Assembly (NCBI GenBank): GCA_963924565.1
Contig: OZ004614.1
Coordinates: forward strand, 23,126,001-23,190,000
Length of the DNA stretch: 64,000 bases
Direction of reading: 5' to 3'
Source of the DNA: Ascidiella aspersa
Lineage: Eukaryota
Part shown: piece after piece, positions 1 to 64,000 of the stretch
Layout of the letters: each line of letters begins with the position of its first letter
Numbering within the stretch: position 1 is the stretch's first letter
Translations under genes and position numbers: made by a program
Notes under the pieces: generated by a model
The model's database searches: none
Seen by the model: the letters and a program-made list of their open reading frames with translations, nothing else
What the model was told of the DNA's origin: nothing

Positions 1-169
1 AGATGTCAATTATATAGATGTTTTTAGACGTTTCGGTTGCGCATGTATTTTACAACTAAATCAAAACAAGATACTCCAAAGGGAGAAACAATTTCATTAG
101 GCAAATTTCTACTGCATATTGTTTAAAAAAAATTAAAATTTCACATATGAAAAAAAATTAAAATTTCCC

Positions 170-526
170 ATGAATTTCCAAACTTTTCGTAAAATAAAGC
201 TATCTTTTGTAACTACAGCAGAGAACTAGCAGTTCGACTTTTTAAGGCATAGTTATACAAACAAAAAACACACATAAAACAATAGATTAGATAGCACAAT
301 ATTCTGTTCCATCAAGCCTCACCAAAAGTATTTGTGCCGCAGCAAATACATAATTACTGGAATAAACCGTATTTTTGTCATGTTTTGGTTTTACATTTTG
401 TAAATATACTTTTGACACTATAGCAGAGAACTATAAGTTGGAAATTTTTTAGCGGTCACTAAATCCAACTAAAAAAACAACAAAAATATAGTACACAAAC
501 AAGAGAAACCATCAACCCTCACCAAA
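170..526. repeat. ~200-bp degenerate tandem duplication including the EGF7 exon donor
   Basis: ccatcaagcctcaccaaa (309-326) vs ccatcaaccctcaccaaa (509-526); agcagagaacta at 217 and 422. Confidence 0.7.
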
Positions 527-711
527 TGAGCAGGTAAGTCCGTTCCAGCCCAAATCGCATACGCAGAGTCCGTTTACGCACGCTCCGTGTTCTGCGCACT
601 TCGCCGGGCACTGTTTGACATCGCAAGCGTCGCCCGTCCAACCGTCTTCGCAGCGACAAGTTCCGTCTACGCACGTTCCGTGTTCCGAGTGACAGGCCGG
701 CCTACAGACCG
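523..711 (-). CDS. TENM: Teneurin exon: EGF6-EGF7 (AVCRPACHSEHGTCVDG...GWNGLTCSF)
   Basis: 189 nt, phase 1-1; acceptor cccttcccgtgctgccgcag, donor G|gtgagg; two complete 6-Cys EGF repeats. An alternative upstream acceptor exists at 762/765. Confidence 0.92.
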
Positions 712-3700
712 CTGCGGCAGCACGGGAAGGGTGGTTGAGATTGGTGGAGCCCAACTTAAGGTCTACTTGGCGGTGTTTGTTTTTATGTTTTTTTTTTGTA
801 TTTTTAGGTATTTTTTGGTAATTTTTTTGGTATTTTTGGTATTATTTTGGTGTTTTTTGGCGTTTTTTTTTTGGTATATTTTTGGTAATTTTGTTGGTAA
901 TGATTTGGTATTTTTTGGTAATGTATTTGTGTATTTTTATGGCAGGATTGTCAATGTTTTGCGAAATAGTTTGTAGCAATATTGTTACATTTTTGTGGTT
1001 TATCCGAGGTAGCATTATGGTGAATTACAGTGTTGGTGGTTGTTAAATGGTGCATGGTGGCAATTTTTAGTGTTTTTTGTGGTTTGTGTCGTGGTGTGGG
1101 AAGTTTTAGGAGACGAGAGTTTGTATAATTGTCGGAGTATTAGGATTGTGTTTTTTTGGTATTTTGTGGTTTATTTAGTAGGTTATTTATGTATTTGTAA
1201 ATTTTATAATTCAGGTTTTACGGTTGTTTTAAAGTTGTGATCGGTAGTATAAATTGACAAAAGGGGTGGGCAAATTTGATGTTCCAATGCACAAACCATG
1301 CACGATTAATGGCGATTATTTCGATTTTGAAAACATTTACAATATCATCGCATATCAAACAGTCGGTTTTTGAGTTCGTTTGGCGTATTTTTTATGTCGT
1401 CGTGCAAATGAATAATGACCGTGTTGTACAAAATGGTTCGGGATTACGATTTTTCGGTGGTGGTTTTGTTAGGATGGCACGGCAAGCAAAATTAGGAAGA
1501 GAGAGGATGGGAAAGGAAGAAGGAAAAAACAAAAAAGAGAGAAAAATAAAAAAAGGTTAATACTACGTCAAAACCAAGGCAAATAAATATGCAAAAACAC
1601 TAGTTGTTTTCTATTAAACAAACACACAACAAACGAATTTTGATTCATTCATTTCTAAATGACCTCACTCAGAGAAATGACTGTTACATGCCAAGGTCAA
1701 AATATAAAAAAAAAATATCTAAAATGTTGCTATGTAAAAAGTTAGGTATTTTCGCTTTTAAATGGGCTGTAAAACATATATTAAGTTTTTTTTAATAGAA
1801 AACCTATAATATAAAACAAATCCAATTGCTTAAAATTAAAAAAAACATTAACAACTTATCATCAAAATCATGCACAAAAAACAAACAAAAACACAAAAAA
1901 CATTCAAACGACATTTGTCGCAAATTAAACAAAACGCATGACGCGTATTCGTGTCAGACAACAAATACGTCAAATGGTAAGTTTTAAGGGTGACAAAAAA
2001 TCAACTAAACATGCAGTGTGTGAAAGCTACCTATGGTAACACGACTGTTTGTTTATCTTTGTACTTTTTCTATGTTTTGCCTGTGAGCAATACGTTATGC
2101 AAACACAATGTAAGTTAAGTATTACTACCACCCAAATAGCAAACGGTTATATCTACTGAGCAATCAAGGATTGTGTGAAAGCGGTGATAAAACCACCAAG
2201 TTTTTAAAGTTACTAACTTGTCTAACTCTAGTTTACCTATTGCTAACAAATTACAAAACGGGAAATTGGGAAAAAATTGGAAAAGTCTATACGGTCGAGG
2301 ACTTTAATGTCATTAATTGAATTGCAGCCGGGGTCACCAATTGACACTACAAATTCATTTAAGTCCACGCGAAAGTGCACATTCAAAACAGGGGTAACTT
2401 TTTTAATAAAAATAAACAAAAAAGCAAAACAAGATGAGCATTTTCAATAAAATAATAATAATGCCATAATATTTAAAAAAAATCAGCATTCCGTTGTTTT
2501 CAAACGTTTTGGTAATACATCATGCAATCTTCAGTGTAAAAATTCAAGAAACGTTTGTGAACGTTCGTATTTTCGAAACGTTTAGTAAACAACGAAAAAT
2601 CGATTTTTTTCCAATATTAGTGCTTTATTATTTTATTACAATTACTAAGTAAACCCGTGTAGTACAAATAAAAAAACAGCTCCTCCGGTAATCATTCACC
2701 CTGACGAAGGCGACTAGCATAGGTTACCGGAACGTTGGTAAAAAATTACAATTACCAGAGGAGCTGTTTTTTAATTTGCATTACTATGCCTGGTAGCAAC
2801 AGTTTATATAAACCCGTGTATTGTGCTCAACGAGAGCACCACACTTACCGGTTCTACAGTCGCTACCGCCCCAGCCGGGGTAGCAGACGCACTTGGACGA
2901 CACTTTGTCGAAGATGCCGCGTCCACTGCAGTCAGCTGGACAGCTGGTGTCAGGTTCCTTACAGGTCACTCCGACCCAACCGCGGTCGCAGCGACACACT
3001 CCAGCAAGACACAGACCATGGCCGGAACAAGTCGGCTCCAGGCAGTCAACTGAAAAAAAAGTCAAGTCAGATTGAGCAATGTTTGTGAAAATTGCAGTTT
3101 TCTTGGGAGGTAAGATTTAGCTGTTTGCGCTAAAGAATGCAGGTAAACGTTTTTTTCTGCTCTATTACGGTGAGCTTTTCACATTAGATTTATAAATGTT
3201 TGAATCAAGAATATACAACAGTTTTCATTTGATTGTTGAAACTGATACTCTAGTAAAACCTTATTATAAACCACTTCTTCGCACAAGATTCTTTCATATA
3301 CTCCAAGAATAAGATTAAAATCATAATAAAACAAACTTTGAAATAAGATCGTATTATTACCACGATATTGTTGCCCTTTAGGCCTTAATGAGTGTTCCAA
3401 ACAAAACAAAACAAAACAAAACAAAACAACACGTCACATCACTCACTTTCTTCGCACGAAATTCCCTTGAATCCTTCCTGGCAGACGCACTCGCCGTCGG
3501 CGCCGCAGGTTCCGTGTCCGGCGCAGTCGGGCTCGATGCACTGGTCCGACTGGGTTCCACAGTCTACCCCCTTCCAGCCGGAGAAGCACACGCACTTCCC
3601 GTGCGCGTACACGCCGTTACCACGGCAGTGGATAGAACAGGAGACTGGTGAGACAAAAAAACGGTTCTGTTGTTAAATCTCTATTTAAGAGTCCTTTTTT

Positions 3701-6700
3701 TCATATTGAAAGCATAGTATTAGCGACTTTTAAATTTAATTCAATAGTGAAAGAACCACAGAAGTAGAACATTTTTGACTCCTTTTAATGGTACTTTATC
3801 TTCTTAAAGAGTACTTTTTATATTGAAGTAATTAGATGGTACTATATAGAAAACATCCTATTGAATTCTCTACAAGCTTTCGCGCAACCGTGCTTATCAG
3901 GTCAAAGTTGAAATGCTCTTTCTTTTAACGTTGACCTGATGAATTTTTTTTAGTTTTGAAAATTGTTTTCATTTCTACTTTAACCTAAAGAAGGACGGTT
4001 GTGCGAAAGCTTGTCATTTGTTATTACAAATTGCCGTTTTAAAAAACGAAAACCCTTACGTATACTGCATTTCATTCAAGAGTATTGACAAAAAAAAATA
4101 GAACAATACAAATTACCTTGCGAGCAGTCGCTGCCCTGAAACCCCGCAAAGCAGTGACATCTTCCGTCGATGCAATCTCCCTTTCCTTTGCAATTATGCG
4201 GGCACTTGGACAGTCCGCCTGCAACAAACACACAGTTATTGATGGATAGTTAAGGGTGTTATAAAAATATTTCCTTATTTTATTGATCTTGATAAGTTAT
4301 GAAACGTTTCACGAATAATATTGGTGAATACAAAAGTGTCGAATATTTTTCTATGAAAAAAATGGTGATTGGTTGAGAATCGAATACACCTGAGAGTTGT
4401 ATAGAGGCGAAATGTTGGCTAGCTCTTTGCGACTTTTGTATTTCCACGTAGTGTGACAATGCCTGGAGTCCCTATAGCTTCCTTTTTACGGAAATTTCAT
4501 GATAGGGTATAAAGATATCCGACAAATCGGATGCCGATACTAATTGGTAGTATTCGTGACCGTAACGAAGCTGACCTGAAATAGAGGGTTGGATTTCAAA
4601 GAGCTCTTCGTTGGTCCCGTCGTTAAACACGGCAAGGTGCCAAGTCCCCGGTTCCATGTACTCCATGAAACCGGTGTTGACCCTTCGCTCCTCGGAAGAG
4701 GATGAAGAGGACACGCTCCTCCTCTTGCGAGCAGAGGACTCCATCGCAAAGGTGGCAAAGGAGGTCGTCAGCGCTCTGGTGGATGGAAGGGAGTCGGCGT
4801 CGATCCTCTCGAAGAAGTTGAACTGGAAGTGAAAAGAGGAAGCGGTTATGTCTTTTGAAAACAAAAAACGACGTTTTGTTGAAAATGAATAGCAGGTAAA
4901 AAAGCTGCGGTTTTTGATATAAAGGTTAGGTTTTCCAGAGGGGGTCAAGCACAAAAAACACAATATTATTGTATGTACCGTAAGGTATTTTCGCTGACCA
5001 CGTGCTATTTTTGTGTTTTTTTGTGTTTTATTGTTCTAAAGTTGATACACTATAAATAAACTTAAATCAGCGTTGCAAAGAAACAGTTATATGAAGTACT
5101 TTGTATTCGTAAAGAACCTTGGGTGCATCAAAAATAGATACAGCCAAACATGTTGTATTGTGTTGCGAAACCATTCTACGTACAACAGCTTAACAAGTTA
5201 ATGTTAAATCTAGACCAAGTTTAGATCTTTTTTCGTTAACGCTTACTTAAATGCAACCCACCGCCGTTGATCGCAGAGTAACGGAGCTCTAAACCTAATC
5301 CCAGAAAAGACATGTAAGATTAACGGGAAATCAGTTTGTTTAGATTTTTACGGCGCGAAAATCCGTTTCAAAGGTTAACCTTTACATTTACGCATCAAGC
5401 AAAAGCGATTTCGGGGACATCAAAGTAAACTCATTTTCAGGTTCAGGTTCCAGTTCTAAATTTGCTTTTTTTACTTGATGTGCATACAAGTAATTGTTTG
5501 CCCATAACAATTTGAACAAATTCCTACCGACATTTAATTTTTATTAAGTGAATTTCTTGGGATAGAGATAATCAACGAAAAAACAGTAATAATAATAGCA
5601 AAGCCCATATAGAAGTTATGCAGCATTTTGAACGTTTCGAGTATCTCGTTTATTCATTTTCAACAATATGTTGATGTTGAAAATGAAATACGAAAAGTTG
5701 AAACATGACGCTGAAAATGAATTAAAAGATGTTATTCGAAACGTGAAAAACTATACAAACTTCTATATGAGCTTAGATGTTCTTACTACGTCTAACTAAA
5801 ACCTCCGACCAATGAGCTGCGAAGAAATAATATTTTAACAATATGCAAGCTGTCGCATTTCGGAACATCATTTTACTTTGCTGAATAGCATCGATACAGA
5901 TTCAGTTTTTTTATCGGAAAATATAGGAAAACAAAAGACAGCGTTGGAGCATTTCGTAACGCGACAAGGTTAAGCTCTAGCCGGATTACTTCAACACTTC
6001 CATCTTCGCATAAACATTGGGATTACTCTCTCGCGGAAAAAGACTGAAAAGAATGCTTTGTGGTCACGACTGATACAGTCGAGGCTGAATCGCGCCGGTT
6101 CCTGCCTAATCCCCATACTTCCCAGTTTAACGCCGAACGCTAGCAAAACCTTAATCTGAATTTTGGGGCATAATGGTTGGAGGTTGTAGTAAGACGTAAC
6201 AAGAATATCAAAGCCCATACAGAAGTAGGTGGCATTTTGAACGTTTCGAATAACTCAAAAAGTTTAAAATAAATAAAGAGTTAATCTAAATTGTTTTGGG
6301 ACAGTACCGATACCACTTAGTATCGGACGAGGTACCGATACTACAAGTTGGCGTCTGGTATCGGCCCAGATCCGATATTATCGGACATCCCTAGTCACCA
6401 CTTTCACATTTATCGAAAACGGAAACCGCAGTAAACCTGGTTTGCAAGTTTCGTAAGAACTAAAAATACCCCCCTAAAGTGAATTCCTTGATCCGACCCA
6501 GTGCTGGCTCGCATTTTTATTTCTTATCCTGGAGTCTGTATGGAAGGATTATGGCCGTCATTTGGCATCGTTTTTCTCTCTTGCTCCACTTTCTGCCGAA
6601 TTTCTCGACATAAGAATAAAATTCTCCCAAAATAGACTAAACTTGTCGTCAACTATTTGCAGAATGTTGCAAAAATCATGTGAAACAAGAGAAGTTAGAT

Positions 6701-9700
6701 GTGGATCTACTTGTTGATAATGACGTCATTTGGCATCGGATCAAACGGACGCGTTTTTCGCCAAAAATGTCGGAACTCGAAATAAAACACCAAATATCGG
6801 AATTCCCTACATAAAAAAAACATGACAAAAAGCGAAGCGTTGGTTTACATAAGAGAGAATTTTTTTAAAAAGAGATAAAAAGAGAACGAAAAAAAAAAGA
6901 GAAAGAGATAGAGGCCCAGGTGCGGTCATATTGCGGCGGTCATTTGTCCAGCGCAGAGGCCGAGGCACTTACAATGCGCCTGTGGCCTTAATCTCCTCGC
7001 GTCCCGCTTGCAAACACGGTTCGGGGATTGACGATTCGGCGAGCCGCGAAATCCGAAACGTGCCCGGATCAAAGTTTCCAAGACCAGAGGCCGGGTGGCC
7101 ACTATGCTTTCCCTATATGGACACGACATAACGGAATGGCCGATTAGTCTTTTGCGGTCAGCTTAGACAAGCACTTTCCTATTTTTTGCCTGGCCGAATA
7201 CTAATATAGCTAGAATATTTTTTGTTTTGTCCCATTTTTAGTTTGCTTTTTAAGTTTAGAATTAGCACTTTCCTAGAATGATTGTTCTGTTGTTGTTTTA
7301 GTTTTTTCGTCTTCCCAAATCCTGGAGACATTCTGATGCCTAATAAAATAACCGTCACTTTGTACGTTGTTGACCCATTTTATAGTTTTTTTCTTTTATT
7401 TAGGTTGATCAGTGTGAAATTAGCACTTTTCCTCAAAAGGATTTTTCTGTTTTCTTTTGGTCTGCCCAAATTCTTTAGAATTTACGTTTTTTTAAGTTTT
7501 ATAGAGTTGGCACCTCAGAAGGGGGAAATTAGCACGTTTTTTTAGAAGGGTTTTCTGTTGTTTTTTTCGACAGTTTGAGTCCCTTATAAATGACGACTTG
7601 TTTTTCCACCATAATTTCGAGCTAATTTAACGTTTCTTAAAGCCCTAAAACTAAAAGAAAATTCGGTAAAAACGTAAAAACAGCCGTTAAGCTGTCCTTA
7701 AGTTGTCGTTAACTTTCTAGGGACCTCGTGAAGTTTTGAGCGAACGTCCTAGGCGGGATTTGGATAGACTAAAAGGATTTACGACCTGTGAGGGCTCGCT
7801 GAAAATTTGCTATTAAAAGACAAGGCAAGGCTTAAACGTGACAGACTTCAGTGTTTTGAATTGGTGAATCATTCTTACAAATTGTCTTCCACTTAAGAAA
7901 CAATATTTTAACGCACTTGTGTTTTCGTGCTGTTTCTCGTTTTTCTAAGTTTATTCTTTGCGCAGCATTCGTTTTATTTCGGGCATCCTAAAAGCGTACA
8001 GCGTCGTATGAAAGACATATATCTGCTTCTTCCGACAAAGAAAACAAACTACATGCTAGTCTTTTCACGGTAAAAAAAAATAAAATTTGATCCTCGGTTG
8101 CACTAACTAGAGTAGAGCATTACACAAATAACGGGGGGTAATTGAGGGCAAGAAGACCGGAATTTTTTTACGACTCATTTTCCGCAGGAAAGTGGATTAA
8201 CTTCCTTGCGTGCGCCGCTTTTTAATCTGTTTGCCTTTCGAGATTACGGGTCGGGTTGCACATAAACAGGTCAAAACAAAACATCAGGAGTCGCCTTTTT
8301 TCACGAAGTCGTACTCCAACTGCGAAAGCTGCGATTTGGTTCCCGCGTTAAAATCTGCGAGGCGTTAAAATGTGCGGCGCGCCGTCTTGAAAGGTGCTAA
8401 GAACAAAAACAGGTGAAATTTCAGCAGCGCAATAGATATTGCATTCCGCTCTAAAGACGCCTTTCGTGAAATACTTGAGGAATATTTCGGGCGATATTCG
8501 ATAGCCGTAATAGGCACAACGTCATAAGATGCCCCTTGGTACGAATCGCATTTCATGCTCAAAGCGGTGGTATTCAATCTAAACTCGAGATCGAATATCA
8601 CAGGAACGACTGGCGTGCGTTTTTGCGTTATCTGATTTCGAATTACATCGTTTTGTGTTGGACGTTAAGTGCTGACGCTGCTGCGAAAAAATGCAAAAGG
8701 TGTATAGGCTTACAACGCGTTCCATTTGGCTTATTGGGTTTAATATTAGGCGAAACACGGGAAACCTGTATTACCAGAGTTATTCATGCACTCCATAGCC
8801 TACAAAACGCCATTAAACACATTTTTTTATCGAGAAAATTTCTTACTCTATTGAAACAAAAGAAACAATAGTAACAGTGTTTTTAGAATTTGCAATTCCT
8901 TGCGTTTTTAGAATTTGCAAAAATTTCCATTTTAGAGAAAAAAGTTTGGCTTGAAAATCATAAAAAAAACGAAAAAAATAAAAGCCATCGCCCAAAACAA
9001 TTAACAGACTTACTGAACAAAAAAATCTTGTTTGAAAATTTCACGAAACCTAAGCATAAAGTCAAGAAACACTTATCATTAACCGCACCGGTTCGGGTTC
9101 AATTGTGTTCTGACGTAGGCCAACAGCTGACAGGATAAAGCTGGCCAGAAAAGCCCCGGAACCCAGGGGCGCCGTTGGACCCCAAGGGGGCCACAAAGCC
9201 CCAAGACTTACCCACAACCAATACCACTGAACTTAAACGTGGTTAAAATTTATGTACGACAAGTGCAATAGCGGAATGTAAGGTTAATGTTTAAGTGGCC
9301 TGTTTTTTTTCAATGGGTTTTGTATAGGGCGAGGTAAAGGGTTTTAAACGAAGGGCTGTGTTAGCGATTGGGCGCAACGGCGTTAAGTTAATCATGGGGT
9401 GTGCGCTGGACGTTTTCAAGTGCGCTGTAGTTGGAGCGTTCAATAGTGAGGTCGGTCCTACGCTTAAACTTGGCTTCACCGTGGAACAGCGAACAATAGG
9501 ACATTATTCTTAAGTCAAAAACGCGAACAACCTGCTATTTTTTGACAGTGAAAATAATCGAGCAAATCAAAACAAGTCTTGCTTCCATTTTCTGGCTAAT
9601 GTAAGAAAAAAATAGGTTTTCACTAACAAGAAACTGCAAGCGAATGTTAAGAAACTATAGGTCAACTATGGCTAAGGTAGAACAAAGTAAAAAAAAAGAA

Positions 9701-12700
9701 TAAAATAATGTAAAAAAGAATGAAAACGAAACCGTTACTGCCAAAATCGTTTTGGAGCACAAAGGTTTTTCTTAGACTGAGAAATTCATTGATATTTTTA
9801 GCAATTATTGTGCTCCAAATTTACATTAGAGTCGACGAAAATAGAATAAATCTAAATTGTTGCAAAATATATAATTTGACGTTAAATGATTATCTTGGCA
9901 AATACAAAAATGGATAGAATATCGTTAACGTACTGCAAACAACCCTTTTTTCTTTGATATTCACCCTATGCCTAACTACAACATCCAGCCATAATGCTAA
10001 AACAAATTGCAGTGTTGTTCAACTCGCCCACCTTTGTATGAGAAGGCCTTAGTCCCTTTCTTCCATAAACGGCCACCTGTGCTTTGGGACTGAGCGAGCA
10101 GTTGAACTTGATGTGCGAAGGCTCCTCTACGTAAATCTGCATCCATCTGAACGCTCCGGGAGCCACCTCGAAGGGAGAGGTCCTCCGAAACTGGAGGACT
10201 TGGATGGGACCTAGAGATTCGGGAAAATAACAGGATGAAGTGTTTGCTTTCGAGTTGCACTTTGTAGATACAAAAACGTGAATAACGTGAATAAGAAAGA
10301 ATGTTTAAAACCCTTTAACAAACACAGACTTTATTACAACTTTATCGGTATGTGCTACCGACTTCTGTATGTGCTTCAAAATTCGTTCTACGTCTTACTA
10401 CAATCCCCAGCCATAGTTTGAAGAGTTATTCGAAACGTTCCGAAAATGCTACCTATACTTCTCTAAGAACCTTGAAATTTATTTCATGTCTAACTACAAA
10501 TACTAGTCATAATTTTAAGAGTTATTGTAAATGACTGCTAATGCACACAGAGTTGCCCTAACCAGTCGTAAGTTAGTTTAAGTGGGATTTTCGCCAATTT
10601 GACCAAGTACGCAAAACACTAATCTGACCCAAGTGCTTTAGTAAATCAACAAATATTGCGGTTTTTAAATACACCAGAAGGTTTTGCGAAAATTTTCCAT
10701 TAAAATTAATTCAACCCTTCGTTGATTTATGCTAACAAGACAAACGCTTTACCAGTACAACTTCGCGGACAAAAAATGGCGTCCAAAAACCGTCTTTACC
10801 TCCTTGTTTCGTGACCGTGGTGTGTGAAGGAACTCCGCCGCCGGTTGAACCACACAGTAGCGGGTCATCAACTTCAATCACGGTTGTAGAAGAGTTGAAC
10901 AGGCCTTTAAAGTACAAGAGGCGATAATTAAACAACCATAATGCTCAATAAGTGCGCTGGAGATTTTATGACGACATATTATAGAACCATTTTTTGACGC
11001 ATTCAGTTTTTAATTAAGAAATGGCCGTTTTCTAAGTTAATATGGGATTGTTTTCTCCCAAATTAATAACCATTTTTTTAATTGAATGACCACCTTTTCT
11101 AGTAGATTGACATTATTATTCAATAAGTTTAAGGAATGGTTAATTTTTCTTAGTTTAACAATATTGCTTAATAACAGACCGGCTGATTTTATGTTTAACA
11201 GAAATTTTTTAGTAAGCGACTGACTGGCCTTTTTCTTAGTTTAACATCAAGTTTGTTAACACTGTCTGATTTTTTCCTTTAAAAAAGATTAGCACGATTC
11301 CTTAACGATTGGGAACAAAACTTAATCTTGTTAACATGTTGCTGGAAACATTATGTCTATCAGATATCACGATTGGCCAAAATTCATCAAAGCAAACCGA
11401 CACAAAAAATCGCTTCTCTCCATAACGAGCACATTCCCGTGGGCGCAGTTGTTATCACAGCCCGCCTTACACGCCAGCAACTGTATTCACCCACTACACA
11501 CAGGGGAAATCCCCGCGTTTGAAGAACCCCCGTCGTCTGGGGTTCGTGCCCCCAATGCGCGCGGCGCTAAAACATCACCCCGTCTCGCTAAACCCACACA
11601 GGGGTACTTTGGCAACAACTAAGGGGGGCGGCCCGTTGCACACGGACAAACAGGGGTGACATGGGGACCCCTAGGGGTCACGAGTGGGGTCAGACCCAGG
11701 GTGAAACAAAAAGGGGGCGGCGAGATGTAATCGGGGGTAATTAATTCGCACATCGCGTAATTCTAGTTGCGCAGAGAAACCAGCAGCAAATGGAGAAATC
11801 TCGTTTAAAGCGGTTCAGTGATTTTTGCTTGAAATCAACTTTGGACGTTCTTCTATTCTTATCGCCGTTTGGATCGCAAGTTCGCATTTCACGTAAGTCT
11901 ATTTCGAGCAGGAAAAATAAACATTGGCTAATTACAGCGGCCGGCTTTCGAAAAAAATCTCTGTTTCTCTTAGTTGAGCTGTACAAGCCGGACGTCCATT
12001 TTCGCGGTTGCTTTTAAATCAGCAAGGTCATTTATACGCCCTACATTTTTGTCAATTGTGCACTCAAGTTTAGCATGTTTATTTCGACGGTTGTTTTTAG
12101 ACACGCAAAATAATCCATTAACTATTTGTAGTTTGTGTAGCTTTAAATTTAAGAAAAACGTCTCTGTTAAAGTCCACGTCTCTATTTACCAGTAGTTCGG
12201 TAAAAACGTGAAAGAACTGCATTGCTTCCAGACACAAGATGCCTTCGGAAAGTTAACGAAATCAGTTAGGCTTATCAGGATAAAAACCCGGTGTGATATC
12301 GGAGGTCGTGAGTTCGAACCTCGCCGCAGCCAAGTTGTTTTTCTAGCCTGATGGCCTTGCTTGCTTTATAATCCTGATTAGGCTAACTGATTTCGGTCAA
12401 GTCTTTTCCGAAAGCATTATGTGTACTATATTACAATGTGGGCCGTTGTCTTCGGACAGAACTACTCGAGAAGGGCTTGATCACAGAATACACATTAGTG
12501 TATATGCACGTTTGAGCAAATTATGCTTTAAAAACTAACCCGCGAGAAAAATCAAAAAAACTCATCCAGAAAGAAAAACCGGACTATGAGGAGAAACCTT
12601 AAAAATTACCAATGATGAATTAGAATCACCGAAAAAGAAAAAAAACTTACCACAAAATCAATCAAAAAAACAACTAAGGAGAAAAAAATTCAATAAAAAA

Positions 12701-15700
12701 AGGAAAAACAAAAAAACTAACTCACCAAGGAGAAATGCGAGTAGCGCCACTCCGAGCAGGAGCGAAAGTACGATAAAAGAGACGGCTGCGCATCGCCAGG
12801 AGCATCTTCGCCAGAATCCGTTCTTAAACGACTTAAAGCCGCCTCCGCTGCCAGCAAATTGTCGAGATTCTCGTCGGTGATGATGATGCAATGAAGAGTC
12901 GAAATGGCGTGCCACTGAGGGGCGTTTGTTCATGAACCGGGCCGTTGTGTTGTTGGCCCCCGGAACCACGACGCCGCTGGTTCCGCCGACGCCGGCTCCG
13001 GCGCTCAGGGCGGCCGTTGAGGCCGTGTGTGGCGGTAGAGAGGCGCCCGGAACTACGCCTGGGGTGTAGCCGCCGAAAGCCGACCTGTGGTGATGGAAAA
13101 AACGAGGTTTGGGTTGAATATACTGTTGCTGCCAGGCATTGTATCTTGACAAGTTTATTGCCCTGAAGAAGATTACCCGTATAGGTAATCGAAACGTCGG
13201 CGCTGAATACATATTTGGAATGATTTACGACGACAAAACGTTAATTGGCAAGGAAGTTTTGTTTTGCGTTGTTAATTTGGGCAAATATAGGAATGAATTG
13301 GGGTCGTACAGGGAAAACAGGGTCAAAAAAGGGTAAACTGGGTCAATGATTGGTAAACTGGATAAAAAATGGGTACAAACATGTGTCACAAGTGGGTAAA
13401 TCTGGGTCAAAAATGGGTAAACGTGGGTCACAAATGGGTAAAAACAAAAATATATCCTTGCCGGTGCACGGCAATGGCAAATGCATGGTCGAAAGACGCC
13501 AACCGACGAAAGACAATGCCGCCATGCCCTGAATAACCTCCACTCACAAAGTCACGGCCACTAGAAAACGACGAGTCAATCGATGCGCAATTTAACACGC
13601 TTATATTCCCAATCCCAGCGATATATACAGACTTGCATCGGCTTATGTGTGCCGCATGGGAATAAACGGGTAAGTCGAGCTTGATTCGGCGCTTATCTAA
13701 AGAGGAAATCGGAGTAACGGCCACTTGACCTTGGCGTTGCCGTCAAGGTCACGCCACGTGTATGCAGCCCGGAGTGGCACCCTTATAACAGCAATAGAAT
13801 GTAAAGCATAGCCGGTTGTCGCAGACCAGACGAACCGCATCTAAGGGGGCTAGGAAAACACAAAACAACATCGCCGCAGACATTTATCACTGAAAAGGCG
13901 ACATTACTGGGCCCTTGAAACGCAAATAAGCGCGCGTTTTTACACTTTTTCTTTAAAAGTCGTCCACAAACCCGCTCTGCCGCCTTTAGAATGCGGAACC
14001 CACGTCAGGCTCGCGAGTCGGTTCTATTAAGCATTTCCAACGGTATTTTTTTTCAAGTTATATCCGCTAACAACGGCCCCCACAATGGGGCAACAGCCTT
14101 AAAAGCCGCGATATGCCGATTTTACCACAGTGCTTGACCCTGAACTGGCAGGACACTTTACTGGGACTTTAGAAACCACAAGTCACGGACGCAAAGGTAT
14201 TGTTTATGCGGCATGCTTATACCATATTTCCTCTTCGTTGTTTTTCTGTGCCGCCGATAATTTTGTTGCGATAAGGACGACATGCAATGACTTGGTCGCG
14301 TGTATTTGGCGAATCGTGCCTCAGAGTTAAAAGCTCAATTGGAGAGCTATTTCCTTTTCAAACGGGGGTTGCCATTTTTGCAATTCCCTGGTCTTTGTTT
14401 TTACTACCCGCCACTGTATGACAAAAAGGAACTACTGGAAATGTTTATATTTAGATCGCACTAATGAATATACTGTTGCTACCAGGCGTTGTACAATTAA
14501 TAGGACTAAATGGAAACAATTGTTTTTCTGTGTCAGAAGAACCATTTGCAATGGATACAATGCCTGGCCGCAATTAAAAGACTATAGTGCCTTGGTATTA
14601 TTTTTGTACCGAAATATATTTAGCAAGTAAGACATACAGTCAAATAACACGGGCAATGCCAAATGTTTCATATAGGTATTTCCGTGAAACATTTTGTTTA
14701 ATTACAGCAATTACAGCAACTTATAAAATCTATAAAGTAAAATTGTTAAATTAAACTACAAATGCCGTTAGGTCGAATCCTATGCGAATCTTAATGCGCT
14801 TACCCTTTTAAATTGAAAGTTTTGACAATTTATAAAAATAAAGCAACATTTTTCGCTCCTCGCGTCTTTAGGTTGTTCTGTGACGTCACTTTATGACGTA
14901 ACCTGACGTCATCCCTAAAATTTCCCTAGCATTCACAACGAAAACGCAGGATGTGTTCCTGGTGGACGGTAAAGAGCAAGAATTCGAAAAGTCGACGCAA
15001 CTTCAACTTGGACAGACGCTATTCCTAAACGCATTCGCATTCGGGCAAAACATTTATATTGGCGCAATTCAAACGTTAGAAGGCAATAAAAATGCCAAAG
15101 GGTCGCAGCGCAGCGTCGTTTGATTCGCCCATCGATCAAATTAGCCGAGACCCGAAAGGCAAAAAACAGTTGCATTACGCCATCGCTTTAGGTAGGCGTG
15201 GAAGTATTTGGAGGCGGCGACACAAGGCTACACTATACTTATCATGGCCGGGTATCGCCATCAGAAATGCGAGTCTGGCTTCTGTGACAGGTGCCCATCG
15301 ATCATGTTGGCTCGGGCGTTTTCTGGCTTAGCTTTAATGGATTGTTAAGGTCACGAGGCGCCTTTCTATGTATTATAACGCTTTGATGACGCGACTTTGG
15401 AAAATTGCGAGCTTTCTAGAGGCTTAATCGTGCACTTTGGCCCGAAAAAGCGGTTAAAAAAATTGATCACCTGCTGTGGCTTATACAGTGGTCCAAGCTT
15501 TTGTAATGACGGGGGGGGGGGGGGGGGGGGGGCATACATGGAATATTGTGTGAAAGTATAAAACCTTGATGCGATTTCGCTAGTGTAACGCCGAAAAAAG
15601 AAAAAAACGGTTGACTTGGTGCACCACTGGTCAAAAATCGAACACAATTTAACTGAAGGGCTCACTAAAAAAGTAACCCCCGACTGTGGGTAAAAAACGG

Positions 15701-18700
15701 GGGGTTGTAGGTGATAAAATTAGCCCCCAAATGTGGGTGAAAAAAATAGTCCCCTAATGTGGGTGTTAAAATTAGCTCCCTAAAGTTGATGAAAAAATTA
15801 GCCCGCGATTGTGGGTAAAAAAATTAGCCCCTGAATGTGGGTGATAAAATTAGCCCCCGAATGTGGGTGATAAAATTAGCCCCCGAATGTGGGTGATAAA
15901 ATTAGCCCCCGAATGTGGGTGAAAACATTATCCCCCTTTGTAGACTCGCACCCACGGGCACCCCGAGAAATAGTATCTGGGTTGCGGTGGGTGCGTTGCC
16001 TTTGAAGTTAGGTCGGTTGATCGACGGGCCACTGAGATTTCGGCTTCTCATCAGTCGTTCCGCGTATCTGACACTTGCCATTAACTGTGGCCAAACGCAT
16101 CTGGGCGACATTTTTCGCGCATGCAATTTAACATCGGCATTTTTTTTCGTATTTTTCGACATTTTTTCTCTCCATTTTTATTTGTATTCTTTTCACATTT
16201 TTATCGACGAAGTAGATTGGGGTGTTGCACAATCCCCAGGCAGGAGGTCGTGAGTTCGAACCTCACTGCAGGCCAGTTGTTTTTCTGGCTTGCTCTGCTT
16301 GCATCATAGATCGACAGATTCGGCGAGTCTGCGATGGCTTGTCGGTGTACTAACGATACGGAAGCCGTAATCGTTGGTCATAAAGCAACTTCCGAGGGGC
16401 TAGATCACAGTTGTTATTAAACACATATGTTTGTGTGTGTCTTTCATTTCATCAATCCCCAGGCCCAGGCAACTAACACACGGAGATTGGCTCTGGAAGC
16501 CTAAATAAGGAACTTTAGAGAACGCTATTAGTAAACACTCTCAAGGGGGATAAAAATTAGTAATTTTCTAACATCTTATTAGTATTTTAACCAAGATAAG
16601 AAGGTGTGTTATATGTTACCAATGCTTTGGTTTTCAAAACTCAATTAAGAACCTAAGGTAATTTATCTTGAATATTTGTAAAAAAAAATGCACTATCGGA
16701 TTTCCTAGGCCTGCTATCGGAGCATTATCGCAATCTGCGGTCCCTCAAGTGTCAAACCTTTAAGCCTTGAAATGGAACAGTCGTGTTTCTTGCTTTTCTA
16801 GAGTAGCGGTTAACACTAAGGGCCAGAGATAGACCAATTATATAGGGCGATATTCCGCTTCTGTCAATATATCGGTATCAATGGATTTAAGCCGATATTT
16901 TACTATGAAAATGTTACACGACGTTTTTTCAAAAAACATTTTTCCCCTTTGAGGACTTTATTTAACAAATTTGTCTTTAATTTCGTAATTTATATGGCGC
17001 CCAATCAAACTAGCCTTTTTATTTAACTGTGTTAATCATATCGCAAAGGTAATTATGCAAAATAAGGGCTGTATGATTAAATAGCTAGATAAACTGGACA
17101 TTATTTGCACTCTATTTTTAATTAATGCAAATAATCACCATATTCCAGGTATATTTATACAAAAATCGGTATCGGATATCGGTTCTCAAAAACTTCAATA
17201 AGATCGGTTATCGGTCGAAAAAAGTTATATCGGTCGATTTCTAGTTCACTGCCGCCTTCAATCAACGACAAAAAGAAGTGCTTGCATTAAAAAAACAGCA
17301 ACGCCAAGTTCAAATGATGGATCGGGCAATTTAGTTGTCGGCTGACGCAAAGAGATGCTGACAAAACGTTTAGGTCTATTTTTATGGCGCTATCCCGGTT
17401 CAAATATAGTTTTACGGGCCACAGTGACGCCTTTTGCTGCTTTGGCATTTTCCAGCGCTTGCTGACTTTAAACTGCCATCGTGATATTTTGATCGATTGG
17501 CTATTGCGCAATTCAAAGATCTTGTTTTCCGTTAAAATGTATAGGGACAAAATATCGAGATAAAGTGCCAGACCATCCGTCTTGATTAGAATATACCGAT
17601 TTTTTGCGTTAATATAGGATATTTCTCCCTGTCGCAGTTTTTCAGCTGAAATAAAACAAGTATACACTAAAAACAAACTTTAAATGCAAGTTCTCGACGT
17701 AACTGTACAAGTGTACAAGCAATAAAACTCAAAGGTAAAAACCTTAAGTAAAACAGGGATCCGGCATTTTCAAAAGGAATATATAAAACCTGCTGGCAAT
17801 GGTTTTGGATTCTATAAAAATACGCCCTTTAAAATGTATAAAATTACAATACAATATGTTGTTTAAATCAATGTATTTCCAATAGGTCAAAATTCTGTCA
17901 AAAAATAAATTCGAAAGTCGGAATTTGTCAAATTTTAATTTTTTAGGTAAAAATTTCTTATTTTTAGGTCAAAAAATAATAACTGTACAATTACAGGTGT
18001 ACGCAGTTCAGGTGCGAGTTCGCTACAGCGAGTTAGGGACGCCCAATAGCGGCTGTGGATTAGAAATGAGCCAAAATAAACGATTGAAAGCACGCGTGAA
18101 GGCCAAGAATATCGCGTACATCAACGCCAGAGCATCGGCGTTCATAGGAACAAAACAAACTGCCTTAAACACGCCCAAACACGCGACCACCGGCGTGGCT
18201 GATGACTGCCGTTTTAAAGCCGGAATGAGAACGGAACCGCAGAGTTTAAGGTGGCTCGGCCAAAAGTTGACGCAAGGCTAGGCGCATTTTTACAGATAAC
18301 AATAAAACTCAAAGTTTAAACACCCGAGTAAAACCAGGATCAGATTTTTTATAAAGAAATTTGTATTTGTTTAACCTATACTGAAATCGTCAGTTTTTAG
18401 TTCTTTTTTACTGCTGAATATGCTTTTGTTACCAGGCATAGTATATAGTTATACTGAAATAAGCTCTTCTGCTAATTATTTGTTTTGATGCGCACTGTAA
18501 ACTTCTTAGCTTGTCATTAAAAAAACAAAAAACATGGGGCTTATAAACTTTAAGCCTTTTTATGCTATTTTTTGTGCTAAATTAAGCCCCTTATATATTG
18601 GTTATCCAGTAGGGAGCCATTAGATAGATAGATATGATTTTATTTGGAACATCAAAAAACAAAAAACAAAAATGGTCGAAATCAAAACCCAGTTTAACCT

Positions 18701-21700
18701 TAGCCATGCAACAGTGTGCAAAAAAGGGGACAGCCTTTCAGAGCTTTTATTAAAATCGGCCGAGAAATTCTAAATTGGTCGTATCTGATTTCAGCACCCC
18801 TTACGAAACAAAGGTGAAAAAAAGGAGCCGGCTTTTCAAAGGGAGACCGCAAAAAATTGTTCGGTTTAGTCTGCCTGTGGGTTGCACAAGGTCAACAGTG
18901 ATACGACTGATCTCAACAGGGGGTCCATGTAAGCTACTGTACTTCGCTTTTTAAAGAGATAATCGTCACGTACTGTTGAGGTTTAAGTTTAAACGAGGAG
19001 GTTGGCGTCGTTAAATGGGGATTTACAATGGGTAATTATTACTTGCCATATTGCTAAGTGCTCATTAAGTCAAAGGAGCGCAAATTCCTTAAACGATTGC
19101 GGGTATTTTCACAATGGAAGTGGGTTAAATTTAAAAGACGTTTAAATAGTCCCTAAACAATATGACATCTGTCTGGTCTTCACGGTTTGAACACAAAGCA
19201 TAGGTCTATTATGTAAGTCGATTGCTTTCATAATTGCCTTTCCGGGTCTCACAGCATTTTAAACGTTTCGAATATCATATTACTGATTTTCAACATCGTT
19301 CAAAATGCAACCTACTTCTGTATGGGCTTCAAAATTCTGACTACATCATCCAACTATAATGCTCCAAATATTATATAAGTGAAAATAGAACCAGCTCCAC
19401 CGGGCAACATATCAATAGATCGAAATCGCTCTTCTGGTGTAAAGTTTTAAACCGACCTTTCGGCAGCAGATAACAGCTGATCACGTAAGGGTTAATAAGG
19501 ATATAGTTGACATCCAAAGAGCGATTTTTATCTACTAACAAAAGTGCTTGGGTTTAATAGAACAACAACAACAACATAGCAGCAAGAGAGCTTTTCTCCC
19601 CATACATTGGCATGTTGTGTTGTGCACGGGACAGCACGTTGCCCTCGTGACACAACAAACAGGTATACTAAGCCACGTGCACGCCCACTGGTAAACACAC
19701 AGGACATGCGACTGGTTGTTTCGATGCAAAGTGAATGACTGAGTCGTGGTGGAAGCACTTGATCAGGACTTATGGAAACCAATGTAGAAATTTTGGGGAT
19801 TCGACTTTTTGATATCTGTATTTTGTGGTATTTTGAAAATCTTGTTTTACATTTTTGGAGCATTGTGGCTTTCAAAATTCCTACTATATGTCCTGATTAA
19901 TTTTTTTTTGAAAAGCCGTAGTAACTCTTCGAAAAGCTACAAAGCACGTTTTTAGTACTCACTATAGCAATTAAAGAGCACATTTGGGGCGGGTAAACAC
20001 AAAGTTGTCTGTTGGCAATCGTATTGCCAGTTCAATACGCTAGACCTAGCAGGTGATTAGCAGCTGTAATATTAAAACAAAAAACACATTCGCATTGTCA
20101 AAGCAGTAAAACGGAAACCAGAAGTGAGCGAAAAAAAATACCATCGACAATTTACCAAGACGATTTTTAGAAGAAAGTCATCCACAATTAGCCCACATAA
20201 GTAAGTTAATTTGTACACGACACAACAAGACAAGGGCCCAGCGAATTGAAAAGCAGCTTGGGCGACGAATGTTAAGCTGGTGGTGACGGCGCCGTTTCGA
20301 CTGGCGAATCGCACCTTTTCGTATTTACACGAACATTGATTGATGAGCGCGTGACTGTATTTAATTGGTTGTTGTGCCTCTAGTTTTTCTTTTGCAATAC
20401 TACGGTTATTAAAGTTTTTCGAACACCGATTTTTTACGATACCGGACCCTACCTTATTTTCAGTTTACTTAAACCGGTTAATATTTTTTTCATGTTCCAC
20501 AGAAATTAATTTTTGGGGCCTTTTAACTTTATTTTTTTTAGAAATTGTTCTCCAAATAAAGAAAGCCTATATAGAATGACGTCACGCAGCTTATTTAACT
20601 TTGTGCGATTGCGGAATCAGCAGTGACGTCAGCCACCATTATCGCGGTGTATACTTCAATAATGTGGGCGGCGTTCTGGTATAAGTTACACACAAAAAAA
20701 ATAATAGTATAACTGCCGTAATCGTTAAAAATAGCAGCTTCTAAAGAGCTAGATTACAGTTTTTTTGTAATTTGTAGGTTTTGGACACGTTGGGGTTTCT
20801 ACCCCCGGCCCCAGAAACTGGGGACAAAGTTCTGATCTGAACAAGCCCCAAAAGCAAATAAATATCGTAAGCAGCGTTTCGTGGATTGAGTTTGCGTCGA
20901 ACCGAGAAAAACGAACGTTTTAAAAACTGATTACGTCATGTCTTACACGAGATATAAAACGCGAAAATATGTCGGCGGCAAACATTCGGCAATCCTGCTG
21001 TCCAATACACACCACAATACACACCACGATTTAATTCTTTGCTAATAGAGACCAATATAATAGCCTCAGAAAGTTCGACAGAAACAACTGATCTTGGCCA
21101 AAAAATAACTTTTGATCCAGAAAATTCCCTAAGGTTAAAACAAAAAAATGGCCATTTAAAAAAAAAGTCAAAAGTCGGATTAAAAATTTCGCCCCAAAAG
21201 CAAAGAAAATACGTTAACCATGTCCCTTGGTAACGGCGCAGTGGACTGTCGGCGCAGGTTGCCAGACAAAACATCTAATTTAAAGCCCAACCCAACAGTG
21301 TATATTCGATATTCGATATGGTCGAATGCATAAGAATGCCACCTTTGGCAAAACGCACAATGCAAAGCGTGAAGAAGACCCAGCCTAAATTCAATTCGCC
21401 GAGACCCCCAAAAATCTCTAAAAATCACCAGAGCGTGGCCTTGGGGTTAATCTGCAACCAGTCGAGCGCGAAGGGTGATAAATTACAGCCCCAGAGGGAG
21501 TGGGTGACCGTTGTCCAGTGCCCCCGGTTTCTAGTGGTGCTTTCGTGTAGGGGTAGGGTTACCCATTAGTTGATCGCCTCATTAAGGCTGGCGAACCACC
21601 GGTTGAACTACGCATGAGTGCAATCGGCTTAAGTAATAGTTTTGTCCTTACTTGCTTGCGGGTAACTTCAGTCCGTTCGATGGACTAAATTTACTATCGA

Positions 21701-24700
21701 CAGTATTGTAATGACTGAAGTAATTGACTTAAAAAAATTGGGCTGTTTAGCTTAGTTCATGCACATAAAACAATTTGCTTTCTTTTGTTTTTTTGTTATT
21801 CTTTATAGATTCACCAATTTTTCATTCAAACGTTCGGCGTTTATGACAATGACTTGACTTGACTTGAAATTAACTTGCTCTAATTATGATTGGACTGGGA
21901 CGTGACTTGTTGGTTATTTAAATGACTTGACTTTTAAGCCATTTCACAAATGACTTGTTTACAACACACTATTGATACGGTATTTTACAGGCATGTTTAG
22001 ACAACTAGTTGGGTTATTAAACACAAACGGACCCCAATGTTCCAAACAGTGTCAGCATATAATTAAACAGCTGGAATCGGTTTCAAAAAAATGCAAAACA
22101 CGGCTTAAGATCCAGTTACATGTGCTTTAGACAGTAAGTGGTGCGTTGCATGTACGTGACTCCAATGACCCCAAGCACGTTTAGATCACGCAGCTGGACA
22201 CCAATGACCAGAGGGTGACCACAGGTCAATTGGCTCGCCAGCGAGTGCTAAGGGATTAACCTTGCCCGACAGTTTCTTGGTGTTGATTTATTCATGAAGT
22301 TAAGGGCTTTAGTTGGGTTGTTACGTTCGCCGGCTAAGCGCACTTTTTTGAAAATCGACCATCTTGTTTTTTGGGATCGCACCATTTGTGGCGGTCTGAT
22401 TTCGAACCAAAATTTTTAACCATGCGGCACTGATAAAAAAAATAGTTGTATTGTTACTTTTTTAGTTGAAACTAAATAAAGTGCGCTTGAATGATTTATT
22501 TTTAACTAAATCAAAAACCAGCAAAAAATCCTAACCATCCGATTTAATTTGTATATCCTCTTAAACTTGAACGAGTCTGCTTTGATGTTATTGAAGCCAT
22601 TTTTAGCAACTATGTTGTTCTGCACGGTGAAATAAAACAACTTAGGACAGGTTGGTAAGTGTTTTAAAAACAAAACAATTTATATTCACATTTTTTGGAC
22701 TGTTTTTGAAAATGGCGTGACTTAGTCCTTTAACATTAAAAAAAATTACCACAAGCAGATATTTTTGAGTTTAACGCGTTATTCCAAAACGACCATTGTG
22801 GATTTTTGGGATCGCAACTTCAAGTTGCAACTGTCTCCAAACCAAAGAATATAGTCACTAAAAGGCGACTTTAGATTCCTATCGCGCCCGCGAAGTCGGC
22901 AGCGTCAAAACAGAAAGATTATCGCGTTCCCGAGTGACGTAGAGGCTTTGTTTGTTGCGCCACAATGCTTTGGGCGATCTTTTGCGCGACGAAGTAGACC
23001 TATCAACGTGATCGAAAGACTTCGAGATTTTTCCGATCCTCTGTGACAGGCGCCATCTTTTATGATGCATTAAAGCAGTGTTTCTCAACCTATGGGACGC
23101 GACCCAGGCCGTTTGATTTGGTTAGGTCGCCGACTGCAGTGGTTTTCTGTGGTTAGATTTGTCGATATGGGTTGTGAGCAGATTTGCTGCACAATTTGGG
23201 AAATATATGCTGATGTATTATGCTTAGTACGCTTACAAAACATTTCGTGAACCAAATTTGGTCGCCAACTGTTCGCTGTTATAGTTACGATTCATATTTA
23301 AGTCGCTTCGAAAAAAGGTTTTAGAAACTCCACATTAAACTTTACTTTATCAACGGTACGAAATATATTAATCGATGATTTATCTAGCTATCCTAAAAAG
23401 CAGGATTGTTGTGAATTTGCTGTGATTATGGCAGATTTTTACCCATCACACGGAAAATTGGTTAGTTTCCCACATTTAAACCTGGACCCAGCCAAGTTTT
23501 TCAATAACTCCTTACGGTCGGTAGGACGGTTACTCAATTAAGAAAGTTGCGCAAATTTGAAGAATACGTGTTTTCCAATGCAAATAACGCGTTGCACAGT
23601 TATGTCCGAAGAAAACAGTTCGAGTATACAGTAGAGTTCTAATACATACAGGCTGATACAGCAGTAATGGGATTTGGCAAATATATTTGAAGACCTTATC
23701 AAACCATAACCGTCCCAGAGTGACAACTTTACACTGTGAAAAGCCCATACGCACATTTGCTTAAAACTACTCGCTAATCTGCTACAGTATCACGCACAGC
23801 GTTTTAAACAGGAGACAAATATTAAGGATCGTGGAATTGATAAAGATGTCAAAACAGCATTACACAGGTTAGATTAAGGACGCTACCTGTACATAAAAAA
23901 CTTGGGTCGTACAAACTCTCGCTCGTTAATTATTCATTCGCGTGACCGGAGTTTCGATTTTTCAGTTACTTGGCTTTTCTTGCACCAAAAAGCATGATGG
24001 CCGTGTCATGGAAAACGTCATCTTAACAGTTTTTACGATACAAAGAAACATAAAGAGTATTGGGGGGATATTTTAGGCTAAAAAAACGTCGAAGCTTAAT
24101 CATCACTTTGTGTTAAAATTCTAGGTAGTGGTTTTCAAATTTTTAGTCTTGTCGAGCACATTTTGGTACCGTTGATTTATCGAAAATTTATCATGTCTCC
24201 TAACATAATGTTTTAAACGGTTGGACCAACAACTATGGAAAAAGCAAAAGTTTATTTAAACCTACAACACAAATAACGCAAAACATTTTTTAAATATAGT
24301 ATCTGACCAATCATACTGTGAAGTTTCTGGCTTATATTACAAGCGTACTATAGATTAAATGTAGTTCAACCAACCGTTTAAATTCCCAAGCATAGCGGGC
24401 GTCTTGAAACCTTTTCTAAGTACAGTCGTAAACAGGGACAGGTGGCAGCATTTTCAACGAACCAGGCCGCAAGTATTTTCATCCGATCGGAAAGTGTTGC
24501 GATATACGCTATGTAATGACGTCACCTTACCCCCGCCCGTATTAGCCAACCACATCGAAGAAATCCAACCCGGTAACGTTGTATCTAAGGCTAAACTCGG
24601 AGCGGCTTCGAAGCGAGTTATTTTGACTCGCCCAGATTTGCAGGGAATGGTAAGCGATTTTAAACGACTTTACGCGAAACTGTGCCTATTCTGGTGAAAC

Positions 24701-27700
24701 ACGGACAACGAAAAAGAGCAAAAAAAGACGTATGTTGTTACTTTCAAACTGAACCCATTACAAAAAATTTTTTCAGTAAGATGCTTTTATAAACATCGAA
24801 GTATTTCCTATGAACGTTTAACCTTATATACTTTAGGAACTCTACAAATCACAATTCAAAAACAACATTTTTTAAATTATAAAAATAAAATAAAACCATC
24901 CTAAGACAAAGTGAATAGTCTTACGTTGGACTCGTGCACAATTTATCAAAAATAATCGCCTCAAATTTCTGATTTTTGGATTACGACTCGGCCTTAGCCT
25001 AAAAACTACAAATAAACCATACTATGAAAAAGGTTACTCGACTCGGGACCCTAATCCTACAAATCATAGAATATCAAAAAAAACAAAAAAATAATAAAAC
25101 TCCCAGAACACTGTTTTTTACTAACCTGTCGCTGTCGGTTCCTCGGCTGAAATTCCACATCCCGGTTTCGTCCACTTCATAAGTAGGCTTAAGGGTCGTG
25201 GTCACCACCGGGTCGTACTGGTCAGTTTCGGGGGTCAGGGGGGCAGCCACGCGTGACGTCATCACGGATGAGGGGGTCTAAAACGGGGGGCAAATATTTT
25301 TTTTTAAGGTGCAGGGGCAAATAAAATAGTTTGAGACGCTAAACAAAGAAATTATGTCTCTGTAACCTAGAACTCGTACATTTTAAATTTTATTTCAATA
25401 TATATATTTAATATATACATAATTTTTTTTCTATAATTGTCTAAGTGGTACAATTAAAAAAATATGTCAAATGACGCAAATCAATTAAACTGAAAAAATA
25501 AATATGTTTTTATACATTATGGGCATAAAAAAATTTATACATTATGGGCATAAAAAAAAAACACACTATAAAGCAAACGCAAAATGTTTCCCTTGCAAAA
25601 AAACACAACTGAAAATCACCATCGTTTTCCTGTCGGAGATTCAGGATGTAATTTCCTTAAATAGAGTGCTGAATTTATATCACTTTTGAAACATTCTGTT
25701 TTAGGTAACCATTATACCGTTTAAATTCCATAGTCTAAAACTCTCAATCGCGTATTTTCATGTTAAGTTGACCCTAATACTGTTTTCCACTGCTAACTTT
25801 TTACCTGCTGGCTGTACAGTGATGAGGAGGCGGCCACGCTGTTCTGTGACGTCATAGAGGGTTGTTGCATCGCCCCTGTTCCCATTCGGGGGAGGCCGGG
25901 GTGATGACGGGGGTCGTTGGACGATGAGGTGGCCCCTGGGGTGAAAAACAAAAATCGTGAAGTCAATGGGACAGGCAAATTTTTTTACAATATATCATTT
26001 CAAAATTTAGTTAAATAAATTGGGTACACTTAAAGATTAAACTAAGCACAGAACTTAATGAACCGACAATCTATTTGTTTGGATGTTACATGAAAAAAAG
26101 CATTGCTTTTAGTAGCGAAATATATTTGTCATGTAACATCCAAACAAATTGATTTTTGGTTTACTAAGTTCTGGGCTTATTTTGATCTTTATCATTGATG
26201 TGCAACCAGGATCGTTTGTTTTCACCATTCGCATTCAGGCAGAATCTGTTATTCAAAAGGATATTCGCTTATTTCGCTACGCTTGTGTGAATTTTGGATA
26301 GGAGGTTTAAATCTAAGTAATGCAGTTTTTTTTCTCATTTTTAAAATATCAAGATTCTTTGGCCCAAAGAATTGTTTGCTGTGGTAGAGTAACGAAATTC
26401 GTTAAAAATGACCAAAATAGGGTCGCAATTCACCTTTGTTGTGCAAACAACTAAACATTTTCTTTTCCTTATTAGTTAAATTCACTAAGGACAAGAGTGT
26501 TTGTCGAAAACTGAGTAAAAAAATGTTGGCAAAACATCCAGGTTTGGAAATAAAAAACTAGTTCGCCAGTCATTTTACATAACTAGAGAATTTTCAACGC
26601 CAGTAAGTTTTACTTCACTTAATAAAACATATACGCAAAGAATGTGCATTTCAAGGCCAAGAGAAAATGTATTGGAAGTCGACTTTCACAAAATACCGTA
26701 CGATCTCGCTTATAACAACTTAATTAGGCTTTTAAAAGTTTACGGCAGGCTCTGGAAATTTGGATGCGCATTGAGAAAGTAATCGATCGAACAGCGGCCC
26801 CGTTGCTTTACTGGGGTGTTGGGTTGCGTCAATGCATCACTGTAACAAGCCAGACATGTTGGCAGGGGGGTGCATTACCCCCAAACCCCGCGTATAGGGT
26901 CGCAACTTCGACCCAATCGATCAACTGAGTTCTTGCTCCTACAACATCGGTCCTTACCATTTTACATTACTCAGAAACGATTTATTAATATTGGTCAAGT
27001 CGTGAAATTCACTAATACTATGAACATCACGCGAATATTTTTTTCAAGAAATTAAAATTTAAAGTAATAACACTACCTTTTGATTTTTGAATAAACAACA
27101 CGCGAATAATTTTTTTTTTGTGAAAATAAAATTTAAATGAATACTACTTTTTGATTAATGAATAATCAAGGCACGAATAACATAACATTTCCAGAAAATA
27201 AACATGACAATTTTATAAGGACAAGACTTTTGCTATTCAGCATAAAAATAGCATCAGTTCATACAATTGGCAAAATTATCCCTTTCAAAACTTCCCAACT
27301 TACACCGAAAGAGTAAATAAATAAACACAGGTTAAAAAATTGCCACCAAACAATACATTAAAACCCAAAATGGGGCCTAATCTTCTAAACAATGGCTTGT
27401 TCTCGGTCTGGGGGGCAACATGGGGCTGTTGCACCCCTTTTGGGGTTCCGGGGCTATTTACACAACGATTAGCAAAGGGATCGATCAAATTTGCAGCGCT
27501 TGTTCGATTTTGCGTCGCGCCGAGCGAATTCCAAGCGTTGGGTCACGTAATTTCGCTCCGCGCACAATAAAAGTACAAGGGGGAAAGCGGGGCTACAGCG
27601 ATTTTTCGTTCAACGCAGGACACACCTGTCCCATCGCGACACAAAGAAGAGATTATTCAAGGCAAATATGCACATTGGCCACCGCTTCTGTTAATATCTT

Positions 27701-30700
27701 TACCGTAAAGCGACCTTTAGGAACGATGCGTTTTGTTTGCCCGCTGCTAATAGATCAGTGAGTGTAGAGTAACTGGCGTTATCTGTTATGCTAATAGATG
27801 AGGCGCTCCATCAGTTATCGTGGCTATTTGAAACCCATCTGTTTTGTGAACCGCTATTCATTCTGCTGGTAAATCGTGCCCTGTCGATTGCTATACCCTC
27901 ATAACCTTACACTTTAAGCCAAAGCAATCGTTTAACCTAGAAAGTTACTTATACAGAAAAGTTAACAGAAATGTACAAACAGTCTTTTCAAACGGCAAAT
28001 TATTAAATTTCTACGAGAATATACTTCCTTCTGCTGTACGCGCTGATGATTCCGAAATAAAACATAAAAAACAAACACAAGTCCAACAACATCTGTTAAA
28101 CTGCGTTAAACACAGTGCAAACGAAAATTTAGAGCAAACCTTTAAATGTCGTTTCTTCCAAGAACGATTTGCACAACAAGTTTTCGGCTGAATTAAATTC
28201 CCGAGAGCGTTCACACTTCGACAGTCACAACTGTTTCTGACGCAAAAGCAACTGAAATCGACCGGGAATCGAACCGGCAATATAAGAGCGAATGCGCAGC
28301 GTGTGCGTTGAACGGGTTCGCGCCTATATGGTCATCATAAGCGAAATCCAAAACCCTAATTACTACAGCGGGTTGCAGGTGGCGTGCTAATAACGTGGTC
28401 GACTAGGGAAGGGACCACAACCCAGCGGGATGCAATGCATACACGCGATACGGGACCCGGTTCCAATATGCAGGCTTATGCGATCGATCAGTGTGCTGGC
28501 TTGGTAGGCCAGACAGCTGCTAGTCGAAACAAAATAGGCGTTCACTAAACTAACTGTATACGGGCTTTGGTATTCATTCTACGACCAACTAGAACCTCCA
28601 GTCATTGTCTTAAGATTTATTCGAAACATTCACAACTGGTACCTACTTCTGTATGGATTTATTCATTGTACGTCTATCTACAACTTCCAACCAATATCTT
28701 AAGATTTATTCATACTACATTCTTCTTGGCTTCTAGTGGTGAATTATATTCACTTTCTTCTTAAATCTGTAGTTGATGAGCCAGTTGTGAGAAGTTACCG
28801 AAAATACAAAAATGTTACTAAAAAGTCACTTTTCCTAAACGGTCCTTGCCTTTTAATAACACGAAACCAAAGTTAAGTAGATATTTCCCAACAGGGTAAA
28901 ATGTGCGTTTAAACTTCTCTCCAAAATATTTATGCAAAAAATTGGATGGAACACAGATGAACTGAAATTGGATCTTGGTTCCACTAAGTGTTATAGAAAC
29001 CGGTAATAAACTGCTGCCATAATCGTGTTATAGGCTTAGCAAAACGAATGACCCGGTTATAAACTGCTGTCATAACCCTTTTGCGAAGTCGAAGGCACGC
29101 AGAGACGTGGCTACTTTGATTTACGACTTTGCACCTGTTGGCTGCTGCAAAGGGGACAAATGTCACGACCTCCTACAGCGAAAAGCAATGAAGAGCGCTT
29201 ACAGAAAAGGTCGCGAAACACCCTTGGCTATTTCCGCGCTGTAACGACGCAACAAGCTGCTGACAATTACGCTCTTTTCACGCCCCTTATCGACGCGTTT
29301 TTTATTGCAACGAGCTCAATTTGCGTAAGACGGCCGCTACCCAACATTGTTACGTGATTATCCAAACTTGACTTAAAGTCATACGCAATTAATTGAAGGA
29401 AGTCGCTTTTGTACAGGCAAAACTGCCCATGGTTCAATAATTCAGTCTTAATTTATGGCAGTTCAAATTTTGGCAGATTTAAATCACAGATGCGACTTAG
29501 TTTTTTACCCTTTCAATACCTTAGGGACCATTGGCTTGGGGACCAAAAAGGTCGCGAAGCACCCTGGACTATTTTAGCTCTATTACGACGAACAAATTGC
29601 CGACAATTACGTTATTTTCACGCCCCCTAATTGGTGGCTTCGTACCCCCCCCTGGTCGCCAATGCGACGAAGAGACAGTAAATCATACATTTGTAGTCCA
29701 CCAACAAGCGTGGGTGCAAATTATTAACGGTGCCAATAGCGTTTAAAGGATATTAAATTGACCTGCATTATTGATGCGCTCGGTCGGGTAACAGTTGCCC
29801 TAAGTGCTTGGGTTACACCAATAAGCCGCGAACGTTAGAATGAAACAGAACACCAGGGCACGGCCTTTGTGGATTTTCAATCAATATCAAAGCCCATATA
29901 GCAAGATAGCTGGCATTTTATGAACGTTTCTATTAAATTTTAAGATACTTGAGGTTGTAGTTTGGCGTAGTAAGAATGTCAAAGGCCATACAGAAGTAGT
30001 CAGCATTTTATTTTGTTTACGTTTTAAATATTTCCTAAAGATTTTCGGCATATTCAACGACAGTGTTAAAAAGGAACTAAGAATTATCCAAAACGTTCAC
30101 AAAATGATATGATACCTACTTCTGTATGGGTTTTGATATTCATTCTACGTTTTACTACAACTTTAGATAGATAGATATGTATATTGTTAGGGAAGTAAAT
30201 TCCCAGGGAGCAGCGCAAGACCGTTAGGTCATCAAAGTCAGCCGCTCCTTGACCGCAATATCATCCGAATACATGGGCAGGTTACTGCAGGTATACAAAT
30301 TAATTTTTTATCTTAACTACAACTTCTAGTCATTATTCCACAGAAGGCATTGCATTGTCCAAACTTAGCCACAAAGAAAATTACATTACGACGGTTGTTG
30401 GGAGACGTTTAAATAATGTTATATATTTATTAAGTTGACTATTATCTTTGTAAAAAGTTAAATAAAGTTTCATTGTCCCTGACAATGCGCATTCTATTTA
30501 AACTCCCCCTCTTTCAAATTCACTCCTAAACTCATAAAAAAACTCACCGGATTTTGGAACAAGGAGGTTGCCGGAGTTTGCTCTCGCCATATAAGAGGAG
30601 CCACGTCTTCCTCCAAAGTGGAGGGGCTGTTGGGAAGAAGAAGAAGACGAAGAAGTCATCCTCTGATCAAGCAGAGGAGAAGACATCCTTCTTCTCGTGT

Positions 30701-33700
30701 TCAAAGGTCGCTGTTCCTCCTCGCGGTCAACTACGTCATCGAGATCCCGGATGACGTCATCGTCGTCAAGGTCGCTCTCCGATGACGCGTTGCCAAGCAA
30801 CTGGCGGCGGTTGCTAGGGTGGTTGCCAGGCGACGGCGGCGCCCCGAAGCTGTCGGCCGCGACGGGCTCGTAGCGAACCGAGGAGCGGTGCGTGTCGCTT
30901 GACGAGATACCTGGATTGTTACGTCATAGTTAGTCGTTTGTTCGAAGAAGTATTTGAATGTAAACATTACAAGGCTGTTGGTGCCTTCAAAGCTTGTGAC
31001 TGGTTAAGACTAGTCCAGAGGCCAATAAACTACGACGTGGCAAGTCAATTAATCCGGCCCGCGGCATATTTCCTTAATGAAGATGAACTGCACTTAAAAT
31101 GGTGTCCAATGCAATTCAAAACTAAATCTTAATGAAATTTTAACCGACAATTTATTCAGGCCCAACTACAGGTGTTATTGCATAGTTATTTATATTCCCT
31201 TCTTTGAGTTAATAACTTTATTATCTGTAAATCTTAACAGTTATTCGGCCCGCGATGGTCAGGCCTTACAGTTAACCGACATTTACGAGAAAAGTTAGGC
31301 GATCCTGGGCCAGACAATGTTGAGTGTGTCTAGATAAGATAAATAAAAGGAAAACTTACAAGCTTCCTAAAATAAAGTGAAAACATACAAACTGGGATGC
31401 ACGAAAACAAGGCACCGATCAGGAAAAATGTGAAGAAAACTAGCAACACTCAACCGACATTCCGCGAACCGCCGACTGTACACTTTAGGAAACACGCACA
31501 AAAAAACATCCTACAACTCGAACTCACTTTCTAGAGGCAAAACATATCAAAAACAACACAGAAAACAAGACAAAAGGACAACATGACGTCATCACGTGGC
31601 CAGTGAACCGTGACAGGAACAACACGAAAAACAACATCCCACAGCTCAAACTTAATATTTAGCCGCAAAACATAACAACAACAACAACAAAAACAAACAA
31701 CAAGGCCCGACATCGATTAAAACAAGACAGGGTAAAAACAGACAACATGACGTCATCACGTGACCACTAAACCGTGCAGTCAGGCATGAGTACCTCTATG
31801 ACGTCGTCCCGAGTTAAGGCAGGCCACTGTTCTATACTTTGCCCGATGGAGGCCTTTTGCCTTGCTCGACTGTATTTCGTACAAGCGGCAGCCCTTGGTG
31901 TTGCCGGCCAGAAAGTGGAATTCCTTTAGATCTGGCGGACACACGGACAGTAGTAGTGACAAGGGCACAGACAAACGTATGACGACTGCTACTAGAAATT
32001 ACTTTTTGTGGTATGACCGAAATACAAGTTTTACTTCTCTAAGTAGTAATAAAGGGATTACTTTTAGCTTTTTAAAATAAAAAAAATGTTTTTTTGATTT
32101 AAAGGGCATTGTTGTTTAAATTTGGGACTCAAGATAGAAATACGGTTACCTACTTAAATTGGTGAACGTTTTATAAATAAATAAAATGGTAATAACAAGG
32201 TGTTGGAATTTCAAGTTGCAAGCCAAAGATATCTAAACGATCTGATTAAAGACACCGAACGTATCAGCATCGAAAATCCGTTTTTGCGTGCGTTTGCAAC
32301 AAAAAATCTGCAAAGTGCGCAGATTACAATTCCACCACGTTCATTACCGCAGGAACGCTATTAACAGTCTACAGTGAACGCCGGTCGGTCGGGCTATGTT
32401 TACTGAAGCAACACTAAACAGTCCTTGCATTTGTGGTACATAATCGCATCATTTAGGAACGTTTAGTTGGAAGATATAAGCGCGCCTTGTAGCGGAAAAC
32501 CGGACCGTTTGAAAGGCGGCTTAGATCTACCCGCAAAGCAATGCATTTCAAGACACTACCTGTCCTTATTGTTGGATGGGAGATTTTACCGGGTTCAAAA
32601 CGTGACTGCGGATGGGTTCTATCAACAATAAAGCCTGAACAAGACGCTACGGATTTGTTTCTTTGGGAACAAAGTTCTCAATGTAATTTCAATTTTTAGG
32701 CTTGTACTGTACAAATTACATAGAGCGGAAAATCATCATCACAGTATTAAGGTAGTAAGACTACCAAAGCTCATGTTATAGTAGGTAGCATTTTGAACGT
32801 TTGGACTAACTTGTTATTTATTTTCATAGAGTTATTCGAAAATGCTACCCAGTACCCACATCTATATGGGCTTTGAAATTCTTACTACGTCTAACTGAAA
32901 CCTCCAACCAATATGCCCAATGCAAGTATCCCGTCCCCAAATGCTTTTCAGTCGTAAAAGTTGACTGATGACACCGGGTTGAGTCAAGTCGTACCAATAA
33001 AAAAAAACAGACAATACAAAACAAAATAACCTCGGCCCCTTGTAATCTAAATCTAGAAATTAAAGACTACAGCAATCCGCGTGAAAGTATAACTGGTATT
33101 AATACGTCGGAAACTGGCTTATTTAAGACAAAAAACAACAATCGGGCGATAATCGTTAGTCGATCGAGTATCTCAAAGACATACCTCAGAATTTCACCAA
33201 TTAGCACACAACTTCAGCAATAACCACCATAGGGCAACACGGGGTGTCATTAGTTAATTTTTATGTTGAATATTTGCAAAACCAAAACCTCTAAAATTCA
33301 GAAGCAGTCAATGAAAAAAGTCTACCAATCTAACCGCGTCTCTGCTGCACAACCGTCACGCGTAAATAGCTCCACTGTGACGTATGAAAGCAATCTAACT
33401 GTCACCCCCCCCCACACATCACCCCCCCCATTTCAAAAACGTCGGTATCACCTTGCAGAGGCGCGGGCGGGGCAGTTTCCTCTTGTAGGCAACTCACAGA
33501 AGGCGGCAGCACCAGGCTATGGCGCCAACGCACGCGTTTCAAGTCGAACAGAGCCTGAACTGCCGGCGAGCGCTGGCGCGACATTGCAGCCGCGTCCAAA
33601 CTAACTCTGCGGGAAATGAGGGGCCTGTTATGCCGCAGAACGATTTGTAGCTTGTCGGCCCCTGTATCGGTGAGACGCACCAGGGCGCCGCCGTCTTGCG

Positions 33701-36700
33701 GCTCCGCTGCGACCGCCATTTCGCGCTGGGCGCATGGCCCGGCGCCGAAGCTGGTCTCGAGGCCGATCTTGGCGCTTTCGGCGCCGCCCGACCCCTGGCC
33801 GCCCGGTTCCAGCGGAAGACAGGGCACCCCGGCGCTCAGAGAAAGCTCCCCTAGGAATTATTCTTTTTCTTGTGGATCGAAACAGCAGCAGTGCAGAGCA
33901 CTGAATCCTTAAATTCGTTGCTTTTAAGAAGTGTTTGAAGGAAGTAAAACAACCTTCCAGGTGCGATTTGAAACAGCAGAAACGACCACGTATTTATATC
34001 CGCGAAACTTTAGGCTCCCAGAAATTCTCAGAAGCGTTCTTCAGAGGTAAACAATATTCCAGATAAGTGTTTTTAAAGAGCAGCAAGAATAGAGTTACTG
34101 ATATCCGCAAAAACTTTAGGCTTTCATGGAGTCGTTTAATCGTTCAGAGCAGAGGCAAAATGTTTTAAGAGTTCACACCATAATTAAGAGGTAAAACAAA
34201 TTACAGGTTTTAAAACAGCAGCAAGAATGTCGCACTGAGAAATCCACAAAAAACTTTATACTTTCATCAAGGCTTAAAACGTTGAGAGAAGAGGTAAAAT
34301 GTTTCAAAAAGAGTTTCACAGCATTTTCAGAACGTTCAGAGTTGGCAGAAGCGTTTTACTGCTTTTTAGCAACGTTCAAAATAAAAACTTCCTATAATCT
34401 TGCCTACGGTGGTGGTCTGCAAAGCAACAACTGCTTTACGCGGAAAATAAATACGTCAGCGCTTTTCAACGGGCAACGAAAGCACTCTACAGGCCGTAAA
34501 ACGAGTGAATTGTCGCGCAAATGAGGCAATTAATCTTAGCTTTGACGCGACGGCCCGAAGGCCCAATTTGACCGGCCGGTTCTGAAAAGAACGCTTGGCT
34601 TCGTTAGTTCAGGTGTGCTTTATTCTCAGTTGTTTTTTGTTTATTTTAATTAAATTAATCGACTTATTTTTTTCGCTAATTTCCAAGATAAAGGTGTGTT
34701 TTAATAATGAATTGCAAAGCCAAAAGGGTCGAGGCATTGTCACATTGACTGAAGATGGTACAGGTGCATTTTCAAAACGTCTAAATCAGAATGATGTCGA
34801 TCTAATCCACCTTTTTGGCTTAACAGTTCATTATCAAGCTACATTACAGATCCGTACATAACATAGTGTGCCCAAACAGGTTTATTTTGAAAAAGGAGCA
34901 TCTATTTCAAACATTTTTTTAACGTTCTAGGTTAATTCAATTTAAAGCGGAATAATAAATACGATTAAAATAGGGTTGCGTATGCATCTCTACTTAAAAA
35001 CGTTGCGTCAACTGGCATTATAGGGTGGCGTAAAGCGAAAAACAACAGCTAGGCACAATCTGACTTGTTTTCGGATGGGAAAGTTAGCCCAAACATGCCA
35101 AGCTTCTTATGATAAACCTCTTCAGCACGTTTAAGGCCGTCACAATAAGACCTCGTACGATTTGCAGTGGTTGTTGTCCCATAGACTTGCGTGAAAAGCC
35201 ATTAAGCTCTTTGTTTGTGCGACACGCCAAAGACCCTGTTTTAATCCTTGATTTTCATTTTAACGTATAATTAATCCTTTATTGTTGGACGTAACTGAAA
35301 TATAACTACTAACAAAACTAAACACAGTAGAACGATCTAGTCAATTTAGGTTTCAGTTGGCTTATAACCTAGGTTAGACAGAAATTAGTCGCTATAGCGA
35401 AAACGACGCCATTTTTGATTTGCGAATTGTTTTTTAATTTGAGACATTATTTTTGATTTGCGACATTATTTTTCAATTTGCGACATTATTTTTCAATTTG
35501 CGACATTATTTTTCAATTTGCGACACTCTTTTTTAATTTTCGACACTCTTTTAATTGGTGACATGACTTTTTTGAATTTGCATTGCCTTATTTTTCAGCC
35601 CCTAATTTTTTTCCCAGCCCCTCCAAGGGTCCCCACGTACCCCCGAGTTTGAGGGGGAGATCGATGTCGCGCGCTGACTGGAGTGCGCGACACGGTGACG
35701 CCCCGCGCGACACTGAACCAAAACGGCGTCCGTTGAACCATACCACCGCGCTAGCATAACTGGCATGCTCACAAATCTGTGAGTCGCGGCTCCCCTGAAT
35801 GGCCTTGTTTTTAGAGGGCCGTTTTTTGGTTCTGTGGCCGACTTTTAAGACTATTTTTCAGACCAGAATTTCGAGTAAAGCTGGAAAAGTAACTCTACCG
35901 CATTTTAAGCTGCAAGTGAAAAATCAATAAAATTTACAAAATAGGACCGGCGGTTTTAAATCTACCCAAGTTCATGATGTTAATCTCGGCGAAATATTGT
36001 TTTCAAATATATAACACTGACTTTGAAAAGATCTAATAGAAGTCTGGCATTGCATTTTTGTTTTGTTTTGTATGCAAACTACCAACTAACTTACTTAAGA
36101 CTTACGAGCTGTTTAAGGCAGGAAGTTTACTGCCATTGTAATGCACTTGTCGGACAAAATAAATCGCACTAATTGACTGCAGCCCTCAACTAACTAAGGA
36201 GAGAGTACAGACTGATTTTTCCGGGGGGCTTAACTAAAAATCCAAACCCCGGCGCCTTCCGTATCGAATTGCCAGTTCACGCTACATCAAACAACTTCCA
36301 GCCAAGCCAACTCTCAGGGCTTCTTGGCCGGTAGAAGCGAGAGGACAGACTGTCACGCTTCTCCAATTAACAAGAGCTGGCTTGGCTGGCTGCTGGATCT
36401 GCTGAGCGTCCCACGGGTCTACACCACCGCGGTATATACGGTTTCCACAAGCTAGCAAAGAAATCGGCTCTGCACTCTAAGCAAGCAGCACCAGCAGCAG
36501 TAGTTAAAGCTACAGTTGCGCAGAGCTAAATAAGCCGTTATACGGCATTCGTCAGTGCTTCATGCGCCTTCTGGTTTCCAAGCTGGCAAAGAAACCGGAT
36601 TCGCACTCTAACGTGCGGTAAATATAAGCACTGAGCACTGATCACACATATGAAGCACTGATCACTGCCGTATAACGGCTTATCCGGCTCTGCGCGACTG

Positions 36701-39128
36701 TAGCTACAACTACTGCGCGGTATATACGGTTTCCACAAGCTATCAAAGAAACCTACTCTGCACTCTAAGCGTGCAGAAGCAGCAGTAGTTGTAGCTACAG
36801 TTGCGCCAAGCCGAATGAGCCGTTGTACGGCAGTGATCAGTGCTTCATGCGCCTTCTAGGAATCACGAGGCCCCGGGCTGGCGGCCGTCTTCGTCGCTTG
36901 GCCGGCGGTTTCTCATCACCGGGGAAAGCGCGTAAGGTGATTAAAGCACTCGGAAGAGATCGAGAGATCACCGCTTCCAGTGAAACGACTTGATGTGATG
37001 GCCGGTGCTGGTTGGGGATTAGACGAATTAGCGGCCGGTGGTCAATTTTGTTGCTTTATTGCCGGTGTAACTGCTAGTGCTGATGCTAAGAAGAAAGACG
37101 ATCAACACTGCGGAATAGCGTTGTACGATACTCTCGATTTTTTTTTCGGATACCGATACCCGATATTTTGGACGAAAAGTATCGGCCCGACACCGAAATT
37201 ACGTCTTTTTTATCCTAATATTTAAAATTCTAAATTTCAAAACGTTAAAAGCACTTTATTTAGGTTATTAGGCTCAAATTTACTTTAACGTTACGAAGTG
37301 TACCTCCAGTTGTTAGGCAAATTTTTTGGACGTTCAAATCGAAATTTTTCTGACATTTTTTGACATTTATAACTTTAAACTATCTACAGCTTCTTTTAGT
37401 CCACTCTTGACACTTTAGATTGCTTGATAGAGTCACATGTCTCTTCTTCTAACAGCGCGGCGTTAGTTCGTGTCGCAAAACATCAGCAACTTATTAAACT
37501 GGAAGCATCGCATTCCAGATAGCAGCATTTCGACAGGAACACCCACGTTCCGGGCAACCAATACACGTCACACAACACGCAAACAGATAAGACAGTGACG
37601 CACAAACCCTTATCGCATACTGGCATCTGCCCAGCGTCCCACAACAGGTAGAAACGCCGGTCTAATACAATGTAATTACCCCTGGTGCGTATAAACGCAC
37701 ACGGAACACAATAGGCGACACATGTGTCGCTAATAAGAGCAACAGAGATGGGCGACATATGTGCCGCGTGTCGCGAGCGGAGACAGCGCGCTTTTAATCC
37801 CGAATTTAAAGCGACACCCTTCCGGCTTTATTGGGTATTTGAACCTGTTAATAAGCGTGAACTCACAGATAAGAAGGCAATAAAAAAACGAGCAAGTGAC
37901 ATCTACTTTTGTATGGGCTTAGATATTCTTACTACGACTTACTGAAACCTCCAACTATTATGCTCCAAAGGTTAAAAATATTTTAATTTAGAGCATTATA
38001 TTTGTTCAAAGTTTAACAATTTTTACCAAAATTCTCCACACATTTTGATCAGTGAATAAAAAAATTAGCAGATCTGAATATCTCTAAAAAACCTCCCCTA
38101 AAAGCGGGGGAAGATACAAATATCTATGGTTCATATGTATATATAGATATCTATATTTACAGGTCTGTCCCAAAGGGACCAGTAGACTGACAAGCGTCCA
38201 TATATGAGCGCCAACAAATTAGCGCAGTCCCCCGTTGGTTTTCACCGGCTGCCTAAAGCGCATATTAAAGATGCGATACTAGACATAGTATTATCCTTGC
38301 CTTAAACCCGCCCAGCCAGCAAAACGCAAACAAACTAGCACGAAGAGTTTGCGCAGAAACGGTGTAAGGCCTAATCGCCGCAAACACAGACGAAACATCA
38401 GCGACGGGTAAGATTGCGCCAAGATGTTTGCGGGGAACCTTCAGCCCACTGAGATAAACAACTGGTCGGTGCTGATAACACGTGGCCTACGGGTGTAGTG
38501 ATGAGCATTTAAATTCCGGAGCCGCTTGAAGAGATATAGCAGGGTTGGCAAGTGAATTTATGAACAAAATGCAAAGATTTTTCCACGAAGATAATGATTT
38601 GCAAAGACAAAAAAGATCAAGTAGATCGACAAATCATTACTTATAAAGGTGGGACGCAATTGTTATTGGACGCAAATTGTTATCGCCTACTCGAAGTTTT
38701 TGGCTTTACAATTTATTATCAAGCTAGGTTACAGATCCGTGCATTAAGTGTATAAAAGAAGAGTTAAATATTTTTGAAAACCTAAAATGGATCGCTCGAC
38801 GTTTTTTGAATATAATTGAGAAACAAAACAGTGCAAATACCAATTAAGAGGTTAAAATGTAAGCTCTATATAAAAAACTTCTCACGGATAGATTGTACAA
38901 AACACAAAACGACTTAAACTCAGCCAAACAATTCAAAAAAGCATGCCACAGACATATCTCAATATTCAAGTTGTAACGGGCGGTATACCACCCAGATGTA
39001 ATCGATGTTATATCACCCTTCTGTAATCGAAGGTTACCTGAAGATTCGGTGTCGGTGTAGCTGGTGTTGGCCTTGCGGTCCCTCATAACTGGACCTGCAG
39101 TGGTTTCGGCCCTCATACCGCAAAACAT
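523..39128 (-). CDS. TENM: Teneurin (Ten-m/Odz), spliced 5' portion: join of 39038-39128, 30548-30910, 25805-25935, 25126-25277, 12726-13084, 10800-10904, 10032-10210, 4576-4822, 4117-4218, 3447-3644, 2849-3049, 523-711; continues beyond window start
   Basis: All junctions are GT-AG with matching phases (1,1,0,2,1,1,0,1,1,1,1,1) and no stops. Architecture is a ~340-aa intracellular domain, one TM helix, an Ig-like region and tenascin-type EGF repeats, with Cys3 missing in EGF2 and EGF5. Confidence 0.93.
768..1562 (-). promoter_or_regulatory. AG-exclusion zone with distant branch point (TATTAAC, A at ~1557) and polypyrimidine tract (~1495-1556)
   Basis: No CT on the + strand (AG on the sense strand) between 767 and 1563 despite ~55 C residues; ~60-nt pyrimidine tract immediately after TATTAAC. 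Confidence 0.8.
1669..1680 (-). CDS. Candidate 12-nt microexon between EGF5 and EGF6 (V-I-S-L)
   Basis: ttttttatattttgaccttggcatgtaacag|TCATTTCTCTGA|gtgagg; frame-preserving in the phase-1 intron. Confidence 0.5.
   Translation of the reverse strand, partial: SFL
2660..2786 (+). mobile_element. Penelope-like relic: minimal hammerhead motif (2697-2741) inside a ~33-bp inverted repeat
   Basis: acc-CTGACGA-A-ggcgac...gttacc-GGAA-CG-TT-ggt; arms aaaaaacagctcctccggtaat / attaccagaggagctgtttttt. Confidence 0.6.
2849..3049 (-). CDS. TENM: Teneurin exon: EGF4-EGF5 (DCLEPTCSGHG...CSGRGIFDKVSSKCVCYPGWGGSDCRT)
   Basis: 201 nt, phase 1-1; ttttttcag acceptor, gtaagt donor; EGF5 has Phe in place of the third Cys. 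Confidence 0.95.
3447..3644 (-). CDS. TENM: Teneurin exon: EGF2-EGF3 (VSCSIHCRGNGVYAHGKCVC...GFKGISCEE)
   Basis: 198 nt, phase 1-1; tctcaccag acceptor, gtgagt donor; EGF2 has Tyr in place of the third Cys. Not in the ORF track in this frame. Confidence 0.95.
3860..4020. mobile_element. Inverted pair of the same hammerhead-bearing repeat, degenerate
   Basis: Minus copy ttgacctgataagcacggttgcgcgaaagcttgt (3871-3905); plus copy taacctaaagaaggacggttgtgcgaaagcttgtc (~3980-4015). Confidence 0.65.
4117..4218 (-). CDS. TENM: Teneurin exon: EGF1 ([33 protein letters not shown])
   Basis: 102 nt, phase 1-1; tgtttgttgcag acceptor, gtaatt donor. Confidence 0.95.
4576..4822 (-). CDS. TENM: Teneurin exon: Ig-like region with RKRR furin motif (FNFFERIDAD...VNTGFMEYMEPGTWHLAVFNDG)
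   Basis: 247 nt, phase 0-1; ttttcacttccag acceptor, gtcagc donor; resembles the teneurin '[20 protein letters not shown]' motif. Confidence 0.94.
10032..10210 (-). CDS. TENM: Teneurin exon: Ig-like region (PIQVLQFRRTSPFEVAPGAFRWMQIYVEEP...VYGRKGLRPSHTK)
   Basis: 179 nt, phase 1-0; tctctag acceptor, AAG|gtgggc donor; resembles the teneurin 'VPPGVFW..Q...LKFN.SL...A..GVYGRKGLPPSHTQ' motif. Confidence 0.94.
10800..10904 (-). CDS. TENM: Teneurin exon: juxtamembrane extracellular linker (LFNSSTTVIEVDDPLLCGS...KQG)
   Basis: 105 nt, phase 1-1, open; ctttaaag acceptor, GAG|gtaaag donor; occupies the position of the post-TM 'GLNW' linker exon. Confidence 0.8.
12296..12486 (+). mobile_element. tRNA-derived SINE-like element (copy 1)
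   Basis: B-box ggtcgtgagttcgaacctc followed by agttgttttct and 3' gggcttgatcacag, shared with the copy at 16240. Confidence 0.6.
12726..13084 (-). CDS. TENM: Teneurin exon: end of intracellular domain plus transmembrane helix (FWRRCSWRCAAVSFIVLSLLLGVALLAFLL)
   Basis: 359 nt, phase 2-1; ttttttccatcaccacag acceptor, gtgagt donor; the CSW(K/R)C motif before the hydrophobic helix is typical of teneurins. Confidence 0.93.
13300..13445. repeat. Degenerate ~21-bp tandem repeat (gggtcaaaaatgggtaaac..)
   Basis: Recurring gggtca / gggtaaa units. Confidence 0.7.
15667..15935. repeat. 26-bp minisatellite, ~10 copies (ataaaattagcccccgaatgtgggtg)
   Basis: Exact 26-bp period at 15841, 15867 and 15893; degenerate toward the 5' side. 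Confidence 0.95.
16205..16410 (+). mobile_element. tRNA-derived SINE-like element (copy 2)
   Basis: ggaggtcgtgagttcgaacctc B-box; 3' ggggctagatcacag. Confidence 0.6.
23076..23332. mobile_element. Non-autonomous hAT-type MITE, degenerate
   Basis: cagtgtttctcaacc 5' end, degenerate 3' TIR, TSD cattaaag / cattaaac. Confidence 0.75.
25126..25277 (-). CDS. TENM: Teneurin intracellular-domain exon (TPSSVMTSRVAAPLTPETDQYDP...GTDSDR)
   Basis: 152 nt, phase 0-2; ccccgttttag acceptor, AG|gttagt donor; GC-rich island in AT-rich intron; phases fit both neighbours. Confidence 0.85.
25805..25935 (-). CDS. TENM: Teneurin intracellular-domain exon (ATSSSNDPRHHPGLP...SLYSQQ)
   Basis: 131 nt, phase 1-0; tttttcaccccag acceptor, CAG|gtaaaa donor. 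Confidence 0.85.
26031..26191. repeat. Long imperfect palindrome (foldback MITE-like)
   Basis: tttgtttggatgttacatga ... tcatgtaacatccaaacaaa, with arms extending ~65 bp each side. Confidence 0.8.
30548..30910 (-). CDS. TENM: Teneurin intracellular-domain exon (ISSSDTHRSSVRYEP...SSESDLDDDD...GNLLVPKS)
   Basis: 363 nt, open, phase 1-1; aatccag acceptor, CCG|gtgagt donor; acidic and Ser-rich with PxxP. Confidence 0.85.
31017..31306. mobile_element. Degenerate hAT-like MITE (CGGCCCGCG subterminal motifs)
   Basis: atccggcccgcgg and ttcggcccgcga motifs; 3' end aaagttaggcgatcctg; TSD unclear. Confidence 0.5.
31389..31391 (-). CDS. Candidate 3-nt microexon (TTT)
   Basis: gccttgttttcgtgcatcccag|TTT|gtatgt; TGC near the 3'ss. 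Confidence 0.35.
31528..31530 (-). CDS. Candidate 3-nt microexon (AAA)
   Basis: tgttgtttttgatatgttttgcctctag|AAA|gtgagt; TGC near the 3'ss; ~110-nt AG-free UG/pyrimidine-rich upstream zone. Confidence 0.45.
31794..31931 (-). CDS. Candidate cassette exon in teneurin intracellular domain (DLKEFHFLAGNTKGCRLYEIQSS...RRHR)
   Basis: 138 nt, phase 1-1, open; tgtccgtgtgtccgccag acceptor, GAG|gtactc donor (moderate). Confidence 0.5.
33452..33850 (-). CDS. Candidate teneurin cassette or alternative first exon (133 codons, ELSLSAGVPCLP...APPAPLQ)
   Basis: GC-rich 399-nt open frame; ttcctag acceptor in phase 1, AAG|gtgata donor in phase 1; in-frame ATG at 33719; TATAAATA at 33991-33998 upstream. Confidence 0.55.
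33991..33998 (-). promoter_or_regulatory. Candidate TATA box (TATAAATA) upstream of the 33452-33850 exon
   Basis: Consensus match ~140 nt upstream of the GC-rich open frame; no other support. Confidence 0.3.
35405..35585. repeat. 20-bp minisatellite, ~8 copies (cgacattatttttcaatttg)
   Basis: Exact copies at 35461, 35481 and 35501. Confidence 0.95.
36428..36858. repeat. Local direct duplication with an inverted internal copy
   Basis: 36428-36572 repeated at 36716-36858; reverse-complement segment at ~36649-36716. Confidence 0.85.
39038..39128 (-). CDS. TENM: Probable first coding segment of teneurin (MFCGMRAETTAGPVMRDRKANTSYTDTESS); exon probably starts at 39316
   Basis: ATG with an in-frame TGA upstream; CAG|gtaacc donor in phase 1; strong acceptor ctttttcccgctccattgcag at 39317. 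Confidence 0.6.
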
Positions 39129-41194
39129 AGGCGCTGGAGTCGCAATCTTGTGCCGTTGTCAATGGACTCAATGCTAATAAAGGTAGTCCAAAAATCGCAC
39201 AGAAAACTGCTGTCCGTAGGCGTTGATATTCCACACGGCATAGACGTATTTTTCTCTAGGTTTTGCACCAGTTTTCAGTGTTTTACAGAGTTAACGATAC
39301 ACAAGGAGTAATATGGCTGCAATGGAGCGGGAAAAAGTGTGGTTTAATGAGACAGCTCGATGACTGATAGACCAGGCTGGATTAGCCGTTCGCGTTCGCA
39401 AAAGACCTTACAGGATTACACACAACACCAAACTCAAGTAGTGCTGGTATTTGGGTATGTGGAATGCTCTGCGTGTTTCGACGGATTACCAGGCTATTTT
39501 AAGACTACATAATAGACTGAATTTACTTGTCTAAACATTTTCGGAACAGAATTGGGTAGTCTAGAAACAACATTTCTAAAGTATTTGATACACATGAATC
39601 CTTATTAAACACTCTTCAAACTTCGAAAACAGTAACTAAACACAATTCGTGTTCAGCATAGATACAAGTTCACCATTGGTTTGTTTTTAACCGTCATTTG
39701 CAGGAAAAAACAAGTACCTTCGAACTCAATTTCGTTTAAATTCTTTGTAAAGATTTTTTTGTCCTATGAAAAGTTTTTTTACCTATATGTAAACATTTTT
39801 TTTGCCCATGTAAAATTTTATTACAACTAGAAGTTCCCGTTTTACATGTCCGAACAACTGGTATCACAACCTCGCCAACGCCCTGAGCAACATTCCTTCG
39901 AGTTAAACGCCTTGATGTGCGGCATTCTAGTTGTTTGATATCGCTTGCACCGGGCGCGAACCTTAGCCGGCTGGGCAACGTTTTGCTGAAGGCCGCGCCA
40001 GGTGCGCACTTGCAAATACAACAACAGGATTAATGAAAGCGAATCCTGAAACGTTAGAATTGCGCGCAAGAAATTACGCCTTAGCATTACGCAACGTTTT
40101 GAAAACATAAGGTTGATATTAGGATGATACAGTTTAAAGCGAGTTTATTTTAGGTTGTTCGAAATAGGAATGGGGCCGATCCGATTCGAAATTAAACGTA
40201 GAGATTTATCCATTTAAAGCAGAATTTTCGAGAAAATATTACATCAAAAGCCAAAGACAGGCTTTCGTTTAATTTTACTTATCAATTTAATCAAAATCGT
40301 TAATTTAAACACACAAATGACGTAATTTGGCATCGGATCAGGGTAATTTCGCAAAAAATATCGGGTATCGGAAAAACTACCAAGTATCGGACATTCTTAG
40401 GTAGCAATTTAAAACGGTCGCTTTTCACTGCGGAAGCGAAAAAATAAACTGTTAATTATATTATCAGAGCTGTGTTGTGTTTACAACTGCGAGCGGATTA
40501 TAACGGCTCCGACACGAACCTATCTCGCCGCAATACATTCACGCTTAATACCGTTGGCTGTTTGCAGTTAACACGCGGCAAAGAAATACCGTTATGCGCA
40601 GTTCGCTGGCCTCTACAGAAACGCAGTTTTTTTCTCAAGACGTTCCCGGATTTAGAAATAGCTCAAGGCCTAATCCCCGCGCGGCCTTTTGCTGACATTC
40701 GCCCAGTTTTTTGGCCGGATTCGCTTCGTTTACGATCGCGCCTGTTTGGCAAACAAACTTCGGGCGAATTTGAGCGGATCGCGGATTAATCCGGGTCCGT
40801 GTGGTGGGCTAAAAATAGCGGGGCCCGGGAGCCGTTCGGTTCCTTGTCGGGGCGAAAAGGGCAAACGCGGACCGTCGGGGAAGAAATGTGTAGCAAAAAT
40901 GTGTACTCCTTGCTAAATTAACTCTTAATGGACAGTTACAGTTTGTAAACTTTCCAAACCGTATTAACACGTAGCGAGAAATAAAGCCTAGAGAGAAGTA
41001 AGTAGCATTTTTAAACGTTTCGAATAACGATATTGAAACCTTATAAAAATATATATTCGAAGCGTTTAAAATGACGCCTACTTCTATATGGGCTGTGATA
41101 TTCTTACTACGTCTTACTACATTTTCCAGCTATTAAGCTACAAAAGTGTTGTTGCTGCAAAGTTTCCCACAGAGCCGACTCAGCAAAATAAACT

Positions 41195-41640
41195 GACCAC
41201 AGTATAGTTTAAACTGACCCCGTATAAATGTCAACCGGCCCTCGTAATAGCTTGATTCTTTAGCAGCAGCTCTATCCAATCTCTATCACTAGTATCTGAC
41301 TGCGAACTTGCCCGGAGAGCTGACTAAGCACAATAAAACGTATTCATTATAGTTCAGCATGACCTTGTAGAAATATATACAGGCCCTTGTAACACTTTGA
41401 TTCAATAGCAGCGTCCATATTCAATCTCTATCGCTTTTTCAGGTGACGGTAAAGCTGCCCAAGAACCAAATTAGAAAAACAACAGCAAAACGTACACATT
41501 ATAGTTCAGTATAACCTCGTATAAAGCTAAACCGGCCCTGATAACACTTGGATCCCCAACATCGGTTCTATTCAATCTCTTTCGCTACTATAGCTGACTG
41601 TGAAGTTGCCCAAGAGCCAACTCAGCAAAACAACAGTAAG
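41195..41640. repeat. Degenerate ~148-bp tandem repeat, 3 copies
   Basis: Recurring ggccc..taacacttg..caatctctatcgcta..gcccaaga..ttatagttcag blocks at ~41235, 41381 and 41531. Confidence 0.75.
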
Positions 41641-44600
41641 CCCTGCTATTCCACGAAGCCAGTCGACCGCCCTACAGTGTTTACGTTCCTCTATTGCAGC
41701 GACCCTTGGCCGCAGACAGACAGGACGACTGCAGGGAAGCAGCAGCAGAACGCCCTGTGTTTATTCTTTGGAGCAGCGCCGATGGGATTACACTGGAATT
41801 CGAGTGGGATTGGCTAGAAGCTCACTGCGCAATCAACGAGGCTATGTTTGTTTGGTTTTCGTTTTTTGCGTTGTTTTTTTACAGGGTTTGTTGATATTGG
41901 TAATTGACCTAATTTGATCGTGACGAAAAAATGTCAGCGGTGATTTTTTCTCGACATCCCACTGACGAGATGACGTCATTAAATCGATGACGCATTCTTT
42001 ATTGATTTTCGAGAAATGGCAATGTGCTTGTTTATGTATCGCATAGTTAAGTAAAAATGTTAAAAATTTAGCTCCGAGGATGACCTGCTTAATGTTTTAG
42101 GATTTTCCTAAACCCTCTTACAAAATGACGTCCTTAAACTGATGATGAAGTGTAAATTCTCAAGTGTCTTTTTTAAGAATCGGACAGTTAAGTAAGAAAA
42201 ACGTTTACAACTAAAGTCTTACACTAGTAGCTCTGGAAATGGCTTGCCTACATCAAAAACGAAAATACAAGGAATGATCCATTTTTTTGGCAAAAATTAC
42301 ATTACAAATTTTCCGGGCTTTAACCGTCGGTGATATCTTACACGACCCTCCGCAAAGCGTGCCGAATAAAGCCGGTTTGCGACCAACTGCAAGTAATAGA
42401 GGCTGCATGCGGGGGGTTACGACCCTTGAGCGCGCAAATCCGGTTTGATTTATCCCCTCAATTGTCGAGCGCTTGGCTCTCGAGTCTCAAGCCTTCACGG
42501 GGTTAAATGCGGCTTTGATGCTGCACCTTAATGGGCCTTTAATCCGCCTTGCGAAGACAGGGCTGCGTTTGGATCTAATGCAGCAGCAGCAGAGTCCGTG
42601 AGGCCGTCAGGGCTTTTAATAAGCCAGCAGCGGTTGCGCAAAGTTAAGCCGCTGGCCCGTGGGGATTACCAGGGCGCACTGGGACCGCGGTTTAAAGTGT
42701 ACAGGGATTGAAATCCCTTCGCCAGTCGTGAGACGTTTTATTGCGATGCAATTCGGTTTGTCCGATACTTTTGGCGTTTCGATCCGCAACCGATAAACGA
42801 TATTTTGCGACAAGAAAGTATCGTGATCAGATCCCGATACCAGTGACGTCATAGCTATGGCCAAGTAAAAACTATTGAATTAAAACGTAAAAAGACTATT
42901 TGCTCAGGTTATAATGTCAAAATTTGATTCCAATGACGTAATTCGTTGACGCACTGATGATGGCATAAGCACTTGCAGAAACGTTTGCAAATAAAAAAAT
43001 GAATCTTTTATCATTTGTTTGGGCCACTCTCTTTCTACTGAAGATTATGAACAGATCCGTGTTTAGTGTTCCTAATGACGTAATTACTATGCCCAAAAGA
43101 AACAAAAAGATTGAATTTAAACGTTCAAAGAAAAATTTCTATGGTTACTAAGTAAAAATAGCTTTAGTTTTAAGAAGTTTAAACATCATTGAAAGTAAAT
43201 CGCCGCATTGGATGCAAATCATGACTAAAATTCCCATATTGATTTGGTATCGGATCGGCACCGATACCACCCAAGTATCGGACGATTACCGATACTACCA
43301 CTTGGCTTCGGATATCGGCTGCAATCCGACACAATTATGGGGCATCTAGATGCAATTACATATCGCTACTGTTGCGAGACGCCGCAGTCTTCGTTGCTGC
43401 TGCTGTTTTTTGTTGACGTCTGCAATTAGCGCCGCGCGTCTTGGCGGCGAGACAATTAATCGTCTGTTTGCGTAACAATGGCAGACGCGAAGCCCCTCCC
43501 CCCGAATCTGGTTGGCGCCATTCATTAGATCACCCCCTCCCTAAGATATTAGCATTAAAACGCTGACAACGGCGCGGTTGGATTCCTTTCACTTGCACAA
43601 AGTTAAGTCTGCTGCTAAAATGGACATTTGCAATTTGGACGTTTAGATCCATATGGGAGATGCTGAAATATACCAACGCCTTCGAGTCTCGAGTCTCGAG
43701 TCCTTAACCAATACGCAGGGAATATTTTTAAATCACAGTCTAGCATGATCTAAGACTGTTTATAAAAACAGAAAAAAACATACAGTCATCTTTAAAATTT
43801 ACAGAAATAATGATTTTATGTTTTATTTGTTTTTATATACAGTCTTAGATCATCTAATACGAAAACAAGAATCTTTCTTTTACATATGGTCTGCGGGAGA
43901 TTCCTTACTTCCTAGAGTGTTTCAGCTTTCACAGTCTAGCATATTTCCCGAGGTCGTAATTTCGATTTTACCTTCATTGCACAAATATCCAGGTTGGCAT
44001 ATTTTTTGAGTAACTGGTGAATTGCGAACTTATTGGTTATAACATTTATAGGCAAAAATTCACACTGTCAGGATAATCTGCTTTACCGAGTCATCAAAAA
44101 AGTTAGCAAAAAGCCTCGATCTAAAAACGTTCTGGTATGGCGTAACACGTTTTCAGCGTTATCTACTTTACGTTTGATTGAAGCGAACGATTTTATCGCA
44201 AGCACAGAAAAAAAATCGTTGGATAAATAGCGCAGACCAACAAAATATTCGTTATATCTGCTTACGGTTCTAATGCGACTAGCGATTTTATCGACTGGAC
44301 AAAAATGTTAATTCTCCTGCCCCTTATTTCGCGCCTCGTTTTTCAAATTCGAGCGTGGAATTCCGAAAAATCTCGCCGGTGCCGATAGGATCTGGCGACA
44401 ACGCGGCTTGGTGTTATGAGTGGGGGGAGGGGGGCCTAATGCATTTTAAGTAGTGGCAAAAAATATTGAGTTGTTAAATCAGCGTAATTATGACTTGAAG
44501 TAAGTGAATGGCGTGCTTAAAAAATATATTAAGAAATAAGTTACAAAAAAAATCTAGTGTTTTGGACAAAGTAACTTGATTAAATTAATTTGACACTTGA

Positions 44601-47226
44601 TTAGATTTAGATTTGGATTTGGAGTCGTTTCTGCATTTTTTTTTAATTAACAAACTACCTAATGCATTTGAATATGGTGGCAAAAAATATTGAAGTTGTT
44701 AAATCACGTATTAAGAAACGTTTTTTAATGACCCGGCTTGAATTCAGTGTTTTTCGACAAAGTAATTTGTTTTTACTAATTAAACAAATGACTGGAGATT
44801 AACAATGTAGTTAATTAATTTTACTTTTCATTTTAACGTGGTGAACACCTAAAAACAGTTTCCCTTATTTGTTTATTTGTTGGTATTCGCTGTGCTAAAT
44901 GAATAGATGGTAGAATTGGATAAAAAATCTATCAGTTTTCTTAGGAACGCTAAACACGGATCTGCTCATAATCTTTAGTAGAAAAAGAGTGCAAATAAAA
45001 TAATAAATATTTTGTCATTTATTTGGGCCACTCTTTTTCTACACAAGGTTATCAGTTTTCTGTTTAGTTTTTGAAGCAAAATTACTCGGACTTGACTTGC
45101 TGTTTATTAAAAACAATATGACTCGAACCGAAGTGATTTCGTGACTTACTATAAGAAGGATAAAGTCAGCCAGGTTACATGGACTGTACCCGGGCTCTTA
45201 ATCGCATTTGCGGCTGTTGATTGTCGTCCAGCCTTGGAAAAACGTGAGCGATTTAAATGCTCGCGTCGTTTGATGTTCAGCTTTAGCGAGATTAAAGTCG
45301 CTTGCGTCTCGCGTTAATGGAACTGCAGAGGATTTTCGGAGGTCAGCGGCTTCATTTTAGATTTGCCAGCGTATAATGGTTAAGCTGTTTATGTTGTTGG
45401 CGGAAAATCATTCTGGGTGATTTACGCTTTGTAAAGTAGTAAAGCCGTTGTACCTTAAAAGGCCCTTTGCGAACTTCGTTTTGGTGTGCAGATGTTCAAA
45501 AATTAAGATCATTATTATAAACAGAATCTAAGAATAGCCGCATTCAAGAGAAAATTGCGACACACCTTAAATGCATTTCTGTCGTCTTGTCTATCTGTTT
45601 TAATCGTTAAAAGAAACGCACGGTTAAAGCGTCGTTTGGTTTCCACGAGGTTTTAAAATATCAAGCGTACGAATAAAACGTGAAATTCATTAACCGCTAG
45701 ACGGCGCCGGTGAGACGTATACGGCGAATAAGCGACGCGTCGTTGCTTGTTTAGCCGAGCGGAGAAAAAACGTCCAAACAGCAACAAACAAAGCGGGGCG
45801 ACCACGACAGCGTTCGAATCGCGCGAGATTTGCGATTGCGGCCTTCTAAAGCCGCCCAGCGCTTGCAACTATATCGTTTTTCGGCTTCGGTTGTTTGTTG
45901 TCGAAATGTCGGAATGAGCGAGCGAGTCGGGAAAGAATCTCTCGCTCTAATGTCGTATTTACGCGGCCGGAGAAGGTTTTTTTTCTGGGCGCAAGAGCTC
46001 AGCTCGCGTTTGGCAAACAAACACGAAGTCGGGTCTGGCGGAAAATGTTGCGCGTTTAAAGGTTGAACAGCTGGAAAACCGACAAGGCCACTCTCGGATT
46101 GAAAAAGTGTTTACGGCGGCACAATTAAGGCGAGCGAGTGATTGCATATCATATCACACAACCGATTAAGTATATGACCTTCTCATATTTTGCCCCAAAT
46201 TAGTACACTTGCTAAACACCCAAAACCCCAAAAAGCCTAAAATCGATCGACACTTTAAAAGCACAAGTAGTGACCTATTAATTATACTCATCCAGTGGCA
46301 AATTATTCTCAACTATAATGAGAATTCAATTGTGGTCCAACTCTTAGGGTAAATGGATCGAGTGTATTTTAAACTTATTTTAGAGGAAGTGTTCCCTAAG
46401 CATTTGCTAAGCAATATCACAACTTTTACTACAACTGCAAACAGACTGAAGCTAGCTCACAACCATATAAGGCCTGGTGTACTGGGATTTCAACTAAAAA
46501 ACTGAAGCTGCTTACATCTTAGAACACTGTTACAGTGGACTAGCAATGTTAGAATTGAGAGGAGACATTTTCTTAGTATGTTAAAATAGTTATATATATA
46601 TATATTTTTTTTTTAAGATTCCTTTGAATTAAGATATACTGACGATGATGCCACTGTCAGCGAAATATATATTTAGCTTTTTTAAAAGATTTATTTGAAT
46701 TAGGATATACTGGGCCTACACATGGGTGGTAACTTTACAGTTAACCGCCAGATTCCATTAATAACCGACAAATTGGCTTGTTGCCCCTGCGCCTGACACT
46801 GCTGTGTGTAAAAGACATGCGGGATTAGGCTAGAAAGACCTAATTGCGTCTGCAACAGAGACGAAAAGTGCCCCGGAGCCAGCTGCCCTGTATCCAGTTG
46901 CAAATCCCCTTGTCAGAGCTCTTTCCCTTTTAAAAGGCTCGCACCAGCGGCATCTGTACGCCGACTGCGATATTCCTGGTTGTTTTGTTTTATTGTGCGG
47001 ACGACAATTGGTTAGAAGTTACTTGTTGCTTCGGGGGACCCGCTGTGGACAGACGGGGCGATGTTTGTTGTCGCGGTTTGAGTAAATAAGGCGCCTGGGT
47101 GACAGTGAAGTGCTTATGCGACTGTGGCGCTTTGGTTTGTTCGGCAGGAGTGGGCGCAACTATTAAAAAAGTCGATTTGAACTAGTGGGGAATAACTTTT
47201 AAGGGCTGTATGAAAGCTGATATGAG

Positions 47227-47392
47227 GTAGTAAGAATAGTAAAGCCCATATAGAAGTAGGTAGCATTTTGAACGTTTCGAATAACTCTTTAGTTGAAAAT
47301 GAATGAAAAGATATTCGAAACCTTTCCAAAATGTTACCTACTTCTGTATGGGCTTTGATATTCTTACTAACGTCTTACTGCAACCTCCAACA
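47227..47392. mobile_element. Palindromic dispersed repeat family A (best copy); other copies ~5600-5810, 6165-6260, 10345-10505, 19255-19370, 28590-28700, 29885-30165, 32760-32915, 37900-37970, 40980-41140, 52225-52330, 59815-59950, 63895-64000
   Basis: Arms aaagcccatatagaagtaggtagcattttgaacgtttcgaata / tattcgaaacgttcaaaatgctacctacttctatatgggctttgatattcttactacgtc recur at about 13 loci. Confidence 0.85.
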
Positions 47393-48554
47393 AGTACGCT
47401 CCATATTCTTCATTCTTTCATAACGTGGTAAAAAATAACAAACTCTTTTTTATTGTCCATGAACATAACGTGGTGACAAAACACATTTTAATGAAAAACC
47501 TGTCCAAAACGCTTACAAAATCTTCCTTACTATAAACTTGAAAACATGTTAAACACTACAGTCGCAAAAGGGAGGACCGCTTGTCATTACAAAATAGCAA
47601 GACCAGTAGGTCGGGTGATTAGCGACATTTAATTGCGGAATAATTAGCATCATATTGGATTGAATTAATTAGCTCGGTTGAAACCACTTGCCTGGACTTC
47701 ATGGTATTTAGCGTAACAATTGGGGGGATTGGGTTATTGGGGCCAAATCACCGTTTATTTAGGAGTTATTAACTATATATTTAAGATAAAAAAAATATCT
47801 TTGTCCAATTTAGTCACTTGGCTGCAACTCTATAATTACTTTTATGCCTTAAATACTTTTCTGAAGTGCAACTAATAATTACAACTGACTCCAAGAAATA
47901 ACACATTTGATCAAAACTATTTATGTGACCTGTCCCTTAATGAAAGTCGCGCGCATATTCCAGTAATATATTTTTTAAATCTATTCCGCTGACTGTTACT
48001 CCTGCCCTTTGCTTAAATTAGCGCACACTTTACCGTAATACCTTTTTCAAATTTATTCCACCAACTCGACTCTGTTCTGGCTCTACTGACATTAGCGCAC
48101 ACATTCCAGGGTCGAAAAACCATGAACAACCCACAGCAGTGGTCACCGGACCAGCGCTAACCTCGACTGACAGCGCTGACCAACTGGCGGTCGGCTAGCT
48201 TTCTTTGCCCGGGCACCTTTTTCCTTTTTCCCGTGAAATCGCTCTTCCCGTAGTATAAGGCGGCGCGAATGTCGACCACAAAAGGCCGGAGAGGCTTTCA
48301 ATCTCTCGTTTCGCCACAATTGAAAAGGTAGGTGCCCCCCACAGTTTTCGGCCGCGACTTTTGCCCTTTCATGCATTGTAGTGAGGTCCTACTTGGCCAT
48401 ATGGCCTCCCTTGCTCGAGCGGACAGGTAGAAACGCGACCGTAAAATTGACCGCACAACTATAAAACAACCAAATTTCGTTTTTCTACGACCAGAAGTTT
48501 AACACCTTATGTTTAGTTTTCAATTCCTTGAAACCTGTTACCTCTTTCAATGCT

Positions 48555-48755
48555 ACACTCAATATTGGCTATTTACTGTTTTATTTCTGTCAAAATTATG
48601 CCTTAAAATCCTAACGGCACAGCTGATTTGAAGGTCTTTTCAGGCCCCTTGCTGTGCCGGCCGTGTTAAGGATGCAGTTTAGTCTTTCGTTCGACAATTG
48701 CCATTTGTACTTATCTGTATGCGTGGCAAATAAAACTTGCTGATTTACTGACTTT
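48555..48755 (+). mobile_element. Dispersed repeat resembling a LINE/SINE 3' end (second copy 52957-53148)
   Basis: ~190-bp near-identical segments ending in gcgtggcaaataaaactt plus a short simple tail. Confidence 0.65.
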
Positions 48756-49291
48756 CTTTTTTTCAAAGTGACACAGCCTTAAATTTTGAACTACGCATGC
48801 AAACAAATGCTAAGTTTATAATATTTTAGCTAATTTCAGTAATCAGTATGCCTTATAGCGAAATTCGCAAAACTGCATGCGGCAAGTTTAGTAATACAGC
48901 TAGGCAAAAGCATCGAAATTTAACCTAAATGCTGAGCAGAAATACCATATTTTACGCCCCGCTGACTAAACACATTGCTAAACATTTTAAAATAGGCCAC
49001 GCTAATAACATTATGCACAACAAGCGCATCGAAATTATAAAAATATACGTCAACCTACTGTCATAACCTCGCTCAAAGTTTTCTGTCACTAGCTAAAGGA
49101 CCATTAGGAACGACGCAATTAAATGGCAGAAAGCAGTGTGGCTAAATGGCTTCACGTGACTAATAATCCCGTCGCCTAGGACCTTTGCATTTATCGATAC
49201 GCGTGCTATTTAAATCAGGCGCAAAATCGAACGGCGCCTTATCAAGTCTAGCCTCGAAAACAGCCAAGCTCAACCCTTGGCTATGCAGCTA

Positions 49292-49670
49292 GTAGCGATG
49301 TCCGATAATATCGGATCGTTGCCGATACCTGATGCTAAGTTGTAGTATCGATACTCGTCCGATACTAGGGTGGTATCGCTGCCGATCCGATAGCAAATTA
49401 ACATTGGAATATCAGACATTATTTGTATTTCACTGCGGCGATTTCTGTTTTGAAAGTAAAAAAAATAAAAAAAATAAAATATATTAAACTAAACTTTCTA
49501 TCTTTAAAGCCATTTTTGGTTTGAGGATCAGTAAGAAATACATTTAAACGGTTCAATTTTATCTATTTTACTTGGTTGGGCGTAGTAATGACGTAATTTG
49601 CTATAGAATCGGATCGCGATACTTTTTGTCCAAAATATCGGAATAAAATTAAGTATCGGACTTCCCTATA
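49292..49670. mobile_element. MITE family B with TAGGGATGTCCGATA-like termini and CCGATA/TATCGG sub-repeats; related copies ~6300-6395, 6720-6810, 16820-17245, 37110-37200, 40165-40400, 42745-43350
   Basis: tagcgatgtccgata ... tatcggacttcccta termini; shared internal gatccgatacc arrays. Confidence 0.75.
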
Positions 49671-49699
49671 GCGAGGTAGGCGGTCGATCTCATTCAAAG

Positions 49700-50900
49700 G
49701 AAAACCGGTTTATGAAGCTCCTTATATCCAAATCAATTTCCCATTAGCCAATGCAGGCGCGCAACACGTTGGCGGCGAATCCAGTAACTATCGATTGGCC
49801 GGAGTCGGAGTTTGGCATTTTGCGCCGATGTCCGTTTAGCAAATAGCCTGTGATTTCGCGATTGTTAACAACAGCTCTGAGACCCAATTCCCGCCGGGAA
49901 AACAAATTACGGAGACGGTCGCGTCTTGAGTTACGGCTGTTGTTTGTCCTTCTCCCAACCAAGCGACAGTTTTACTCGGCTCGGCTGTTTGGTGACTTTA
50001 CGTCGCGAATCGCCAATAAACGGCATGACGTCACGCGAAAATGTAACGATCTGAAGGCGACTGTCGCCGAATCCATCGTGACTAATTTCCGATATCTATC
50101 GAACTGCGGCGCGGCGACATCGGAAACGAAAAGGACGCTTGACCGCAAAATGATGCTCGGATTGCGGCCGAATCCGACGCGCCGCTGATGTCGAAATTCC
50201 AGTGATTTTCTATTTTAAAACGCTGAAATGTTGTACGCTTTCTGTTCCAGACACGAATGTCGACTCTATGATCGATCGTCTACAAAACGTATAATATTTG
50301 ATCGATTGCCCGCAAAAACGTCAAACTGTGGTTGGAAAACAAAAAATTCGGCACCCAAATCGCTCACAAAACAAGAAAAATTACCAAAACGAGAAAACCT
50401 CGAAACTGTGAGCACTTATAACACCGCGGTCTTATTTGCACAGGATTTCGCCGCGAACCAGCAACGCAAAAAATCCACAAAAGCGGCGTCTATAGCTTTG
50501 CGGGTGTAATTACAAGCTGACGTTCGGCCCCTTGGCCTTTCTGGGCCGTCGGTCAAAATTTAAACCTTTACAACTGTGCTGTACTTTCTCTACATTTGCT
50601 GCAACAGCCTACAGCCTAAAAATCACTGTCAGACGACTAACACCGCGAAAAACTCGGCCGCATTAACCTCTCTGCTCGGGCCGCGAATGCTGGCGAAAAA
50701 AACGTTACGGCCCCGACGCACACACTCACTCACACACGCGCGCATACGCGAGCGTGCTCGCACACCCACTTCAAATCGACTTCTCAGACGACGGCGCCGT
50801 TAGTTGTGTGCGGGCGATGAGAAAAACGCTGGTTTTGTTGGGTTTGTTTGGTGATTTAGAGGGGAATCCCCTTCGACGCTGGCCTGCTGTACAGCTCAAC
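49700..50900. promoter_or_regulatory. CpG-rich island, possible teneurin promoter or 5'UTR region
   Basis: High CpG density, CA/CG-alternating tract at 50716-50768, TGACGTCA at 50026; no convincing coding frame. Confidence 0.35.
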
Positions 50901-52369
50901 TCATCTTGGAAGTAAAGGAATCCTGTTTGCTTGCAAATGGAATGGTTGTTTTAACATAAATGAAGTAATGAATGTACTGCTTCTTCCAGGCATTGTATCA
51001 ATTGTAAAATTGTTTTTTCGGCAAATATTTTTTTATTAATAGATGTACCGACGTTCCGATATCCTATACGGGAAATCCTCACCAGGGCAAAGATATTGCA
51101 ACTGGACGAAACATTTATATATGGCAGTCATACAATAAGAAACAACACGGTTTACAAGACAAGGAGAGAAAAACAATTTAGCCGATAACAAGAACAATGC
51201 AACAACGAGGCTGCAGTTTTTTTATTTTAACAAATGACAAGCATTTTTTGTTTATTTTGTAAGTGAACAAAATATTACGATTTGCGTTTTATTTTCCTCG
51301 TTTGCTTGACCGACTATAGTTTTAAATTGTTTTATTTCGCTTTTTTAATTTTCATAATCCCAAAAGAGATCTTTGTTATAATCGAACAGCCGCCTATCGT
51401 TCAAAAAAGAAAACAAATAGGTTGACATTGTTTAAAAACATTGCTTGTTCACAAAAAAAACATATGCATGTTAGTCTTGTGTGCGAAAAAATACTAACAA
51501 AAATCTATGTCTATTTGGCGCAGTATATAAATTATGTGCCGCTGTAAAAATAAGTTTCTGTTGTACGCTTAAATGCGCTTCATATACTCTTCTAATATAA
51601 AACACCACACAAATTCTGCGCCAATGTATCGCATAGAATAATTTGCTGTTATTCCAACAAAATGCTTGTAATAGCTGCGAACAGCCGTCCACTCTGAAAA
51701 AACAACGCACAGTCGTTCAAAAATCAACATTTTTAGTGAAAAATGGCTTAAAAGTTATCTTCGATTTTTACAGATACCGTGTACATTTTTTTAAGTTTTA
51801 GTTTGGTGACCGCTAAGACATTTTTATCAACAAATTGCTGTTTTTCCCACAAAGTGCTGTTTAAAGCTGCGAACAGCCGTGCACTTTGCACACAACACAA
51901 AAGTTTTTACCAACCAGTGGCTGGCTTGAGATTGAACAGGCGGTGCTGTAAAAATTTCCAATAAGGGCGCAACAATAGGTTTTAAACGGATGGTGGTGGC
52001 CATCCGACTTTGAAGCTTCGCCTTAAAAATGTGTATGCCGATTTTAAAACGCGCTGCACACTTTGAAGAGTGAGGGAGTTAGGTCTGTGTAATAAAGATT
52101 TATACTTTGAAACGTTCAGATGTGCGCACTTGCGTTTTACATTCTTACTTTGACCAGATAAAGCTCAGTAGAGCTTGACAAAATTGCAGGTAGTATAATG
52201 ATTGAAGGAAGTTTGCAAAAATAACAAAGCCCATATAGAAGTAGGTAAAATTTTTGAACGTTTAAAATATCTTTTTTAGTTGAATACAGATTTATTAGAA
52301 ACGTTCAATATGTTACCTACTTCTATATAAGGTAATCAGGTGGCACTATATGATAACAAAATTGTATTG

Positions 52370-52497
52370 AAATCTTGACAAGTTTTCGTAAAACCGTGCT
52401 TCATCAGGTCAAAGTGGCCCAGATTTGTATCGCCTACAAACGTCAGATTTCTACTTTGACCTGATGAAGCACGGTTGGGCGAAAGCTTGTCGAGAAT
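52370..52497. mobile_element. Inverted pair of Penelope-type minimal hammerhead ribozyme motifs (+ copy 52456-52493, - copy 52375-52412)
   Basis: TTGAC-CTGATGA-A-GCAC-GGTT-GGGC-GAAA-GC-TT-GTCGA: stem I, catalytic core, stem II, palindromic AGCT stem III. Confidence 0.7.
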
Positions 52498-55400
52498 TCA
52501 AAACAATTTGTCTTTATATAAAGCAACCTGATTACCGTATTTAGAATTAGAGAAATACGGTCATTTACAAAGACTATTTCTATATCGGCTTCGATGTTCT
52601 CCACAACATGACAATACACACGGAGACTTAGTTTCACGAAAGAGTTTCAATTGCGACACAACATCAACATTGTAGAGCAATTGCGACACAGAACAGCTCG
52701 CTATAGCCGAGAGAGAAAATATGAGCTAGTGAAATGAAATAGGGCATCGCAAACAGAGAACGACAGGCGCAAAAGTCGTATTTCAAACGCGACGCAAATA
52801 ACCGACGACGAGCAAAAACTCTCCGTTGGACAACAGGCCGATTTAACGTTAAAATGCAACCTATTTGCCTTTTCCGCATTGCTCAAAATATATTTCGGCT
52901 TTCATTCACATAAAAAAAAATGTTATTCGCTGAAGTCTGCTGTCTTTGTCAATATTATACTCAATTGTGGTTATTTTCTGTTTTATTTCTGTCATAAATA
53001 AGCCTAAAATCCTATTGGCACAGCTGACTAGAAGGTCTTTTCAGGCCCCTCGCTGAGCCCACCATGTTAAGGATGCAGTTTAATTTTTTCGTTGGACAGT
53101 TGCTATTTGTGCTTATCCTTATGCGTGGCAAATAAAACTTACTTTCTAACTTGAGTATAACCAACAGGGTTAAACAAAAAGTGGGGGGTAATTTCAAATT
53201 AAAGATACAGAAAGTTACACAATTACCATTAACGCCGAAGAAGTCGGCCATTTTTTTCCACAGATCTGACTTACACAGTAAGGGGCCATTAAAATCGACT
53301 CTTGTTTTGTTTTCTTTATTATAAACACAGGTTGTTATATCGAAATCGACTTAACTTTTATTTTATTTTTGCAATACAGGTAGTGAAATCTAAACCGACT
53401 TTTCGTTTGCGTAAGACCCAGGCGTATGCCAAGTGCAAACAAACGATACACAATACACCCGGGTCGGGTTATATAGGCGTACATTTAGTCTAGGCTACAA
53501 ACTTCAGGTTATGTCACCTAAACGTGATTTCGCAGCCGAATCGACACTTTCGATCTTTCAGCGCTCGCCATGGGCGTAGAAATACGGTTTGCCCTTTCTA
53601 TTTTGTAAGCAGGGACCTCCTACTGTGCGCAGTTGAAGAAAAATCGTCCTGATAAAAGATTTGGCAATCTGAATGTGTAAAATAAGAAGATATCTCGCCC
53701 TAACAAGGTTTGGAATTGTGTTTTGCTGGGTGCGGGACAAATTTACTTTCACAGGAAGTTCAGGCCAGGTTTTGCACTCCATTGAGCGATTATAACATTG
53801 TAGGCTGGCTCAATAGAAAAATTAACGGCAATTTTAACTTCAAAAATGGTGTTGCTTTTATATATGTATGTGTAAAATGAAAGAGACATATTCGCTTTTT
53901 AAGTTTGTTTAGAAAGAAGTAATTAATACCACTAACTGTTACTACACTGCAAAAAAGAACTACACTGAACACGCCATGGAATTCTAGAACATTTCATCCG
54001 TTACAAATATAAAAAAAGGAATGAAGTGTAAAAACTTTCGATTTATTAGGCGTGTTGGTAAGACGACCTCAAAAATCGCCAGGCTGCCATTTTTCTAAAA
54101 GTTTTGCACCTTTGTATATTTATGTAAGTTTCACACGGCGTCATTGAAGCAGGGGTGAAAGTAGAATAGTTTTACCATCGAAACGATGAAAACATTTTTC
54201 TTTTAACAATTCGGCTTTAGATGTCCTGCACAAATGTGCGAAATAGGCAACAAAATTTTTGGGACATAATAAAAGGACATTTTTTGTCGCTGGTCTAGAA
54301 TCCAGACACACTTTATTCGTTCGGTGGTTTATAATGCTGACATTATTCAGGTTAGAGTGCAAGTGCATGTTAGGGTTTGGGTTCGGGTGGGTAAAGTATT
54401 ATTATTATACTTATTCTACAAACAATTACTTCTTTCTTGTATATTAAATTTTGATAACTCATTTTGTTGCTGTAAAAAGAGTGGTACGAATCTAGACCAG
54501 CGCCAAACTTTTTACCGATACAACATAATTGCGAAAATAATTTTATCAGAAATGCCGTCTTGGGCCGTTCCGCCTTCATTTCACCACTTCTCTGAAATAC
54601 CCAGCTACCACCAATACCAGTGCACAGTGGCCAAGTTCCCCTTTCATTTTGCCGGGTCAATAAAGCGGCGTTACCCACAAACACACACACTGGATCGCAA
54701 CTGGATTCAAACGAAAAGCCCGACGACAAAGGCGTAATTTGATTACGGCGGGCTTCGCCTGATTCGTAGTCCATATACGCATATATATAATATAAATTTA
54801 GCGTTGCCTGTCTTGAAAGCGCAACCTTTAATAATTTATCAGCGCGCCGCTAATTTTAAATATTACCTAACCAAAGTGCGCGCAGCGATAGTTGCTTTCC
54901 GAAACTTGGCGACACAATCAGATTTTTTAATGAAGTCCGGCTTTTCAGACCGATCTGACATCGATTATTTCCTCTAAAAATTATAAAATTTGTTCTTCCG
55001 GAATCTTCTGTTCCTTACAATATCTTTTATTAATAAATGTACTGATTATTATACATAGCTGATTGTTTTGCTGGTATATATATTTTTCGCTCAGCTAGAA
55101 GTTTTAATTGGCCCGATAAAGATTTTCCGTGTGGGTTTTTAGACGTCGGTACATTTAATAAAAAAATAGTTGCCAGAAGAACACAATTTATAATTGATAC
55201 GATGCCTGGCAGCAATCTCAATATTGATTATTCATCTGAAGTATGTAAAAATTATCATGCGAAATATCAAAGTTGAGATATCGTTGGGAGAAATTTGAGA
55301 AACGGTTTCGTCCGTTAAAACACCTTGAAAAACACTGATGACAAGTAATATCTATTTTGCACAATAAGCTCCTAATAACCAAAAAGACGGACGGATAACA

Positions 55401-56308
55401 CTCACGTTAAATCCACTAGGCACATGTCTTTAATCACAGGCCACTACAAGGTACTATTCGTTTCTCATCGCTTTAATTACAGCCCAAATACAGCACAGTC
55501 AAGTGCAGGCACCGATTCTCTAAACTCGACAAAACTTAGCACCTCTCAGTCCAAAATTTCCAGACAAATACACCAAAAGACAACCCTGCTTTGTTCTCAC
55601 GCCTCGCAGGTGCAACTAGCTGGCAAAACACTCTGCACTCTCAGTCGAGCTGCTGAACGCATTCGAGCGCGAACTGGACGCAAAATAATCCCGCGCGTTT
55701 AATTGAACAGCGACGCTACTGTGTTGATTGCGTTCGAATTAGACGGAATGCTAAAATTAGCGCCTTGGCTCTTAAGCTGTTGACTCTCATTGGTGTGGCG
55801 ACTTTAATAGCATGAAAGGGGAATTTATTTGCGACTACTGTCGGTTGGAGGACGCAACACTTTTATCACAAAGAGTCGGACAACTGAGATCATATGTATT
55901 GTTTTTTTTGTAAACACTTGGATATTTTAAGGGACTGAATTTAGTTACCAACTGTCTCATTTTAGTTTTAAGTCAGGTACAATCTTTCAACAGACTGTTA
56001 CATAAATATGAGGGGCGTTTTCTGTCCCTAAAAATAACACCTTAACAAGTATTGACTGTATTGACTTGTTCGGACTGAAAACACTTTCAAAAATACGTAA
56101 GAACTTTCCGTTTTTGAGGCGAAATTATTTCCCCTTCTGTTGTTTACTGCAGCGTTACAACCATGTTTTATTATTTAGTATAAGAAAACAGCTTGCTTAC
56201 TGTCTACTACATTTCTTTTTAAATGACTGTATTGGTCGATTTCTAAATAGGGTAATGTCTACTTCTAATATGGGCCAAGTAGAAAAGATTTGTACCTCGA
56301 CTCTTTAT

Positions 56309-56430
56309 ACAGGGTTGGCCAAAAGTACGGTTATTCCACAGCGTTGGCTTGGAAGAAGAGGTAGCATTGAATGGCCACCACGCTCACCTGGCCTGACACC
56401 AATGGATTTCTTTTAATGGTGTATGAGAAG
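56309..56430 (+). mobile_element. Tc1/mariner relic: TIR fused to a transposase C-terminal fragment
   Basis: ta|cagggttggccaaaagt TIR-like start, then RWLGRRGSIEWPPRSPGLTPMDFF (WPPRSPDLTPxDF motif), disrupted afterwards. Confidence 0.85.
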
Positions 56431-57345
56431 AACCCCAAAACAATAAATTTACTTTTAAACCCAAACCCTACTTTATATAACTGTAAGCCTACTGTTGGCC
56501 CACTCTGGTAGAGTGTCCCCTGATTATCCTGTCTACTTCAGGTTTCCCTAAATGTACTTTTGCCTCTAATAAGCTAGTCGGGTCTGTCAGAATCCCAATT
56601 AGGATTGTGCTATTTAAAAACATACAACCAGCAAAAAGAGATTCCAGCAAGACACAACCTTTATCTCCAGCCAGCCAATTCATCTTCCCTGCTAATGGGT
56701 AAAGCTAGCCTGGGAGCTTCTCCATTTGGCGGACCGCCCGCAGTCCTTCGCTGGCTTCGAACAAGGGAAAGACGCCAAGGATTTAATAAGGCATCGATTG
56801 TGTGGCGCCACAGGCCTGGGGGTTTAGCGAATCGACAGGGGCAGTGGTGGCGTGTACTTTGCGTATCTCGCTCCACAAATAACAGTTTTAGGACTCTCAG
56901 TGCCCTGATTTGGATTAATTCGCACGCACACGCAAGATGGCTGTCTGTTCTGAAATGTTTAACACGTTACCTGCCAAAAAAAAGTGTTTTATTCCAAATG
57001 CACTGTCTAACAGTTTTCTAAATAAGATTCAAGGACATTTAAAGCCTTTTAACAGAAATTTGTAGCCTTTCAAAAACCTAAAAATAGATTGCCTTTTTTA
57101 ATGTAATTTGTAAACAAAACAGTATAAATGGCATGGCCAGCGCAATAACAAGTAGTTAAAGATTTGGTTTTATCAAGGCATTTTGATTGTATGCAGTAAT
57201 TCTAGTGAAATTACTTTTCATATATTAATTTTTTTTAACCTAAAAAGTTGTAATTTGGAACTACCAAGGTCCTTTCGGCAAGAATTTGTAGAAGTACGAG
57301 TTGTATAGAGTTACAAAAGTGCTTCTACTTGCGTAGTTTTCTCTT

Positions 57346-57395
57346 ATTCTACTTTGACCTGGTGAAGCACAATTGTGCGAAGGCTTGTAAAGATT
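57346..57395 (+). mobile_element. Further degenerate copy of the hammerhead-bearing repeat
   Basis: ttctactttgacctggtgaagcacaattgtgcgaaggcttgt. Confidence 0.6.
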
Positions 57396-60300
57396 TTACT
57401 ACGATTTGTTGTTTTTCATGTCGTATTACAGGCATCAAATAAAATGAATGTGAACTGGTTTAATTATTTGGATTCAACTTCCAGCAGAGCACGGAATGCA
57501 AACACAGACCACTCCGACTTTGTTTAACTTGGATTTCCAAGTCAGAAAAAAAGGCTCTTGTTGGAGGTTGGTGGTCGCTTGTTTCAATATAGGGGCAAAC
57601 ATTGGTTGGTTAAAGTGAAAAAGACTTCCAAATTCGACAGGGCCACCGCACGAATAACGCTGTACAGGGATTTCGCACTTTCGTGAGTCAGCGAGCCGTG
57701 TTTATCAAGTGGAAACTGTTATCAGTTCCATTAGGGTGACCTCAGAACATTTAAACAGCTGACTTAACAGCAGGGCGTTTCTTGTTTTGGGGTTTTAGAC
57801 TGGAAAAAAGTAAAAATATTTTAAATGCTATTTACAAAATGACGTCACTCGCTTATAACTCAGCTGGTTGCCTTCAAAAAACGACTTTTTAGAGACTAGA
57901 TATGGCCGTTTCGCGAAAATATTTATTTCAAGATTCTATAAAATGTCAAACTTTATTTACAATAGAAAAGTTAAATGAATAGTTGGTTCAATTTGAGGTC
58001 ATTGTCGTCATTTTTGCAAGAAGGACGAACATTGCTGTCAACGCAAAAAACGCCAAATAAAGCCAACTGCTTGCGTTACGAAGGGCGACCGACGGGGTTA
58101 CACGGGTATTTGCGCAAAATTACGTCATTTCAAGAGCGGCAAATCCAAACGTAAACACACCACCAGCAGTCGGGCGATATCAACTGCGACAAGAAACAGA
58201 AAAAGCGGGAAGGTCAAATGACCCGAAAAGCCTTTCTCCCCGGCACTCTAATACCCCTAGTCCCCCTTTTTGACTGGAATGGGGCGGAAGGCGGTAGGTG
58301 GGGCTTTTGTTTTTGCGTCTGAAATAGCACGCCAGGGAAATCCGAAAAAGTTATTCGCTGCTAATGTTGCTAACACCGTCCGACAATTTCTAGTCGGTTA
58401 ATCATTTATTTGTGACCCTAGAAAGGTGTAGTCAATACAAGGACTGTGTAAAAATTCCAACTCTGTAAGGTCACTGTTATTTGCCATTTGCGTACTTTAA
58501 TTACGGGCATGTTTTGCACTTGTGCACTTAAGCAGTTGTGAATTTTCGGAGGAACATTAAACACACCTTCGGAATGAAGGTGAACATGATCTATGGCTCT
58601 TTTTAAAGATGGTGACTCCCAGTTTATATCGTTAAAGTTTGAACTTGTTGGCTCGACAGTCAAGGGTGACAATCGCTAAATATTCAGATTTAGTAATATT
58701 CATTTTTTTTTTTTAATATTTTTGGCTAAAAGTGAAAAAAATACAAAAAAATTGCTGAAAAGCTTTAGCCAATACCAGGACTGTGTAAAAAATTTAATAT
58801 CTGTAATGTCACAACTTTCAGGGATATTGGTCTATAAACATCTCGGCGCGCTTATTTCGCTCAGGTCATTTTGGGGAGCGTCAAGGCCGCTGTGGGCGTT
58901 GATAGCGACGGGGCCGTTTGGTTTGTCTGATGCAGTTTATTTTATTTGTTGAGGTATTTTTGTATGCTGGCGAGATATGGGTTCTACTGATCTGTAAATG
59001 AATCTAATGCAGCCTACTTTTAAATTTGGGCTGTTTATAAAAGCTACGTTTTCTGTTTTTAAACACAATATTATTAAGAGAAAAAAGTTTTGTTTTCGAG
59101 TATCGCACTCACGGATTTTACCCTGTTAAAATGCATATAATAAAACACACATCCTATAAAGGTACGGACAGGACTATAGGCCGAAATTAGATTCCCATGT
59201 GACAGATCAGCTCTGTCATGTTCCGCTCCAAATTACAGGGTTTAAAATGCGCCCGTGACCCTTCAGACTTCCGTCCTTGGCGTAAACAGAGAAGAGAGGC
59301 GGCGAAAGCGTAAAAATTCACCAAATCGTCACGACACGCAAAAGCCAGGGCTTAAATTCGTCTGGACAGTTCCAATTCCGCGCTTCGCGATGACAAACGA
59401 GGCACAGGCGTCCGAAAAATATTCAGTAAGAGCCCCGTCGCCGATTTTCATCTCTCCGCGGCCTTAACTGTGCTTTGTCAAGGTAAGCCGACACCCAGGC
59501 TGGGGATCCGGTTTTTCAAAGACGCCAGTGGCCATTACGCAATGCGTGACGTCATTAATTCAATGCCCTGGCACTTTTACATGTGTCCGAGGGCTAATCC
59601 GTCGACCCGTGTGTGTCAGGGCGCTATTACAGGGTCTAGTTTCGCGCGAAATTGGCCCCGGAGTGAATCAGAACGATGCCCCCCCTCCCCCTCCCCCTCC
59701 CAGCTCGAAAAATGACGGCGCTTTTGATTTGGTTGTGTGATTTATTTTAAAGGCATGAAAAAATCATCATACATATTTAACAAGACAAGTTATATTTGGA
59801 AGCGTAATGGCTTGAGTTGAGGTTGTAGATAGATGTAAAATTAAAGCCACATAGAAGTTGGTTGCATTTTATGAAAGTTTATCAATATTTAATCAAAGCG
59901 TTCACATAATGCCACTTAATTTTGTACAGGTTTCGATAAGTAATCTACGTACGACATATGTTGTTTTTTTCTTTTATCAGTTTGCAAGGGTCATTTAAAA
60001 GCAGACCTTCATCCGCTTAACATGCATACTCAACTTTTTAGTTAAAAACAGTAAGTAGCAAAAATGGCCTTATTTGTTCTGTAAACATCACACAGATCTG
60101 AATTATGCTTAGCAAAGCTGACAGCGAAAAAAAAAATTTCGGAATTTTGTATATATTCGGTTCGCCATTACATCAAATTACTCGGAGTGAATCACGGCAA
60201 ATTGGAGCGTCGCGACGGTCTAACAATGCCGCCAGAGAGGACACTCAAAAAAACCGTGATAACGACAATCGATTTTTTCTCTTCAGCTGTGAAGAAGCGT

Positions 60301-60768
60301 TCGCCTTGAAGGCGGAATGTGCTCGGCGGCAGTTGTGCAAACACTTGCCCGCCGGGCGAAAGTCGAGACTCGAGTGGCGCATCGGGAGAGAAAAGCGATT
60401 CGGCGGCACTTTGGGCTTTCGAAACCCCGCAGAAGCGCGCCTCCGTCCTGAAGTGCGCTGCTTCGTTTATTGCCCTTTTGGCCTTGAAAAACGCCGCGTC
60501 GCTTCCGTTGAGAGCTACTTGATGTTAGTAATCGGTGTCTTGTCATCGCAAACAGAAACCCACGCCATTCGCCGTCGTATTATGTAACGCTGATAAAAAT
60601 ACAGTGCCGTGCCGTTATCGGTTATGTCCGCTATCGAATACTGGAATGTCGTGTTAATTCCTTATTTGGTGTCTTTCGACTTGTATACCTTCAAACAGTT
60701 TAAAACTGTAAATTTCACATGCGACTTACTAAAAATTCAACTTAAATTCTACTTTTAAGTCTATACAT

Positions 60769-61065
60769 TAGTGTTTCTCAACCTTTTATGGCTAGCGGAA
60801 CCCCTCAGAAATAACAAATACATTGCGCCACTCCTACAAGATTTTACGCAAGTAGTTCACTAGATTGTCACAACAAACGGAACTGAAATAACATACATCA
60901 ATTCTTCAGGATGTAAGAAGTTATAATTTGATTTTCTACTCTAATCTTTACATAAAAAGTTGTAAAAGTTGAGCAAAAATCAGATTCTTAAAGATTCTCA
61001 AATATCTCACGGCACCCTTGAACATTAGAAATGGCACCCCAGGGTACCTCAATTGAGAACCACTG
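60769..61065. mobile_element. Non-autonomous hAT-type MITE with perfect 8-bp TSD
   Basis: TIRs tagtgtttctcaacc / ttgagaaccactg; TSD ctatacat at 60761-60768 and 61066-61073. Confidence 0.9.
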
Positions 61066-61073
61066 CTATACAT

Positions 61074-61615
61074 AATGCCATCTCGTAAACTGAATTGGTT
61101 TCAAATGCTGCACTGCTGAATTTAATTTAATTTTTACTATTTTGTTTCTTCTGAAGAAGATAGTAGTAATATTTCAAGATGGCATTTCACGAGCGACTAC
61201 CTTAATACTAAACTTGATTTCCAACCATTAATCTACCTAATGCCATATATAACTACAAAAACAGTTTTTAAAGCTGGGATGGTTTCAAATGCTGTATTTC
61301 CACTTTTAAATCTATACACAATGGCAATGCCATCTCATACGCCACGATGCTTTAAAATGCTGCACTGTGGAATTTAATCTATTTTTTCACCATTTTGTTT
61401 TTTCTAAAGATAAAATAGTACTAATGTTTCAAGATGGCATTTTGTGAACGAAAAACTAAACACCCAACTTTATTTTCAACAATAAACTTACACAATGTTA
61501 TCTATCACTGAAAAACAGTTTTTAAAGCTGGGATGGTTTTAAATGATGTACTGCTGAATTTAACCTATGACTTTATGTTTTTTAAGGTTGGTAGTAGTAA
61601 TATTTCAAGATAGTC
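61074..61615. repeat. Degenerate ~250-bp tandem duplication, 2-3 copies
   Basis: aaaaacagtttttaaagctgggatggttt at ~61257 and 61511; agtaatatttcaagat at ~61165, 61420 and 61596. Confidence 0.75.
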
Positions 61616-62678
61616 TAAACAATTTTGACAAAAAAATGCTTAAAATTAATCAATGGCTTGCAGTGCTGAACTGACTATTTAAACGCCGAATTAAACAAAA
61701 GCGTATAAATTTGCCTCATATAATAATCACAATCGAACCTTAAATATTTTAAACTTTAGTCAAGAGATGCAACATACGTTACAATAAAACGTACAAATAG
61801 CTATATACACGGAAACAAACTCGCGGCAAACGGTCCACGGACTTTGTGTTTTTTCAATCCGCCAATCAGTCAGTTGGTTAAATTTGTTTAAGCGACAGAC
61901 AAACGGAAGTGCTTCAAATCGCAAAGGTCAACAGTCTAACTCAACACGCCATTTAATCGTTGTCGCATTTTTTTGTCAACTTTAAAGCTGTTAATTACTT
62001 GATTTTTAAGTGGTTAGTAAAAACCTTAACTCAAGATTAACTGATGATAATACAAGTGCGTATCGAAACTTCTTTATCAAGATGATGTCGATTTCCTCGA
62101 CCTTTTTGGTTTTGACATTCATTATTAAGTTAACAAAATTTAATAACAATACTTGTAAAAAATAAAAAAATGCTGCAGCATTTTGATCCCTAAAAGATGT
62201 GTAAAAACCCTAATGGACACACTTCATATACTGTCTATTTTGTTGCAACAATCAGACATCAAAAACACCCAAAACAAGATCTGCCAAATGTTCTAATTTA
62301 TCGAAAAACGCGCATTCTCAAAATAGAGAATCTCAAAACTAGATTTATACGAATCAATGCAATAGAAGTGCAGTGGGAAATAAATAAAACCCAAAACATA
62401 TTGCAAGATTTTGCAGCGTACATTGACACCACCATCATTGGTTAGTCTCAGTAAAAGTAGTTATGCAACCTGACCAATTTCGTGTTTAACAAATCTGCCA
62501 CATACATACAAATTATTACATATTGCAGTTTCAGACAACAAAACAAATCTCGCCAATGCCTATCCTATAAAAATGCAGGGAATACGCTACAGACAGGCAA
62601 ATAAAAACGTACATTAGTTTTTCCTGACCAATTAGTTCTTGATTTATCCTATTTATGAAAATAAAAAAGAGTCTAAAT

Positions 62679-62876
62679 CAGTGGTTCCTAATCTTTTTAG
62701 TCCCACAACCCTTTAAAAAAATACTTTTCTTAACTGTTGCAAACTTTAAAATTTGCTGACAAATGGGATCAAAATGCTTTAACAATAAATGCCGCATTTA
62801 ATAAATATTGCCTCACATTAAAAAAATATTCTTGTCAATCTCCAGGGTATTAGCGGGCCCTGGTTGGGAACTACTG
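62679..62876. mobile_element. Non-autonomous hAT-type MITE
   Basis: TIRs cagtggttcctaatc / ggttgggaactactg; TSD gtctaaat / gtctaaac. Confidence 0.85.
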
Positions 62877-63219
62877 GTCTAAACTCTAAAGAAGTAGCAA
62901 TTGTAAATCATTTTTTAATAATTATAACCAGCGCTGTGAACAAGTCATTTTACAATTGTCCAAATTCAAGCAATTTGTGAAATAACTGGTCCAAGCGAAG
63001 TCATTTGTCCAAAAGACTTAAGTCAAGTGAAGCCATTTGTCCAAAATACTTAGTTCAAATCAAGTCATTTAAACATAGTGACCTAAGTGCACTTTAGTCA
63101 GGTTCATTGGGTCATTCAGTTAGGTATTACAACACTGATTTTAACAGAAGTCGAAATTAAAATCAACGTGAACCCGCTAAAAAATCAGTTCTAAAAACAG
63201 CAACATCACGGAAACTCAC

Positions 63220-63241
63220 CGGACTGAAGCGTCTTCGGCAT
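63220..63241 (-). CDS. Candidate distal alternative first coding exon (MPKTLQS-)
   Basis: aaagtATG context; 22 nt ending in CCG|gtgagt, phase 1, compatible with the exon at 30910; lies within a GC-richer block (63220-63600). Confidence 0.45.
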
Positions 63242-64000
63242 ACTTTCTTCACAAGCGCGCGCAGAGTTAAAAAAATATCCCAAAACGTGTTGTTCACGGT
63301 CCAAGTTGTCGGCCTTGACACAATAACAACAAGACGAACGTTGTGGGTCGATCACGGAAGCCAGAACAAGTCTCTTCCGCACAGTTTGACTCGCTTATGG
63401 CAACGAGGCGCGCGTGCCGTTTCGCTGATGGTGCAACGCGATTTGGCCAGGTTTAAAGGCCATTCTAAAGGGGCCAGGCACCCTTTTGGGGCCTCTGTGC
63501 TGTTTACTGTTGGCCAGGCCTCGAAGAGCGATGTTTTTGGCCATTTGAACGGTTATTTGCGGTGCTGCTTGTTTTTTTGTAATTTACCAAGGCGTTTTAA
63601 GCTAACCCGACCCAATTTTTTACGCCGTATATTCCAGATATTTCCCTTGATCTAAGCTCTGCAAGAACTTGTGGTTATTCATTTTGATGAAACCTAAAGA
63701 TACTGGTAGAAGTTACGATTTAAATGAAAGAAAAAATTAGATTTTTAGGGTAAAAAAAGTATAAAAAATACATTCAAACTATAAAAAGAAACACTTTCCT
63801 CCTTGGGCCGTAAAAGATATATTTAGGATGTTTCCAACCGCCTTTGCAAACTGGCAAGAGGATTGAAATCCGCAAAGTGACAAATTATAAAAAAAATGCT
63901 TTGGAGCATAATAGTTGGAGATTGTAGTAAGACGTATTAAGAATATCAAAGCCATACATAAGTAGGTAGCACTTTGAACGTTTCGGAATTTTCTATATTC

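Follow-up and report, generated by a model that had tools for sequence, protein, structure and literature searches.

The question raised by the locus considered here is why an intron of a teneurin gene of Ascidiella aspersa is devoid, over 0.8 kb of its sense strand, of any AG dinucleotide at which a 3' splice site could form. The intron was analysed within a window of 64 kb (64,000 nt of contig OZ004614.1), in which the gene runs on the minus strand; all motifs are given in sense orientation. The gene is identified as a teneurin by the Pfam domains EGF_TEN, GBD_Tenm3, Teneurin_ABD and Tox-GHH, which are found on individual exons, all of them small (≤261 aa). Upstream of the intron, the exon encoding EGF4-5 (2849-3049) matches positions 94-158 of the EGF_TEN profile, contains EGF5 with five cysteines, and is followed by the donor GTAAGT starting at 2848. 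Downstream, the exon encoding EGF6-7 (523-711; 189 nt, phase 1-1) matches profile positions 162-220, and the acceptor AG at 713-712 that precedes it is in use. The 2137-nt intron thus coincides with the gap between profile positions 158 and 162, in agreement with its initial annotation as the intron between EGF5 and EGF6 of a teneurin. In teneurins, the dimerising cysteines are provided by EGF2 and EGF5 (PMC11058771).

A U12-type intron was rejected on account of the GTAAGT donor. Homology searches for the orthologous intron yielded three short fragments with 45-57% identity on contigs of ≤1.7 kb; the intron itself was not found, and an exhaustive representative search was dominated by tenascins and other multi-EGF proteins. 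Matches in a protein atlas were confined to bacterial Tox-GHH/HNH-like clusters. Within the same genome, the introns of an EGF-array paralogue on C9 measure 300-450 nt, and none of them is a counterpart of the EGF5-EGF6 intron.

On the minus strand the AG-free zone extends from 1562 to 768 and comprises 795 nt, or 797 nt if counted from one bordering AG to the other. The AG preceding it ends with G1563 and the one following it is formed by A767 and G766, so the extent given in the initial annotation is exact. Likewise, the approximately 55 G residues in an A-rich context described there are reproduced by the base counts (A339, C201, T200, G55). The zone has few G residues (7%) and is rich in A and C, and the prediction for it is one of unstructured RNA. 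No other AG-free run of the window exceeds 193 nt on the minus strand or 167 nt on the plus strand. Given the base composition of the zone, 23.5 AGs would be expected (about 20-24 across methods), and none is observed. AG is the sole dinucleotide that is missing, as GA (17), GT (16) and GG (4) occur close to expectation. The base 5' of the G residues is T in 28, C in 23 and G in 4 cases, and both CG (23) and TG (28) are raised because each G has to follow a base other than A.

Several estimates agree on how improbable this absence is. Shuffling within blocks of 25, 50, 100 or 800 nt gave mean AG counts of 19.7-23.5, with no fewer than 8 AGs in any of the 5000 shuffles run per block size, and the analytic probability computed with the local A frequency is 8e-12. 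In 1002 composition-matched background windows of 100 nt, A precedes 36% of the G residues, which translates into a probability of 2e-11 for 0 of 55; only 2% of these windows are without AG. For calibration, 200 kb of additional sequence from the 308.6-Mb genome were combined with the 64-kb window to give 528 kb of strand-sequence. In this sample, the lengths of AG-free gaps are exponentially distributed with a mean excess of 20-23 nt, and the longest run outside the teneurin gene measures 210 nt, so that the zone is 3.8 times longer. Extrapolation to the whole genome predicts between 1e-8 and 7e-11 runs of at least 797 nt. The initial annotation had allowed for AG-free runs of such length being common after dinucleotide-aware shuffling; with P of about 1e-11 and no more than 1e-8 runs expected genome-wide, they are not. 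Genome-wide, AG is slightly under-represented (rho 0.88). The teneurin gene holds two further long AG-free runs, namely one of 282 nt (L013), which is a 60-nt tandem repeat with an AG-free unit, and one of 200 nt, which is a coding exon.

Moreover, the depletion is sharply delimited. Upstream of the zone AG occurs at normal density (48 in 1286 nt, or 1 per 27 nt), the last AG lies 1 nt before the heptamer TATTAAC with which the zone begins, and 3 AGs follow within 12 nt past the far end. Repeats account for part of the length of the zone. A degenerate 11-nt minisatellite, (TACCAAAAAAA)n, occupies about 160 nt at 780-942; being G-poor, it contributes length and little statistical weight, and other short tandem repeats are present as well. 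Nevertheless, the complex part of the zone is significant alone, as illustrated by the segment 1462-1262 with its 30 G residues at 35% A, and the repeat-poor and repeat-rich halves are each depleted of AG independently. In look-alike minisatellites elsewhere, the equivalent strand does contain AG (10 in 394 nt on C5 and 3 in 116 nt on C2). An origin of the zone from a repeat or transposon was rejected, as it is single copy in the genome with the exception of the minisatellite. Taken together, the depletion of AG is real, specific to this dinucleotide, extreme, and not a product of chance.

Variation within the species points in the same direction, albeit weakly. In two other samples, X2 and X3, 11 substitutions and 3 indels fall into the zone, and once phased none of them creates a sense AG. 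Since 13-23% of the possible substitutions would do so, about 2 are expected against 0 of 14, which is weak evidence (P about 0.1). Divergent haplotypes differ by 2.6% over 1199-1667. These AG-free variants are consistent with constraint, if only weakly so.

The first base of the zone is also the first base of TATTAAC (1562-1556), as had been noted before, and this putative distal branch-point sequence matches UACUAAC at 6 of 7 positions, with A1557 as the candidate branch nucleotide. The single mismatch still permits a G-U pair with U2, and the heptamer is able to pair with the U2 branch-recognition sequence at all six positions. Directly adjoining is a polypyrimidine tract at 1556-1494, rich in UCUC and UCUU (TCTT and CTCTCT three times each, TCTC four times), which is the top-scoring pyrimidine tract of the entire 528 kb of strand-sequence. 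The initial annotation had described it as a pure pyrimidine tract of about 60 nt; its length of 63 nt fits that description, its purity does not, given that 60 bases (95%) are pyrimidines and 3 are purines. Just 3' of the tract, three UGC (YGCY) motifs follow between 1488 and 1477, at the place where TGC motifs had been pointed out, and about 710 nt separate them from the first AG. At the level of sequence, the AG-free region thus opens with a consensus branch motif and a tract next to it, as is typical of an AG-exclusion zone (AGEZ).

Taken by itself, the combination of heptamer and tract is unremarkable. TATTAAC occurs 60 times in the 528 kb of strand-sequence, and heptamer-plus-tract modules with ≤2 mismatches number 249 genome-wide (617 Mb of strand-sequence), without enrichment over a reversed control. 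What stands out is that such a module sits exactly where the longest AG-free run begins; because modules are rare (about 250 in 617 Mb of strand-sequence), this coincidence is not attributable to chance. A recursive splice site was rejected, as no AG|GT follows 3' of the tract. RNA folding revealed no significant structure in the zone (z = 0.41), nor any significant local structure at its ends that would bring the branch toward the acceptor or hide the AGs at 766-755 (z = -0.69 and -0.10), and the zone matches no Rfam family.

At the opposite end, the first AGs past the zone are AAG (G at 766), TAG (G at 763) and AAG (G at 755), all within 767-755. The first two form the sequence AAGTAG at 767-763, a candidate alternative acceptor of the NAGNAG type. 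From there on the sequence resembles an exon: the 51 nt at 762-712 are in frame and free of stops, and would add 17 aa to the protein, or 18 aa if acceptor 766 were used. Their GC content is 0.59, compared with 0.60-0.61 in the exons and 0.32 in the intron, and their GC3 is 0.63, compared with 0.61-0.65 in the exons; the exon-like composition thus starts where the AG-free zone stops. The 17-aa addition would be an insertion relative to the EGF_TEN profile and is foreign to the canonical teneurin EGF array. Acceptor 712, on the other hand, yields the canonical spacing of EGF5 and EGF6.

The local signals of acceptor 712 are ordinary, and a distal branch is not needed for its use. It is preceded by a C-rich tract and, 23-24 nt upstream, by CTCAAC (739-734), a candidate proximal branch site that resembles the CTCAAT upstream of the neighbouring acceptor 3050. 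Judging from these motifs, acceptor 712 probably uses the proximal branch CTCAAC at -23. Moreover, the published definition has an AGEZ counted back from the acceptor that is in use (PMC1431707), which leaves acceptor 712 with one of only about 43 nt. The zone stops short of this acceptor, as the AGs at 766, 763 and 755 intervene, and going by the sequence the 797-nt zone would qualify as an AGEZ only for the candidate alternative acceptor 763 or 766. Consequently, the initial reading of the region as a scanning-type 3' splice site stands with regard to the distant-branch layout and the AG-specific depletion and falls short in its link to the used acceptor 712, from which the zone is separated by three AGs. 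Farther upstream, a candidate in-frame microexon of 12 nt (aacag|..|gtgagg) was located at 1680-1669, 111 nt upstream of the distal branch A. Steric mutual exclusion between this microexon and the distal branch was rejected, as a donor-to-branch distance of 111 nt is not limiting.

Evidence at the RNA level is provided by run X3, an unlabelled data set of unspecified tissue that consists of contigs, in which rare forms are dropped, and that behaves as cDNA. Its cDNA-like nature is indicated by the joins 3049->3447 and 711->2849 (GT..AG borders in sense orientation) and by zero depth in the neighbouring intron 3064-3396. The junction 711->2849 is confirmed by a spliced contig with a depth of 6.4, and another contig covers 523-712. 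Joints to 762 or 765, as expected for the acceptors 763 and 766, are not listed among the X3 contigs, which drop minor forms, nor is a joint to the candidate microexon at 1680-1669. A labelled raw-read RNA run, X4, contributed 0 reads on the teneurin gene.

In addition to the spliced form, X3 contains unspliced contigs across the acceptor and the zone (683-1198 at a depth of 11.3 and 1199-1667 at 12.7) as well as across the donor (2783-2907 at 10.1), and RNA-like coverage extends through 683-1750. Exon depth is about 19-23. From an unspliced depth of 10-12 against a spliced depth of 6.4 it follows that about 60% of the molecules retain the EGF5-EGF6 intron. Retention is specific to this intron in X3, since the neighbouring one is fully spliced with a depth of 0. 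At 2864 and 2877 the spliced contig carries the reference alleles and the unspliced contig the alternative ones; retention may therefore follow one haplotype. Depth drops to zero at 1954-2730, which may reflect haplotype divergence or indels.

Among known systems, distant branch points offer the closest parallel. Verified examples lie up to 400 nt upstream of the acceptor (PMC1431707), among them the branch at -175 of rat alpha-tropomyosin exon 3 and the branch at -351 of human PTB exon 11, the AGEZ of which comprises 381 nt (Gooding et al. 2006, PMC1431707). Like these, the zone opens with a consensus heptamer capable of full pairing with U2 and a U/C-rich tract directly beside it, is preceded by sequence in which AG is as frequent as usual, and goes together with splicing that is regulated or inefficient. 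The region devoid of AG, at 797 nt, likewise extends far beyond the usual 40 nt, as is characteristic of the AGEZ class. However, the zone reaches about twice the verified maximum and ends 51 nt before the observed acceptor with three AGs in between, and its branch, in a non-model animal, is a putative one. The locus is hence regarded as a candidate extreme member of the class of distant branch points with AGEZ.

A second parallel concerns the neuronal microexons that depend on eMIC/SRRM3/4. The zone shares with them a strong branch sequence, a long tract of alternating UCUC, UGC following the tract, an extended AG-free region, and the location in a neuronal adhesion gene, and UGC-class motifs are enriched at 3' splice sites dependent on eMIC/SRRM4 (10.1101/2021.02.24.432780). 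In the eMIC class, though, the UGC motifs are situated near the acceptor AG of a microexon (10.1101/2021.02.24.432780), whereas here about 710 nt lie between the UGC cluster and the first AG, and the exon that follows measures 189 nt, or 240 nt with the extension. Resemblances exist also to REPA elements, which likewise uncouple the tract from the AG by an intervening element and are connected with alternative 3' splice sites and intron retention (PMC6339879). REPA elements are short and purine- or G-tract-rich, in contrast to the G-poor, A/C-rich spacer of about 700 nt in the zone. The AAGTAG at 767-763 has the form of the NAGNAG tandem acceptors (PMC3250501), with both sites in frame (+18/+17 aa); its sites are putative, and it is 51 nt past them that the main acceptor observed is found. 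With respect to the protein, vertebrate teneurins contain splice insert A, which comprises 9 aa between EGF7 and EGF8 (PMC11058771). Insert A is a short alternatively spliced spacer of the EGF array that changes dimer geometry, as the putative insert considered here would be; the latter differs in its position after EGF5 and in its unrelated sequence.

Selection against acceptors downstream of a site competent for U2 accounts best for a depletion that is specific to AG and starts at the branch site and tract. We therefore favour the interpretation that selection maintains the 797-nt run as an AG-exclusion zone following a distal branch site and tract (1562-1494), and give it, inclusive of the alternative-acceptor model, an even chance of being correct. 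In mechanistic terms, the distal branch site and tract at 1562-1494 would be able to engage U2 and U2AF, with the strength of the tract presumably sufficing for a first step independent of AG. Any new AG in the zone would then be taken as the acceptor in the second step and add stop-containing intron sequence to the message, and the respective mutation would be purged by selection. As exon-like sequence begins at the first AGs (AAG 766 and TAG 763), the distal branch most likely serves the alternative acceptor 763 or 766 and thereby adds a spacer of 17-18 aa after the dimerising EGF5. Splicing by the distal route would be expected to be slow across so long a stretch of unstructured RNA, which fits the observed retention. 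We infer from the sequence that AG is under purifying selection, that A1557 may be used as a branch, and that the linker after EGF5 may be controlled in this way.

Other observations weigh against the favoured interpretation. In the second step of splicing the first AG past the branch is used, except where AGs are no more than about 12-15 nt away from the branch or from one another (PMC1431707). From 1557 this scanning rule predicts acceptor 763 or 766, yet only the 711 junction is seen in the X3 contigs, which drop minor forms. Furthermore, a distance of 794-845 nt from branch to AG is about twice the longest one verified (up to 400 nt), and no structure that would shorten it is predicted. 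A full switch between a proximal and the distal branch, in which a search for AG over about 0.8 kb of unstructured RNA leads to acceptor 763/766 in place of 712 and inserts the spacer of 17-18 aa directly after the disulphide-forming EGF5, appears unlikely.

Other explanations have to be weighed against a selectively maintained AGEZ. The heptamer and the CU-rich tract could constitute a decoy or repressive platform, which binds U2AF/U2 or a PTB-type repressor without giving rise to a product and leaves the intron detained; AG would be excluded only since any AG would create a harmful cryptic acceptor, and an isoform with 17 additional aa would not exist. The retention of the EGF5-EGF6 intron in about 60% of molecules next to a fully spliced neighbour suits such a platform, as do the UCUU and CUCUCU motifs of the tract, typical of PTB sites, and the exclusive detection of the 711 junction at an acceptor with its own local signals. 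A decoy nevertheless leaves unexplained that in-frame exon-like sequence starts exactly at the first AGs, the same search would still get to AG 766 or 763, and the retention may be haplotype-specific instead of regulated; we deem the decoy unlikely. Less probable again is that the zone is a recent, unused leftover. Branch and tract would once have stood beside acceptor 763/766, AG-free A/C-rich repeats would have expanded between them, and splicing would later have moved to a new proximal branch and the CAG at 712. Such a history would account for the minisatellite and the other short tandem repeats, for the exon-like character of 51 nt that are intronic in the observed mRNA, and for the canonical EGF5-EGF6 spacing provided by acceptor 712. 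After disuse of the branch, however, AGs should build up, with 13-23% of substitutions creating one, and none has arisen at any of the 55 G residues or in the divergent haplotypes (2.6% over 1199-1667); the independent depletion of repeat-poor and repeat-rich halves also speaks against a relic.

A cause unrelated to acceptor choice, be it a G-poor platform for an RNA-binding protein, a transcript of its own or one initiated internally (or, should the species trans-splice, an outron), or a mutational bias of one strand, seems slightly more improbable still. The marked G-poverty and A/C-richness of the zone and the RNA-like coverage through 683-1750 would be in line with it. G is not generally excluded, though: CG and TG are enriched and AG alone is missing, and to our knowledge no mutational process removes AG while sparing GA. 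Neither would such a cause explain the start of the zone at a branch heptamer with tract, and neither an Rfam family nor a structure is associated with the region. A transcript beginning here would, moreover, miss the teneurin signal anchor, and a trans-splice outron was rejected since its product would start with EGF6 and be devoid of a membrane anchor. Finally, chance or a low-complexity artefact might be suspected, in view of the G-poor minisatellite that makes up about 160 nt of the zone and of the 282-nt run in the same gene (L013), which is merely a tandem repeat of an AG-free unit. Against a composition-matched P of about 1e-11, a genome-wide expectation of ≤1e-8, and the significance of the complex single-copy part alone, the probability of this explanation is negligible.

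The selectively maintained AGEZ would have implications irrespective of the use of its branch. If the distal branch is unused, purifying selection on one dinucleotide is still unusually clear at the locus over 0.8 kb of intron, and the locus would be useful as a natural marker of a 3' splice-site element, cryptic or acting as a decoy, with a link to intron retention. Should the distal branch be in use, its distance from the acceptor would be the longest natural one on record and would allow a clean test, in vivo, of the reach of the second-step search for AG along unstructured RNA. In that case, the locus would also point to a lineage-specific spacer isoform of a synaptic adhesion protein, inserted after its dimerising EGF5 and comparable to vertebrate splice insert A.

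Splicing of the teneurin intron between the EGF4-5 and EGF6-7 exons may differ between haplotypes. In X3, an unlabelled run of contigs that behaves as cDNA, the contig spliced across junction 2849/711 (depth 6.4) has the reference base at both 2864 and 2877, while an unspliced contig covering the region of 2849-2907 (depth 10.1) carries 2864C, 2877A and 2831A. Because the two contigs differ in their alleles, retention of this intron is perhaps confined to one haplotype, as in a cis-acting splicing variant. The same intron contains a candidate in-frame microexon of 12 nt (1669-1680, minus strand; aacag before and gtgagg after it), 111 nt upstream of the putative distal branch A, and no junctions to it were found among the contigs aligned to the window. 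Directly after the donor lies a very high-copy repeat (2620-2841), probably a MITE-like element, in which word depth reaches approximately 47,000 in run X1 and 99,000 in run X2, compared with about 50-100 elsewhere, and many loose ends occur at 2731-2813.

Further AG-free runs occur in or near the gene. The second-ranked pyrimidine tract of the sample (48 nt; 6867-6914, minus strand) is located in another teneurin intron within an AG-free run of 161 nt that ends in TAG, after which no obvious exon follows. On the minus strand of L013, an additional piece of the genome, about 4.5 copies of a 60-nt unit form a minisatellite that lacks AG (L013:5507-5788, corresponding to C8:23101507-23101788); this 282-nt run arose by tandem duplication and stops about 50 nt short of ttttgcag, a candidate acceptor that lies close to the teneurin gene's 3' end or just downstream of it. 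In the piece L011, 200 nt of a GC-rich coding exon (549-748, minus strand) contain no AG where base composition predicts 11, an example of how mononucleotide expectations exaggerate the surprise in coding sequence.

Another gene encoding an EGF array of the teneurin/tenascin type resides on the plus strand of contig C9 (26452200-26454600; pieces L009/L010). Its compact exons are spaced at about 400-600 nt and share 36-50% identity with the teneurin EGF6-7 exon; the gene is a possible teneurin paralogue.

The whole 264-kb sample shows no depletion of CpG (observed/expected 1.05), suggesting that germline CpG methylation is scarce or absent in the Ascidiella aspersa genome.

What the first reader, a model, noticed from the sequence alone, without database searches (positions are those of the whole stretch)
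712..767. Competing acceptors give a 0, 17 or 18 aa insert between EGF5 and EGF6 (NAGNAG plus downstream CAG)
The first AGs after the exclusion zone form a tandem AAG|TAG acceptor (exon starts 765 and 762) that has no local pyrimidine tract. Both are in frame and add (V)DLKLGSTNLNHPSRAAA. The CAG at 712 has its own CTCAAC branch-like motif and pyrimidine tract and gives the canonical EGF spacing. Inference: choice of distant versus local branch point switches linker length. Vertebrate teneurins tune adhesion with a short EGF-region insert, but that is between EGF7 and EGF8, so this would be a different site.
Basis: partly seen in the sequence, partly recalled or inferred. Interest (0 to 1): 0.75.

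Follow-up and report, generated by a model that had tools for sequence, protein, structure and literature searches.

The report
Possible variable linker in teneurin EGF stalk
A teneurin gene has two kinds of intron end before one exon, an ordinary one and an unusual far-controlled one 51-54 bases upstream, which could add 17-18 amino acids between two EGF domains, but no RNA data could confirm that either is used.

Summary
On the minus strand, exon D (EGF4-5, 3049-2849) is followed by a 2.1-kb phase-1 intron. Exon E (EGF6-7) can start at 711 (CAG), 762 (TAG) or 765 (AAG). The 51/54-nt extension is open and in frame and reads (V)DLKLGSTNLNHPSRAAA.

Indirect evidence favours both classes of site. 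The AAG/TAG pair ends a 795-nt AG-free zone: 0 AG against about 23.5 expected, and the longest dinucleotide-free run in the window by far. That zone begins at a TATTAAC motif followed by an 85-nt stretch of at least 88% pyrimidine. The 54 nt have exon-like composition. CAG712 gives the family-typical EGF spacing and is more acceptor-like than any of 146 AGs in coding DNA of this gene.

Neither decisive test could be done. The one RNA run gave zero depth on all five exons, and no orthologue could be reached.

Verdict: a plausible but unproven switch in linker length through branch-point choice. Confidence is about 0.45. First readers also noted shorter AG-free zones in other genes of this genome.

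The parts
2849..3049 (-). Exon D, encoding EGF4-EGF5 (201 nt, phase 1-1). EGF5 has five cysteines. Donor GT lies at 2848-2847.
   Evidence: Pfam EGF_Teneurin 2.2e-15; EGF_TEN profile positions 94-158.
1556..1562 (-). TATTAAC branch-point-like motif (candidate branch A at 1557), directly after the last AG (1564-1563) before the AG-free zone.
   Evidence: Sequence reading. The match to a branch consensus is from my own knowledge; the branch point is not mapped.
1479..1563 (-). Very strong pyrimidine tract (the span where 50-nt windows are at least 88% C/T; core about 1555-1494), rich in CUCUCU/UCUU-type runs.
   Evidence: one of only 2 such tracts on the minus strand of the 64-kb window, and none on the plus strand.
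768..1562 (-). AG-exclusion zone: 795 nt without AG. It is A/C-rich and single copy apart from a low-complexity ACCAAAAA-type tail.
763..768 (-). Tandem AAG|TAG acceptor candidates (exon starts 765 and 762) with no local pyrimidine tract.
712..765 (-). Optional 54/51-nt segment, in frame and open, coding (V)DLKLGSTNLNHPSRAAA. GC is 0.57.
755..757 (-). Additional AAG (exon start 754, +44 nt), out of frame, leading to a stop after 17 codons.
734..739 (-). CTCAAC local branch-like motif, about 24 nt upstream of CAG712.
   Evidence: Sequence reading. The motif match is partial (yUnA with a purine after the A).
712..714 (-). CAG acceptor giving the family-typical EGF5-EGF6 spacing (exon start 711).
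523..711 (-). Exon E core, encoding EGF6-EGF7 (189 nt, phase 1-1). Donor GT lies at 522-521.
   Evidence: Pfam EGF_Teneurin 4.4e-18; EGF_TEN profile positions 156-220.

Best explanation
Exon E (EGF6-7) of this single-copy teneurin gene has two classes of 3' splice site. The first class is a tandem AAG/TAG at 768-763. It has no local pyrimidine tract, so it can only be reached from a distant branch point (TATTAAC at 1562-1556 plus a long CU-rich tract), by first-AG scanning across a 795-nt AG-free spacer. The second class is a conventional CAG at 714-712 with its own weak branch-like motif and C-rich tract. Using the distant branch point adds 17 or 18 residues, (V)DLKLGSTNLNHPSRAAA, between EGF5, which forms the covalent dimer, and EGF6. 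Using the local branch point gives the canonical tight EGF5-EGF6 junction. What is shown: the sites, the frames, the AG-free zone and its statistics, and the composition. What is inferred: that both branch points are used, that the choice is regulated, and that linker length alters stalk-to-superfold geometry.
For: The 795-nt zone has 0 AG. Fifty-five G residues are never preceded by A although A makes up 43% of the zone. Mononucleotide shuffles give a mean of 23.5 AG and a minimum of 11 in 5000. It is the longest run free of any dinucleotide in the window, 797 against 302 for the next. AG is normal upstream of the zone, 48 in about 1285 nt. The zone starts at TATTAAC and at one of only 2 long pyrimidine tracts on this strand in 64 kb. 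This matches the hallmarks of distant-branch-point exons in Gooding et al. 2006 (PMC1431707, passages), where the first AG downstream is used. The zone is not a repeat-family property. Segment 712-765 has GC 0.57, like exon starts (0.54-0.61) and unlike the last 54 nt of 4 of 4 other introns (0.30-0.37). It is open and in frame. CAG712 gives contiguous EGF_TEN profile coverage, 94-158 then 156-220. Seven of 7 solved teneurin chains align only from residue 17-21 of the extended exon. None of 146 AGs in 3077 nt of homology-supported coding DNA of this gene matches its acceptor-like context.
Against: There is no transcript evidence. The only RNA run (about 6% of it read) had zero depth on all five exons laid, so no junction was seen. 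There is no evidence on conservation. The branch points are motif matches only. A branch-to-AG distance of about 790 nt is roughly twice the 400 nt given as the upper range in PMC1431707, so it would be unprecedented. The out-of-frame AAG at 755 sits within 12 nt of the tandem pair and could compete with it. Open-and-in-frame by chance is about 0.12. The high GC of the 54 nt could simply reflect a C-rich pyrimidine tract. No insert at this position appeared in the Pfam profile or in the PDB teneurins.
Confidence: 0.45

Rival explanations
1. Only the canonical CAG712 is used, through its local branch point. The upstream AAG/TAG are never spliced to, and the AG-free zone and pyrimidine tract serve another purpose (for example a protein-binding platform) or serve a different exon such as the candidate 12-nt microexon upstream.
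For: CAG712 alone matches the family spacing and has a good local context. AAG/TAG have no local tract. A scanning distance of about 790 nt has no precedent in the passages I read. Open-and-in-frame by chance is about 0.12.
Against: This reading leaves the 795-nt AG depletion unexplained, because AGs upstream of a locally branched acceptor should be neutral. It also does not explain why the compositional boundary lies at 766 rather than 712.
Confidence: 0.25
2. The long form is constitutive in this species. The exon always starts at 765/762 via the distant branch point, and CAG712 is just an internal codon pair (GCA-G) that happens to look like an acceptor.
For: On the scanning model the first AG after a distant branch point is chosen (PMC1431707). 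The distal branch motif and tract are far stronger than the local ones. The 54 nt are compositionally exon-like.
Against: None of 146 coding AGs in this gene looks as acceptor-like as CAG712. A 22-residue gap between the last Cys of EGF5 and the first Cys of EGF6 is absent from the Pfam profile and from 7 of 7 solved teneurins.
Confidence: 0.15
3. A single distant branch point serves all the acceptors, and the choice is made at the second catalytic step. The proximal AAG/TAG/AAG are sometimes bypassed, for example when masked by a local hairpin or a bound factor, so that CAG712 is ligated instead.
For: The predicted minimum-energy fold pairs UAGACC (765-760) with GGUCUG at the start of the core exon. 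The local branch motif is only a partial consensus match.
Against: The hairpin is not better than shuffles (z -0.89; 35 of 200 shuffles fold as well). The whole spacer shows no structure (z +0.44). In the passages read, competition between AGs is described only for AGs closer than 12 nt.
Confidence: 0.1

Closest known systems
Distant-branch-point exons marked by AG-exclusion zones (Gooding et al. 2006, PMC1431707; examples named there include PTB exon 11)
   Same: An AG-free zone immediately upstream of an acceptor; a branch-like motif and a long CU-rich tract at the 5' end of the zone; normal AG density upstream of it; an expected link to alternative splicing (passages).
   Different: The zone is 795 nt long, against 'up to 400 nucleotides' in that paper's abstract. 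It is in an invertebrate teneurin. Here the proposed alternative is a second, conventional acceptor 51-54 nt downstream in the same exon, not exon skipping or mutually exclusive exons. No branch point has been mapped.
NAGNAG tandem acceptors (PMC3250501; search listing and abstract only)
   Same: AAG|TAG are 3 nt apart, and both are in frame, differing by one codon (Val).
   Different: The pair has no local pyrimidine tract, and its use is unshown. A third AG 8 nt further downstream is out of frame.
Vertebrate teneurin splice insert A (PMC11058771, PMC3278476)
   Same: A short optional peptide in a linker of the EGF stalk. [quoted passage not shown] An EGF5-EGF6 spacer could plausibly act on the same EGF6 contact.
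   Different: The position is EGF5-6, not EGF7-8. The length is 17-18 aa rather than 8-9 aa. It would arise by alternative acceptor choice. No sequence similarity was detected, since PDB alignments start only after the insert. Its existence in mRNA is unproven.
Arthropod Ten-m alternative insert in the TTR domain (PMC10240212)
   Same: An invertebrate teneurin ectodomain with a short alternatively spliced insert (9 residues; passages).
   Different: A different domain (TTR rather than the EGF stalk). That paper's passages mention no site in the EGF region.

Membership tests
Teneurin | Teneurin-type EGF array | tested here: met
   EGF_Teneurin 2.2e-15 and 4.4e-18. EGF_TEN profile positions 94-158 and 156-220 on exons D and E. 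Best PDB hits are teneurin-2 and teneurin-3.
Teneurin | Odd-cysteine EGF2 and EGF5 (covalent dimer sites) | tested here: met
   The translations show five cysteines in EGF2 (exon C) and in EGF5 (exon D). Their role as dimer sites is taken from PMC11058771.
Teneurin | Downstream TTR, FN-plug, NHL, YD and C-terminal toxin-like regions | tested here: met
   Seven of 7 downstream open frames tested match solved teneurins, with E-values from 1.6e-5 to 1.6e-24. GBD_Tenm3 matches on exon A.
Distant-branch-point (AGEZ) exon | AG-free zone of at least 100 nt ending at the acceptor, with normal AG density upstream | tested here: met
   795 nt before the AAG at 766, against 20-53 nt at four other acceptors of the gene. 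There are 48 AGs in the 1285 nt upstream of the zone.
Distant-branch-point (AGEZ) exon | Branch sequence and pyrimidine tract at the 5' end of the zone | tested here: met
   TATTAAC at 1562-1556, followed by the strongest pyrimidine tract of the region. This is motif-level evidence only.
Distant-branch-point (AGEZ) exon | Experimentally mapped distant branch, with splicing to the first AG | not testable with these tools
   The RNA run gave zero depth on the exons. No lariat data are available.
NAGNAG tandem acceptor | Two AGs 3 nt apart, both used | tested here: inconclusive
   The AAGTAG motif is present. Its use could not be observed.
Vertebrate teneurin splice insert A | Insert of 7-9 residues between EGF7 and EGF8 | tested here: not met
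   The candidate insert lies between EGF5 and EGF6 and is 17-18 residues long. It is an analogue by position in the stalk, not a member.

The most novel reading that the evidence does not exclude
A branch point about 790 nt from its acceptor, roughly twice the longest distance cited in the literature I read, is used in vivo and competes with a local branch point. Branch-site choice would then set the length of the tether (0 or 17-18 residues) between the disulfide-linked EGF5 stalk and EGF6 in an invertebrate's only teneurin. This would be a second, independently evolved way of tuning teneurin geometry through an EGF-linker insert.
Probability: 0.35. Interest if true: 0.75.

Novelty: new variant of a known kind. 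Interest (0 to 1): 0.5.

Why it matters
If the long and short junctions both exist, this locus would extend the known range of first-AG scanning from a distant branch point to about 0.8 kb. It would also be a compact natural system, with one intron and two branch points, for studying branch-site competition. For teneurin biology it would show that EGF-stalk linker length is also a tunable parameter outside vertebrates, at a different linker. That linker lies directly after the EGF5 dimerisation cysteine and before EGF6, the repeat whose docking is controlled by the vertebrate insert (PMC11058771). If only the canonical junction is used, the 795-nt AG-free zone still needs an explanation.

Tried and rejected
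RNA evidence. The look-up of sequencing runs listed three DNA-like runs and one RNA run. Read laying on 300-4900 gave zero RNA depth on all five exons. Reads lay only on two intronic repeats (2610-2917 and 3842-4149), so no junctions could be counted. Both tools are now at their caps.

Orthologues and isoforms.
- The word search with the 80-aa extended exon E and with exon D found no candidate. Only proteins of 44-140 aa and 36-115 aa respectively were visible to these searches.
- The representative search returned 3593 hits. The 150 listed are multi-EGF proteins, and blastx of 20 kb of downstream teneurin exons against them gave 0 hits. No teneurin id was obtained, and the blank says nothing about the insert.
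- The metagenome scan gave 5 loci. Two are bacterial and three are generic multi-EGF genes. None is a teneurin.
- No paralogue is available for an internal comparison. Two of 2 exon queries hit only this locus. The best EGF hit elsewhere (L002) is an EGF-plus-FN3 gene. PF25024 matches 52 EGF loci, which does not discriminate.
- I did not build or search a joined exon D+E model.

Structure. The 881-nt spacer gave z +0.44 and the local hairpin z -0.89. I rejected both as evidence.

Repeat origin of the AG-free zone. Rejected: the zone is single copy apart from five weak low-complexity matches to its tail.

Cassette exon inside 712-765. I looked for a donor site there and found only weak GT contexts (reading). 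Rejected.

Supplementary files were not consulted. Appendix figures of PMC10240212 and the supplements of PMC11058771 may list further isoforms.

Full report
WHAT IS THERE. The gene lies on the minus strand. Five consecutive exons were mapped by reading the sequence and by Pfam: A (4822-4576, GBD_Tenm3), B (4218-4116, EGF1), C (3644-3446, EGF2-3), D (3049-2849, EGF4-5) and E (711-523, EGF6-7). The four introns separating exons A-E are all phase 1. Exons D (201 nt) and E (189 nt) are symmetric. Exon D ends ...GSDCRT followed by G, with donor GT at 2848-2847. In the 2137-nt intron the last four AGs have their G at 766, 763, 755 and 712. These are AAG (exon start 765), TAG (762), AAG (754) and CAG (711).

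FRAMES. Starts 765 and 762 are in frame and open. They add VDLKLGSTNLNHPSRAAA or DLKLGSTNLNHPSRAAA in front of AVCRPAC.... The only other correction is that exon E ends at 523, with donor GT at 522-521.

GENE IDENTITY. Exons D and E hit EGF_Teneurin (2.2e-15 and 4.4e-18). They cover EGF_TEN profile positions 94-158 and 156-220, so the junction at 711 makes the profile contiguous. In the 80-aa translation of the extended exon, the seven solved teneurin chains align only from residue 17-21 onward, and nothing aligns to the insert. All seven downstream open frames tested in the next 20 kb of the contig match solved teneurins. EGF2 and EGF5 each have five cysteines; these are the repeats that form the covalent dimer according to PMC11058771 (passages). 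Two of two exon queries found only this locus in the 308-Mb genome, so the organism appears to have a single teneurin gene. This is a lower-bound search. I could not name the organism.

THE AG-FREE ZONE. An earlier first-reader note on the same window pointed to an AG-free zone, and I tested it. Between the G at 1563 and the AAG at 768-766 there are 795 nt without AG. A is 43% of the zone, and none of its 55 G residues follows an A (28 follow T, 23 follow C, 4 follow G). Five thousand mononucleotide shuffles gave a mean of 23.5 AG and never fewer than 11. Across the whole window and all 16 dinucleotides, this is the longest free run, 797 against 302 for the next. Upstream of the zone AG is ordinary, 48 in about 1285 nt.

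THE ZONE'S 5' END. The zone starts at AG|TATTAAC (1562-1556), followed by a CU-rich tract. This tract is one of only two on this strand in 64 kb, and none on the other strand, that reach 50 nt at 88% pyrimidine or more. The four other mapped acceptors have AG-free zones of 20-53 nt, and CAG712 has 41 nt. The zone is single copy apart from weak low-complexity matches to its ACCAAAAA-rich tail. It has no significant fold (z +0.44).

WHAT THE LITERATURE SAYS ABOUT SUCH ZONES. These are the hallmarks given for distant-branch-point exons in Gooding et al. 2006 (PMC1431707, passages). [quoted passage not shown] AGs closer than 12 nt compete according to the preceding base. That paper gives 100-400 nt as the known range.

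IS 712-765 EXON OR INTRON? The last 54 nt before acceptors A-D have GC 0.30-0.37 and T 0.30-0.39. The first 54 nt of exons A-E have GC 0.54-0.61. Segment 712-765 has GC 0.57 and T 0.22, so the compositional step lies at 766, not at 712 (four comparators only). A C-rich pyrimidine tract could contribute to this. An intronic 54-mer of this gene is open in a given frame 36% of the time, so first-AG-in-frame-and-open has a chance of about 0.12. That is suggestive only.

IS CAG712 A REAL ACCEPTOR? It gives the family spacing: four residues between the last Cys of EGF5 and the first Cys of EGF6, against 22 with the insert. Its -23..-4 region is 75% pyrimidine, with 41 nt AG-free upstream and a partial branch motif (CTCAAC) about 24 nt away. 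In 3077 nt of homology-supported coding DNA of this gene, none of 146 AGs is as acceptor-like (YAG, at least 75% pyrimidine, at least 41 nt AG-free). Two of 146 pass relaxed limits.

RNA. The look-up of sequencing runs listed three DNA-like runs from one study and one RNA run with the same species label. Laid on 300-4900, the RNA run (about 6% of it read) had zero depth on all five exons. Reads lay only on two high-copy intronic repeats, and no RNA joint was reported. This shows neither use nor non-use of any junction.

CONSERVATION. Not testable here. Word searches with exon E (extended) and exon D found no candidate in the visible length ranges. The representative search listed only multi-EGF proteins, with 0 teneurins among the 150 by blastx. 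The metagenome scan gave bacterial and generic EGF genes. No paralogue exists for comparison.

LITERATURE ON TENEURIN SPLICING. Vertebrate teneurins carry an 8-9-residue insert between EGF7 and EGF8 (PMC3278476, passages; PMC11058771, passages). In mouse Ten3 this insert acts as a spacer that dislodges EGF6 from a YD/ABD groove. Arthropod Ten-m has a 9-residue alternative insert in the TTR domain (PMC10240212, passages). My single search for teneurin, alternative splicing, EGF and Ten-m listed 15 of 50 papers. I read passages of three of them and saw no EGF5-6 site. That is not proof that none is in print.

READING. Three models compete.
- Canonical-only (0.25) leaves the AG-free zone unexplained.
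- Long-form-only (0.15) leaves the acceptor-like context of CAG712 and the family spacing unexplained.
- Two branch points serving two acceptor classes explains all the observations. I hold it at about 0.45.
- A variant in which one distant branch serves all acceptors and the choice falls at step 2 gets 0.10. The hairpin that might mask the proximal AGs is not significant (z -0.89).

Among the three clustered proximal AGs, TAG (start 762, 17 residues) should be favoured by its preceding base (rule quoted). The AAG at 755 would give a truncated product. The CU-rich distal tract resembles the binding sites of PTB-type repressors. That is recalled knowledge, not tested here, and it suggests regulation of the distal site.

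LIMITS. All support is indirect and comes from one genome. The branch points are motif matches. The composition test has four comparators. The organism is unknown.

Noticed in passing
window 1669-1680 (minus strand): A candidate 12-nt phase-1 microexon (TCATTTCTCTGA, adding VISL) with a long T-rich tract and AG before it and a GTGAGG donor after it, about 110 nt upstream of the distant branch-like motif. It would be a further way to vary the same EGF5-EGF6 linker. A first-reader note also covers it.
   Followed up: partly
window 2610-2917 and 3842-4149: Two intronic stretches with word depths in the thousands to tens of thousands in the DNA-like run. They are the only places where the RNA run gave reads. 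A contig joint links them on opposite strands (2810 to 3917). This looks like a high-copy, transcribed inverted repeat element.
   Followed up: no
window 6864-6920 (minus strand): The only other pyrimidine tract of at least 50 nt at 88% or more on this strand in the window. The next AG is 56 nt downstream, at 6807. It may mark another unusual acceptor or an alternative exon upstream of exon A.
   Followed up: no
window 523-4822: The four introns separating exons A-E are all phase 1, and exons D and E are 201 and 189 nt. EGF-pair exons could therefore be skipped or duplicated without breaking the frame.
   Followed up: partly
G000 whole genome: Only one locus matched the teneurin NHL exon and the C-terminal exon (2 of 2 queries). 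The C-terminal exon matches vertebrate teneurins (4e-12) better than fly Ten-m (7e-4). The animal appears to have a single teneurin gene.
   Followed up: partly
L002 (G000:C9:26451717-26454884): A separate gene with many tenascin/teneurin-type EGF exons followed by an FN3-like exon. It is the best EGF match outside the teneurin locus and is not a teneurin.
   Followed up: no

Follow-up and report, generated by a model that had tools for sequence, protein, structure and literature searches.

A candidate 3-nt microexon in the intracellular part of the teneurin gene of the ascidian Ascidiella aspersa

Neural microexons of the SRRM3/4 (eMIC) type, described in vertebrates and in Drosophila, are the class that the short exon candidates reported here resemble most. 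A long AG exclusion zone and a UGC motif near the 3' splice site are named as features of eMIC targets in the accessible parts of two reports (PMC8797185; 10.1101/2024.09.17.613571). In the teneurins, the microexons described in the available text of earlier studies are extracellular and concern inserts in the EGF and NHL/beta-propeller regions (PMC12626420; PMC7195488), and the variants of the vertebrate teneurin intracellular domain (ICD) are given as whole cassette exons (PMC3278476, as far as its accessible text goes). The texts on teneurin splicing that our literature search returned, as far as they were accessible, describe no 3-nt ICD exon, and a similar search for a tunicate eMIC, with the same restriction, yielded no paper. 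Microexons of another kind are known from Ciona, where the Z5/Z6 exons of Agrin, of 5-6 codons and under the control of Nova, have been verified by cDNA, according to the part of the report that is available (PMC12445529).

The window analysed by us is a stretch of 64,000 nt of the A. aspersa genome (C8:23,126,001-23,190,000). It is crossed by a gene on the minus strand, the exons of which at low window coordinates match teneurin families (Pfam GBD_Tenm3 over the cut-off, and EGF_Teneurin). In tblastn comparisons the whole gene is collinear with the teneurin of Phallusia mammillata, from at least 51 kb upstream to about 20 kb downstream of the window; among named proteins the closest one in the whole-gene comparison is that of Phallusia, and the best named match of the last exon is that of Ciona savignyi. 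The gene has the EGF repeats, the galactose-binding domain and the C-terminal region after the transmembrane exon that characterize teneurins. Pfam Ten_N gave no match at this gene, and its control was blank as well. The assignment made in a first-pass annotation of this DNA is borne out by these families, by the collinearity and by ascidian protein models: judged from sequence comparisons, the gene is an ascidian teneurin, and the cluster of candidate units lies in its intracellular part. One EGF exon begins with two in-frame AGs separated by 51 nt (window positions 711-762), and at the matching place a 13-residue optional piece distinguishes Ciona and Clavelina models.

The organization of the intracellular part centres on one coding exon (30548..30910, minus strand, phase 1 start, 64% identity to Phallusia P0047), named here the hub exon, which is fed by several alternative upstream exons. 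It is present in 26 of the 28 Ciona intestinalis, Clavelina and Phallusia proteins compared, the Ciona part of which comprises 15 of the 18 Ciona cluster members, and its upstream partner varies between them. In a protein search with the hub exon, no score was obtained for any of 327 candidates, and an atlas search gave no usable hit. Upstream of it, on the same strand, we located an alternative first coding exon at 33452..33719, with 61% identity to the N-terminus of Ciona P0050 and a phase 1 donor, and another one at 39038..39116, which ends in YTDTESS, an end motif that by eye is as in Ciona P0052 and Clavelina P0069. A short stretch at 63220..63241 (minus strand; ATG, 7 codons, phase 1 GTGAGT donor) is a possible further first coding exon by its letters; short first exons of similar length occur in Ciona and Clavelina models, the likeness being one of length only. 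An exon located still farther, 51,049 nt upstream of the hub exon (L013:7960-8494), is the counterpart of a further upstream partner in the models and ends in AAAG. Two Ciona models, P0060 and P0058 (X1 and X2 of one annotation), are of equal length and have N or T at residue 554, just past the hub-exon region.

Nearest to the hub exon is a conserved cassette exon of 138 nt (31794..31931, minus strand), which encodes 46 codons of a basic peptide with two Cys residues, an F-x-F-L-x-G...C-R-L-Y-E motif and a basic tail (tblastn 43% to Ciona P0055, E 5.5e-5). It has no Pfam match and is optional, being in or out in the Ciona models X1/X4 and the Clavelina models X3/X4. The gene resembles the vertebrate teneurins, as far as the accessible literature describes them: both have optional ICD exons, as well as alternative starts, in the part between the first exons and the transmembrane exon. 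Even if none of the short units discussed below is used, an architecture of cassette and hub exon common to three other ascidian genera is thereby mapped. All the candidate units are within the 883-nt intron between these two exons, and a 3-nt exon there would belong to the ICD, in contrast to the extracellular microexons of teneurins known from the available reports.

The first-pass annotation had listed four AG-x-GT units in this intron, and each of them is indeed found there on the minus strand. Donors were scored as the number of matches to CAG/GTRAGT out of 9, with 11 donors of this gene, which score 5-8, as the reference set; a twelfth donor, set wrongly by one base, was excluded. The best of the four units is AAA (31528..31530; ctag-AAA-gtgagt), with a donor of 8/9; a real exon of this gene, the EGF exon that ends at 3447, has the very same donor 9-mer. 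Its acceptor is preceded by a TGC at -9 and by an AG-free, U/G-rich tract of 112 nt (31533..31644, minus strand). A possible second 3-nt microexon, TTT (31389..31391), has a TGC at -10, an AG-free zone of 46 nt and a weak donor, GTATGT, the score of which (5/9) is at the low end of the gene's range. The 7-nt unit (31360..31366) has a GTAAGT donor (7/9) and a TTTTAG acceptor with no TGC; an inner AG would reduce it to a 3-nt CTT unit at 31360-31362. The 21-nt unit (31455..31475) does read VGGSRNV in frame, as had been proposed, and its donor (3/9) is below the range of the gene, its nearest TGC is at -23 and another AG is present 5 nt before its acceptor. Given the phase 1 start of the hub exon, the frame is preserved by three of the four units, the exception being the 7-nt one, which leads to a stop at codon 34. 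The claim of three frame-preserving units with a nearby TGC is therefore right as to the frame of all three and as to the TGC of AAA and TTT, and wrong as to the TGC of the 21-nt unit. Of the proposal that close spacing makes some of the units mutually exclusive, what survives is the geometry of TTT and the 7-nt/CTT unit, candidate exons 22 nt apart and the only ones certainly too near each other for joint use; AAA and TTT are 136 nt apart.

These properties may be compared with those of eMIC targets. The length of 3-27 nt, the AG/GT borders and the kept frame are found in AAA, TTT and the 21-nt unit and not in the 7-nt one; UGC near the AG together with a long AG exclusion zone is found in AAA and TTT and in neither of the other two; and the strong 5' splice site is found in AAA, with TTT weaker and the 21-nt unit failing. 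The eMIC-type look that had been attributed to the cluster thus holds for AAA, less so for TTT, and does not extend to the 21-nt unit. AAA is like the SRRM3/4 microexons also in its host, a neural adhesion gene, and in the presence of an eMIC-like gene in the genome. It differs from them in that the tract before it is UG-rich rather than UC-rich, which we counted against it, in that no UCUC motifs or strong branch point were seen (a simple pattern gives the weak branch-point-like strings TTGAT at -20 of AAA and CTGAT at -31 of TTT), and in that the units are in young tandem duplications. We regard AAA, known here from its sequence, as a candidate member of this class, with the odds about even.

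The putative regulator has a possible counterpart in the genome. A whole-genome search with the SRRM_C profile gave nothing over the cut-off of 27 bits; on contig C4, however, profile positions 27-55 and 54-66 are matched by two adjacent in-frame exons (18.9 and 13 bits, both below that cut-off). The first of them, the best match on this contig, is bordered by a donor at its end; the second, 2.4 kb further on, completes the profile. Three exons of this stand-alone eMIC-like gene with a split SRRM_C (G000:C4, about 342,467-345,999, plus strand; L068:9467-9543, L069:388-498 and L069:2936-2996) splice in frame into an Arg/Ser-rich stretch with a stop. The eMIC domain of Drosophila is likewise split over two exons, according to the accessible part of its description (PMC8797185). 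A TATA-like box is present upstream of the C4 gene; a first exon guessed for it was rejected as being in the wrong frame. None of 136 candidates proved to be an annotated relative of the eMIC-like exon. The gene is separate from an Srrm2-like, cwf21-bearing gene on contig C2 (L064:7239-9896, about 32.0 Mb, minus strand), the single long exon of which, of 885 codons, has no SRRM_C match. About 800 nt downstream of the latter gene is a convergent ORF, which we take to be eIF2B-alpha-like. The occurrence of the eMIC-like gene in this genome makes the proposed regulator plausible, and a tunicate microexon programme becomes testable in Ciona-type embryos.

The patch that harbours the units was built by two local duplications, one producing a pair of about 160 nt and the other a pair of 29 nt. 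In the former, the AAA-bearing unit (31462-31616) has an upstream tandem copy (31617..31780, minus strand), in which AG and GT are replaced by AA and TT around the place matching AAA (31656-31658), leaving no exon there; this dead copy, devoid of both splice dinucleotides, was counted against AAA as an exon. In the latter, the 7-nt unit duplicates the TTT unit, at an alignment score that none of 1000 shuffles attains, and the view of the cluster as four independent exons is not supported. No significant homology was found between the AAA and TTT units (P 0.57-0.71), and a single duplication therefore does not account for both. A hairpin around TTT and the 7-nt unit (arms 31319-31333 and 31440-31454) was rejected, being no better than in shuffles (z -1.13). 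Just downstream of the cluster there is a dispersed repeat (31080..31300), with at least 49 genome matches, 40 of 207 candidates having been scored.

Chance was assessed in the 461-nt T/G-rich patch with 3000 dinucleotide shuffles, for which the intron sequence was taken one base too short. The pattern YAG-N3-GTRAGT occurs once vs. 0.011 expected (P 0.011), and with GTATGT admitted as an alternative donor, a choice made after the data had been seen, twice vs. 0.019 (0 of 3000 shuffles). YAG-N21-GT, in turn, occurs once vs. 1.2 expected (P 0.74), and at this chance-level count and with its donor of 3/9 we judge the 21-nt unit to be probably a chance match. TGC is not enriched in the patch (8 vs. 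8.1). When the 51,049 nt that separate the hub exon from the far upstream one are filtered most strictly, two sense sites are left, both in this cluster, and no antisense site; looser filters give 17 sense vs. 7 antisense and 43 vs. 20 sites, which means that weaker look-alikes are common. In the long upstream intron, positions 59113-59122 of the window have the form cag-10 nt-gtgagt with a T-rich tract and a TGC, and are frameshifting.

The expectation that the units are used in RNA is not supported by the transcript-like data and protein models. Data set X3, the kind of which is unrecorded, behaves like RNA: a 2010-nt contig of depth 23 is confined here to the hub exon, beyond which it continues in other sequence, and the intron pieces of X3 have a depth of 2-5. 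The match of this contig extends over 30910 and 30911 as far as 30912. By the logic of contig building, such an end would be expected if the hub exon is spliced directly to a main upstream exon with AG as its last letters, as is the case for the exon at L013:7960-8494; AG is the final dinucleotide of no unit among the four, and an included candidate would produce a branch at 30910 or 30911. The X3 contigs show no inclusion and weakly favour direct splicing without an insert, with the reservation that contigs drop rare variants and that the cassette exon is also at zero depth. The part of the X4 raw RNA run that was covered, about 6% or 1,177 million letters, has zero reads on the hub exon itself and is uninformative on the junction. 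None of the 26 ascidian protein models that contain the hub exon has an insert at its junction; annotation models often miss 3-nt exons. A metagenome scan for the orthologous intron retained one of 144 stretches, which proved to be bacterial and to match by chance. In the region 31369-32600 the X2 contigs have nearly zero depth and X1 covers it, which may reflect a filter or a divergent haplotype.

Taken together, we favour, with a probability of about 0.5, the reading in which AAA is a real 3-nt alternative microexon, the TTT/CTT pair possibly supplies another, and the 21-nt unit is a chance match. For the units singly, the use of AAA as an exon is an even bet, that of TTT or CTT is doubtful, that of the 7-nt unit is unlikely, and that of the 21-nt unit is very improbable. 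AAA would be skipped by default in most cells, and in neurons the eMIC protein may allow its definition by way of the UGC at -9 and of the long U-rich tract devoid of AG. Its inclusion would turn the junction Gly into Glu-Ser (RRHR-G-ISS to RRHR-ES-ISS), and the predicted residues are VC for TTT and AC for CTT; the single-residue tuning suggested earlier is thus only approximate, as a 3-nt exon in phase 1 swaps one Gly for two residues. When the cassette is included, the junction reads R-x-R-x-x-S, with the first hub Ser preceded by Arg at -3 and Lys/Arg at -5, and these two positions are common to all three genera with the cassette (that of this species, Ciona and Clavelina). The pattern is presumably an AGC-type basophilic kinase consensus, and an insert would push this putative site out of register. 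Use of AAA would mean that, in the sister group of vertebrates, a synaptic adhesion protein has a one-residue switch in its inner tail, a region still little understood, and the birth and loss of microexons by duplication would be readable within one intron. A more far-reaching version, in which a lineage-specific array of AAA, TTT, CTT and one dead copy, born and lost by tandem duplication, changes Gly to ES, VC, AC or EIC and switches the cassette-made R-x-R-x-x-S site under the control of the stand-alone tunicate eMIC gene, seems to us quite unlikely as a whole.

A different role of the patch is suggested by the cassette exon, which the first-pass annotation overlooked. Its location 263 nt upstream of AAA offers a rival reason for the U/G-rich and YCAY-rich tract, namely, that no unit is an exon and that the patch is a duplicated intronic enhancer of the Nova, CELF or ELAV type acting on the cassette, its low A content giving rise to AG-free zones and splice-like strings by chance. 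We consider this a tentative but credible alternative. The T/G-rich patch begins about 20 nt past the cassette donor; the first 223 nt after this donor contain seven YCAY motifs (31583..31790, minus strand; 7 vs. 3.3 in shuffles, P 0.004), which are putative Nova-type sites, and TGTT occurs 26 times vs. 16 in shuffles. The 26 models without an insert and the background frequency of the motif in the genome agree with it as well. Nova drives the inclusion of the Ciona Agrin Z exons through downstream YCAY clusters, as stated in the accessible text (PMC12445529), and those exons and the units described here are alike in being short ascidian exons, or candidates for such, missed by annotation and in having intronic YCAY clusters, although here the cluster follows the cassette and precedes the candidates. 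On the other hand, the YCAY excess is in part one duplicated motif, and two non-homologous 3-nt units with good donors would be unexpected from composition. The enhancer role and a microexon are not mutually exclusive and can coexist.

It is rather improbable that the donors are decoys, at which U1 bound to GTGAGT or GTAAGT modulates cassette splicing, or that the 7-nt exon is a poison switch directing the message to decay by a frameshift. The cleaner acceptor of the 7-nt unit, its donor of 7/9 and the stop at hub codon 34 would suit such a function, but its recent origin from the TTT unit by a 29-nt duplication and its lack of a TGC do not. Least probable, to the point of being hardly credible, is that one donor belongs to yet another short first exon, an alternative to those above that E-box/CRE-like elements would drive: the CACGTG/TGACGTCA pair is duplicated at 31583-31596 and 31747-31760 and in models of Ciona and Clavelina the hub exon is joined to several first exons, but there is no X3 depth, and the nearest ATGs before the donors, inspected by eye, are in phase 0 or run into a stop, where the hub exon needs phase 1.

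Returning to AAA as a microexon, its surroundings were compared with those of similar strings in the whole 308.6-Mb genome, with the motif TTTTGC-N1-8-YAG-Nn-GTRAGT and the reversed motif as a control. The counts were 34 vs. 31 for n=3, 31 vs. 26 for n=5 and 45 vs. 42 for n=6, that is, at background, and the motif by itself proves nothing. The 112-nt AG-free zone of AAA is the longest among the 34 N3 matches and exceeds all 29 N5 controls (maximum 63; 29 of the 31 matches, two duplicates having been left out). A filter for pyrimidines and AG-free length, set by hand, is passed by 4 of the 34 three-base and 1 of the 29 five-base matches. The count for n=4 (169 vs. 27) was set aside, since it is due to one repeat family, members of which carry a perfect TTTTGC..CAG-N4-GTAAGT in far more than 100 copies on many contigs and are a source of false microexon calls. 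The second-best 3-nt candidate genome-wide is a TTT unit in L024 (G000:C1:10,990,825-10,990,844, plus strand), with a GTAAGT donor and a 95-nt AG-free U-rich tract.
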